A program made the position numbers and the translations under genes. Under the pieces are notes generated by a model, which was given only the letters and a program-made list of their open reading frames with translations, was not told the DNA's origin and made no database searches. Shown in pieces: positions 1 through 64,000 of a stretch of DNA of 64,000 nucleotides. Positions within the stretch are counted from its first letter, which is position 1, and every line of letters starts with the position of its first letter. Origin of the DNA: Fistulifera solaris (taxonomy: Eukaryota); the NCBI GenBank assembly GCA_030295235.1, contig AP026151.1, forward strand, positions 620,001 through 684,000, read 5' to 3'.

Positions 1-1376
1 TGTTTGCGTTTCGAATTCCGTGTGACCCAGATGACGAGTCGTTTTGCGACGAACATTTCCTTTCCTCTGAAACTGAAGCACTAGAGATAGCCAGCGCGTC
101 TTCGGTCTCTTGCCAACAAGAGGCTCGCTTGGATAGTGATTCCATCGACAAGGGCAAGCCTGGCATGTATGAATCGAATCCTATCGTGATTGCTGATCAG
201 CAGCCAACAAGCGTCTCTTTCAAGGTGAAGCAATCTTGGAGCACACCCGATGGAACTTTGGGTGCAATGAGCGTATACTACGAGAGTGCCGAAGATGAAT
301 CGATGGTTTGTGATGAAATCACAAACATCCATCAAGAAAGTTCACTGTATGCTGCAAAATGCGTGGATGGCATTGCGGAGATTGCTATCTTCGTTCGTGA
401 CGGTTCCTTTCAAGGGCTTATGGATGTGTCGACCACGATTCCACAAATGTGTTCGAAGGCTCGTGAATCTCCTTTTGGAAAACTCGCCGTATTCTTCTTT
501 ACTATTCCGTGTGATCCTTCCGACGAAAGCTTCTGTATCAGCACCGGAGTCGACAGCAGTGAACCTCTCAGCCGGCAAATGCGCGACGATAAAGAAGACC
601 ACATTGTCATTACATCCAATGAAATCATGTGTGGAACGATCCACGAGGAAACCTTTGAATCACCCGGTGATGCCTTGTCGTGGAAAAATGGAATCGAGTC
701 GAGAAGCTGCAACGTTTGGCAATTTTCTGGGGCGGCTCGGCAGCGGCAATTCCGACGTTCAAAAAGTGTTTCGAATGCCCGTCGAAGCCAGCTCTGCTAC
801 TATCCGATTCAAGCTATATGTGATCAACGGAGGATCCAACAAAGACACGCTGCAGTTCGGCATTCAGAATTCTTGGGTGAATCTCCGTTGACTTCCAACG
901 AAACAAGATATCATCAAGATGAAAGCATTACACTTCGGGGAACGCGCGTACGACAAAGTCAGCTTCAGCAGTACTTTTCATCATGATTCGACGTATGACA
1001 TTGAAATCGTCGTTCCCAGACGATGGTGGGTGAATCACAAGAAAATTCTGTCCTTTGGATTCCGGTGCTTACAACGAATGACATTCACGTGGACGGTTAC
1101 GGAATTGATGACTTTACCATTGAAGTGGATTGCGGAACCCAACGCCGAGCGAAAAGTCTTTCGCATGAACCAAGCAAAGAAAGTGACAATTTTTATTATT
1201 GTCAGTCAGCGGATTACCCGTGCGGCCAAGACATGGTGAATGTTTGTCACTATTCCTCGCGACAGGGATATCAAACATTTTGCATCCCGGAACAGGATTC
1301 GGAAGTCCTTCGGTTTTACCGCAATGATTACTGCGGACCGTGCGTGAACTACTTTCGCGGAGACCCTCTTCATTAA
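1..1376 (+). CDS. 3' part of a Cys-rich, probably extracellular repeat-domain protein (5' end outside window; several apparent frameshifts)
   Basis: Motif FxIPCDPxDESFC occurs twice (nt ~10-50 and ~500-540). ORFs 129-986, 286-891, 919-1239 and 1023-1376 overlap in successive frames and end in a Cys-rich tail (YCQSADYPC...YQTFCIPE...DYCGPCV). Confidence 0.6.
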
Positions 1377-1738
1377 CTGATATCATAAAAAATAAACGTA
1401 AAAGAATGCACTTCCTCATCAATCATGATTGCAATAATGGGCTTCATCGCGTTTGTCGACTTTTTGATTTTGACGCCGTCGTCGCAATGCGTCGTTGTTC
1501 ACAATAATGAGGTCTTGGTTTGCATATAAAGAAGTCAGTACCGGTCAGATTCGTAAATACACTCTTTAGCTCAAACCGTCCGTCAGTCGTTCGCAGTGAT
1601 GTTGGTGTCTCAAAAAAAAACTGACGTCGTTCGAGATTCAACCTGTCATCGCAACACGGAAGTTGTGGTGGGAGATTCACTCATTCCTTCGTCCCTTGGA
1701 TGAAAGGATAGATAGACTTTTCATTCCTTCTTATTATC

Positions 1739-3305
1739 ATGGAGCTTCCGGCTGCTTTAACCTCGGTCCTCGACCAAGGACTCGAGTCGATCTATGGTCT
1801 TCGAGAAGTGTTCGAGCCGACCGTCGTCCTCGGTAAGACATTTCATTTGAGGAAGGCTCATTCTTTCGGCAGTTCGTTCTCACTCTCTCTCTCTCTCTAC
1901 AGTCCCTTCGTTTGTCACAACACACGTGCAAAACCTCGCCGACAGTATCGGATTCGATGTCGAAACACTCAATTACACACTCGGACTCTTCCTTTGCTAT
2001 CCGTTGGGAATGATCATGAACTTGCTTCCGTACGGCACGATGCGGCACCTCTTTAGTTTCTTTTTCGGAGCCTTTTTGTTGCAGTTCACCATTGGTGTCC
2101 AATGGATTCATCAACTCATCAATTGTGTCATTGCGTATGTGATGTTCCTCACGCTGCCCCGGCGTCTGTCCTGCCAACTCGTCCCGACCTTTGTTTTGCT
2201 CTATCTGGTCTTTGGGCATTTGCACCGTCAGTATATCAACTACTTGGGATGGGATTTGGATTTCACGGGTGCCCAAATGATTTTGACGCAAAAACTCTAC
2301 ATGATGGCGTTCAATCTGTACGATGGAGAGCTCTTGGCCCAAAACAAACCATCCCGTGCGGCCCAAAAGTGCGCGCCCTTCGCCCTCCACGAAATGCCCT
2401 CTCTTTTGGAATTTCTTGGATACAGCTTTTGCTTTGCCAATATCTTGGCCGGACCGGCGTACGAATTCATCAGCTACAAACACGCGTGTGATGGAACACT
2501 GTTGTATGCGCCCGATGGAACACCGAAAGGAAAGATTCCCAGCAACGTATGGCCTTCACTGAAACCTTTTTTGATTAGTTTGTATTGCATGGGTGCGTTT
2601 GTCGTCATTGGTTCGAAATTTCCCCTCCAAGATCCGACGGATCCGCAAAAGAATTTGCCGGTCGTCGTGTCGGCCGAATTCTTGCAACAGCCGTGGTTTC
2701 AACGCATGATTTATTTGATGGTGGGACTCTTCTTTCATCGTCACAAGTACTACTTTGCCTGGAAGAATGCGGAAGGTGCGAATAATATCTGGTTTGTGGG
2801 ATTTGAAGGATTTGATGAAAAAGGTGAACCCAAGGGATGGGACATTTCCAACAATGTCGACATTATCGAATTTGAAACGGCGCCGAGTTTGAGTGTTCTG
2901 TCCCGGTCGTGGAACAAAAAGACGTCGCTGTGGCTCAATCGCTATGTGTACATTCGCACCAACGGAAGTCTTTTGGCCGTGTACAGTCTTTCCGCATTCT
3001 GGCATGGATTCTATCCCGGTTATTACCTCTTCTTCTTGTCCATCCCGTTGTTGACCGTGTGCGAACGCTTGGGACGCAAAAAAATTTCACCCCTCTTTTC
3101 TGCCAGTCGCTTCAGTTTGTACGGCATTCTCTGTACACTGGTCACGGCCGCGGCGGCCAGTTACATGGTCTCGGCCTTTGTCCTTTTGGCCTTGGATCGA
3201 TCGTGGGCCATCTGGAAGTCGTTCTACTTTGCCGGACACGTGCTTTGTGTCATCTTTTACTTGTTGGTCTCCAACCTTCCCACGCCGAAAACGAAAGAAA
3301 GCTAA
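1739..3305 (+). CDS. MBOAT-family lysophospholipid acyltransferase (LPCAT/LPLAT-like); 2 exons, intron 1833-1902
   Basis: ATG 1739; the GTAAG...CTACAG intron of 70 nt splices in frame into ORF 1926-3305. MBOAT motifs: GP(A)YEF, KYYFAW, WNKKTSLWLNRYVY, SAFWHGFYPGYY; multiple TM segments. Confidence 0.93.
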
Positions 3306-3550
3306 TTAGTTAATGAATTAATTATATATAACAGGCAGAAGCATTTCTAGTTCGTTCTGTCGATATGGAAACAATTTACAGTATTAGGTCTGGAAGATCC
3401 GGAATTTGTCCGAGTCCCGATGGGAAACCTGTTCCTTTGCTATTGAGACCGGTTTTTCAACGGTTATAATGAACTAAAAATAGAACATCTTCAGTACTTT
3501 TTGTCGGGTAATTCTTCAGGCAGGCTATCGCTCACTATTTTCGGCAGGCA

Positions 3551-3668
3551 TTGCGCGAAGTTCATCACATTGCGCGAAGTTTTCGCAATTGAGCGAAATG
3601 TTCGCGCAATGCGCGAAATTATTGCGCATTGTGCGAAGTTTGTCGCATTGAACGAAGTTTTCTACACA
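3551..3668. repeat. Array of ~6 quasi-palindromic 19-21 bp units (TTGCGCGAAnTTnTTCGCGCA-like) inside the MITE
   Basis: Units such as ttgcgcgaagttttcgcaa, ttgagcgaaatgttcgcgca and atgcgcgaaattattgcgca read directly. Confidence 0.85.
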
Positions 3669-4105
3669 ATCAAATTGAACTGGTACTGCTTTAGTACAAA
3701 CTGACACAAAAGCACTATAGTGCGAAATCCACTTGCAAAACGAGCGACCTTTCAACGAAAACAAAACGACCACCATGGACAAAACATCGTTAATTTCCTT
3801 TCCTTTACGTGCAAGTGGAACAACCAGAAGCTTAAACGGAATAACATATAAGAAATGAACAGAAGTATGGAAGTTGAAGCACTGAAACGCCACAATAACT
3901 AAGCTTTCCGCCAATTTTTGCCCCGTAACGTCGCGAGTTCGAGCTTCGGCTTTTACTTTGCGATATAATGAAATACGATAGAATAAGATAACAACTTAGT
4001 CGTTTTATATTCATTTCGCTTATTTTGACTGTGTTGTTGTTAGCAATAGACGTACGAGCTTCTTTGCGGCTTTTTTCATGCTTTGCACCATGGTGAAAGT
4101 TGGCG

Positions 4106-4246
4106 TTGCGCGAAGTTCTTCACATTGAGCGAAATGTTCGCGCATCGCGCGAAGTTTTTGCGCGTTGTGCGAAGTTCGTTTGATTGGGCGAACTACGTCA
4201 CAATGAGCGAACTTTGTCATGCATTGCGCGAAGTTTTAGCGCGCAA
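4106..4246. repeat. Second array of ~7 units of the same motif inside the MITE
   Basis: ttgcgcgaagttcttcaca, ttgagcgaaatgttcgcgca, tcgcgcgaagtttttgcgcg and similar; same orientation as the first array. Confidence 0.85.
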
Positions 4247-4640
4247 TCCCGCATCACTACTGTACTGTATGGAAAGGAGCCGCGTGGTCTGGCTGGCGCG
4301 TCCGGCATGCGCGAAAATTAGCGAGTGTGACGAATCGTGGATGTTTTTAGTCACGATTCCGGATCTTCCTGTTGACCGAATTTCTGGATGGGTATAAAGT
4401 ATAGACCCAAAGACAGGTACAGTCAAAACGTATACATACGAATGACGTCGAATTCGTGACAGATTTCACGTTGGAAGAACACGCACAACACCACCCATTT
4501 TTTCCAGTTGATGTTTATTTTGGAAGAAAGACATCAACGCAAGCAATTCCGCAACGTTTCAAGTACCAGGTATCGGCAAAGCCGCACCAAACCATCCATG
4601 TTCTACCTTTTGTTTGCTTAGTTTAGCACAAAGGATCATT

Positions 4641-7116
4641 ATGGCGTGGAAATACACGTACCTATGGAGCGTGATCGCTCCACTACTATTCCTACCGCCG
4701 ACGGCATCTTTTACAACAACCAGTGTTTCGGTTCGAACACCGAAGTGGGCTCTATCCAGCACTCCTCTCGACAATAACAACAACCGAAAGAAGAAGAAAA
4801 CGAAATCCATTACGATCAAAGAATGGAGTCAAAAATAAAGAACAGTCCGACGGTAGAAACTACGACGAAAAAATACCGTCGCTCACGGAAACGCGTCGAA
4901 CATCCGAAACAGACGTACTTGTACAAGAGTCAACGGGAGCGATTGGAACGAGCGGGGGAAGAAGAAAAGCGGGAGACGACATCATTACCCGATGTTTTGG
5001 CACAAGCCAAGGAGTTTGGAATGGTGCCTTCCGCGCAACATTGTGATCCGGACGGTACGGAACCAAAAATTGTCGGACGAATCCAGGTCAGTGAGGAAGA
5101 CGGTAGCAGTGGATCTTATGCGTATTTGATTGAAAAACCAGCGGGTTGGGCTATTTTGGGAGGTGGTGGATCGTCCAATAAAACGACAGAGAGCTATCGC
5201 AAGACGAAAAGCAAAAAGCATCGAGTTATCATTCAAGAGAAAGATGGAACAAAAGATGTCTTGGAGTATGATGAAAACGATATTCTGGCATGGATGACCC
5301 CTGAGGAGATCGAGGAGTATAACGCTTCGGAGGAAGCCGAAGAAGAAACGAAACGGAGATCGATCACCATTGTGGATGAAGACGACGACTCTGTCGACAC
5401 AGTTTTGGACGACGACAGCGACGTCGTAGAAGTAATGGTAGATGATCGCGAAGAAGAAGAGGATCTTGTCGACAATTTTGAGTCCGAGCCCTCATCATTC
5501 GAAACAGATGGGACGCTAGACTTGAACGAAGAAGATATGGACCCGAAAACTCTGGAAAATCTTCGCCGTATCGCCGCTCGCCGTCAAACGCAATCGCGAA
5601 CTGCGTCGTTTGCTCCTTATTCTCGTCCATCTGTTGTTTCATGGCTCAAAGATGTCAAGGCCCAGGAGGGGATGCCCGTTCGTGGTGGGAACTTTTGGAC
5701 GGCTTTGGCGGGGGCCGCGGATGTCGACGACTCTGGTTTGGTTTTATTATGCCCAAAAGCAAATGCTGCGAACGTGTTTGTTGAGCTGACAGAGTATGTA
5801 GCTGTACTTGGAACAGGCGGGTATGTTGCTCCAAAGTCTAAGCTGAAAGCTTCCAAAGGACTGGAAGAATCGATCGTCGTTGATGAGTTGTCTAGGATGC
5901 GGAAGGGACGTCTCGAAGATACGGTCCATACGGTGAAAGTGACTGTTCCGGATAACGGATCTACATGTGGCCACATTATCGATACTCTTCAGTCGAAGTA
6001 CAAGGATGGCATAAGAGGCGATCCGTCCGCAAATCCCCTTGACCGTCGAGCCCGGCGGCGTCTCATGCATTGTGGCGCAATGACTGTATCTAGTCTGATA
6101 TGTGATGACACAGTCACGTACACTGTGCCTTCATTCCCTGACGATATCGCAATCTTAGTAGAACGAAGTACTGATATGTTCAAATCAGGTCGTTTCCGAG
6201 GGAGATCTGGTTTGATGGATAATCCTTGACAACGTGCTATCGGGAAGTCAATGGGATTGCCGACGGTATTCCTGGCTGGACTGTCGATCGGTACGACAAG
6301 TGGCTTTTTGTACAACATGACCCGCAATATCCAAGAGGCCCTCTTCCGTCCATCCATGACGGGAAAACCGCCGGGGTTTATTGCTTGGAGGCTCGACAAG
6401 ATCGAAGTGCGATGGGGTCGCAGGAGGGAATTAAGCCAAGGCTGCTCGAGGGACAACCGCTGAAGGGCAATCTGACTGTTCTTGAGAATGGCATCAAGTA
6501 TGTCGTAAGCCTTGACAAGGATTTTTCTACTGGTATTTTCCTTGACCAGCGTCCGCAGCGAGCCTGGTTGTCCCAGAACTGTGACGAAAACACACACGTT
6601 CTAAACTGCTTCGCCCACACGGGTGCATTTTCTGTCGCCGCTGCTTCTGCTGGCGCTTCCACTGTGAGCCTTGATCTTTCTCAAAAATGGCTAGGTCGAC
6701 TTCCTGAACATTTCAAGGCTAACAACATACCATTTGATGAACGACACGATTGCATTTACGGAGACTGCTTTGATTGGCTTGAGCGCTTGGCTAAGCGAGG
6801 AGAAAAGTATGATATAGTTATCCTCGATCCTCCAAGCTCAAGTGTCGGGGGTCGCAAAAAGAAACGATGGAGTATCAAGAGCGATCTGGACGAGCTTGTG
6901 GCACTCGCAGCAAGGCTTGTAAAAGATGGAGGTTTACTTTGGACCACGACAAATAGTGCGACTTTGACTTCCGTAAAAATGGCGAAGATGTGCATAAAAG
7001 GTTTCGAAGAAGCCGGAATCGAATCAGCACGGCTCGAACGGATACAGCCGATGCCTTACGATTTCCCATCAACAGGGAGTCAACCTGTAAAAAACTTGGT
7101 TTGGCGGATACGGTGA
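4641..7116 (+). CDS. Putative plastid-targeted fusion: degenerate RluA-like pseudouridine synthase + RlmI-type SAM-dependent RNA methyltransferase (2 apparent frameshifts, ~4820 and ~6200)
   Basis: Signal peptide ending TAS-F. PUS-like motifs IEKPAGW, DVDDSGLVLL, YVAVLG, IRGDP, RRLMHC. RlmI motifs DGIPGWTVDRY, TGIFLDQR, VLNCFAHTGAFS, DIVILDPPS. Confidence 0.8.
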
Positions 7117-7203
7117 AACCTACTTGTAACAACCCATTAATAAAGGTTACGTTGTCGATGTTCCGTTTCGATATCGGTAAATGCGCGTGATTAACAGTCG
7201 AAC

Positions 7204-9176
7204 TTATAGAAACGAGAAGGAGAATGACGGGCAGGGCCCCGCTTCTTTCGCTTGTTCGATGACACTTTTCTTAGGCGCCTCGGCATCCTTCCAAGCTCTA
7301 CATGTCCATGTTGGTACTTTTAGAGCCTCGCTGAGAAGTTCGGGGACCTGTTGCTTCAAAGCCTTTTTGAATTCCTCCGATAAATGCTCTGGCTTTATAC
7401 TTTCTTCTCTATCACGACATCCACTGATTTGGTCAACTTTTGTTTCCAAAAATTTGAGTGTGTTCGAAAGGTTGCTATCACTGACATAATTGTGCGTGAT
7501 AGCAATGTTCATTTTATCGAGATTCACCACCAGATGCCACCAGCCATGTGGCACAAAGATAACATCGCCCGGCATCGCAGTGCATTCCAATGGCCGTTCG
7601 TGCAATGGCGCCGATTGTTTGCGCTGCATGTGCTCGTCCCAGAATTGGAAAATCCATTCACCCACCGATAAAGGCAATGTCACTTCATCGCCGTCCGCAC
7701 TGGGATGAACGCCCGGCGGCGTTACCCCGGGCGGATAGAATATCCATCGTTTTCTACCGCAAATCGCCGCATTCCACGCATGAGTACAATTGGGATCAAT
7801 GTGAAACACCGAGCCACTCCTCTTGGGACCAGCGATTAGCCATGTATGATCCGGTCGTCGTCCTTCCCCTAATACTTGGAATAGATCGTGTCCATTCGAT
7901 TTCATGAGTTCAGGATCCCAGTACGGACACGAGCTTTTCAAATCCTCCATATAATCATTCCACAAGTGCGATCCCGGCTCCAAAGCGGTTCGATCGAAAA
8001 GATACAACGGCGCTTCTTCCAATATGGTCGACTCACAGTATTTAAGATAAGCGTCGAGAGAAAAGTTACCGGGAAGGGGAGCTACCCCACTGGTGGTTCG
8101 AAAGGTACGACCGGCCGCATGCTGCAGTAGATACTCGGGCCGATTCCATCGTTCAAACGCCTTCCAATCTTTTGCGGCCCCTTCAATGAGAACGGGAATA
8201 TTGGGTTTTTCATAACGCGACTTGAATTGTGATACGGTGAGATCGTTCACGGAAACTCGTTCCAACGTATCTGTCGGGGATCGATCCAACCAGACTAGAG
8301 GTACACGTGAGAGATTGTTACTCGTGTGTGACCAATTACCATTGTTATCTTACGTACCTTTAGGAATAGAGAAAGATCGACACGAATGCAATCGATACAG
8401 AGTATCCGAATAGATTCCCGGAATGCTCATGGGTCGGTGGGGAGGAATCGTCTCCGAATAGAAGAGTTTGACGTAGGTATCTTTCCACGTGGGACCGACG
8501 TTTCGAATGGCTCTCTTTTCACATTGTCGCAACACCAAATCTCTCCACAGTTCGGGTGAATGACCGGCTAGGTCTCGGTGAGATTCGAAAAGAAAGCAAC
8601 CTCAGATACGGTTTGTTTGACACGTACCCACGTAAAAATATCGACACGAACGGACCAACTGCTCGTCACCGAATTACGAGATGAAGACGTCAGAAGCCCC
8701 GCAAATGTACATGCTACACACCTTCAGTTACTTACACACCCCAGATCACGTCCATTGCAATATCCCAAAATATGAAGCCACGCATCATCATCGGGAAGCA
8801 GATCGGAAGGACGGATGGCGGAACGGGCTTGTTCCGCAAAGAAGACATTCTCCACCGGGCAGGGCGCCGTACGCTGTGAATACACTAGTCAGTGGAAGCC
8901 TAGTTGTGGATATTTCTTGGTACAAACTACTTACGATGAAGGTGTTCGAGCTCGGCAAAATCGGAAGCGGTGACATCCAATCGCATCCGTTTCGATGGGC
9001 TCGTCCGTCTTTCACAAGGTGCTTCCGTCATTTCACTCTTTGATTTCCCCATGTCTCTTATTGTCGTCGCCCTTCTCTGATTTCGATGATGGTTGGTTGC
9101 TTCTTGTTGGGTGATTCTGTTGAATGGTTTTTGAAAGTCGTCGTCGTTTTTGTTCTTCGTGTTTTTTGCGGCCCAT
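7204..9176 (-). CDS. F-box + JmjC domain protein (JMJD6-like 2OG/Fe oxygenase); multi-exon, exon boundaries approximate
   Basis: Last exon has PLYLFD, GPKRSGSVFHIDPNCTHAWN, GRKRWIFYPP, GDVIFVPHGWWHLVVN. Upstream exons include YGALPGG and an F-box-like ELWRDLVLR segment. Candidate ATG at 9176. Confidence 0.85.
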
Positions 9177-9297
9177 TTTAGTCAGCGTACGAAAACAGAC
9201 GGCTGATTATACGCCCTCTATCTAAAAACCAAGTTTTTGTCTTACCATCACGGATGCGTCGACGCATTTTACGAAAAAACTCTTGAAAATTTTCATG

Positions 9298-9375
9298 GAA
9301 ACGACGTTAAAATTCTGCCTCGCCGTAGGCTTTACGTAGAAACTTGTACTGAGAGGCAGAATTTTAACGTCCTTC
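9298..9375. mobile_element. 78-bp hairpin/mini-MITE, copy 1
   Basis: 19-bp perfect IR GACGTTAAAATTCTGCCTC (9303-9321 / 9353-9371), flanked by CATG on both sides; near-identical copy at 45701-45778. Confidence 0.75.
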
Positions 9376-9566
9376 CATGGCTCAATCAAAATCGACTTCA
9401 TGGACCTTTCGGAACTCTTGGATCGTTTTCTCAGGATGTAGCCATTTACAATGCAACCTTCTAAATTCAGCAGCGAATCAATGTTGAGAGCGGATAGCTG
9501 CTTCGCACGTTGCGAAGCTCACTTGATTCTTTATCCGAGCATCACAATAAAAAACAGCGATTGGCC

Positions 9567-12435
9567 ATGATCGGATTTAATTGGTGGTTTCGTTTTGGAT
9601 CCTCCGGCGGTGCATCGACAACGCTTGACACGTTTCTTGCGACGTCTCCGTCGTACTGTCTGGGGCCGAGACGATGCAGCTGTTCCGTTTGTGGTCTTGT
9701 GTTATCCACGCACGGGCAGCAACTGGTTGTGTGGGATGCTGTATCAACATCCCGAAATTCTCATGCACAATGAAGTCTTCAATGAAAATTGTGTACATGC
9801 GTATTACAAAGAAGACGTTCAACGTAACCATTGGGACTACGAGAATCGCGATGTCGATCCCGAAGGTTTGTGGATTTTATCTTCGACAGTCGACACTTCT
9901 CCAAAGAGCCGATCAAAGCCATCGGATACAAGAGCTTTCCGAACCATTATCAACAGAGATCAATTCCTCTCGCTACCTTGGACGAAGTTTATAAACGACG
10001 CATTTTGGAAGATTCTGATGTTTTGAAAATCATTCTCCGTCGTGAAAATGTCCTCCGGACGTACGTGAGTTTGTGTCGATCGTCTCAAACCGCATCGTAT
10101 CAAGACTGTCAAATTCATATTGATATAAGCGAGATGCAGCGTTTCGTGGATCGCTATTTGGCTGCTTATGAGACTTATTGGAAACAAACACGCTGGCATC
10201 CGCGGTGTATCGTGCATTACGAAGACCTCATCCGCGACGACGCGTCGCTGAAAACGGCCATGGCCAAAATTTGGAAGCTGTTGGGCGTTCACGATAGGGA
10301 GGAACCGAAAGCATTGGCCGAGTGTCAACCGCAGAGTCCCATTGAAGCGCCCTTGTGGGATGCCATCCGGAATTACGACGAAGTAGAATTTGCCTGCCGT
10401 CACGATCCGAAATTACGGCAGTGTTTCGCGTCCGATTGTGCTTCAAATACAGAAAAAAGTCCCACAGTTGACTACATTTCTCCCGACATTAACCAGAGCC
10501 TGGAAGTCGCGTCCGAGACCTATAAATGGGCCCTCCTCATCCCTGTACGTTCGGGACGCAATGAATCCATTCACGAATGTGCGGATCGTTTGAAGCGAAT
10601 GTACATGTCGATCCTGACCACATCGAGGCCTGCACCGAATGCTCCTCTTTTGTTGTTCGGAGTGGATGATGACGATGACGCATTGTGTAATGGGCAACTT
10701 ATTCGGTCAATTTGCAAAGACTTACCTGTACAAGTTGAGGTGTTCAGCGGACTTCAAGGGAAAATTTGTAAAATCTGGGGATTGTTGGCGGCGCTGGCCT
10801 ACGAAAAGCACGGCGCACATTTCACTTGCCTCCTCGGCGATGATGTGGTGATACAAACAAGCCACTGGCAAGAAAAGATTGAAAGCGAATTTAAGGCCAT
10901 TGCACGCGACGAAAGTCTTCCGTTGGGTGCGGCGTGCGTTGCATTCGTTGACGAATCGTTCCGAGGATTCCCGTCATTTCCAGTCATACATACGTGGCAT
11001 TTTGAGACATTTAAATCAGTTCTTCCTCCCAGCTTTACCAATCAAGGCGGCGACCCATTCCTCTTCGAGCTCTACAAGCGCCTTGGGGCGGCACGATTCG
11101 CGCTGGACTGTTCCTTGGTAAATACTATAGGAGGAAAACATACAGCGCGATATACTAAGCAAAGCCTTCGCTTTGAAGGGGATATGCTGTCTTCAGCTAT
11201 TTCTACGCTTCTCAAAGCCATCGAAAAGCCAGTAAAGAGTGGGACTAAAATCCAACGATCCCTTTCAGTGAAGCCTCGCATGTGTCTTGATGTTGTGGTG
11301 CCAACGTACCGATGTGATATTCAGAAATTAAAGACCATCACGTCGTTACGGGCCTCGTGGCCAGCGCAAGTGAGTTTTTGGCTAGTTCTCGACAATCCCA
11401 CCCACCACAATGCACCAATAGTACGAGACATGCAGACCGTCGCCCAAAACTACCAAGTGAATGTTCTGGAACAGTTTACCGCCACCGGGATACCACGGAA
11501 CGTCGGAGCTTCAGCAGCAAGAAATTTCGGAATGGCATTGAGTATGGCAGACAATGTGGTACTCCTGGACGATGATGTCGAACCCGACGATAATTTGCTG
11601 GACGCCTATCTTGGCGCGATCATGCGTTGGCCAGATGCTAGTGTGTATGTTGGGTCGACCAAGATGCCCTACCCAACGAACTGGTTGACCCACGCTCTCG
11701 TCGCCGGTGACATGGCAGGCACCTACACGGTTGCCGAACGTATGCGCAATCCTCCATGGGGCGTTACCGCGAATCTCTGTGTCAAAGCCCGGACTAGTCG
11801 CATTCGATTCGATCTGAGTTATCCGAAGACTGGTGGAGGCGAGGATCTCGATTACTGTGCAAGAGCCGCTAGACATGGTCCGATACAAGCAGTATCTGGA
11901 GCAAAAGCATTTCATCCATGGTGGCATGATGGCGAAATCACTGCAATTCGGCATATTCTTGCTTGGGCGAAAGGTGAAATGCAGTGCGTTACCAAACCAT
12001 GGTTTCGCCAGCACACCTTCTTTTCAATGCCAAACGGCGCAGAGATACTCTTTATGGTCGTTTCATTCGGAATCCCTTTGACATTACTGTCTTGTCGCTT
12101 CAGGATGGCTCTCAGGTTGCTATTATCCTGTTTTGCTATTCTTTGTTTCGAACTATTTTGGCACGCGTCTCGAATAGGCGATCATCGAATTCGAAGCCCC
12201 ATGAAAGAATCGTTGGTGCGCTCTACGATGGTGCGACTCTTAGCTGCGTCAATCATGATGCTTCAAGAAGGGACACGATTTTGGCACGTTCTCCACTCCC
12301 CCTTCTTGTATTCTTTGGCGGATCGACTGGCACTTTGGACAAAGTCCCGATTGGGTAGTCTACAGTAAGCGAAACAACTTCTTGCGAAGTCTTTTTTACA
12401 TTGTATTGATCTATAAGATCGGAATGGCCAGTTAA
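9567..12435 (+). CDS. Sulfotransferase (Stf0-like) fused to two GT-A/GT2-like glycosyltransferase domains and C-terminal TM helices (apparent frameshifts; start uncertain)
   Basis: PAPS-loop VVLCYPRTGSNWL, then IILRRENVLRTYVS and VHYEDL. GT-like LLIPVRS...LLGDDV and LDVVVPTYR...GASAARN...LLDDDVEP...GGGEDLD. An alternative-frame tail WRIDWHFG ends at TAA 12433-12435. Confidence 0.8.
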
Positions 12436-12525
12436 AAACCACGATTGGCAACAGCTGGGTTTTACACCTTATTTTCTCTCTATTATGTACGAATAAGTCA
12501 GAAAAAATCTCAATCTGAGTATCCA

Positions 12526-15166
12526 CTAGCTAACTATTATCGTTTGGATCGAACGAGAGGGTATCGAAGACGTTAACAAAACAGCATCACCGTCCTTTAG
12601 CGCGAAGTTGGCAGGATCGTTGGCCTCATTGAGGATAACAATAGTATTATCACCAGTCGGAGTCTGAAAAGCACCCATCTGTTGGTATTGAAGTAGGATC
12701 TGTGTGAGATCACGGAAAATCCATCAAGACTTGACTATATTTCATTGTCCTTACCTGTAAAAACGGCCAACCGGTTGTCAGACAAACATCATCACCAAAG
12801 TACTTCGATGACGCCTCTCCGCTGTTGAGATCAAGTGACCATTTTGCAGCTTCGCTCTCGCAGTCTCCTAAACTTATTTGTGCTCCACCGCGTGGGCCAT
12901 ACGCCCCGCCTCCATTATGCAGCTCTAAGATCACAAGACACTCATCTCTCTTCTTCGCTTTCACGGGGTTCAACAGCTTCACAATATACCGACCATCCGG
13001 ATCGTCCGTCAATAAAAGCACATCGAAAGTGCCAGCATGATTTTCGTCACATTCATCCAATCGCAAGCCGAGCAAGTCAACGTCAGGTTCACGCCCAATA
13101 CAGGAAGTGGTCGGTGTCCCTAACCAGTCATGACCGTACACCTGAATGTGCTTCCTATCATCAATATTCCATTTGAATTGCTGCCTCGTTGATCCTTCAC
13201 AGGGCCAAACAGTAAGTTCAATTCCATTACGAGCCAAATCATTTTGACCACCGCCCATCACAACGCTATCGGCGTGTCGAAAGATTTTACTCGAATTGCC
13301 GAGACTTTCTTGAACTAAAGCGGATACAGCGTAAGACCCCGGGCGCACATGGCGCGAGATGTGTCCCATATAGAAATAGATTGGCTGAACGACAACGCCA
13401 ACATCCAAAAATTTGGCCGGAAAGCCCAACGCATTCAATTCTTCACGAGTACGACCATCCCCCAGACTCACATTCCCGAATGGTTTCTGTTTTTCGAAAG
13501 AAGGAAGGTGAGGATAATCGGGTGCCATGCCAACTGCGCGATGAGGAACAGCGAGTATTGTTGCCTCACAAAGGTTATTCAAATGGTTTGGACCACCGAT
13601 CCCATCCAGAATGAGATTCCATTCTACCCAGCCATGACTCCCGGCAGCCAAATCCGCCAAGATGGTGTGAGCATATCGTTCCGCTCGCGACCAGTAGATC
13701 TCTGGGCTACCACCAGCATAACCTGTGGTTGGACAGTGACACGACTCCGAACCCAGAACAATGTGTTCTGACAAGAGTCCATATTCTCGCAGCTGAGCCT
13801 GCAAGCGATGCATATTCGGAATGCCCAAGGCGCCATCCAGCAATCGGTCCATACCTTTCGTCAGAATGTTAAGAATACAGTGTCGAATCGCAATCCAATA
13901 CACAACACTTTCTGCTTCTACATACCTCCCGCATACCAGTGATACGCCGTTCCCGAAATATACGGTTTGGCTTGACTACTTTCATTCAGCATGGTGTTCG
14001 CCCATTGATTGATGTGATCCTTGTTGTGATCAAAGGCCAAAATCTTAACATCCGGGTGGTCTTGTCGCAACCGCGGTCCGAGATGATTTGCCACAAAGTC
14101 GTGTTGAGATTCCGAATCGTACGCACACGCTTCCCACGGCGCCGGAAATTCGGGCTCATTTTGCACCGTCACAGCCGACAAGGATAATCCAAGATTTTTG
14201 TAGGCGGTCAAAAACTTGGAAAAATACAACGCCCACGATTTCGCGTATTCCGAGTCGGGACCCACCCCATCTTTCAAACACTGCGGCAAGGCACTTCCCG
14301 TCATACTCGCAAACGTTTTGTTTTGTTCCCAATGATACGTCGGTGTCTTCATCCAGGCGGGAGGAGACCAGGGACTCGCGTAGAGGAACATTTCCCCATC
14401 GTCAGCACCATCACTCCACGCTTGACGGAGCGTCGAAACCGCACGTAGCGCCATATCAACCATACCCGATTCGACATCATGATGTACGCCGGTATCAAAG
14501 TCGTTCAACTCGAAATCATCGGCCGTTTCATCAAACGTATACGATTGGACGGAAAAATCGCCTAGGAGGAAAGCAGAGTTTAAGGAACCAACACGCCACG
14601 CACGAATGCGCTCGACGAGACTTACACGAATTGATCGGAAATCGTCCCAACGTATATCCGAGTCCACTTTTTCCAAACAAGAGCTCCATGACGGTTTCTT
14701 TGCCTTTCATAGACAATTGCTGAAAATTGAGGGCGGCCGCCTCGGTAAAGGCACCCCCAAAGCCTTTGATTGTGCTGTGCGGGAAGACTATATTCGAAAG
14801 ATTCGTCTGTAAAATGGCATCGGGCAATCCGAACGAGTTGAGTTCGACGACATTGTCGTGTGGGGCCTTGTCGCACGGTACGGGGGCCCACGGATGATCG
14901 GGCGTTTGCATCGAGGTTTGCAAGACGGTCACGGTCCGACCGTACGAAACACAATTCGGACGAATCAGAACTTCATCTTGTTCTTCGGGAGGTAATACAA
15001 TCACTTTGGGAACACGGGGAGAATGATTTTGACGCGTCAAGACAATTCCGGAAGCTACGACAAGTAGTACAGCGACGACGGCTGTCGCGATCTTCTTATC
15101 GATCGGACGTGGTGGTGGCTCGGTATCATTCTCGGTGACGGGGATAAATTCGTATCCCTCTCTCAT
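12526..15166 (-). CDS. GH30 glucosylceramidase-like glycoside hydrolase with N-terminal TM anchor and ricin/beta-trefoil-like insertion; 4 exons
   Basis: Motifs GFGGAFTEAA, GRFPINSC-DFS, ASPWSPPAWMK, TVQNEPE, AYHWY, GSESC, WVEWNLILD..GGPNH. GT-AG introns near 14560-14625, 13857-13922 and 12679-12754. Terminal exon ends SIQTIIVS*. Confidence 0.9.
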
Positions 15167-15535
15167 TGCTGCAATGCAGGAAACGTGTATAAAGGTGGGT
15201 CTCTTTGTGTTTGATGTCCTTCTCACGATAGTAAGTTCATTATTTTCTATCTATAATGGACTAAAATAATAATGGATGATGCGATTTTTCTTCGGGTCGA
15301 GCCCGACAATAACTATGCGACAACAGATGCGCGATGCGGGTCGGCCATCTGTTGTTGCTGTTGCGGGATGGAACACTATCTGTAGAATGACAGTTTAGTA
15401 CCGGTTTGAGTACTAACGCTGCTTTGTCATCGCTCTCTGCTCGAAAGCCGCACTGCAAAACGATGTTTTCTTCGACCGCAATAACGCGAAAGTCTGTCCT
15501 CATTCTTCTCAGTACGAACGGAACACAAAGAGAAA

Positions 15536-16977
15536 ATGACTTACACAATCAAACGCCTCCGAGAGGAAGGGCTTTTTGCCTCAGCAACTTGGACGGCGTC
15601 GAAAGTCTTGATGTCTTCTGGGCGGAAGTCAACAAGGTTGCACGGCTCTACATTGAAGATACGGGTGCTTACGTTGCACCCACAAGAACCAAAACGTACA
15701 AAGGAGAGTTTATCGGCTTTACTTGTCTACGCAACGGAGACTATTTAACGAGATTGGCATTCGTCGGAAATCTTGATGATGATATCGCCTTGCTGCGCTC
15801 TGTGGCCATTCGAGTCCTTTGTCTTCCAGAAACAAACCCCCAAAGCATGGAACTACGAGGAAATATTACACATTTAGGTAGACCCGGGGACATATATGAT
15901 CACTTGGCTCTCACGACAGAGCAATTGCGACATATCATATGCGCCTTTCCATCGCGACAATACACTTTTCGTTTTTTGTGCTTCACTCCAAAACAATCTG
16001 TGGAGCTCGTTTCGCATCGGAAGTTTGCCATTGAAGTGCACTCGTGTCAGTTCGAAGATAAAGGTCAAGCGATGGTAGATTGGCTGGAAAAGCAAAACGG
16101 GGCGGAAATTATTGATTCTTGCTATTTTCCTGACTGCGACTGCGTCGAAAAGATTCTCAAGTTTTTGAGCCGTTCCATGTATCCCGTGTTCGAAAAGCTA
16201 TATGATCTTACTGGTAGAGCGGTTTTCGTCCCTGAACTATCTCACTTAATTTCGGCAGCAAACATTAAAACGGTAATGGCGGATATTCGTTTCTTTTCTT
16301 GTTGCGATGGCTGGCGAGCACCCTTACTAAAAGCCCTCCGTGAGGGAACGTTCCGACCACAAACTCTCGAAATATGTTTCAGCTCCCACCGTATTTTTGA
16401 CGAAGGTGATATTCCTATTATCGGCAAGGTCGTCCGCAAGTTGTTGAAAGCAATATCATCTCCCGACTGCACCTTGAAAGAACTTCATTTAAAACATTTC
16501 GAATTCACCGAAATCGCCCACGACTTTGAAAGGTACTTGCTGAATATGCTGCAGACGAATGAAAGGCTTGAAGTGCTGGGTGTTTATAGCACTCTTGCGA
16601 CGTTGGAATTTCCACAGATAAAAATCATGGATGCCGCAACCAAACATCCGCGTCTTCGGAAGATGTGTTTCTATCCTCCGACTTCTCACGACCCACCAGA
16701 AGTAGGATACGCCGAACCGTTCCAAGTGTGGGTGCAGAAAAACCGTTGTCACATCATACAGTTCAACGACTTCACTCACTCCGATAAGAAACCCTATCGC
16801 TCCAAGTGGCAAAATGCAGTCTTTGCTGTCTTCACGTCCGAGTTCGACGCTCTCCAACAAGTGGAGGACGACAAAGCCCGCTCCTATTTACTGGCAACGG
16901 CTATTGCGATATTCCAACAGATGCCGGATCGGATCTACAACCTTTTGACCGGAAATCTCGATGTTTTTGCGAATTAG
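15536..16977 (+). CDS. 'MTYTIKRLREEG' family RNI/LRR-like protein, paralog a (1-nt homopolymer frameshift at ~15575)
   Basis: Shared N-terminus and motifs LKELHL, NxxLxVLGVY, HPRLRKxCFYPP and PDRIYxLL with 7 other copies in the window. Confidence 0.8.
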
Positions 16978-17375
16978 TTACAGAGTCGTTCGCTTTCTCG
17001 TCTCGTGAATGTTAATTGCCAGCGCGCCTAGAACGACTATGTTGCAGCGACTCAATAACAACAATGCGGTGGAAGCTTTTTAACCTCACAAGATTTGTAC
17101 CCGTAGCCAAAGATGAAACTCCCTTGGCAGAGGTAACGATGACTATAATGTTGTGAGCCCGCTAGATAAGTCTTTATTTTACTCCGTAGTCATTTTACCA
17201 ATGATTTTTACTCGTGATTGCTGTTGCTCAACGAAAAGAGCACTCTATCTGTAGAGGGACAATTGAGTACCGGTAAGTCGAGTCACTGTGCGAAATTAGA
17301 ATGTCATTGTCATTGCTCGGCTTGAAAGCTGTAGGCCGAGATCGAGATGAGTGCGAACAAGAACAAATAATACAA

Positions 17376-17825
17376 GTCAAAAATGTCTTTCGCACGTTGG
17401 CATGACTTTCGCACCTTCAGTACCAAATAAATCATAAAATCTACAAAAATTGCCATATAACTTTTTTTAACGGAACATATCGATTGCTTTTAATTAGAGC
17501 TTTCCAAAACACCACGATTTGTTATTAACAGACAAAAACTCGTTGAGTTATTTAGCGAAAACTTAAGGAACCGGAAAAAGTGGGGTAAATTTTTTCACGT
17601 AGAAAAATGTACGGTGCCCTACGGCACCACTTTCGCACGTTCGACCTCTTTTTGAAATGTAAATATCAGCCCGAAAACGATAGATATTTAGATATTAAAC
17701 ATTTTAATATGTTTTTTAAACGTTTAGGCTGTATTTATGAAAAGAACAAGCGAAAAGTAAAAAAAATGATTGTTGTATGACCTTTCAAAAACAGGGTAAA
17801 TGAACGTGCGAAAGACATTTTTGAC
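17376..17825. mobile_element. AT-rich MITE with 23-bp perfect TIR; superfamily unresolved
   Basis: GTCAAAAATGTCTTTCGCACGTT at 17376-17398 and its reverse complement at 17803-17825; internal copy of CTTTCGCACGTT at ~17630. True ends may extend a few bp to flanking TA. Confidence 0.75.
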
Positions 17826-17930
17826 CTCCGTGGTATTCATTTTTTCATCGACCGCAACACGAAAGCAAACAATAACCTTTGCTCTTCCAGTTTCCTCATT
17901 CCCCTTATTCTTCACAAACAGAAAATAAAG

Positions 17931-19522
17931 ATGACTTATACAATCAAGCGCCTTCGAGAGGAAGGGCACTTCCGCTTGAGGAACTTGGACGGCGTGGAAA
18001 GTGTTGACGTGTTTTGGGCGGAAGCCCTGAAGGTGAAGCGTCTTTATATCGACGACACGGGTGTTTACGTCGCTCGTGCCAAAGACCAAATGCCAGAAGA
18101 ATATGTTGGCTTGAAATGTCACCGCAATGAGGACTGCCAGACGCGATTAGCATTTGTGGGTCAACCTGATGATATTACGTCGTTGCGATCCGTGACATTT
18201 CGTATCCTTTGTCTACCCGAAACAGATCAGCCCCAAAGCATGCATCTCGCCGGAAACTCATACACCCCCGGAAGACCCGTGAACGAACGCGATCAGCTGA
18301 TTCTCACACCTGCACAGTTGCGGTATGTCATTTGTATCTATCCGTCGCGACGATTTGAATTCAGTTACATGGCATTTAATGGGGACCAATCGGTGGAGCT
18401 TGTATCTCATCGGAAGTTTCAAATTGACCTTTTCCACTGTCAATTTCTTGATAAGGGTCGGGAAATTGTCAAATGGCTGGAGAACAGAAACACATCAGAG
18501 GTTTTTGATTTCTTCGATTTTTACTCTTGTGACTGTATCGAGGGAGATCCTAACGTTCTTGAGCCGCTCCACGCACCCAGTGTTCAAGAAACTCTATGCA
18601 AAAGAACGTGATGTACCTTCTCGAATATCTCCTTTGGTTGCTGCAGCAAATGTTACAGCATTGGTAGTGAATATTCGCTTCTTCATTTATGACGAACAGT
18701 GGAGAGCACCAATTGTAGAGGCTATCCAGCGATGGAACGTTTCGACCAAAAAGCCTTGAAATAGATTTCAGATGCCCGCTAATTCGCGTCGATTTTGACC
18801 GAAAAGAATGTCAGACTATCGGTAGTTTCCTTTCGAACTTGTTTGAAATCATGTCGGCTCCCCCAATGCAGCGTTGAAAGAATTGCACTTGAATCATTTC
18901 AATGTGTACGGCATCATGCAGAACTTCAAAAAGGACTTGGATTACATGCTGGAGAACAATCAAAGCCTTGTTGCGCTGGGGAGTTTATAGTACTGGCGCC
19001 CGTTGAAGTTTCCGCAGATGAATTTCATCCTCCACGCTGCTGAGAATCATCCGCGTCTCCGGAAGATCTGTTTCTATCCCCCTACCGATGACCCACCCCA
19101 ATTGGCGCAAATTGATATCTATCAGATGTGGTTGCAACGAAACCTCTCGCGTGACATTCAGTTCAGAGACTTTGGTTACTCGGATCTGAAAGCCCATCTT
19201 CCAGCATGGCAGATGTTAGTCTTTTCTGCTTTTACAAATTATTGCTATTACCACGGCTTCCACCGGATTCGGGACGAAAGAATCCGCTCTGATTTACTTG
19301 TAAAGGCACTTGCCACGTCGTCATATGCCCGATCGGATTTATTACTTGCTTTCCAAAAATCAGGATCTAATTGCGAAGCAAGCTGAAAAGGAGCAATTAT
19401 TGCTCTGCTTGAAAACTCGTGAAAGAGATAATGCAAACTCCGTAGCAACGAATCTTCAAGCAACTCGTTTATACTTTTGTGTGATTAAGTTTTCATCTTA
19501 TCTTGACAGATGCAGCCAATAG
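17931..19522 (+). CDS. 'MTYTIKRLREEG' family paralog b (multiple frameshifts; error or pseudogene)
   Basis: ORF pieces 17931-18611, 18325-18759, 19003-19386 and 19310-19522 are colinear with intact paralogs. Confidence 0.7.
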
Positions 19523-20138
19523 CATTCCGCTCTAACTCTCTAGGTAGATGATTCAACTCGGAACCCTTAACGCTTATTCGCCTTATATATGATTGACCAA
19601 TGCATGAACTTTTTACTGAGTTGAAAAATAGACTAGACTTATTTCAGAGTCGTTTGCTTTAGCCTGTCGCTTCTTTGTCTCGTCAAATGTTGATAGCTAG
19701 CTACGCTCTAAAAGGAGATTTTTGCAGTGATTTCTACAAAACTAGTGTGATGTAAGTCTATTTTGCCCTACCAGGTGTGTACCCTTAGCTAAGACGAAAG
19801 CCACTCGGCATCTGTAACCTCTTGCTGTAACCTTATTTTCAGCCCGCGTGAAAGTCTTTATTTTAGTCCCTTTTACTCATGATTGATTTTGTATAAAAAT
19901 AGTCAAGTACAGTACTGTACTGTACCTGGTAAACCTTACTTGTACCGGCAAAGCGTAAAGACGATGCGATGATTCACTCTAACAGAAATTGTACTTGCTT
20001 ATTTTTGTCATTGCTGTTGCTCGCGTGTCTGCTCGAAAAGCGGACGAAAGAAATCAAAATAAATTTTCATCAACAGCATTTTACTGGCAAAAGCACGAAA
20101 GCCTTTGCTCTCCTCATTCTCTACAATCGAAAGTAAAG

Positions 20139-21571
20139 ATGACTTATACAATCAAGCGCCTTCGAGAGGAAGGGCACTTCCGCTTGAGGAATTTGGACGG
20201 CGTCGAAAGTCTCGACGTCTTTTGGGCGGAAGCCTTGAAGGTTGAGCGTCTTTACATCGAAGACACGGGTGTTTACGCAGCACCCACAAAAACTAAACCA
20301 TCCGAAAGAGAATTTGTCGGGTTGAAGTGTCACGACTTTTCCACGGAACTACAATTTGTGGGAAAACTTGATGATATTTCGTCATTGCGATCCGTGACAT
20401 TCCGCGTCCTTTGTCTGCCCGAGACAGATAACACCAAAACAATGAGTTTCTCTAAGAACTCATACAATCCCGGCGAGCCCCCCGAACGAGCGCGATCAAC
20501 TGATTCTCACACCTGTGGAGTTGCGCCATCATTTGTGCTGATCCGTCGCGACGGCTCAAATTCAGGTATCTGTCCTTCAACGGCGATCAATCGGTCGAGC
20601 TTGTATCTCATGGGAAATTTCAAATTGAACTTTTCGACTGTCGATTCCTTGATAAGGGCAGAGCCATTGTGGAATGGCTGGAGAACAGAGACACATCAGA
20701 AGTTTTCGATTATTTCGATATGAAGTTATGTGACTGTATCGAGAAAATCCTAACGTTCTTGAGTCGCGCAACACACCCCGTGTTCAAGAAATTCTATGCG
20801 AACGAAATTGATGAACCTTCTCGACTCTCTCCCTTGGTTGCGGCAGCAAATGTAACAGCATTGGTAGTGAATATTCGTTTCTTCATTTATGACGAACATT
20901 GGAGAGCACCAATCTTACAAGCAATCCGTGATGGAACGTTTTGACCCCAAAGCCTTGAAATAGATTTCAGATGTCCGCCCATTCACGGCGACTTCAACCG
21001 AAAAGAATGTCAGGCAATCGGGCGATTCCTATCCAAGTTGCTGGAAATCATGGCGTCGCCCCAAGTGCTCGTTGAAAGAATTGCACCTCAATCATTTCAA
21101 TGTGTATGGCGTCATGCAGGACTTCAAAAGGACTTGGAATACATGCTGGAGAACAATCAAAGCCTTGTTGCACTGGGGAGTTTATAGCTTGGCGCTCCCC
21201 CATTGAAGTTTCCGCAGATAACTATCCTGCATGCAGCATCGACACATCCCCGTCTTCGGAAAATCTGTCTCTACCCTCTTACGGACGAGGCACCGCGATC
21301 TGTAGATATTAACTTCATTCAGTTTTGGTTGCGGAGAAACCAGTCACGCGACATTCAGTTCAAAGACTTTGGTTACTCGGACCTGAGAGCCCATCTCCCA
21401 ATGTGGCAGAAGATAGTCTTGTCCGCGTTTACAGAAGATTTCGACGCTCTTCGGCAGGTTGAGAACGAAAGATTCCGCTCTCATTTACTTGTGATGACAC
21501 TTGCCAAGTTTCGTCATATGCCGGATCGAATCTATTGTTTGCTTTTCGGAATCAGGATCTTATTAAGCTGA
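20139..21571 (+). pseudogene. 'MTYTIKRLREEG' family paralog c, probable pseudogene
   Basis: In-frame TGA at 20942-20944 replaces the Arg of the conserved GTFRP motif (CGA in paralogs a and b); several frameshifts as well. Confidence 0.6.
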
Positions 21572-22042
21572 AGAAACGATTATTGCTCTTATCAAAAATA
21601 GTAAAAAAAAGATATATTAGAGCAACCAATTCTTGAATATTCGTGTTGTGACAAAAAGTTTTCATGTTTCTTGACAGGTCCAGCCAATAACATGTCAGGC
21701 CGGCCTAACTCTAGCTAGGTCATCAACTCAGTACCTTTACCGCCCATTCGTCTTATACATGATCGGCTAATGCATTAACTTTTGAAAGACCACATAGACT
21801 AGACGACAAAATTTTGAGCTCTTAAAACTAGAAACGACGACAATACCAGGTAGAATTTGACAAGAACGTTCATGGAATCCAAAAATCGGTCTCCTTGATT
21901 TGTTGAACCGTTGCGACAGTTTTATGTCTTACCCGGACAATGCGACGAAACATCGTCACGCGAAACCGCTCATTTTTCGCATTGCTTCAAACAAAAATCA
22001 AAAAGTCCAATTTAAAAGTTAGTGCAATCGACTTACTGCAAA

Positions 22043-23475
22043 ATGAGTTATACCATCAAAAGACTCCGAGAGGAAGGTCTCTTTGCCTGAGTAGTTTAGA
22101 CGACGTCGAAAGCATTGACGTTTTCTGGACGGAAGCGAACAAAGTTGAGCGTCTTTATATCGAGGATACGAATGTGTATGTTGCACCTAGAAAGATCAAG
22201 ACATCCGAAGGAGAATTCGTCGGTTTGAAATGTCATCGCGACGGTGACTATTCAACGCAATTAGCATTTGTGGGTAACGTGGATGATATTGCGTCATTGC
22301 GATCCGTGACATTCCGTGTCCTTTGTCTTCCCGAGGCAGGTAGACCTCAAAGCTTAGCATTTTCATTAAGCTCGTACAGACCTGGTAGACCTGTAGGGAC
22401 ACGCGATAACGTACTGCTCACAGCTGAACAATTGCGGCATATAATATGCGCCTATCCATCGCGGTGGTTCCGTTTCAGTGATTTGTCTTTCAATGCCGAG
22501 CAGTCTGTAGAGATTGTCTCTCATCGAAAGTTCAAAATTGAATTCTTCGACTGCCGATTTGATGACAAAGGTCGTGCAATTGTTGCTTGGCTGGAAAACA
22601 GAAACGAAACAGACATCATGGAATGTTGTGATCTTTTCCGTTGCGATTGTTACCCGGCAATTCTCAGGTTCCTAAGCCGGTCGATGTACCCCGTTTTCAA
22701 AAGGCTCTACTTGGACTCAATTGACATTCCTTCTCAACTAACCCCCTATGTTGCAGCAGCAAATGTCAAGTCCTTAGATGTGGATATTCGTTTCTTTGTC
22801 TGTGACAAGGGTTGGAGGGCACCACTACTGCAAGCGCTTCGAGATGGAACATTTCGTCCAGAGATACTCGACATCAGTTTCATTTGCGCGCCATGTCACG
22901 GAAAAATGAACAAAGAAGAAATCGCTGTTGTCGGTGAATTCTTACAAAAATTGCTTGCAGCATTATCCTCACGAGAGTGCTCTTTGAAAGAGTTGCACTT
23001 GTGGGATTTTAATTTAAGAGGCATCGGACAAGAATTCAAAGATGATTTGATTGTCATGCTCCAGAAAAATAAAAGCCTTCGAACACTCGGTGTTTATAGC
23101 ACCATGGGTCTGTTCAGTTTTCCACAGATGAGTATTCTGAAAGTAGCAGCCATGCATCCACATCTTCGGCGACTCTCTTTCTATCCCCCGACTTCTGATC
23201 CACCCGTACCCAGGCCTTTCCAGGTATGGGCGAAGAAAAATCATTTTCATGATATCCGATTCGAAACTGCACGCGACCCAGAGATGAGAGTTCAACGCGA
23301 GAAGTGGCAGAACGCTCTCTTTTCTCTTTTCACGGGGGAGTATGCGGCTCTCAAGCAAGTCCAAGACCAAAATGCCCGATCTTATTTGCTCTTGACAGCT
23401 CTTGCTACATGTCGCCAGATGCCTGATCGAATTTATTACTTGTTGTCCGACAATCAGGATATTGTTGCGAAGTAA
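22043..23475 (+). CDS. 'MTYTIKRLREEG' family paralog d (1-nt frameshift at ~22083)
   Basis: ATG AGT TAT ACC ATC AAA AGA CTC CGA GAG GAA GGT at 22043, then a long open frame to 23475 with all family motifs. Confidence 0.8.
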
Positions 23476-23552
23476 TTACGTCAAAATTAGAACAATGGTT
23501 GTCTAGAGTAAATGCGTTCACCTAGCAAAGTAATGATATCCTATAGGTCTGT

Positions 23553-24826
23553 TTATGTCGCAATCGACGACTCTGTTAGCTCTCTCAGTTTCTCCTCCTG
23601 ATCTTTCGCAATCATGGCACTAATCATGCCATCGATATCACCGCTCAAAAATTGTTGCAGGGGGGAAGTTTTGCCCGAGTCGATGATCACTACAGCGAGA
23701 GTCTTTCCAGTTGTAGGTACGGATCTTCTCACTACGACTACCCGTCCCTACCTGTGAACCGCGCCTCGCTCGCTCTTCCATCTCTCTCTTTTCGTTTTCT
23801 AAATCGTACAATTTCGACATGAGCATTTTCATAGCTAATTCTTTGTTTTTGAGCTGCGAGCGCTCTTGAGTGCACTTAATTCGAATACCTTTGATTTACA
23901 AAAAGGTCAGACACGACACACATTTCACAGAGCAAAATTTGAATCATCGATCATTCTGATACATACCTGTTGGTTTGTGGAGCAAGTCGACTGCTGTCTC
24001 GACCTTGTTCACATTCTGTCCTCCCGCACCACCGGAGCGCATGGTCGACATTTCAATGTCTTTAGGATCAATCTTAACATCCACTTCATCACATTCCGGC
24101 ATGATGGCTACGGTAGCAGTGGAAGTGTGGACACGTCCCTGCGATTCGGTGGCCGGAACTCGTTGCACCCGATGCACACCGGCTTCCCATTTCAATTTGG
24201 AGTAGACGCGATCGCCCTTGATGTCAAGGACCGCGTTTTTGTAGCCACCATCATCACCAGGAGCCGCATCGATCAAGGTACTCTGCCATCCCTGAGACGT
24301 AATATATTTACGATACACATCTAACAAGTCACCCGCAAAATATTGGCCTCGGAACCTCCCGTTCCGGCACGAATTTCGAGCAACACATTGCGATCGTCGT
24401 TGGGGTCACGAGGCAGCAACAAAACTTTAATTCGCTTCTCTAATTCCTCCATTTTCGGTTCTATTTCTTTCATTTCCTCCCGAGCCATTTCTTTCATGTC
24501 CGGATCGGCCAGCAATTCCTTGGCGCCGGCGTAATCTTCCCCCAAAGATTTGTATTCTTCATAGGCTGCCACCACATCTTCCGACTGTGCCCGATCGCTC
24601 ATGACTTGTCGTAATAAGGAGGAATCGGCAATGACGTCCGGATCACCCAATCGCTCTGTCAATGCTTGATACGAACGGCGAATATTCTCTAACCTGTCCA
24701 TCATGGAATCATCCAGGACCATTTGAAGGGTAGACAACGGCCGAAGAAGAAAGGGGGAGAACCATTCGAAAGGTGAACGAAGGCCGCCGTTTGCCAGGCA
24801 GCGGAAGCAAAAAGTAGCAGTTTCAT
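23553..24826 (-). CDS. prfA: Nucleus-encoded plastid peptide chain release factor 1; intron ~23889-23966, apparent frameshifts
   Basis: [31 protein letters not shown] (PxT motif), [11 protein letters not shown] (GGQ), [10 protein letters not shown]-terminal [16 protein letters not shown] is a bipartite plastid signal. Confidence 0.92.
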
Positions 24827-25258
24827 ATTTTCGAAGCCTTCTTGTAGATTGATGGAATCTTATTTCGAATAATGAAAAGATTATTGATTGAAGGAACCCG
24901 ATCACCTTATCGGCTCATTTCGTTTTTAGTTGAAAACGTCAAGATGAAAATAAGTTTTGTGGCCGTCGTGAATGCGTCAGCGTCCGTCAGTCTCATCTCA
25001 GTACCGGTAAGCTACTATAAGGCAATAGAGTAATCCGTGGCTTGAGTATAGCTTGAAATGTAGGAGGGAAGAGCGGACGCACGAAAAAAAAATAAAACTA
25101 ATAACACAAAGAGCATTCCTTTTCCCCCTTGACTTCTTCATCAGTTAACTAACGCCACTAGAGTCTTCGCTAATAGCGCAAGCACGCCCTTTGACGAGCA
25201 CGAGAAGCGCGGCTTTTTACTGGAAGTTATTCCGCCGTACCTTTGCAAGGAAGAGCAA

Positions 25259-26681
25259 GTGCCTCAGTGGAACCACGGAAGAAGTTCTCCCGTGTATCGA
25301 CTGAAGCGAAAGCCTATCAACTTGCAAGAACTCAATCGATACGGGTACGGAATTGCTATCTGGCGGGAAAATGGGACTTTGACCTATATCACGCCGTGCG
25401 ATAGTAACGATTTTCCGTCTTTTGATCTCGATCTCCTGACAATCAGCTACAACGACAACTGTCCTGTCTTGAACATTGCCGGTAGAAACAACGCGGCTGT
25501 ATCAGAAACAGCCGAATTCTTCATGAAATTGGAAAGACCGACGGCAAACAGTTCTTCTGTCGTAATTGATAGTACTCACATGTACAAACACGACTTTCGC
25601 CATGCTGGACTTTCCTGTTTTCGGCATATCTTTAAAACTTGCCCATCTCGCGCGGTATGCCTTCGGAACATGACACTCGGCGTTTCTAGCGACTCGCGCA
25701 ACTCAGCTAAGTTTGTGCGATTGTTGCTTGGAGGATGCCGGTAATTCGTTCATTGACGCACTCACGAGGCGCACCTCTTCCATGCAATCGCTCACCTTGG
25801 AAGGAGAAACCGGACTAGAGGAGGAAAATTTGCGATTTTTGTTACGAAGTGAAAAAGTGCAAAAGTTGACTCTACCGCAGTTGGACGAAGATATCGTAAT
25901 GCTTCCTTTTTCCGCAAAAGTGGATCATCTTGACTATGAAATAAAATCATCAGCATTATTGGATGGCGATGTTCAATCTTTGAACATTGTGACCCAAAAA
26001 CTCGGTTTTACAATATTTGAGGAGGGCGACGCCTTCCCAGTGGAGACTACGCTGGCGTTTCTTCGGCGCTTGGCGACTTTAGGCCACTTTGTCGAGCTGA
26101 AAATCCGCTTCACTTTTGACGACGACGAAATGGAAGTAGAGATACCGGATTGCGTGGTACAAGAAGTGATTCGCACTGCGCTGGCTAACCCCAAATTACA
26201 AGTTTTAGACCTGACGAGTTGCGACGACGACATTGTGAGTTGGGAACGGCATGTGGAAACACTGTTGCAAGGTCTCAAAGACCATAAAAAACTACGCACT
26301 TTGAAAATCAATGTCGACGAAGACGCTTTCGGTTCCGATTACTCCCTCCTTCGACAGTTCCTAACGGACAACAGAAACGTAACGGTGATGAATGAAGAAG
26401 ATGAAATTTATACAGACGAAGCAGATATCGATGAGCTCTATTCGCTCAACCGCTTTTACCGGGGCTCGGCGGATCTTGTAGTAACGCCATCATCAGAAAG
26501 ACTATCGTTGGTAGCGACTGCCTTGATGGAAACTTTTTCCAGCGATTTTCAATGCTCCGCTCTCTTGCTCTCTGATCATGCGGATGTACTGTATGACCTC
26601 GTTCATGACGTCCGTGTCGATGAACTTGAGGATGGATTGTCTGATCAACGTGATACTTCAAAGCGGAGACGACGGGCGTAG
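25259..26681 (+). CDS. RNI-like/LRR-containing protein of a second diatom-expanded family (start uncertain, frameshift ~25700)
   Basis: LRR-like NPKLQVLDL, HKKLRTLKI, MQSLTL; C-terminal LYSLNRFYRGS...LLSDHADVLY. Confidence 0.65.
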
Positions 26682-26773
26682 ATAGGCCTACATTGTAAAA
26701 TGGTTAAATTTTACTACTTGGGAAAATGACTGATTAAATCTAATCGCTAAGCCGTCTTTATCGCCACCTTCGT

Positions 26774-26893
26774 ATGGACTTTCAGCGCTCGTCTCTCTTA
26801 ACTTCTCTCCTAACTTTTGATCACGCCGATGCACTCTATGAAGTCATCCATCACACCAAGCTCGATGAACTTGGAAAAGATGATACCTGGTAA
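26774..26893 (+). pseudogene. Relic C-terminal fragment of a paralog of the preceding RNI-like gene
   Basis: Translates MDFQRSSLLTSLLTFDHADALYEVIHHTKLDELGKDDTW*, matching SDFQCSALLLSDHADVLYDLVHDVRVDELEDG of the upstream gene. Confidence 0.6.
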
Positions 26894-27177
26894 TATTTTG
26901 ATACCAAATCACGGCAATGAGCCGAAAAAACGACGAAGGATCTAGCCACTTCGTACGACAAGCAACACAATGCTGCGACTTTATTATTTACTGTTCTTGC
27001 GAGCACAGAAGAACAAGGGTAGATAGCCCTCAAGGCGTGAAAGACAAGCGCGGCTCCTCGAAAATAAAGGCTTTTGCAACAACTGATGTTGCTGGGACGT
27101 GAACCAATGGTCGCTACCCGCGGGCGCCCGAGGCGTCTTGTCTGTTTACCCCTTCATTATAAACTACAACTACAGTG

Positions 27178-28499
27178 TTAAGGAGTATTTTCGGATTCCC
27201 TTCGTTCGTATTGTACAGAAAGCTGTTCCTCATTCGGATTGTCTTGCTCCATTTTCGGTGTTACTGGGTACACGGCCAACAGCGTCCGCAGCATCAAAGG
27301 GCTCAAAATCGTCGACAACAAGATGGCCAACACGACACTGGCATACAAATCCGGCGGAATCAATCCTTCCGTGACACCAAATACCGCCACCAAGAAAGCA
27401 AATTCCGCTTCGCCCGCCATACTGAATCCTACGACCGCACAATCCCGCCAATGGTTTCCTCGCCACTTTGGGCTTTCCCAAGCCGGCGTAAAGAGAGGTC
27501 CGACGGCCAATTTTCCCAAAAGAGACAAATACAATAAACATCCATTCCGAATGACCCGACCATTGTTGAATTCCGACAGTGGCACTTGAAAACCAATGGT
27601 CGCCGCGAAAAGAATTTCATCAACCACGTGAGGAGACGTTGAAATTGTTGTCGATACAATTTACGGAACGTCAATGGTTCTTGACAAAAACTCAAGCCGG
27701 CCAAAAAGGCCCCCATCAAATAGGATGCTTGAGAATAGTAGGTGGCGGGTAATAACACAAAGACCAATCCCAGCAATGCCATAAGTGATACTGTATTCTG
27801 GTTGTGGGTGTTGTCAGGGAAAGATGGTATTCGATCCAAGAACCATTGAAACAAGACCGGAACGACCCACAAGGCGGCGGCTCCGCCGATTAACAGCCAC
27901 GCGAAGGCACTGACAATCGGCACCACAATCTGTGTCACGGTAATATCTCCCGTCAACGCTTCCAATTGACTCAATACCAAGAGTGCAATCAAATCATCGA
28001 CAATGGCGGCGGCCAAAATTAATTGCCCCAACGGTTTCTCCAACACCGCACATTGCCCCAAGACTTGCAACGCAATGCCGACACTGGTCGGTCCAAAACA
28101 ACAACCCATGGCAATGACCGTACTACCCGATTGTCCCAGCAAAAACTTGGAAACAAACATCCCCACCGATATGGGCATGATGGATCCGGCAATCGCCATG
28201 AAAAAACCTCGGACACCGACTCGTTTTAAAGTCAACAAATCCATTTCCAAACCCGCTTGAATCATCAATAAAACCAATCCGAGATTGCCCAACAGAACCC
28301 ATGCGGCAGGAAACGGCACAAAATCGAATCCTTCCGTTCCCAACAAAACGCCCGTCACTATATATCCCACCAGGGGCGGTACGATGCGGAGGCATCTCTT
28401 GCACACGACGTCGCCGGCGAGAAAGAGCCCGAGACAGAACAGTAACGTCGCATACAAATCTTCATAAGTACTCGGGACGCCCGTAAAGACATCTCTCAT
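27178..28499 (-). CDS. CPA2-family Na+(K+)/H+ antiporter (frameshift ~27610)
   Basis: PPLVGYIVTGVLLG, AGLEMD, PTSVGIA, AAAIVDDL, GAFLAGL, GKLAVG, AEFAFLVA; about 12-13 TM segments. Confidence 0.88.
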
Positions 28500-29038
28500 T
28501 CTTCTTTGCAATAAATAATGCAGTGTTCTGGAATAAAAAGAACGTATGATCGTGAATAATGAATGAATAGAAAATGCACGAAGTTCTCTTTTGAAAAAAT
28601 GAAAAGGAAAAATGGCGGCGTCGCGATGTGCCTCGGTGACTGACGTCATGTGTGACGACACATTCGGAACTCGATCGAGTCGAACGCAGGCTACGGAGCC
28701 AAATCTAAATAAAAAAATGGCTGCATTACCACGTTGCTTTACAGCTTTAAGTCATATAGCTATTTTTAAGCTAGCATGGACTACTAGTAGCTTGAGAGAA
28801 GGAGCACGCGCCTTTTTGCTTTCAAGACCAATGAGTTATACTGTTTCAGACATCGCTCACGCAGCGACAAAAACAAGAGGTCAATTTTTTTAAATAGCAC
28901 CATCTACATTTGTTATTAATATTTAACAAGCAAAAAAGAGCGATTGAATGATGTCAAACCGCCACTAAGGCAAGCACAACACACGAAAAGACGAAAACTA
29001 CAGGATACGATAGAAAACGACAAAGCAAAGCATCTCTT

Positions 29039-29801
29039 TCACCGACTGGATGATGAAAACGCACGATTCGGGAGAATATGATCATAGAAGTGCTCGTATT
29101 TGAACAAATACTCCTTGTAGGCTGCTACCGACGAGAAACCAGGTGATACGGATGTAGGATCGACATCAATGCTGTCAACGATCTCGTCCGTAAAAGCGCT
29201 CCAGTGGGCTGGATGAACCAATTCTCCACGACGATTCCGAAAAAAAAGCATCTTCTTCCAACACATTCTCGAGGCATTCATCGCCATACAGATTGAGCTC
29301 AAATTCACTCTCCTGACACATCACATCGCTCTCGGCTTGCAAGGTCTCAAGGTCACGATATAACGAACGCTTTTCCTCAGCTGTGAACGAACAATGATGG
29401 GGAATCTCTTTCACTGTCGCAAGATCCGAAGCAAATTGTACACAACGAGGCACAGGAGGACTGGATGTTGCAATCTTGAGCGAAGAGCGTAACGTCACCG
29501 GAAGAGCGCTCGTCTTTAAAAATCCCTTTTGAGTCGTTTTCGCCGTCGACAGCGATTCTTCACTCGGCTCCGTAAGCGATAAAAGGAAAGAAGAGACTTG
29601 ATCATCATTATCGACATCGAACTCACGTGGAAGCCACGATTCAGCGACATCCGCGTCGCAATTCGACAGAAAGGGAGCATCGCCAACGTTTTCGGCTTGC
29701 AACGACCACAGAGGGCTTGTCAGCCGCTGTAGCGTGTCGACAATCGTCTCAGACAGACTCTGGGAGCATGAAAGATGTTGATGTTTGCTAAAAACCTGCA
29801 T
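29039..29801 (-). CDS. RVxF-motif family protein 'MQVFSKH', left-arm copy (frameshift in A-run ~29240)
   Basis: Close paralog of 56693-57457; motifs RCVQFA, EEKRSLY, GELVHPAHW. Confidence 0.75.
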
Positions 29802-30397
29802 TTTGATTCAAAATAGATGAAACAATGAGGACTTGGTAAAACTGGGCTGTTTTTGTGCGCGAGAGAGCGAAAAAAAGGCTTGCTGCGGACTGACCGCTGG
29901 CTGACAGACCGACAAGGTTTCTACGACTGCCCTGGTACAAATTCGTGTAAGTAGCGCTCACGTAGACCTGGTAATCTAACGTTTACACATCATGAAGAAG
30001 TCGGAGAGACGACGAGTCTAGGCGAGAGTAAAAAAGATTAAAAAGCATTGAAGAACTAGATTTGCTGTCAAGAGATCTCTAATAAATACGGATGAATGTG
30101 AAAGCACGACGCGTATTGTGTGAAAGGTCACCTTACGCTGCAACGATACCATACGATACCGTACGATACAATACGGTACGATACACAACAACAGATACGA
30201 CGTTATTACGAAGAAAGCTAAGAAGGAGAGGCACTATAATAGCTATAAAACTGAATATTTTTCAAAGCATCATTTACAGTTATCACTACTTCACACTTGA
30301 CATATAACAAAGAGCGGTTGGATCATTTTAAATCAATCGCTATTACGATAAGCACAACAACGGGAAACGAGACGAAATACAAAGTCAAGAAAAACAA

Positions 30398-31183
30398 TTA
30401 CGAATCAAGGGACCGAGGATGGAAGACTTTCTTTAGCATGGAGCTGTCGAGGTATTGCTCATACTTGGACAATATATCACTTTGCTTGTAATCGTTCAAC
30501 GAGGAAAAGCCAACGACGGGGGTATCGAGGGGAAGACTTGGAAGAATGTCATTCACATACACGAGCCAGTGTGCGGGATGGACCAACTCTCCAAGATGAT
30601 TGCGGAAGAAACACCCTTCTTCCAACGCATCAGCGGCGCCGCAAAGACGTAAACGACGCTCAAACTTGATCTCCAGGCAAATCTCATCCTTCTCTGCTTG
30701 CAACGCGCGCCCGTTACGATACAAAGAACACTTTTCATCGGCCGTCAACGAATTATGATGGGGAATCTCTTTGACAGTGTAGAAACCGGGCGCAAACTGT
30801 ACACGGCGAGACGCACGATGATTACGAAGAGAAAAACATCCTGAAGAGCCACGAGACGTAGTGACATTCAACGAAAGGAGCGCCTGAACAGTGCTCTGAG
30901 CCCACGCGGCGTCCTCGTTCTCGCAGATCCACGACTGCATCTCTTCACGCGATTCCGCAAACGACAGAATGAACAACATCTCATCATCAGGAATCGATTC
31001 ACAATGAAAGGAATCGGAGGGGAAACGGAGATCATCATCATTGTTGTCTCGAAAGTCGACAGGCGATCGAAGGGAAGCGAACAACGAGTGAACAGGGCCT
31101 TTCGTGCGCTGTCGCTTGAAATCACTCGTCACCAAGTCGCTCTGGGAGCATGAAAGATAATCTCGTTTAGTAGAAAGTCGCAT
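30398..31183 (-). CDS. RVxF-motif family protein 'MRLSTKRD', left-arm copy
   Basis: Intact 261-aa ORF; RRVQFA, DEKCSLY, FFRNHLGELVHPAHW; paralog 49318-50103. Confidence 0.8.
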   Translation of the reverse strand: MRLSTKRDYLSCSQSDLVTSDFKRQRTKGPVHSLFASLRSPVDFRDNNDDDLRFPSDSFHCESIPDDEMLFILSFAESREEMQSWICENEDAAWAQSTVQALLSLNVTTSRGSSGCFSLRNHRASRRVQFAPGFYTVKEIPHHNSLTADEKCSLYRNGRALQAEKDEICLEIKFERRLRLCGAADALEEGCFFRNHLGELVHPAHWLVYVNDILPSLPLDTPVVGFSSLNDYKQSDILSKYEQYLDSSMLKKVFHPRSLDS

Positions 31184-31806
31184 TTTGATTCAAAATTGGT
31201 GAAACTTTAATGATTTTGGTAATTGGGTTGTTTTTGTACTTCGCTGCTGCTGCTGCTGCGCTGCTGCCGCGGATCGACGTGTAGAAGGACGGACCCTTGG
31301 TACCAATGCGATGTAGAAGAATACCGTACCTACTGTTTGGGGTGGTGCTCCGACTTCTTCTTACTACAGCATCTTGGTACAGTACAATAACAACAGAACT
31401 AAAGTGCTCTCGTTCTAGTTGATGATGGTTTGTCAAGAACTATCAGTCCGTGAATACAAATTATCGAAAGAGATACCAGGTACTGTACATGTACCAGGTG
31501 CGTGGATGCCAGGTATTGGTACTATAAGCTAGGCGATCACATTCTAAAGCAACATCATGGCAAGATGTAGAACAGGCTCGTACAAGAAGAAGGATCATCG
31601 TCGACATCGATAAAGCAGAATGATAACTTATTATATATACATGATCAACAAATAATGATAAGATTATAATTGATTAGAAAGGATGAATTGCTAAGTCTCC
31701 GCGGAGACATTTATGCTACGGAAACGACAACGAAACAACAAACGCGAGGACGATTGATTTGCAAAACACAACAAACACAGCGAGCAAATACTACGACTTC
31801 AGCTCG

Positions 31807-32573
31807 TCAAACTTCGACGGGATCATCTTGGATCATTTCTGCGACAATGGATGTATTGTATTTACGCGCATGATATTCCAGGAGGCTGTAATATTCTTCA
31901 AAGGACAAGAGACCAGGGACATTCATGTCGCGAGGAAGGGTTGGAAGGATTTCACGCACAAACGAACGAAAATGGGCAGGATGAACCAACTTGCCCTCGT
32001 GATTTGGAAAGAACATCTCTTCCTCGATTGCATTTTCAATGCAGTGCTTGCTGTCTTCAAAGTGCTGCTCCTTTAGGCTCTTCTCCTTCTTCGTAATCTT
32101 GACGCCATACAAAGAACGCTTCTCGTCTTCCGTCAACGACTGACGGCTTTGAATGGGAACAACAGTCACATCTTCAGCAAAAGTGACAAGACGAGTTGGA
32201 GGACTGAAAAAGCTGTCAAGAGCGGCGTCATAATCACAAGCGAAACGCGACGCTTGTCGACCGGGGCCGCAGCAGCGCTCGCGCGACCTTCTGCTGCCAG
32301 ATAGTGATATTCCGGGGCCTGTGACAGCATCTCCTCATTAAAAGGACGAGAATCATCAATATCCCAGACAATGATACGATAAGGATCGCGAGAAACACGC
32401 TCCGGAGCAGCAGCTTCACGGTCAAGCGATACAGCATCATCTCCGGCGTCGCGGCGAGAACGGATTGAAGCCCACAGCTTGCGGAGAGGACGCATCGTTT
32501 GTCGACGCTTCTCAATTGTCTTATGATGACTTTTGTTACGTCGAAGGTAGCTTAAACGGCAAGAAACTTTCAT
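31807..32573 (-). CDS. RVxF-motif family protein 'MKVSCRL', left-arm copy (frameshift ~32265)
   Basis: Near-identical to 47938-48705; RLVTFA, DEKRSLY, GKLVHPAHF. Confidence 0.75.
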
Positions 32574-32994
32574 GTTTGGTTCAGAATTGATGAAACAATA
32601 AAGATATCGGTAGAAAGGGGTGTTTTTGTGCGAGAGTGCGGAAGAGGCGCTGCTGCTGCGGATGGACTTACGGACGAGGATACTGCTAAGTGAAAATGAC
32701 GTCTAAGCGGTAACGGTACTGTCGTACTGTGAAGTTATTGTACACTATGTAATCCGTTGACGACGCATTCGTCACTCGATTGTTTCAGTCCCTTTCCTAT
32801 AACTCGTTTGAGTGGTATTACAAGAAGAGTACTACGAAACAACGCGAACTCCAGACGCACACGTTCTATCCGCGCAGACGAAGAAACAACAACAGCAACA
32901 ATTCACAATTCACAATTCGCATTCTTGACATTCGTTCTTTCCTTTTTCGCCTTTTCATCGGCCACAATTTCGACAATTCATAACAAATACAACA

Positions 32995-33972
32995 ATGACC
33001 GACACAACATCCTCCCATCCGGATTTAGAAGCCGGCGAAACCTCCACATTACCGCCCAAACGCAGCGACAGTCGTCTTTTGAATGCTCTGCAACGACCCG
33101 GCACGAAAGCCCCCAAAGATGCCTTAAAGGCGGTTTACGCGGCGGGCGTCTACAAGGCGAACTTACCGCTCGATATACTGCTAGTACAAACCTTCATGGC
33201 CGGTTTTTATATCGCCATGGCGGGACAATTCTTTCTCAGTGTCGGTGGTGACTTTTTAGGAGCCGCCATGTTTCCAGTCGGATTGGTGGCGGTTGTACTC
33301 ACGAGTGGAGAATTGTTTACGGGTGATGCGTTAGTCTTCATTACGGCCTGGTTGGGACAAAAAGTCACATCCAAGCAGTTAGCGCGCAATTGGACGGTCG
33401 CGTGGCTCGGCAATTTCGTGGGCGCATTGACGTGGGCCGCTTTGTTGAGTTACGCGTCCGATGCTCTGCACGACAAAGGACAAGTGGAATTGGCGATTCA
33501 TATCGCGCAAAAGAAAGCCTTACAACCATGGTTTCATATCTTCTTGAAAGGCATCGGAGCGAATGCCATGGTGTGTTTGGGAATATGGATGGCCACGTGT
33601 TCCGAAGAAGTGGCGGGCAAAATATTGGCCATTTGGTTTCCTACCACCGGCTTTGTGATCATGGGATTTGAACATTCCATTGCCAATCAATACTTTTTAC
33701 CCCTCGGAATGATGTTGATGGCCCAACATCCCGAAATTGAAGGTCCGCGCATCACGGTACAACACTTACTGTTCAAAGCATTGCTGCCAGCGACCTTGGG
33801 AAATCTGGTCGGTGGCGGAATCTTCATTGGTGCCATTTACTGGTACGCCTTTGATTCAATGGAGTCGATGAATCGCGTACGAGAACGCATTGGGCGGGCG
33901 TGGTCGTCACGGCCGCATTATCATCACAAAAAGCAGGATCCACAGGAACAGGCTTCTCAAGATAGTGCATGA
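32995..33972 (+). CDS. Formate/nitrite transporter (FNT family)
   Basis: AGFYIA, FPVGL, GELFTGD, WLGNFVGA, GIGANAMVC, GFEHSIANQY, GNLVGG; about 6 TM. Confidence 0.93.
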   Translation: MTDTTSSHPDLEAGETSTLPPKRSDSRLLNALQRPGTKAPKDALKAVYAAGVYKANLPLDILLVQTFMAGFYIAMAGQFFLSVGGDFLGAAMFPVGLVAVVLTSGELFTGDALVFITAWLGQKVTSKQLARNWTVAWLGNFVGALTWAALLSYASDALHDKGQVELAIHIAQKKALQPWFHIFLKGIGANAMVCLGIWMATCSEEVAGKILAIWFPTTGFVIMGFEHSIANQYFLPLGMMLMAQHPEIEGPRITVQHLLFKALLPATLGNLVGGGIFIGAIYWYAFDSMESMNRVRERIGRAWSSRPHYHHKKQDPQEQASQDSA

Positions 33973-34094
33973 GAGCCGGCACGAAAAGACGCCGGCAAAG
34001 ATAGTAATTGTCAGCAATAACATCTAGTGTAACTTTGTATCTATTACAGTCATAGCAACCTTTGTCACCCTCATACAACATGTGCTTCTTCTAT

Positions 34095-37000
34095 TCATTC
34101 AAAAGCGCCTTCACCATCACTGAAGCTATCCGTGTCACTACTCACATGACAATAACCGGGTGTGACCAGTTCGCGAAATTCGTGGGACTTGTACAGCTTG
34201 GGCCAATCCAAGAGCATCAAATGCAAACGGACTAAATTCCATTCTTCTTGACCATCGGCTTTGTTCGAAGTGGGCAACGATACAACACGACAGCGACCGC
34301 AACACAAAAAGGCCGCTTTTCCCACACGCACAAATAAAGAAACAATCGTGGGACTCTCCGCATCTTGCGTCGACAGCAATTTTTGGGCCATGGGCGTCGT
34401 CCCCGATTGCCACTGATTCTGTCGAATGAACCACGTCAAAATTTGTCCATCTTCCAGCCATTCGTTGGGAAAACTGCGGGGTTGACCGCGACCGGGTGTT
34501 TGTGGCATATTCACAAATAGAAAAAAGGCATTCTCCATTTCAATCAATCCGGATCGTTGCTGAAAGTCAAGTTTTCCTCCTTCTGGTATCGGCAGAAACG
34601 GCATGACACAGCGATCTTTGGATTTGCCAACGTAAGCTCCCAACAGCGAATCCATTCTCTTGTGGAAGGTCGGTATGTCAATCGATATCATGTGTGATGG
34701 ATATCGAACAATACCTTCTCGATCCGTGTAAGGCCGGTCACCTTCCATGTCCGATGGTCCCGATGGATAACGCGGCGGATCGTCTCCTGTTGACCAGTCT
34801 ATCATTGTAAAATGTTTCGTGAGTCACACATCCAAGCATCATGCATCATCGTCACATTAGCGACTTACGTTGATTCACCACAAAATGGTCACCGACCACA
34901 CGCTTAGCATTTAACTTTCGAATCACTTGAGCGTCGGTATCACTATCCAGAAAGAGGAAACGCCACGACACGAGCGTATTGAAAAACAATCGATCATCTT
35001 TCCACCGTCCCACTTGAGGGTGATGGAAAAAATCGGCATGGACCGCTTTCAAGAGAAGTTCTGTGATCACGGGTGTCACCGCCGCATCCAACGACGCGTA
35101 CTCGATTTGTTCCATCGTGAGAGGCCGTGAGGACCAATTGGAGCACTGTTCCTCTTTCTGTAGAGCCTTGCCCAAGAATGTTTCACACAAACGACTGAGT
35201 GACGATGTCGCGGTTCGTGCATTCCGCTGCTTATTGATGTGCATTACTCGTTTCGCCAGTACTGACGATTCCAATACGGAATGAATGGTCTGCAACGCCG
35301 TTATGTGGGGATAACTCGCCGCCAGCTGACGCAAATCGTGTACGACCTGGAAACCCGTTTTAATGAGACGCTGTGAAGTCAACAGATCGCCCAACACTTG
35401 TGCCACGGCGATTTCCAAAGAATTCTTGGGAGTACTCGTCATTTGCAAAGGCCGCAACAGGGCTTGCAAATCCAGCAAATACACCTTGCGTAAGGGGTGC
35501 AACGAAATTTGCAACAGTAACACCGGCTGTGGTTCCTGCCGTGATGTGGTGTAAAAACTCGGCAGCCATTCACAATCCAAGCCCACCAATCCTGTCGCAA
35601 AGCCATCATCATTGGCCGTTTGTGTCGTCAATTGCAACAGCATTTGGGACACATCGTTCGAAAATTGTTGTACCGCTTCCATCGTATCGACCACCAAAAT
35701 ATGTTTTCGATAATAATCTTCCACACGCTGCCCCGGCTCCGGCTCGTACAGATCCTGCAATTGCAAGTAGACTGTTTCGTCTTCGGTCACTGATGGAACG
35801 GGACGCGGACGAATCCCCAACACGCTGGAGGCTTGTTTTGACCACAATGATGATTTGGTCACCATTGCTTCCGCCGGATCCTCCAATGGACTCAATAATT
35901 GGTACGAGTACACGACCAAATCCAACGTCTGATTCAATACCCAGTTCCGTAACGAATCGTGACTTTGGACGTTGGTGCGAGCTTCGATGAGCAACAACTG
36001 TCCCGGTTTGAGCCTTCGAATGACGTGGGCTCCTTCGTCCGCATCCAAGTCCCTGTGTTGCAGCAAGGTTTTTCCGGCAATGATCTGCACCGCCATGTCA
36101 TGACCCGTGCCGGGACATCTCCACGGATACAAGGTGGAATTTTCCTCGACAGGCGGCCCGAGATCTCCAAACACGAGACACCGGGCCATTTTTCGGACGC
36201 TCGTCAAACGCCCCACAATCGTGACATCCACATTCTGTAACGGATTCTCTGTATCCGGATGATTCAGAATTTGTTTTACAGTTTCCACACTCGGTGGTTC
36301 GACCGAAAAGAAGGGTTTGTAGCGGGGAGTTTCAGGAGTTTCATTGTTGACATTGGAAGCCGCAATCGACGCCGTCCGAACCTGGGGTTGTTGCAACAGA
36401 TACTTTAAGGGCAGAACACACGAGAATTCCGGATGTCCTCCGCCACCATAGAGTAAATGGTGATCGAGAAGAGAAGTGTCGATCACCGTCATGGCCGGTA
36501 ACGGCTGTAACCCCAGCAACGGAGGCACCGTTCCGGGGGCGAAACCGCACAACGGGCACAATCGATCCGAAGGACAGAGTTTTAAAGCAAGACCGGTCAC
36601 GTGTTGCAATTGGGTAACGTCGACACGGTGTGTTGCGGGTAGTATGGCAAGAACATACGACCCAGTGTCGGCTTCAAAGACTATCGAATTGACATGGATG
36701 GCTTTTGCAGGAATATCGCGATCGTGAACTAACTGAGCGTCCGGTGTGACTTCGACCAGACGCGACAATCGTACGAAAGAATCATTCTCAAGGGCCGTAA
36801 AGGATGTAATGTTGTAGTCGCCGTTGAATGAATTCATTCGAAGGAACGTTACTTGTCTTCTTGTATGAGCAATGAGAAACGACTCGGTCAAACTGGAAGA
36901 TCCGGAATCGTGATTGAAAATCACGTTGTCGCAGTCACGAGTAGCATCAACGATAAAACTACACGCAAGCCGACCCTTAACTCTAGAAAAGGATTGCTCG

Positions 37001-37855
37001 GCCGGCTACTTTCCCCAGTGGTGAAACACCTTTCTCATCACTTTCCCCAATTGGGGAAAGTGCGAGACACTTTCCCCAATTTGCACTTTCCCCAATGCAA
37101 CTTTCCCCAATTGGGGAAAGTGCGCAACATTTTCCCCATTGGGGAAAGTGTCTCGCTTTTCGCGCAATCGCCAAAACAATGCTCCGGGCGGCTGTTCACA
37201 CCTTGCAGACGACATGACGATTGTTATCATTGCAGATACCTTCAACAACAACATTGACTTTCACGGAAAATGAGGTAGGCAACATTACGGATGCGACGGC
37301 GACCGAAGCCGCACCGTTAATCGGTGTGAAGCGCGACCCTAACCAATCAAGAGGAGCCAGCCAGGGCAAGGAATGGCGGCGTGGACGTGAAGAAAAAAGC
37401 CAGCTGATAAAAAAGACCACAAGGTTAATATATTATTACATGGATGTTATTGAAGTAAAAGGTTGTTGCTGTTATTATTATTCATTCCTTTCCTCCGGCA
37501 CGCAAAGACGACTTTTTGTTTGCGCAACGTTGAAGCACTTTACGCACTTTCCCCAATTGCACTTTCCCCAATTGGGGGAAGTGCGTGACACTTTCCCAAT
37601 TCGCACTTTCCCCAATGCAGCTTTCCCCAATTGGGGAAAGTGCGAGACACTTTCCCCAATTGCGCAAGCCGTGCTTATCATCATTGAACCTGTTTTGCGT
37701 GAAGACTTTTCAAATCGCTGATAAGGAGCGCGGTCGGCGTTTTATGATGACGAAATCAATGCCAAATTAAGCAAAACAGGACTGATTGAGTCACGATTCC
37801 GGATCTTCCTGCTGCGACACGAAAGAAACAGCCCGAGAAGAAGACTATACAACAT
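34095..37855 (-). CDS. Multidomain protein: signal peptide + YbaK-like + OB-fold-like + DEDDy 3'-5' exonuclease + DUF3427-like C-terminus; intron 34799-34868; interrupted by a MITE at codon 16
   Basis: YbaK-like NSIVF...GFAPGTVPP...YGGGG; OB-like VTIVGRLTSVRKM..LVFGDL; exonuclease GLDCEW, HDLRQL, SLSRLC, CSNWSSRPLTMEQIEYASLDA. The GTAAGT...ATAG intron joins ORF 34095-34805 in frame. Removing the MITE restores MLYSLLLGLFLSCRSSLTES-FL. Confidence 0.8.
37009..37152. repeat. Array of CTTTCCCCAAT motifs and CTTTCCCCAATTGGGGAAAG palindromes (first array in MITE)
   Basis: Includes the perfect 24-bp palindrome CACTTTCCCCAATTGGGGAAAGTG. Confidence 0.9.
37545..37667. repeat. Second CTTTCCCCAAT/palindrome array in the MITE
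   Basis: Six motif copies, two of them in palindromic pairs. Confidence 0.9.
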
Positions 37856-38208
37856 TGCGGAAGACGATCCTGCAGTCACCCCGTCGTCGAAAAATAGATT
37901 TTCGAAACATATACAGAGAAAGAGAGAACAAAAAGTAAGAGTCTTTGGTTGCGCTTCGAAGAGAATGAATAATGCAATGCAATGCAATGCAATGCAATGG
38001 AGAAGAAAAAGAACAAAACAGCCGGCGCGAATCTTTCTCAGCAAAAGCGAAAAATGCGCTGGAGGAGGGAGAACGCGAACACATTTTGTTCTTAATCGAC
38101 TAGGTACCGCTTTTACTATCATCAAGTACCGGTCACAAGACCAACGGAAATGAGCCGCCTTGACCTATAGGTCATTCACGGCATTTAAGTCATGAATTAA
38201 GAATCACT

Positions 38209-39633
38209 TCATTCATTCTTAATTCCTTGACATACCAGTACAGAACGCCACATATTGCGGCGCAACAGATAATACAGGCGATCCGGTATGGAATGACAAG
38301 TCCTTAGTGCCGTAACTAGCAAATGCGAACGGATTCTCAGGTCTCTCGCACATAGCATCGCGTCCATTAGCATCGTAAAAACCGAAAAGACGGCAGATCG
38401 CCACTTGGCCAAATGCGGCTGTTTATCGCCATCGCGATAGTCGTTGAATTGAATGTCGATGGAACGATTGTTCTCCATCCACAGTCGAAAGGGTCTTCCT
38501 ATTTCGGGTGGACGGGTCGTCGGAGGATAGAAACAGATCTTCCGCAGATACATATGTTCGCGAAGCCGCGTTCAGAATCTTCATCGCCGGAAACTCCAAC
38601 GGCGAAATGTTGCTGTAGATGCCCAATACTTCCAAGCTGTGGCTGTGTTGTAGCACGGTCAGTAACGACTGTTCCAAGTCGCGGGCGATAATGCGCATTG
38701 AGATTTGCGCCAAATGGAGTTCTCTCAAGTTACAGTACGGCGAAGCGATCGCATTCAGCAGTTGACCCATATATTGACCGATGGTACGAGCTTCGTCCCG
38801 ATCCCAATTGCAAAACCGGGAGATTTCCAAACTGCGGGGTCGGAAGGATCCATTCCGAAGAGCCTGCAAGACGGGTGCTCTCCCCGCTCTGTCACACACA
38901 AAGAAGCGAACATCCACCACCAGGGCACGGACGTTCGCTTTCGCAATCAAAGGAGAAAGTTGTGGTGCGACTTCGGGTCAGACGAGATACAATCGTTCAA
39001 AAACAAGATGCTTCGCACGGCTGAAAAATTCCACCAGTTTTGCGACACAATTGCAACGTGGAAAATAGGCCGAAGGAAAGACTTCTTTTCCATTTTGACG
39101 TTCTAGCCAGTCCACGATAGCTTGACCTTGGTCCTCGAAATGACAGTCGTACAATTCGATTTCGAGCTTTCGATGAGACACCAGCTCAACCGATTGCTCG
39201 GAATTGACGGAAAGTTCACCGAAACTATACTTTCGCAGAGGATGATTGCATATGATGTGTCGCAATTGCTCCGGTGTAAGCATCAAGGAGCTTTTAGTGA
39301 ATACTGAGCTTCCTTGGATCTCCAACTGTTGCGGATCTGTATCGGGCAGAGAAAGAACACAGAAAGCCACCGAGCGTAATGACGCAATATCATCCACTTT
39401 ACCCACAAACTGCAACCCCGTGTCAAAGTCCTCGTTGCGGCGGCACCTCAAGCCGACGCATTCTCCTTCGGATATTTTGGTTTTTGAAGGTGCAACATAA
39501 ACACCCGTATCTTCGATATAAAGACGTCAACTTTGTTTGCTTCCGTCCAAAAAACGTTAAGACTTTCGACGTCGTCTAAACTACTTAAGCAAAAGTGTCC
39601 TTCCTCTCGAAGGCGTTTAATCGAATAACTCAT
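38209..39633 (-). CDS. 'MTYTIKRLREEG' family paralog e (several frameshifts)
   Basis: ORF pieces 39448-39633, 38978-39451, 38423-38950 and 38209-38553 are colinear with the family. Confidence 0.7.
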
Positions 39634-39973
39634 GATGATTTCAATGATTAGAGAAGTAATAGTTCATTGAAATGAAAAAGGAGCTCATGTTTTTGCGGAT
39701 TGTGTTTTCGTGCATCTCGCATCGCATTTTTTCTTTTTGTCATTGCGGTGGGGGTTGGTATTCTACTACGTACTACAGACAGGAATATGTCGCAACGGCA
39801 TGTGATACTAGGGACACCAATAATTCTTTGTCGTGGTCTCTCTGGCCCAAAATGATGTGTTTTTGGAAAGTGATGCGATAAGACAAGGGGGATAAATGGT
39901 AGAGGCAACAAGTTATTACCTAAATTTACTAGTCCGATCTAACTCGGTCCGACAAACTTTCATCTGTACGCAT

Positions 39974-41425
39974 TCAAGAAACACAAGAGCCTAAGGTTTC
40001 TTTGGCGAAAACATCTTGATTCCCAGAGAGCAGATAATAGATCCTGTCAGGCATCCTATGCCAAGTTGCAAGCGCCGTACCGAGTAAATACGAGCGAATT
40101 CTTTCGTCTTCTACTTGTTTAAGGGCGTCGAACTCTCTCGTGAATATATCAAAAACGGCTTTTTGCCACTTCTGTCGCTGTACAATCCTGTCGGGCCAAC
40201 TGAAATCATCGAAGCGAATATCATGCGAGCGGTTTCTTTGCAGCCACACTTGGAACGGTTCGGATCGCCCGAGAATGGGTGGGTCACGCTTCGGCGGCGG
40301 ATAGAAACGAAGTGTTCGAAGACGCGGATGTTGTGCCGCAGCATTCAATATATTCATCTGGGGAAATACGAAAGGAGTCTCGTCACTGAACAAACCCAAA
40401 ACTTGAAGACTTGTGTTAGTTCGTAGCATATCCAACAAGTACATCGCAAAGAGTAGAGAAATGAGTGTCAAATCAAATTGTTTGAAATGAAGCTCTTTTA
40501 ACGAGCATTCAGGCGAAGACACTGCGTCAAGCAGTTTACGTAGAAATTTACCGATCGCGAGAACAGTGTCATTGTCGTATTCATATTTCCCATCAAGAAA
40601 GCTCACTTCGAGATTTTGCGGACGGAAAGTTCCATAACGGAGCGCTTTGAGGAGTGGTTCTCTCCAGTCCTTGTCGAAAAGGAAGAAATGAATATCGACA
40701 ACAAGGGTGTTCACGCTTGCTGCGGCAATAAGAGGAGAGAGTCGTGATGGCATATCTTGTCCGTTGAAGTAAAGGCGATCAAACACGGGGTACATGGCGC
40801 GATTCAGAAATTTGAGTATCCTTTCATTACAGTTGCAACCAGGAAAGCAACAAGCTTCCAAAATCTCCGTTTCTCTTCTTGTATTTTCCAGCCAGTAAAT
40901 TATTGCTTGACCTTCGTCATCGAATTGACAGTGGTACAGATTGACATCAAACTTTCGATGTGAAACAAGTTCAACAGATTGGTCAGGACTTATTGAAAAA
41001 CAATGGAAAGAATATGACCTCGATGGATAAGCACAGATGATGTGTCGAAGTTGCTCGGGCGTGAAAATCAATCTGTTTCGGGGGCTCGAATAATAGTCGT
41101 CTCCTATCTGCAGTTTGTGGGAGTCAATCTCCGGAAGACTAAGTACACGGAATACCACTGATCGAAGCGAATCGATGTCACCGCGTTCGGCAGCAAAAAC
41201 TAATGAGCGCGTCGTAGAATCACAACCACGGGAACACCTCACAAAACTGTATTCTTCCTGCATAATTTTAGTTTTTTCCGGTGCAACGAAAACACCCGTA
41301 TCCTCGATACAAAGACGCTCAACTTTGTTAGCTTCCGCCCAGAAGACGTCGAGACTTTCGACGCTATCCAGATCACGCAAGCAGAAGTGCCCTTCCTCTC
41401 GAAGGCGTTTGATCGAATAAGTCAT
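39974..41425 (-). CDS. 'MTYTIKRLREEG' family paralog f (intact)
   Basis: Uninterrupted ORF from MTYSIKRLREEGHFCL to PDRIYYLLSGNQD. Confidence 0.85.
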   Translation of the reverse strand: MTYSIKRLREEGHFCLRDLDSVESLDVFWAEANKVERLCIEDTGVFVAPEKTKIMQEEYSFVRCSRGCDSTTRSLVFAAERGDIDSLRSVVFRVLSLPEIDSHKLQIGDDYYSSPRNRLIFTPEQLRHIICAYPSRSYSFHCFSISPDQSVELVSHRKFDVNLYHCQFDDEGQAIIYWLENTRRETEILEACCFPGCNCNERILKFLNRAMYPVFDRLYFNGQDMPSRLSPLIAAASVNTLVVDIHFFLFDKDWREPLLKALRYGTFRPQNLEVSFLDGKYEYDNDTVLAIGKFLRKLLDAVSSPECSLKELHFKQFDLTLISLLFAMYLLDMLRTNTSLQVLGLFSDETPFVFPQMNILNAAAQHPRLRTLRFYPPPKRDPPILGRSEPFQVWLQRNRSHDIRFDDFSWPDRIVQRQKWQKAVFDIFTREFDALKQVEDERIRSYLLGTALATWHRMPDRIYYLLSGNQDVFAKETLGSCVS

Positions 41426-41744
41426 GGTGCTAAATGTCAATTTTAATGGTTGACGGAGAAAGGGATAATCACTTCGAGCATGGTGATAATAAGCTCTCGC
41501 GCGTCGTCGTATCGTGTATCGTGTTGCTGCAAAGGGCGTTAAAATTCTTCCTCCGTATTTCCATGGCAATAAATATTTTCGTGTGGGTTCAGAATAACGC
41601 AGTCCTGGGTCGTGGGTCCCGGGTAAAACTAACGCGAGCTTTTGTGACCAGCAGCGGTTAAGGCGGGCCTAGGTGTCACAAACAATCCTGCCGCTTTAAC
41701 TGATTCAAAAAAATGTTTTACTTTTTCAATAAACACGTTGTTTG

Positions 41745-42138
41745 TGATGAAAATACTAACGTACTGTGGAATCGAACCACAGAGCCAACCCAATCACGTC
41801 GTATTTCTACCCCGATCCATGATATATAAGCCACTCTGATTGACGTCCAGACCCTCAATCTGACATCCTCCCTGGCCTTATACTATCATGATCGTACTGT
41901 TTTGCCCTTCAGCCTCCTCGCTTGAGACCGCTTCAAGCCCTGTTCTTTTATCCTCCCGGCTTCACAGGAGTCGGCAACAAACTCACTCCGCCAGGGTTCG
42001 AACCCTGCACGTTACCATGATGAAAATACTAACGTACTGTGGAATCGAACCACAGAGCCAACCCAATCACGTCGTATTTCTACCCCGATCCATGATATAT
42101 AAGCCACTCTGATTGACGTCCAGACCCTCAATCTGACA
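41745..42138 (-). mobile_element. TRIM (terminal-repeat retrotransposon in miniature), 394 bp
   Basis: Identical 121-bp direct repeats 41745-41865 and 42018-42138 with TG...CA ends; flanking TGTTTG duplication. On the minus strand, PBS-like TGGTAACGTGCAGGGTTCGAACC follows the 5' LTR and PPT AGGGAGGA precedes the 3' LTR. The 152-bp interior is non-coding. Confidence 0.88.
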
Positions 42139-42360
42139 TGTTTGTACGAATGCCAAGAACATCTCCAGATATGACTAGAAATGATTAACTCGAATTATCC
42201 AAGAAAGCCTCATACTCACTTGAGCGCCTCCAAGGGAAGCACCTAAGTTAGGGCCCACGATGGAAGCTATCGCAGCTTAAGAAATTTGTTGTTGTCATGT
42301 AATTTATGGTTATTAGTTGTGGCTATACTAGCTCTGCTTCTGAATCAAGAAAAATACGTT

Positions 42361-43790
42361 TCAACAATATCGAGCAAGCAAGTCCTGATTCCCGCACAAT
42401 AAATGGTAAACTCGATCCGGCTTCTGATGAAAATTCCCCAGGGTGGTCGCAAGTAAATGCGAGCGGATCCTTTCGTCTTCTACTTTCGTGATGGCATCAA
42501 AGTCTTTCATGATGATCGCGAACACGGCTTTCCGCCACTTCCGGAGACGACGCCTGTTGCTCAATTCTTCTTTGTCTATGAACTGAATGTCGTGCGATCG
42601 GTTCTTCTGCGCCCACATTGGAAAAGGACCCGTTTGCCCGGGCTTCGGTGGGTTCCGCGTTGGGGGATAGAAACAAAGCTTCCGAAGGCGCGGATGTGCA
42701 GCGGCAGCATTCAAAATGCTCATTTGCGGAAACTGCAGACGAGAAACAGTGCTATAAACACCCAGTACTCGAAGACTTTTGTTTTTCTGCAACATCTCCA
42801 CTACGTTCTTTTTCAAATCGAGTGCAATGTCTGTTAAATTGAAAGCCCTCAGATGAAGCTCTTTCAGAGAACAGTCAGGCGACGAAAGAGCCTCGAGAAA
42901 ACCAGCCATGAACTCGCGGACCTCATCTATCTCTGTCGCTCTAAATGAATGATTGCCGGGAGCGAACGATATACTGAGGCTTCTCGGACGGAACGTTCCA
43001 TCTCGAAAAGCGCAAAGTAGCGGAGCCCTCTCATGCCTATAATCTTTGATGAAGAAGTCAATACTCGTCATGACTGTCATGACGTTTGCTGTAGCAACGA
43101 GCTGAGTAAGTCGAGATCCGATATCCTGTCCTCTCAGATAAAGCTTATCAAAGACAGGATACATGGAGCGGCCCAAAAACTTCAAAATATTTTCATGGCA
43201 ATCACAGCCATGCAAACAATAATACTTCAGAATGTCCGATTGCTCTCTGCCATTCTCCAGCCAATCAACTATCGCTCGACCTTTGTCCTCAAACTGACAC
43301 GAGTCGACATTGATTTCAAACTTTCGATGGGAAAACAGCTCCACAGATTGCTCGGCAGTAAGTGACAAAAATTGAAAGATTACCGTCGCAATGGAAAGGC
43401 ACAAATGATATGCCGCAGCTGCTCAGGAGTAAATATCAAACGATTTCTTTTGCTTAAAATGAATTTTCCCAGTATCTTCAAGCCTTGGGCATTATTTGTC
43501 TCTGGAAGACAAAAGACGCGGAAAGCCACGGAGCGAAGCGTCTCGATGTCACCACGTTTTCCCACAAATGCAATGCGCGTATTGTAATCATCGCCTCGGA
43601 AACACGAAAAGCAGGTTTGTTTGTCTAAGGCTTCGAAAAGATCAGGCGCAACGAATACATTCGTATCTTCAATATAAAGCCGCGCAACCTTTTTGACCTC
43701 CGCCCAAAAGACGTCAATATTTTCGACGGCATCCAAATTACTCAAACAAAAGTGCCCTTCCTCTCGGAGGCGCTTTATTGAATAAGTCAT
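42361..43790 (-). CDS. 'MTYTIKRLREEG' family paralog g (frameshift ~43390)
   Basis: ORFs 43380-43790 and 42361-43404 together give the full family protein. Confidence 0.8.
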
Positions 43791-44154
43791 GTTCTTTCTG
43801 TCGACGAAGACAACCGAGAAGTTTTGGCACGGATCATCGAATGAGCAATGACAACGAGCACGTCCATTCGAATGACACCGCAGTTTTCGCGTTATTCGTT
43901 TTGTTGCGTTTGTTGTGAAAGTGCGAGACGATGAAGCGGGAACCGGAATCTGTTTTCTACATAGGTTATATGATCGCTACGGTACTCAACATTGTAAGAA
44001 AAACTAAGGTTGCTACTACGTATACTTAACGCTAGCTCTCTAGTAAAATTGACTTTAAAACATTTGAACCGCAAAGTAAATAACGAGATCTTACGGTCCA
44101 GGTAAAGCTAATTAGATCTATCTGTAGAGAGAGTAACCAAAAACCATTCTGAAA

Positions 44155-45605
44155 TTATCTTGCGTAAGCATCCTGATTTGCGGTCAAAAGATAGTAAACC
44201 CGATCTGGCATCTGGCAAAAGTAGCTAGTGCCGTTACAAGCAAATGCGAACGAATCCTTTCGTCTTCCACTTGTTTCAGCACATCAAACTCCCGCGAAAA
44301 CACGGAAAAGAAGGCTTTCTGCCACTTCGAGAGATGGGGCTTTTTGTCTGGATGACCGAAATCTTTGAAATGTATGTTGTGCGCACGGTTTTTCTGCGCC
44401 CATAACTGAAAAGGCTCGTCTTGTCCTACTTCTGGCGGGTCATAAGAAGTAGGTGGATAGAAACAAATCTTCCGAAGGCGCGGGTGTTTGGCTGCAGCCT
44501 TCAAGATTCTCATTTGCGGAAATACCAACGGAGCGACTTCGCTATAAATACCCAATACCCGAAGACTCCTGTTATTCTGCATCATATAGAGCAAGTAGCT
44601 TTCCATGGTGCGTGATATATTCGTGTAATCATCATCAATATGTTTCAGATGAAGCTCTTTCACCGAACAATCGGGAGACGATATTGCTTCAAAGAACTTG
44701 GATAAAAACTTGCTGATCAGACGAAGGTCGTCCTCATCAAAGCCAAATAAGTCATTGGAAGAAAAATTTACTTCAAGGTTCCGTGGACGGAATGTTCCAT
44801 TCTGAAGAGCTTTGAGCAGAGGTGCTCTCCAACCTTCGTTACAGAGAAAAAACTTGATATCCACCATCAGCGTGTTGACGTTAGCTGCCGCAATTAACGG
44901 AGATAACGAAGATTTTGATTCGACATCTTTTCCGGTGAGATAAAGCTTATTAAAGACGGGGTACAATGAGCGACTCAAAAAGGTGAAAAGTTTTTCGACG
45001 CAATCGCATTGAGGAAAATAGCACGAGTCAATAATTTCCTTTTCGTTCCTATCTTCTAGCCAATCCACAATTGCTTGCCCTTTGTCATCGAACTGACACC
45101 AGTTTACTCCAATCGCAAACTTTCGATGAGATACAATCTCCACAGATTGCGCTCCAGTGAGTGAGAAGCGACTGAAAGTGTATTGCCGCGATGGATGGGC
45201 ACATATGATATGCCGTAATTGCTCTGTCGTGAAAAATAACTGCTTGTATCTGTCGCCGGGTTTGCTTGGAAGATAATCGATTCCGTCTAATTTCATACTT
45301 TGAGGATTTGTCTCTGGAAGACAAAGTATGCGGAATGCGACGGATCGGAGCGAATCGATATCAGTAGGCTTACTTACAAACACTAAACGCGTTTTATAGT
45401 TATTGTCACGGCGACATGCCAAGCCTTCAAACTCTCCCTCTGATCTTTTGGTTTTTGTAGGCGCAACATATACATTCGTATCTTCGATGTAAAGACGCGC
45501 AACTTTGGTGGCTTCCGCCCAAAAGACGTCGAGACTTTCGACGGCGTCTAAACTACTCAGGCAAAAGTGGCCTTCCTCTCGAAGGCGTTTGATTGTATAA
45601 GTCAT
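44155..45605 (-). CDS. 'MTYTIKRLREEG' family paralog h (1-nt frameshift near the C-terminus)
   Basis: 473-aa ORF; the alternative frame supplies QMPDRVYYLLTANQDAYAR*. Confidence 0.85.
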
Positions 45606-45700
45606 GTTTTTTTATATTCTTTGTTCCTCGACGATGGGACAGACTAAATTGCATTGCATGAAGGATTTCAAGTTTTGAGGTCTTCTCATTGCGTTGCCTG

Positions 45701-45778
45701 GGATCGACGTTAAAATTCTGCCTTGCCGTAGGCTCTACGTAGAAACTTGTACTGAGAGGCAGAATTTTAACGTCCTTC
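45701..45778. mobile_element. 78-bp hairpin/mini-MITE, copy 2 (TSD CTG)
   Basis: Same IR and loop as 9298-9375; CTG at 45698-45700 and 45779-45781. Confidence 0.78.
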
Positions 45779-46021
45779 CTGTCATCGCACTTTCATTTTT
45801 TTATTGTGGCAGCAATGACAAAACCATCTCGAAAGGTCTTCAGGTTAGCGTTCTACATTTCCTCCCGGAAAAAATATTGGCACTTCTATAGACCCTAGAC
45901 TACTGTAGTAGAAAGGCGCATAAAACAGGTTCATTTACACATTAGCTGATTCGTGGGTGGCAAGATCGCTTCGTCGAACTCGCTATCAACCACAGAGCTA
46001 GCTACGAAGTAGCTAAGTAGC

Positions 46022-47128
46022 CTAAGTAGGTTTCGGTCCTACCCGAGATATTTCCGTGTCCCGTACTACAACCTTTAACAACGGTGGACCCGATGTTTGA
46101 CCCGGTATCACACCTCGGATGCCCCTTTTGGTGGGCAACGTCGCGAGTCGTTCCAGAAAAGCCATCGACGAAGCATCCAAAACTTGTCCAATCACGCGAC
46201 GGTTCTTATCCAGAGACGGCACGGGCCCCGCAGTAATTAGGAAAGTACTCTCGTACGCTTCATCGACTTGTTCAAAACCGGTTCCACCGTGTCCTAAACC
46301 TTTGCGTGGGACAGATACAAGACCTGCAACGTTGTGCGGGCGTATGGTTTCGGCGTCGTTTGCCACCATCGTCGGGTCCGCTCGATTTTGCGGCACAAAG
46401 TTGTCAATGCGTGAGAGGTTGCGGGATCGTCCATAGGCCACCGATTGACTCGGGACACCGAAACTAACAGTAATGCCCGGTACAATGGAATCAATGACAC
46501 CTCCGCGTTTCAACGAAACGGGGGCGGTGACACTGCCGATGGGATCGTTATTGGAGGGAACAGAAAAGCCTTCACTGGACAAAAATTCCAAAAATTGTTG
46601 TACACTGGCAGGTGCATCATTGCCATACAGCCCCAATCGCAAAATTCCTACTTCCCCCCGACCAATTTCAATTTGCAAAGCCGCCACATAAGTAATGTCG
46701 GAAGCGGGTGTCGGCACCGGTTGTCCTCGCAGCGGTTCGTCCCGTAGTTTGCCGTCCGTACCACACAAAGGATCCGACGGATCGCATCGGTCTTTGCCGC
46801 CCCAGTTCCAGCCGACCGCACCGTCCCATTCACCCACTTCCAAACAATTTCCGGCCTTGCGACAGGTCGATTCGCCACTACCGACGGCTTGCACGACAGC
46901 AGCGTTGGCCCATTGTGAAGGTACAAGGACGGAGACGACGGAGGAAGTGATTAGTTGCTGCATTATTTGACGGCGAGACGTGATTTCATTCATATTGGTG
47001 CCATCGGCATGTGCATGCCGACGACATTGAAAATGTCGAGAGACCGATCGAGGTGACTGGTTGGTCCATGCGTGACATGATGCTATTGAAGAGAGAAGAA
47101 AAAGCGCAACCTTAACCAATCTTCTCAT
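46022..47128 (-). CDS. Cyclophilin-like PPIase, probably thylakoid-lumen targeted
   Basis: Signal peptide CHA-W, twin-Arg SRRQ...ANA lumen signal; cyclophilin-like LRLGLYGNDAPASVQQF, HNVAGLVSV, FLIT....SLD...VIGQVL. Confidence 0.8.
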   Translation of the reverse strand: MRRLVKVALFLLSSIASCHAWTNQSPRSVSRHFQCRRHAHADGTNMNEITSRRQIMQQLITSSVVSVLVPSQWANAAVVQAVGSGESTCRKAGNCLEVGEWDGAVGWNWGGKDRCDPSDPLCGTDGKLRDEPLRGQPVPTPASDITYVAALQIEIGRGEVGILRLGLYGNDAPASVQQFLEFLSSEGFSVPSNNDPIGSVTAPVSLKRGGVIDSIVPGITVSFGVPSQSVAYGRSRNLSRIDNFVPQNRADPTMVANDAETIRPHNVAGLVSVPRKGLGHGGTGFEQVDEAYESTFLITAGPVPSLDKNRRVIGQVLDASSMAFLERLATLPTKRGIRGVIPGQTSGPPLLKVVVRDTEISRVGPKPT

Positions 47129-47382
47129 TTTTGAGAAATATAGTATTCAAACTCGTTGAATTTCGTCGATTCTAGACAAGAATCATTATCATTTCGACAA
47201 CAATGAATAAAATAATGAAATGCGAAGTTGAGGTTTATGCCGATCTTATTTTATTGCGAATGCGTACAGTTTTTAAAAGCAGTTTTGTACCAGTCGTACG
47301 TAGCATATACGTAATACACCAAAGGAGATAGTCGCGTTGCCGCTAAGACAGCATCAAAAGTCCGCAGCAGCAGCGCCTCTTC

Positions 47383-47866
47383 CATGAGTAAATGGTAAAC
47401 CCTGGGGTGAAGATAAGTCCGTCTTCGCCCGTCTCCTTTTGACACCTCTTTTTCAACGTTTGGCCGTCGTCAGAGTCTTTCGCGCTGCTCGAAAAAATTG
47501 CAGCGAAACTTCACCGTGTAACAACACGGCATAATGCTGATCTTAGTTTGGTTACCTTAATTTGAAAGTATGGTCCTGCCATTAGCCGTCGACGCAAATC
47601 GTTTCAAAATAAATAATTTAATCATTTTGCAGCGACGGCTAATGGCAGGACCATACTTTGAAAATGGTGTTGGCATGCAAAGTTCGATCATTTTGTCGTG
47701 ATAATTATACGGTGAAAATTTTTCACGGCTCGATTTTCGAATGTCGCACCTGACAAAATTCAAAATGGGGGACACCAATGCTGACATGCGCACAAGCGCG
47801 GTGTATCACGTAAAAAACGGTTGAGAACAGACACATCTTCACCCCAGGGTTTACCATTTACTCATG
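47383..47866. mobile_element. MITE with 32-bp perfect TIR, P-element-like (7-bp TSD CCTCTTC; alternatively 9-bp TSD GCCTCTTCC with ends trimmed by 1 nt)
   Basis: CATGAGTAAATGGTAAACCCTGGGGTGAAGAT at 47383-47414 and reverse complement at 47835-47866. Empty site with a single GCCTCTTCC at ~32640-32648 (minus strand). Confidence 0.9.
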
Positions 47867-47937
47867 CCTCTTCCCTCTCTCGCACAGAAACACCCCTTTG
47901 CCGATATATTTACTGTTTCATCAATCCTGAACCAAAC

Positions 47938-48705
47938 ATGAAAGTTTCTTGCCGTTTAAGCTATCTTCGACGTAACAAAAGTCATCATAAGACAATTGAG
48001 AAGCGTCGACAAACGATGCGTCCTTTCCGCAAGCTGTGGGCTTCAATCCGTTCTCGCCGCGACGCCGGAGATGATGTTGTATCGCTTGACCGTGAAGCTG
48101 CTGCTCCGGAGCGTGTTTCTCGCGATCCTTATCGTATCATTGTCTGGGATATCGATGATTCTCGTCCTTTTAGTGAGGAGATGCTGTCACAGGCCCCGGA
48201 ATATGACTATCTGGCAGCAGAAGGTCGCGCGAGCGCTGCTGCGGTCCCCGGTCGACAAGCGTTGCGTTTCGCTTGTGATTATGACGCCGCTCTTGACGGC
48301 TTTTTCAGTCCTCCAACTCGTCTTGTCACTTTTGCTGAAGATGTGACTGTTGTTCCCATTCAAAGCCGTCAGTCGTTGACGGAAGACGAGAAGCGCTCTT
48401 TGTATGGCGTCAAGAGTACGAAGAAGGAGAAGAGCCTAAAGGAGCAGCACTTTGAAGACAGCAAGCACTGCATTGAAAATGCAATTGAGGAAGAGATGTT
48501 CTTTCCAAATCACGAGGGCAAGTTGGTCCATCCTGTCCATTTTCGTTCGTTTGTGCGTGAAATCCTTCCAACCCTTCCTCGCGACATGGATGTACCTGGT
48601 TTCTTGTCCTTTGAAGAATATTACAGCCTCCTGGAATATCATGCGCGTAAATACAATACCTCCATTGCCGAAGAAATGATCCAAGATGATCCCGTCGAAG
48701 TTTGA
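47938..48705 (+). CDS. RVxF-motif family protein 'MKVSCRL', right-arm copy
   Basis: Intact ORF from ATG 47938; RLVTFA, DEKRSLY, GKLVHPVHF. Confidence 0.8.
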   Translation: MKVSCRLSYLRRNKSHHKTIEKRRQTMRPFRKLWASIRSRRDAGDDVVSLDREAAAPERVSRDPYRIIVWDIDDSRPFSEEMLSQAPEYDYLAAEGRASAAAVPGRQALRFACDYDAALDGFFSPPTRLVTFAEDVTVVPIQSRQSLTEDEKRSLYGVKSTKKEKSLKEQHFEDSKHCIENAIEEEMFFPNHEGKLVHPVHFRSFVREILPTLPRDMDVPGFLSFEEYYSLLEYHARKYNTSIAEEMIQDDPVEV

Positions 48706-49317
48706 CGAGCTGAAGTCGTAGTGTTTGCTCGCTGTGTTTGTTGTGTTTTGCAAATCAGTCGTCCTCGCCTTTGTTTCGTTGTCGTTTCCGTAGCACAAAG
48801 GTCTCCGCGGAGACTTAGCAATTCATCCTTTCTAATCATTTATAATCTTATCATTATTTGTTGGTCATGTATGTATAATAAGTTATCATTCTGCTTTCTC
48901 GATGTTTACGACGCTCCTTCTTCTTGCACGAGCCTGTTATACATCTTGCCATGATGTTGCTTTAGAATGTGATCGCCTAACTTATGTACCTGGCATCCAC
49001 CTACCTGGTACATGTACCTGGTATCTCTTTCGGTGAACTCTTTACGTGGTAATTTGTATTCACGGACTAATAGTTCTTGACAAACCATCATCAACTAGAA
49101 CGAGAGCACTTTAGTTCTGTTGTTATTGTACTGTACCAAGATGCTGTAGTAAGAAGAAGTCGGAGGTGACCACTCCAATCATTAGGTACGATATTGTTAC
49201 AGATCGCATCGGTACCGAGACGTCCGTCCATCAACATGTCGGTCCGCAGCAGCAGCGCAGCAGCACAAAAAAACCCGTTAACCAAAATCTTTATTGTTTC
49301 ATCAATTCTGAATCAAA

Positions 49318-50103
49318 ATGCGACTTTCTACCAAACGAGACTATCTTTCATGCTCCCAGAGCGACTTGGCGACGAGTGATTGCAAGCGACAGCGCACGGA
49401 AGGCCCTGTTCAGTCGTTGTTCGCTTCTCTGTGGTCACCTGTCGACGTTCGAGACGACAAGGATGATGATCTCCGCTTCCCCTCGGATTCCTTTCATTGT
49501 GAATCGATTCCTGATGATGAGATGTCGTTCATTCTGTCGTTTGCTGAATCGCGTGAAGAGATGCAGTCGTGGATTTGCGAGAACGAGAACGCCGCTTGGG
49601 CACAGAGCACTGTTCAAGCGCTGCTTTCGTTGAATGTCACCACGTCTCGTGGCTCTTCAGGATGTTCTTCTCTTCGTAATCACCGTGCGTCTCGCCGTGT
49701 ACAGTTTGCGCCTGGTTTCTACACTGTCACGGAGATTCCCCATCATAATTCGTTGACGGCCGATGAAAAGTGTTCTTTGTATCGTAACGGGCGCGCGTTG
49801 CAAGCAGAGAAGGATAAGATTTGCCTGGAGATCAAGTTTGAGCGTCGTTTACGTCTTTGCGGCGCCGCTGATGCGTTGGAAGAAGGGTGTTTCTTCCGCG
49901 ATCATCTTGGGGAGTTGGTCCATCCAGCACACTGGCTCGTGTATGTGAATGAAGTTCTTCCAAGTCTTCCCCTCGATACGCCCGTCGTTGGCTTTCTCTC
50001 ACTGAACGAATACAAACAAAGTGATGAATTTTCCAAGTATGAACAATACTTCGACAACTCCATGCGAAAGAAAGTCTTCCATCCTCGATCTCTTGATTCG
50101 TAA
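49318..50103 (+). CDS. RVxF-motif family protein 'MRLSTKRD', right-arm copy
   Basis: Intact 261-aa ORF. Confidence 0.8.
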   Translation: MRLSTKRDYLSCSQSDLATSDCKRQRTEGPVQSLFASLWSPVDVRDDKDDDLRFPSDSFHCESIPDDEMSFILSFAESREEMQSWICENENAAWAQSTVQALLSLNVTTSRGSSGCSSLRNHRASRRVQFAPGFYTVTEIPHHNSLTADEKCSLYRNGRALQAEKDKICLEIKFERRLRLCGAADALEEGCFFRDHLGELVHPAHWLVYVNEVLPSLPLDTPVVGFLSLNEYKQSDEFSKYEQYFDNSMRKKVFHPRSLDS

Positions 50104-50216
50104 TAATCGTTTTTCTCGTCTGCGTATTTTGTCTTGTTCCCTGTGTTGTGCCCACCGTATTGGTGATTTGAAACTATTCAACCGCTCTTTGTCGTTTTGC
50201 GGAATCGCGCGAAGAG

Positions 50217-50759
50217 ATGCAGTCGTGGATTTACGAAAACGAGAACGCCGCGTGGGCTCAGAGCACTGTGCAGGCGCTGCTTTCTGTGAATGTCACTACG
50301 TCTCGTGGCTCTTCAGGATGTTCTTCTCGTCGTAATCATCGTGCATCTCGCCGTGTACGATTCGCGCCTGGTTTCTACACTGTCAAGGAGATTCCCCATC
50401 ATAATTTGTTGACGGCCGATGAAAAGCGTTCGTTGTATCGCGACAAGCGTACGTTGCAGGCAGAGAAGGATGATATCTGCTTCGAGATCAAGTTTGAGCG
50501 TCGTCTGCGTCTTTGTGGCGCCGCTGATGCGTTGGAAGAAGGGTGTTTCTTCCGCGATCACCTTGGAGAGCTGGTCCATCCAGCACACTGGCTCGTGTAT
50601 GTGAATGAAATTCTTACAAGTCTTTCCCTCGATACTCCCGTCGTTGGCTTTCTCTCACTGAACGAATACAAACAAAGTGATGAATTTTCCAAGTATGAAC
50701 AATACTTCGACAACTCCATGCGAGAGAAAGTCTTCCATCCTCGATCTCTGGATTCGTAA
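50217..50759 (+). pseudogene. 5'-truncated tandem duplicate of the MRLSTKRD gene (open from internal Met, 180 aa)
   Basis: Similarity to 49535-50190 begins abruptly at ~50190; lacks the promoter and first ~80 codons. Confidence 0.65.
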
Positions 50760-51306
50760 TCGTTTTTCTCGTCTGTGTATTTCGTCTCGTTTTCCCTGTA
50801 TTGTGTTTCCCGGAGTAGCGATTTGAAATGATTCAACCGCTCTTTGTTATATGCCAAGTGTTAAGTAGTGATAATTGTAGATGATGCTTTGAAAAAATCA
50901 GTTCTATAGCTATTAAGTGCCTCTCCTTAGTTTTCTTCGTAACGTCGTCGCTGTTATTGTGTATCGTATCGTATCGTATTGTATCGTCGTGTTTTGTCGA
51001 AGCGCAAGGTGACTTTTAACACAATAAGCGTCGTGCTTTCACATTCATCCGTATTTATTGGAGATCTCTTGACAGCAAATCTAGTTCTTCAATGCTTTTT
51101 AATCTTTTTACTCTCGCCTAGACTCGTCCTCTCTCCGACTTCTTCATGATGTGTAAACGTTAGTCTACCCGGTCTACGTGAGCGCTACTTACACGAATTT
51201 GTACCAGGGCAGTCGTAGAAACCTTGTCGGTCTGTCAGCCAGCGGTCAGTCCGCAGCAAGCCTTTTTTTCGCACTCTCGCGCACAAAAACAGCCCAGTTT
51301 TACCAA

Positions 51307-51570
51307 TGTTGGAAAGGCAGCGCGAAACGAAGTTTTGGACAAGTATTCACGGTGTGACATCGGACGACGTGTCTGGCAGTGAGACGGATGGATGGACGGT
51401 AGTTGGAAAGAAAACGCAAACCACGAAAGGCTATTCGCGTCAGTCGAGACGAACGAAAGAGCGTGATGAGAAAGAGGACACGATGCGCCGCTCTTCTCAC
51501 TTTTGTTTTAATGGTTAGCCAATCGTAATAGTATTGCAACTCGTTGTGAATAATTCGCGTAGTTTCAACA
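51307..51570 (+). repeat. 5' LTR (264 bp)
   Basis: Direct repeat of 56396-56656. Confidence 0.97.
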
Positions 51571-51584
51571 CATTAAAACAAAAG
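51571..51584 (+). promoter_or_regulatory. Non-tRNA (self-complementary) primer-binding site
   Basis: CATTAAAACAAAAG directly after the LTR is the exact reverse complement of LTR 51500-51513 (CTTTTGTTTTAATG); no TGG tRNA-type PBS present. Confidence 0.8.
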
Positions 51585-51596
51585 AGGAACCGAGTC

Positions 51597-54500
51597 ATGT
51601 CCTCAGAAAAGCCCGACAGGACGGGAAGTGGGGGACACAAGCTGGACCCTGGAGGGGGAAAGCCAAACAACATGAAGAAGGGCAACCGCGGCGCTCCAGC
51701 GGTTGGGTCCAAGTTTACTGGGGCATGTGATGCACTGAAGGGAAACATCTTTGACTGTGGCACTCTCAATCAAGCCGATCTCTTCGTGAAGTCACAGAAA
51801 GCCCTGTCGATTTACATCGGAAGTGACAATAAGTTCAAAAACTCGAGCTATGTGGTGGCAGCTGTTGAGACGCTGGAGATCCCAACAATTCCTGCACCGG
51901 ATCCACTCCCTGCGGAATCGCCAGCATCGGAAGTGCGAATTTGGAACAAAATGGTGGATGCTATTGCGGAGCAAAGAATGGAGTTGATTGAAAATATTAA
52001 AAAGCTCTACTCGCTCGTTGAAGGACAATGCACCCCGATGCTAATTAACCGCTTTTCAGCAGATTCCTCTTTTCCGAGCATAAAAGCATCTCGCGAATGG
52101 AGTCGAGCTCTTGAAGCTCATCAAGAAGATTGCCTTTAGTGACAAGACGGAAAAGAGAGTCGCTTCTGCGCTCGACAATGCGCACCATCGATTCTGGACC
52201 TACTACCAAAAGAAAGGAGACTCTGTTGCGGCGTACATTGAAGGCTTTCAGAATCGTCTGGATGTGTTAAAGCACCTCGGAGGTACCATTGGTGATGACA
52301 TTGGATTGATAAATGAAGTTTGCCGTCGGAATAATGAATTAGTGGGGTCTCTGTCGAGCGAAGCATTTTGCAAGCGCGCCATGGAGGCATCGGAAGAAGC
52401 AATGGCAACAAGATTCATCAAAGGTGCAGACAGAGCTCGATACAAGCGGTTACAAGACAAGCTGGATGGTGACGTTCTTCAAGGCATGGACAATTATCCA
52501 AGAACCTTGCATGCAGCATACGAGCTACTGACGGCATGGACTCCGGACCGTGAGGATACGTCACGTTATGGACCAGCAAATGACGGTGCTGTATTCGTGC
52601 AGGATGGAGAGAACACTGAAAACGGCGTGGCGTTGGTCAATAGCGAAGGAAAAGGAAAGAAAAAAACCTGTTTCGCTGCAATAAGCCAGGACACACAGCA
52701 CCAAACTGTCGCGAGATACTTCCTGATGACAAGCCAGCCACCGATAAAGATAAAAATGACGAAGGAGCACAGCTTTTTAATGCAGGAGGAACTTTTGATG
52801 ACTACTCTCCCAGTGATGACGGCGACTATGGCTTTCAAATGCTGAATAATCGATACAATGGCATCCCGAGAAACTGGATTCTTCTGGACAATCAGTCCAC
52901 AGTGGACGTGTTTTGTAATCCAGGCCTGGTAACTAACATACGAAAGGTGGACAGGACTCTCACGGATCAATACAAATGCAGGAGTGGCAACGACCAACAT
53001 GATGGCGGACTTGCGAGGTTACGGAACGGTGTGGTTCTACCGTCAAGGAATTCGCGAATATACTATCATTGGCTTTAGTAAAGAAGAAGTTCCGTGTAAC
53101 TTTTGACAGTGCCGATGGAAATGCATTCATCCTTCACAAGGAAGACGGCAAGACGCGCAGATTCCAGGAGTCGGACGGTGGCCTCTACTATCTGGAAGTC
53201 CCTATGCATGGAACGGTGATGGTTAATACTGTAGCCGATAATGCGTCTAGGTACACCAATGAAGAGTATTCTCGTGCCTTACTAGCCCGCAGCATCCAAC
53301 GGTACAGGTAATCACACCACGGCACAAATGAAGCGCCTAGTGAATGCAAATTTGATCCCGAATTGCCCAATTACTGCACAGGACCTCCAAAATGCTGAAG
53401 ATATATTCGGAACGGATGTACAAGCCTTGAAAGGAAAAACAGTTCGTCGCGCTCCAATTGCAGTTCGGTTCAACGTTGTGAATGTTCCAGTTGAAATCAT
53501 GGATCGGCATCGTGAGATAACGCTGGCTGGTGATGTCATGTTTGTGAATCGAATCCCGTTTCTAATCACGATTTCACGCCACGTCAAGTTTGGGACGGTA
53601 GAAATGATTCGAAACCGAACAGCTAAAACACTTCTGAATGGACTAGAACAAGTCTATGGGCATTATTTGAAACGTGGATTCAAGATTACACACCTACTGA
53701 TGGACAATGAGTTCGAGCCGCTGCGTGGGGATCTCGCCGGCAATGAAGATTGAGCTTAATATCGGCTGCTGCAGATGAGCATGTGCCTGAAATAGAACGA
53801 TATGCGCACAGTCAAAGAACGAACACGATCGACATACAACGGTCTTCCTTTCAAACACATGCCACCACGTCTGGTAATCGAAATGGTCTATTTTAATGTT
53901 TTCTGGTTGAACTGTTTCCCTCGAGACGGAATTTCTGATACACTGAGTCCTCGCGTTGATCTCTGGGCAGCAGATTGATTATACCAAGCATTGCCAACTT
54001 GAATTTGGGGAATACGTGCAGACACATGAGAAACATGACAATTCGATGGCCCCTAGAACAGTTGGAGCACTTGCCTTGCTCAACTGGAAACGACAAGGAT
54101 CCTATTTTTTCTTTAGCCTTGCTACTGGGAAACGCCTCCACCGGAATCGATGGACCGCAGTTGCCATGCCTGAAGAAGTTATTGAAAGGGTTCATCTTCT
54201 TGCGAAAATAACCAAAATTGATGAGGGTCTTGAATTTGCTGATCGGTACAATCACACTGACCACGATGATCCTGAAGCAAGTGACGATGCTTCCGCTGTG
54301 CCCCATCCTGACAATGACGACGTCGTTAGCATTCCGAGTATCCTAACGCCGCAGGAGTGATGGCCGAGGTTGAGGTCGAGGGCCCACAGGAAGCAGAAAA
54401 CGAAAACGAAAATGAATTTGAAGAATATCAAATTGAAAACAACAATGAAGACGGAAATCTCGGTAACATGGACGAGGATGATCCCGCCAATGATGACCAA

Positions 54501-56553
54501 GTGGAGATCCCAGGAGTGGAAATTGCAGGAGTGGAAGCCGCAGGAGAGCCCGCAGCAAATGAAGAGAATGCTGACGAGGAAAGCGTACAGCCACATGGTG
54601 CAAATGACGAGGACCCAGGTCATAATGCCGTTGAGGACGAAATGGATGCGCTGATATGGCCCGGCGTCTTCACAGTTATAACCTTCGCCAACGCAAGCGA
54701 TTACGGACACCTGTTCCATCAATCAGCCGAAGTCGTTAACTCTGTCATGTTCACGCAATATCCCGTGGAGAAAGGCCTTAAGATATTTGGTGATCCCGGG
54801 AGTGAATGCCGTGGAGGCGGAACTCCGACAGCTAGATATCTGACGTGGCGTTATTGAGCCGGGAAGACGCTGGATCGCTGACACGTGAGGAGAAGCTTCA
54901 AGCGCCGATACCTGATGTATCTAAAGAAGAAAACGATGCGGCAGAATCAAAGGACGAGGATGTGCTGATGGAAGGAAACAGCGAACTTACATAAACAAAG
55001 AAGATGCTAGCTCACCAACTGTTTCCATCGAGGCAGTGTTCCTCTCATTCTTGATTGATGCGAAGAGAAAACGTGATGTTGGCATTATTGATGTACCAGG
55101 AGCTTTCATGCACGCGTTTATGGATGAACTGGTTCGAATGCGAATCTCGGGAGAAATGGTCCGAATTCTTGTAAAGATCAATCCGTCCAGATATGAGAAA
55201 TACGTTCACGACAGAAAGGGGGAGAACCTGTATTGTACGTGAGACTGAAGAAGGCGTTATATGGGACACTTCAGCGGCATACCTATTCTGGCAGTTACTT
55301 ACCAAAACATTGGAGAAATGGGGCTTTGTGATCAATCCATACGACCGATGTGTGGCCAACAAAATGATCAACGGCCACCAGTGCACAGTTCTTTGGCATG
55401 TTGATGATATAAAGATCTCGTGTCGCCGGAGGTAGTAACTGATGTGATTGCGAAGCTCAATGCGGAATTTGGGAAGGAAGAACCCCTTAGTGTCTCGCTG
55501 AGGAAAAGTTCACGAATATCTTGGCATGACAGTGAATTACGAAAACGAGGGGAAAGTGACAATCGGCATGACTGAATATGTCCAGAACATTATTGAAGAA
55601 CTGCCACCGGAAATGATCGGACACGCTGCTACGCCCTGCTGCGGCACATTTGTTTGAGGTGAACTCAGAGGACCCAGTATTGCTGAATGAAGAGGATAGA
55701 GAGCAATTCGTGCACCTGGTAGCAAAGTTGTTGTATTTGTGCAAGAGAGCGACCCGACTTACAAACTGCAATAGCGTTCCTCTGCACAAGAGTGAAGGCA
55801 CCCGACAAGGACGACTGGAAAAAGCTCACCCGTGTGCTCAAATATCTGCAATCGACAAGCGAAATGTCTTTGACTCTGGAAGCGGACAATTTAGAGGAGC
55901 TCCAATGGTGGGTTGATGCGTCATTTGCGGTTCATCTCGACAAAAGAAGTCACACTGGTGGTATCTTGATGCTTGGGCGAGGAGCTGTGTACAGCACGTC
56001 GACAAAACAGAAAATCAACACCACGAGTTCCACTGAAGCGGAGCTTGTCGGAGTCGGCGAGGTCATCGGTCAAATGTTGTGGACGAAAAGATTCATGGAT
56101 TGCCAGGGATATAACACCAAAGCATCGATTGTGTATCAGGATAATGACAGCGCCATTCTATTGGAAAAGAATGGGAAAGCCTCGAGCAGTAAAAGAACTC
56201 GGCACATTGACATTCGCTACTTCCACATCACGGATCGAGTTGCGGCGGGCGAAGTCGTGGTCAAATATTGCCCTACAGAAGAGATGTTGGCAGACTTCTT
56301 TACCAAACCTCTGCAGGGAAGTCATTTCATCCGTTTCCGCGATTTGCTGCTCAATCTCGATCGTCGCGTTGGAGAACTTCACGATCGCGGGAGTGTGTTG
56401 GAAAGGCAGCGCGAAACGAAGTTTTGGACAAGTATTCACGGTGTGACATCGGACGACGTGTCTGGCAGTGAGACGGATGGATGGACGGTAGTTGGAAAGA
56501 AACGCAAACCACGAAAGGCTATTGCGTCAGTCGAGACGAACGAAAGAGCGTGA
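51597..56553 (+). CDS. Copia gag-pol polyprotein (many 1-nt frameshifts in this assembly)
   Basis: Zn knuckle CF(R)CNKPGHTAPNC (~52670, frameshifted); protease ILLDNQSTVDVF; integrase GDVMFVN, MDNEF, HVPEIER; RT IDVPGAF, WHVDD; RNase H WVDASF, STEAELV, YQDN, ADFFTKPL. Confidence 0.92.
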
Positions 56554-56656
56554 TGAGAAAGAGGACACGATGCGCCGCTCTTCTCACTTTTGTTTTAATG
56601 GTTAGCCAATCGTAATAGTATTGCAACTCGTTGTGAATAATTGCGTAGTTTCAACA
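56396..56656 (+). repeat. 3' LTR (261 bp), preceded by PPT-like GCGGGAGTG
   Basis: Direct repeat of the 5' LTR, followed by TSD ACCAA. Confidence 0.97.
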
Positions 56657-56692
56657 ACCAAGTCCTCATTGTTTCATCTATTTTGAATCAAA

Positions 56693-57457
56693 ATGCAAGT
56701 TTTTAGCAAACATCAACATCTTTCATGCTCCCAGAGTCTGTCTGAGACGATTGTCGACACGCTACAGCGGCTGACAAGCCCTCTGTGGTCGTTGCAAGCC
56801 GAAAACGTTGGCGATGCTCCCTTTCTGCCGAATTGCGACGCGGATGTCGCTGAATCGTTGCTTCCACGTGAGTTCGATGTCGATAATGATGATCAAGTCT
56901 CTTCTTTCCTTTTATCGCTTACGGAGTCGAGTGAAGAATCGCTGTTGGCGGCGAAAACGACTCAGAAGGGAGTTTTAGAGACGAGCGCTCCTCAGGTGAC
57001 GCTAAACTCTTCGCTCAAGATTGCTTCATCCAGTCGTCCTGTGCTTCGTCGTGTACAATTTGCTTCGGATCTTGAGACAGTGAAAGAGATTCCCCATCAT
57101 CTTTCGTTCACAGCTGAGGAAAAGCGTTCGTTATATCGTGACCTTGAGACCTTGCAAGCTGAGAGCAATGTCATGTGTCAGGAGAGTGAATTTGAGCGCA
57201 ATCTGTATGGCGATGAATGCCTCGAGAATGTGTTGGAAGAAGACGCATATTTTCGTAATCGTCGTGGAGAATTGGTGCATCCAGCCCACTGGAGTGCTTT
57301 CACGGATGAGATCGTTGACAGTCTTGACGTCGACCCGACATCCGTACCCCCTGGTTTCGCGTCGGCAGAAGCCTACAAGAAGTATTTGTTCGAATACGAG
57401 CACTTCTATGATCATGACCTTCCGAAACATCGTTCGTTTCTATCATCCAACCATTGA
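56693..57457 (+). CDS. RVxF-motif family protein 'MQVFSKH', right-arm copy
   Basis: Intact 254-aa ORF; RRVQFA, EEKRSLY, GELVHPAHW; starts 36 bp after the Copia 3' LTR. Confidence 0.8.
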   Translation: MQVFSKHQHLSCSQSLSETIVDTLQRLTSPLWSLQAENVGDAPFLPNCDADVAESLLPREFDVDNDDQVSSFLLSLTESSEESLLAAKTTQKGVLETSAPQVTLNSSLKIASSSRPVLRRVQFASDLETVKEIPHHLSFTAEEKRSLYRDLETLQAESNVMCQESEFERNLYGDECLENVLEEDAYFRNRRGELVHPAHWSAFTDEIVDSLDVDPTSVPPGFASAEAYKKYLFEYEHFYDHDLPKHRSFLSSNH

Positions 57458-57939
57458 TTGATAAAGTAAACGTCGTCCTTGTTGTTGTGTATCGTTTCGT
57501 ATCGTATGGTGTCGTATCGTATTGTATCCATGTTTGTTGCATCGTTTTCTGTCGTTGTAGCATAATAAGACCGCATTTTGCTTCGTCGTTATTTTAATTC
57601 GATATTAGTAATTGATTTTTTTATGAAAAATAAGAAGTAAATAGCTTATTTGGGTGAGTCAATAGACGATTCTGTTGTAGTCGTGAATGAATTTTTGTCC
57701 GTCGTGTATGAATACAGACGGCGTAACACGAACGCTGATGATGCTGTGTGCGAGCTAAAAATGAAACAACGATGCATCGCAACAATGACAAAAATAAAAG
57801 CAACATATTATCCTTCGAACAAGAATGCCTATAGCTTTAAAAATTGATTTGACAATCGATCAAACCGACAAGCTGCAACACAAGGCTACGCATAGACTTC
57901 TAGGAAAGAGAAGAAGGAGCGAGCGTTACAGAGACGAAG

Positions 57940-59569
57940 ATGAATAACAAGCGAAGTGTACAGCAACAAACGCTGACTTCGTTTTTCCAGCCTCCTCCGA
58001 AAAGACCAGCCAGTGTTTCTCCGCTTATTGAGCTAGCAACCGAATCCCAGCAACAACAAGAAGAGCCATCGTTTCAGTCTGCGGCGTCGCTTTCGGTGAA
58101 TAGCAATAACAACACCAATGACACCAACAAAGAAAATGAACCCATCGAAGAATCAAAGCCGCCAAGTACTCGCAAAATACGTCATCGCCGTACAATGGCG
58201 ACTTCCAGAAATACCATCCATCACTTGCATCAACAATCTACGTACGGAAGAAGAATGAGCGATTCTCGAAACATTCCTTGGACGGCGCCCTCGTGGTTGC
58301 CCTTGCCGGCCGGAAAGGTGACCGATCTGGCCTTTGATGCGACGGGTGTCTTGTTGGCGGTCGCTACAGCAGTGCCGCAGGGTCGGTCAGCGATTCGTGT
58401 GTTCGATTGGGATATGTTGGAAGCGGCGGATGTGCAGTATCGTCGTCGATGCGAGGGCGAGACCGCCGCCTTGTCTCCCGTCATTGATTTGGTTCTTTCT
58501 CATTCATCGATTGCCTTTTTGCAATGGAATCCCTTTCAACCCGATGTCTTGGCCGTCGGAGTACGGTACGTCATGATTGCGTCTTGATACGATTAGCCGG
58601 TGTCACTCTCATCTTCTATTTAGAAATACAGGAACGGTTCGGTTGTACGATATGGGCATTGTGGCGGAATGGGACGATCGTAAGGGTCCGATTCCTTTTG
58701 TCGAATTAAAAACCAGCGTAGTTGCACCGACGGAGTTCTCGGTTGAATTTGCGAAAGAAACGCAAGTGATTGTGGCCGCGAATCAGTTTCTTTCGTGTTA
58801 TGATATACAATCCAACCGTGCCACACGGAAATGGACATGTGATCTACGTCGCCGTGTGACGAGTGTCGTGGCGTTGAACGACCAGGGCCTTCTGGCTGCG
58901 GGAACTATCAATGGTATCATTGGTGTACTGGATTGCAACCGACTCTCGAAACAGCCCTTTTCCAGCGAATCGACTCCCACTGTGTTCAAAGAATTCAATA
59001 CGTTGCGTGAGATAGAATCCTCACCGGGTCCACAGAATATGGGGATTCGGGGATTGTCAGTGGATCGGCTCGGACCTCCAAGGTGGTTTCAATTGCGATG
59101 GGTGACTTCGTGTGGATGGCATTTATCGGCACAACTCGACGGGAATCGTCTCAAGATGGCGCCCATCTGCATCCATTACACGACCGCGCGAATGCAATGT
59201 CAAAATGCGCAAGGTGTCTTGTTACCCGAATTGCCAAATGCTTGGAGTTTGCCCGCTTATAGCAAAGTATGTGCGGGGCAACTTCCACAGGCCTTGTTTT
59301 GGGAAAATGTACCCGCGGTTACCCAGATCTTGCCGGGTCACGACTCGCGTGCGGAAGGTGACGATGTGTGTCGCTACGTACGGTCAGACACCAAACGTTT
59401 CTTGTTATGGAGAAATCACTACGATCCTAAAGTGCGACGAATCCCCCTATCCAAATCGAAAGGAAATCCCGTTTGTTTTGCGATTCATCCACAATTGGAA
59501 TGGATTGTGGTGGCGACAGAACAAGATCATCTTTATTTGATCAACTCTCGGGCTAGAATGACAGCATAA
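57940..59569 (+). CDS. WD40/beta-propeller-like protein with disordered N-terminus; intron ~58566-58623
   Basis: VTDLAFDATGVLLAVA, IRVFDWD, LQWNPFQPDVLAVG, VRLYDM, FAIHPQLEWIVVAT; the GT-AG intron joins the two ORFs in frame. Confidence 0.7.
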
Positions 59570-59680
59570 AGTTTAGTCAGCTTTTACAAGTGTTGCGTGT
59601 TTGGCTAATGATTAGACTGAAATGAATTATTTTTTTGAAATGGAAACATGTGGTATTGAGGAATGCTTGTGTGTCAATGC

Positions 59681-60888
59681 TCAGGAACAAACCGATGTGG
59701 GCGGTGAGCTGCGATTCAATTCGAGCAACAAGTCAGCATCGTTCATCATATCCGACAAGCGCTGTCGGTTCTCGGTCACAACTTCTTCGTGATCCGATGA
59801 CGCTGTGCTGTTGCGACAATCTTGAGGAATTGAAACTGTACGAGGTGGTCGTATACGCTTTAAGGTCGAGTTCCATCGATTCTTGATGGCATTGTCCGTT
59901 CGACCGGGCAAGCGCTTCGCAATTTCGGCCCAGCGATTGCCGAGCTCTTCGTGAGCCATGATCAAAATCTGATCTTCTCGTTCGGTCCACTCGCTCTTGT
60001 TAATGTTGGGATCCAAGTGATTGTACCAGCGTTCTCGACATTGTTTGCCCAAGCGTCCTTTCAATTGTCGTGCAATTTGACTCCATTTCTTGGTTCCGTG
60101 CAAGTGCACCATGCGAGCCACCGTCTCGTCTTCTTCGGTCGTCCAGGGTCCCTTGACGAGACCGGGTCGCAGTACTTTTGCCAACGGTGCAAGCATTGAA
60201 CGTCTGATCTTCCAGGCAAGCAACTAGCAATCTTCTTCCAGTTCTTACCACCGTGTTCTCGTACGGCTCGACGCAACAGATCGTCTTCTTCTTCCGTCCA
60301 TTTTCCCATGGACGCCCGGCGCTTGTGAAGCATAGTATCGTGGCGAGGAGCATCGTCGTTACTGACCATGCGAGCCTCCAGCGCCGCCGGCGCGGGCGAA
60401 GGAGTCACGCCGGGCGAAACCACTTTCGTCCGCGGATCATTTCGATGGCTGTAGGGCTCGGAAGGATACGAGTAGGGAGGAATGGCGTGTGGGTAGGGAT
60501 ATCCACTCCAGTACGAAGGCGGGTGATGATACGGAGGATGCGGATGATATCCGTAAATAGGATACGGAGGAGCTCGCATGTAATGATCCATAGTATGGGG
60601 CGGTGGAACTGCGGATCGTTCCGGTGGCTGTGGATCTACCACCGCAGGCTGCGAGGATGGCGTCTTCGTTAGCTCTTGAGAAGACTCACGCAAAGGCTCC
60701 GCTCTCAAATTGGGAGTCGTCACGTTCGAGTCGACCGTCGTGGCATCGGAATCAGCCAGAGCAGCCGAAGCTAAAGCCCCTAAACGGCAAGCCACCATTT
60801 TCTTGGAATCACCCGAGGGCGATTCGGCTTCCAGCGACGATGGTTCAGCGGCAATCAAAGAAGGCATCGGCTGGCGTATCATGTGCAT
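59681..60888 (-). CDS. R1R2R3-MYB (MYB3R-type) transcription factor (frameshift ~60180)
   Basis: Three Myb repeats: [11 protein letters not shown]...[17 protein letters not shown]...[21 protein letters not shown]...[14 protein letters not shown]. Confidence 0.92.
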
Positions 60889-61636
60889 GCGAGATTGTGA
60901 AATGCAAATTGAACTGAAGTATTCGTTAGATATGTGTAAAAGATTGATCTTTTGTTGTACCGGTCACTTTTTGTGGCCCGTTTACCGGACAAATAAGCTG
61001 GAAGAGGCTGGACGAATTTGTGAAGGCAAGAAGAAAAAAGGAAGCAAACGAGTCTTTTTCCCACCGTGGCGTGCGTTACTGTATTCTAATTACTGTACTG
61101 GACTTGGGAGCGCGCCAATGAAATGTGGACTTTTGGTCCGTGAAAAATCATTTCGTTCTAAGTAATAAACCCGGCTCGCGCGCGTAAGTGTACACTAACG
61201 ACTGGGTCAGTCACAGGGGAATAGGTTTCGTTTGAAGTTTGAAGGACTTTTTTCGAACGGTTGGAACCTTTCTTTGGGGAGCAACTGATTTTTTTTTTCA
61301 AAAAGTGGAGGCACTGATAAAGAAGCTCGGAGTGACAGCTTGTTGCAAAGGCCTCTCAATACTTTTGCTCCTTCCTACAAACAAAACGGATGACTTGAAA
61401 AAAGCCGTTGACGTTTTTGCGTCCGTTCGGTCGATCAGCCAAAAATGAAAAAAGGTACGGGAACGTTAGTCAAAAGTTATCCTTGTTCTATCAACAATCT
61501 ATTTAATTCTTCGTCGTGTTCTAATTTATATATTGTATTACGTCTCTCTATTGTATTCTTTTCTTTCTTGTCTTCCTCTTCTTCTATCCTGCATTCTCAT
61601 AGCATTCTCTATAAATATAATATCGCATCCTCCTCT

Positions 61637-62536
61637 TCAAACACTCGGTTGCATCCAACGATACAATACATTGGAAACACCAAACATCCACGCCATATGA
61701 TAAGAATTATCAATGACACGGAGCGCCCATCCTCGTGTAAAGGCACGGACTCCCTGTTCGCGGTACATGCGCGCCGCCACGGAGAAAAAGTCCCGGGCCG
61801 CACCCTCATGGAGCGGTTTTTGACTGTGCGTAATGATATTGTCAATGGGATGCGTCAAACTTCCCACAGCACCACCAATGAGTCCACAAATGACCAATTC
61901 GGCCGTGTTGAGTTCCGAAGTGTCACCAGAGATTCTCTTTTGATGAATGCGCCAGTTTTTGGCTTCGGTCGATAAGCCAAAGCGGACGCCCCAATCGAGC
62001 GAACGACGCACCATGGTCGGAACAATCCCATCGTACAGTGCCAAGACTCCGCGTTCCCGCACCACAACTTGCAACGCTTGCGAAGGAGTCATTTGCACCA
62101 TATCTTGTCGGGCCACCGCAAAGAGTTTCATTTTCTGAAAGGGCGTAATGAAAAAGGCCTGTGACAGTCCCCCGACAAATCCCGAAGCTTTCTCGGCAGC
62201 ATCGTGTGCGACACCCATTTGTTGAAAGACTTGCATCGATTCGTGTTGCACAAAGAGGACCGGAACACCCTTGGTACATTGACACAATCCCCACGGCATG
62301 AATCCCCGAAAAAAGGCCCGATGCGCGTAACCACCGGCTTCTTGCATCAATTTGCGGTGCACATTCCAGTACGACGAATCCGTGACGAGTTGTTTTTTGA
62401 GTTGCAAGACATCCAAATAATGTCCTCCCGTGACCATTTCACCAAAGACCATGCAAGGTCCGATGATGAGTTGTTCGAACGCGGGTCGTCGTGTGCGGGG
62501 TTCGCGAATCGCGACGTGTTTGTGGAGCATGGCCAT
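61637..62536 (-). CDS. Mitochondrial carrier family (SLC25) protein
   Basis: 299 aa with three repeats and Px[DE]xx[KR]-like motifs (HYLDVLQ, TPFQKMK, HPIDNII) and GxxA[FL][YFT]xG. Confidence 0.85.
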   Translation of the reverse strand: MAMLHKHVAIREPRTRRPAFEQLIIGPCMVFGEMVTGGHYLDVLQLKKQLVTDSSYWNVHRKLMQEAGGYAHRAFFRGFMPWGLCQCTKGVPVLFVQHESMQVFQQMGVAHDAAEKASGFVGGLSQAFFITPFQKMKLFAVARQDMVQMTPSQALQVVVRERGVLALYDGIVPTMVRRSLDWGVRFGLSTEAKNWRIHQKRISGDTSELNTAELVICGLIGGAVGSLTHPIDNIITHSQKPLHEGAARDFFSVAARMYREQGVRAFTRGWALRVIDNSYHMAWMFGVSNVLYRWMQPSV

Positions 62537-63042
62537 TTTCTAGTGAGAGTCTATTATTCTAAAATGTTTATTGTTGCTTAAAATCAATTCTATCTAATCG
62601 ATTCGATGATGATTCGAAAGAACATGGCAACCTATCGAGAAATGCAGGGTTTTTGGCGGTGATATCGTTTTTCATGGTGGGGATGAAAGTGCAAAACGAA
62701 GGCATGTCACTACACTTTTGTTATAGAATCCAAAGGATTCGCTGTATCAGTCGTGATGTCAGGTTGATGCAAGTGCAACGATCCGTTGACACGATGCGAT
62801 CTCGAGCTAAGAGCGTGCTTAGCGAGAATCTTAGCAACCCGAAGGCGAGATTCGTGGTTCGGGTTTCTACTTTTACAATCATTACTTTGTGTCGCAGCGT
62901 TGTGACGAGAGAACAGACGTGTCACAAACAAACACAGTCACCAGTGGTGAGTCACGAGTCGTGGAATACTCCGGAAAACCCGAAATGACTTTTTTCTTTC
63001 GCATCACAAAAAGCAGAAAAAGCAACAACTGTATCATCAACG

Positions 63043-63657
63043 ATGAAGTTCCTTTTCTTGACGACAAGTTGGATCATTCTATCTTGTCTTGTTCTATCAA
63101 CAACAGCATCCCGGTGGAAATGTTCCGTCGTATTGCGGCACCGACATTACGAACTCGCTTTCTGGCGTCTCCGTATTTCGCGGCAATCTTCCATCTCGAA
63201 ATGGTTCCGCTTTCGTCACTTTACTCCCTACAGTCTCACCGAACAGTGTCAAAGCGACTGGAATAAATTATGGGGCAAATCACGGTGTGGGAATCATCAT
63301 CATGACGATAGTGATCGCTTCGTCTGGAGGGCTACGACCGATGGCAACATTCAATTGGCGGCGTATGCGTACGATCAGGGCAAGAAACCCTTTCAAAACG
63401 AAGGAACTTTGTTAAAGACATTCACAACTACAATTGCACCGCAACAGAAAGTGGGATCGAAGATAGAATGGTTTCTGGATCGCACCGAGTATTCTCTTTT
63501 CGATGAAAATGGAACTCTGTTGGAGATGGTAACAATTGAACATGAGAATACTTGCGCCAACTATAATCGCGGTTACATGCTGGGTTTGTATTTCGGGGGA
63601 AACTGTCGAGCACCGGATCGGGTTACCGTGTGTTTTCAAGAAACGTCTGACTTGTAA
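63043..63657 (+). CDS. Secreted ~200-aa protein, possible concanavalin-like/glycan-active fold
   Basis: Signal peptide MKFLFLTTSWIILSCLVLSTTA; motifs DWNKLWG, DSDRFVWR, IQLAAYAY, LYFGGNCRAP. Confidence 0.6.
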   Translation: MKFLFLTTSWIILSCLVLSTTASRWKCSVVLRHRHYELAFWRLRISRQSSISKWFRFRHFTPYSLTEQCQSDWNKLWGKSRCGNHHHDDSDRFVWRATTDGNIQLAAYAYDQGKKPFQNEGTLLKTFTTTIAPQQKVGSKIEWFLDRTEYSLFDENGTLLEMVTIEHENTCANYNRGYMLGLYFGGNCRAPDRVTVCFQETSDL

Positions 63658-64000
63658 AATAAAGCAGTTTTGTTGCACTTTTTACTTTCCACAAGTTGCT
63701 GTCCCCTTTGCAACTGCAACTGCGTTAGCTCTTGGGGAACATAATGACACTTTCCCGTCCGTGTACTGCATACTTGCAAAAGAGTGGGAAATTTTGCAAA
63801 GCGGTTGTAAAAAATACTAAATCCTTCCGCTGTATACGTTTCGTTGCCGATTTTGATCACATCCCCTTCCTTGGCCAAACGCCGTGTGACCTGTTTGGCG
63901 CGTTTCGCACGTTGGACCCATCGTTCTGCCATGGTACGTCGTTTTTTGACAAATGTTTGACCAATGGTGCTTTCCATGTCCGCCGGCAGGCGCTGTCCGG

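Follow-up and report, generated by a model that had tools for sequence, protein, structure and literature searches.

How does a retrotransposon begin reverse transcription when the bases behind its 5' LTR match that LTR itself? The question is raised by a locus of the diatom Fistulifera solaris. Within the window, by which we mean the whole 64,000 nt stretch of DNA that was analysed, a preliminary description had read the 14 nt directly after a 5' LTR as the perfect reverse complement of a segment inside that LTR, had seen no primer-binding site (PBS) of the TGG type, and had suggested that the element primes itself. Both observations were confirmed. The segments 51500-51513 and 51571-51584, separated by 57 nt, are complementary at 14/14 positions. 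The last base of the 5' LTR is followed at once by the 3' arm, and the window has no TGG at this site.

The element occupies 51307..56656 and is a Ty1/copia-type LTR retrotransposon of 5.35 kb (Table 1). The TG..CA termini of the LTRs and the 5-bp target duplication are those of Ty1/copia (Pseudoviridae). Alignment of the 5' and 3' LTRs gave 0 substitutions and 3 single-base gaps, hence the absence of substitutions that had been reported for them holds, with the gaps to be added. Empty-site contigs were found in runs X1 and X2, in which 51301 is joined to 56657, 5355 nt are skipped and 5 letters are shared at the joint. The empty and filled forms of the locus lie side by side in both runs, and the insertion is polymorphic or heterozygous. 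As the LTRs are free of substitutions and empty-site contigs exist, the insertion is recent, in agreement with the earlier view of its age, and still polymorphic. With LTRs identical apart from indel noise and a polymorphic insertion, the element is apparently active.

Table 1. Features of the element and its insertion site, with positions in the window.
Feature	Position	Strand	Basis
Target-site duplication, left copy, 5 bp	51302..51306	.	Same 5 nt at 56657-56661
5' LTR, 264 nt, TGTTG...CAACA	51307..51570	+	Alignment with 56396-56656
Initiator-like TCA (part of CTCA), putative U3/R border	51497..51499	+	Directly 5' of the primer arm
5' arm, putative self-primer and putative first 14 nt of the transcript	51500..51513	+	14/14 complementary to 51571-51584; covaries in relatives
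Rest of R-U5, 57-nt loop between the arms	51514..51570	+	
Predicted primer-binding site, self-complementary to the LTR, not of the TGG tRNA type	51571..51584	+	Flush with the LTR end
gag-pol polyprotein gene (CCHC knuckle, integrase, RVT_2 reverse transcriptase, RNase H region)	51597..56553	+	In-frame segments against P0001
Polypurine-tract-like motif GGGAGTG, inside the coding frame	56389..56395	+	Directly before the 3' LTR
3' LTR, 261 nt, TGTTG...CAACA	56396..56656	+	Alignment with the 5' LTR
Copy of the 14-nt arm, start of the 3' R	56587..56600	+	14-mer search of the window
Target-site duplication, right copy, 5 bp	56657..56661	.	Matches the left copy and the empty-site joint

Related sequence is found on both sides of the insertion, thus the element sits between paralogous units: the upstream segment 49285-50847 is a duplication with a period of 656 nt and 89% identity, and 56660-57142, just downstream, is 72-75% identical to it. 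An ORF at 56693-57457 starts 36 nt past the insertion, and no Pfam family was found in it. Elsewhere in the window, 15525-22840 and 39335-45606 each hold an array of four direct repeats that have diverged to 61-93% identity and recur every 1.9-2.4 kb or so; they are probably tandem paralogous genes. An exact 122-nt duplicate spaced 273 nt was seen at 41745/42018 (within 41745-42139).

The closest named protein is P0001, a 1651-aa polyprotein which its source names a hypothetical protein of Fistulifera solaris. In-frame segments of the window are 81-94% identical to P0001 along the whole element, and the start of gag (51597-52136) shows 94% identity. Pfam detected zf-CCHC at 356-372 and RVT_2 at 1103-1334 of P0001, the latter with an E-value of 4.7e-16 and 59.6 bits (cut-off 31.6). 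For 13 frame pieces of the window itself the Pfam search gave only an RVT_2 match of 23.4 bits, which the frameshifts keep below this cut-off. An integrase was detected in P0001 neither by Pfam (E up to 5, including rve) nor by a profile search of PDB sequences. Modelling of the relatives' segment homologous to 560-890 of P0001 (n=11 relatives), on the other hand, yielded a retroviral-type integrase fold with pLDDT 78.7 and pTM 0.81, and the best Foldseek match of this model was the RSV integrase (4fw2_B, E 1.2e-8). The domains thus run from CCHC (356-372) over the modelled integrase fold (about 560-890) to RVT_2 (1103-1334), and since the predicted integrase lies upstream of RVT_2 the order is, on the strength of this model, that of Ty1/copia. 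The Tf1/sushi family of Ty3/gypsy does not accommodate the element, as its reverse transcriptase is of the RVT_2 type and the modelled integrase lies upstream of it. A search of viral contigs gave no match to the polyprotein patterns.

The gag-pol frame continues across the polypurine-like motif and stops 158 nt into the 3' LTR (U3), so that the last 55 or so residues of the polyprotein are encoded by the LTR (56396-56553). The sequence CAGGAGTG is conserved and precedes the LTR start TGTTG in 12/19 relatives scanned; in the polyprotein alignment this polypurine-tract-like stretch corresponds to the conserved residues ...HRSVL....

The quality of the assembly bears on how the window is read. 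Four sequencing runs, all in the form of contigs, were compared with it, and no run recorded as RNA was listed as containing the element. Short-read contigs differ from it by only 0-2 substitutions but by numerous 1-nt gaps (one match of 1663 nt has 28 gaps and 2 substitutions), and the gag-pol frame is cut into about 25 pieces. In view of the many 1-nt gaps against the short-read contigs, the three LTR gaps and the roughly 25 frame breaks are probably assembly errors. Two of the three LTR gaps take a C out of TTCGCG. Single-base indels relative to the short-read contigs of three runs occur throughout the window, e.g. at 52673, 52961, 54839-54861, 55218 and 55499, and given these, ORFs anywhere in the window may be falsely broken. 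The LTR-PBS region itself is spanned by a short-read contig of run X3, independent of the window assembly, which covers 51307-51584 with 1 substitution and 3 gaps.

Searching the 64-kb window for the arm 14-mer with at most one mismatch gave three sites, one on the plus strand of each LTR and one on the minus strand at the PBS; 0.08 were expected from shuffled controls, and none of 100 shuffles reached three matches. The PBS of 14 nt lies within a spacing of 26 nt between LTR and gag, which leaves 12 nt between the duplex and the gag ATG. Folding 51500-51584 gave a minimum free energy of -18.9 kcal/mol (z = -2.89). The loop of 57 nt compares with 91-107 nt in most relatives, and two hairpins that are conserved in the relatives are not evident in it. 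The hairpin which had been proposed for this loop is present as sequence, but it is imperfect and unused in the minimum-free-energy fold of 51500-51584.

A protein search based on gag yielded only two full-length relatives, hence metagenome contigs were searched for loci with the pol-anchored alignment A2, built from P0001 and another polyprotein with 51% identity to it; 78 loci were retained. Scans for tRNA genes found none in these loci or in the window. Twenty-four sources, namely 22 loci with a gag N-terminus, L066 with its LTR pair, and the window, were used for the LTR-PBS comparison, and 23 of them were testable; L049, with only 119 nt upstream of the LTR end, was left out. The flush complement is perfect in 22/23 testable sources (window included), with a length of 12-17 nt and of 14 nt in most, and the remaining source, L038, forms 13 pairs, interrupted by a 1-nt bulge within a T run. 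When the complement was counted from the base that follows the LTR-terminal A, 14 of 19 copies had a length of 14 nt, three had 15 nt, and one each had 17 nt and 12 nt; allowing one G.U pair extends the 12-nt complement to 14. For L024 and L027 it is 14 nt each, measured against their 3' LTR copies. In four sources (the window, L024, L027 and L066) direct repeats fix the LTR end without use of the pairing, and the end so fixed coincides with the PBS start.

The inverted repeat also stands out from its surroundings. When the 700 nt before gag are searched for perfect inverted repeats, the longest one, which is usually also the only one of at least 9 nt, places its 3' arm at the LTR end. A scan of whole contigs detected the LTR-PBS module in 21/79 sources, and in 14 of these 21 it is the only perfect inverted repeat of at least 11 nt with a loop of 15-200 nt in the whole contig. 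The 5' arm is located 27-137 nt upstream of the 3' arm among the relatives, and the LTR end reads CAACA in nearly all of them, with CAAGA in L038 and in a second module of L007. The reverse transcriptase cores of elements that share the module have 51-84% identity (median 62%). How large the lineage is can be seen from the protein search, in which at least 1381 polyproteins, out of 7999 candidates scored, match the RT-RH part of P0001 at E <=1e-20. Fistulifera solaris and Fragilaria crotonensis are the only organisms named among the 120 matches listed, and the few members with a known phylum in the protein atlas are Bacillariophyta.

Many of the metagenome contigs measure about 5.2-5.6 kb and represent a single element in circularly permuted form (L001, L005, L006, L009, L010, L012, L020, L036, L039 and others), with exact terminal overlaps of 107 nt in L006 and 127 nt in L012, and tandem arrays occur in L008, L013, L017 and L019. 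As these contigs are circularly permuted or tandem, the LTR sits between pol and gag in them; they may represent assemblies in which the LTRs collapsed, elements in tandem or extrachromosomal circles. The second, different LTR-PBS module of L007, at L007:3594-3769, has a 14-nt arm after TTCA, a loop of about 146 nt and the CAAGA end mentioned above, and adjoins a second weak gag-like match; the L007 contig is nested or chimeric.

Covariation across relatives, which had been named beforehand as a check, could be followed base by base. The 21 copies tabulated contain 19 distinct arms, and 265 of the resulting 266 cells are Watson-Crick pairs, with a single G.U; each of the 14 duplex positions shows 2-5 pair types, so the sequences differ throughout while the pairing is kept. 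Two tandem copies in L013, 93.6% identical, differ by a small replacement in the arm that is matched by an exactly complementary replacement in the PBS. When each PBS was compared with the LTRs of the other elements (342 pairs), matches were at most 8 nt except for the PBS of L007, which matches 12 nt in the LTRs of L004 and L006 and 9 nt in the LTR of L009. Shuffled LTRs (1,000 for each of the 19 copies, window among them, 19,000 when pooled) gave a flush complement of 12 nt or more in 3 cases and of 14 nt in 1.

A consensus structure was obtained with RNAalifold from an unfitted MAFFT alignment of 13 relatives, from which the window was excluded, and it predicts the long-range duplex along with two local hairpins. 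Compensatory changes are present in 22/25 of its pairs, and 88.8% of cells are paired against 66.3% in shuffles, none of 500 shuffles reaching 88.8%. The arms are AU-rich (41/266 cells are G:C pairs), which raises the background pairing (66% in the shuffles). Sliding the partner by 1-3 columns left 36-45% of cells paired. The R-U5 hairpins of the relatives occupy columns 20-41 and 75-96 of alignment A4 and show compensatory changes; the first (GGTT...AACC) follows directly after the primer arm, and the second lies in mid-U5 and has a TTAT-like loop. Taken over the 23 testable sources, the covariation strongly supports the earlier proposal that the PBS pairs with the element's own LTR, that a tRNA is not used, and that the primer would end at G51513, flush with the LTR edge.

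Directly before the arm, CTCA is found in 16/21 copies and the one-base variant [CGA][GT]CA in 3 more. A diatom initiator-like consensus, TCAH+1W, has been proposed by Kadono et al. (PMC4686930, from the part of the paper available). Position 1 of the arm is H in 19/19 distinct arms and position 2 is W in 17/19. Since CTCA and the start of the arm fit TCAH+1W, we infer that the transcript would start with the arm itself, at C51500 in the case of the window. The preliminary description was right in seeing an initiator-like TCA at 51497-51499, while the consensus puts +1 at C51500 rather than at the A51499 that it had named.

Taken together, the sequence patterns make it very likely that this lineage starts reverse transcription with the 5' end of its own RNA, in the manner of Tf1, and that the pairing serves priming. 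Of the other explanations, the one that fares best is that the inverted repeat acts at a different stage, for instance in packaging or dimerising the RNA, in regulating gag translation or in forming the transcript 3' end, and that priming takes an unrecognised route. We hold this to be unlikely. In its favour, the duplex is found 12 nt before the gag ATG in the window, conserved hairpins accompany it in relatives, and in fungal GalEa Copia elements the place of the PBS is taken by a conserved hairpin whose role is unknown (PMC5445492); a function of this kind, however, predicts neither that the 3' arm starts exactly after the LTR, as it does in all 23 testable sources, nor a fixed length of 14 nt. 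The distance from the 3' arm to gag, moreover, varies from about 0 to more than 600 nt among relatives, and a primer is needed at exactly the PBS site, with no other candidate visible.

It is less probable still that a host tRNA, a tRNA half or another cellular RNA is the primer and that the LTR-PBS duplex only presents the PBS, like the U5-leader and U5-IR stems of retroviruses. Precedent speaks for it, as tRNA-Met or half-tRNAs are used by most Copia elements according to the accessible part of PMC6317226. Against this, a cellular primer would hold its site constant, and here the PBS changes with the element's own LTR: the 19 distinct PBS sequences vary at every position in step with the LTR arm, which is the main argument against both tRNA and half-tRNA. 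The sites are not conserved between families and none starts with TGG (0/21 copies), and no second conserved candidate site is found in the stretch from LTR to gag, 26 nt long in the window. Chance or an artefact of the error-rich long-read assembly has the many 1-nt indel errors in the window in its favour, yet we regard it as negligible, for 0/100 shuffles gave the three occurrences, the run X3 contig covers 51307-51584 with its 1 substitution and 3 gaps, and the same architecture recurs in 22 independently assembled metagenome loci.

Under self-priming, the steps might be as follows. Transcription would start in the 5' LTR at 51500 or one base before it, directed by the conserved initiator-like CTCA. 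The RNA of 51500-51513 would fold back onto 51571-51584, either within one RNA or between two co-packaged RNAs. By analogy with Tf1, the element's RNase H would then cut at the 3' end of the duplex, near G51513, which assumes cleavage of an RNA-RNA duplex, and the freed 3' end near G51513 would lie opposite C51571. Of the 19 distinct arms, 11 are followed by a T that could pair with the LTR-terminal A, and in such elements the cut may fall one base further on. Reverse transcriptase would extend the primer through U5/R, copying 51570 backwards, and by the same analogy the exact LTR edge would be regenerated. Further, we speculate that plus-strand synthesis copies the primer, just as it does a tRNA primer, so that the PBS is rewritten from the arm in each cycle; such rewriting would explain both the near-perfect pairing and the free drift of the sequences.

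A wider reading, which we offer tentatively and as possible rather than probable, is that a species-rich lineage of diatom Copia elements has abandoned tRNA priming, with an origin independent of both Tf1/sushi and the plant TAR lineage, and that its initiator defines the primer (+1 being the first primer base), giving each family a private 14-nt primer and PBS. If this were true, the private primer/PBS pair would be copied anew every cycle, its complementarity would always be near-perfect and its sequence free to drift, and the elements would be immune to PBS-directed silencing based on tRNA fragments. If a major diatom Copia lineage does replicate without a host tRNA, self-priming, proven only for Tf1, would reach a second superfamily in a third eukaryotic supergroup. 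There would also be a practical consequence for annotation. Diatom genomes are shaped largely by Copia-type elements, as stated in the part of PMC2806351 available, and the LTRdigest filter described in the accessible text of PMC7466962 keeps only LTR elements with a tRNA-type PBS; pipelines requiring such a PBS would systematically miss elements of this kind, and the Copia content of diatoms would be under-counted. The covariation evidence is unusually clean, and as the 5' end, the initiator and the primer are predicted to the base in an apparently active element, the locus offers a testable system.

We found no report of diatom Copia self-priming in the literature covered, which excludes subscription journals, Repbase reports and some supplements. 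The main text of the CoDi paper (PMC2806351) contains none of the terms PBS (in this sense), primer binding, tRNA, self-prim or priming. For Copia elements in general, self-priming is not unprecedented, given the prediction made for the plant TAR lineage of Ty1/copia. In the accessible part of PMC6317226, self-priming is described as proven for Tf1, proposed for the Tf1/sushi group and predicted in silico for 12% of plant LTR elements, TAR (Houba, Osr-1) among them. The in-silico rule given there is a stretch of at least 10 nt that is complementary to the 5' LTR and starts 0-5 nt after the LTR; the window element has 14 nt, starting 0 nt after the LTR. TAR and the diatom element thus both belong to the Copia superfamily and both have, as far as the same source goes, a stretch after the 5' LTR complementary to that LTR, the hosts being a land plant and a diatom, respectively.

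Two other kinds of Copia element resemble the diatom element in part. Drosophila copia, Osser, Bryco and Bianca are primed by half-tRNAs and, like the diatom element, have a PBS that does not start with TGG. Their PBS, however, corresponds to an internal stretch of a single tRNA and stays the same within a lineage (PMC6317226, accessible part), whereas the diatom PBS is specific to the family and matches its own LTR. The fungal Copia element GalEa likewise lacks a tRNA PBS and has a conserved structured site directly after the 5' LTR (PMC5445492). That site is a local 9-bp palindrome which includes the LTR-terminal A, and no U5 sequence complementary to it was found by its authors (PMC5445492). 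The diatom site, in contrast, forms no palindrome, and its partner is a segment of the LTR that lies 27-137 nt further upstream (57 nt in the window); its pairing with the LTR and the absence of a local palindrome rule out assignment to the GalEa type of conserved hairpin site.

The closest mechanistic parallel is Tf1, which primes with the first 11 bases of its RNA and a cut by RNase H (PMC7175516, from the part available). As far as the sources available describe them, Tf1/Tf2 and the Tf1/sushi group have a PBS beside the 5' LTR that is complementary to the start of their own transcript, and they use no tRNA; the diatom element is alike in this, its transcript start being a predicted one. 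A cut at the duplex end would free the primer in Tf1, as is proposed here for the diatom element. The differences are several. Tf1 is a Ty3/gypsy chromovirus and the diatom element belongs to the other superfamily, with RVT_2 and the predicted integrase before the reverse transcriptase, and the duplex is 14 nt in the diatom element against 11 nt in Tf1. Unlike Tf1, the diatom elements have AU-rich arms that differ between families and a conserved CTCA directly before the arm. In Tf1, structured U5 stem-loops reportedly lie beside the primer duplex (the U5-IR), and in the 13 relatives of the diatom element two hairpins are predicted in R-U5 which are not evident in the shorter loop of the window. 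Self-priming has been shown by experiment for Tf1, and the diatom element is known here from its sequence alone. It would join a known class, the self-primed LTR retrotransposons, rather than represent a new mechanism.
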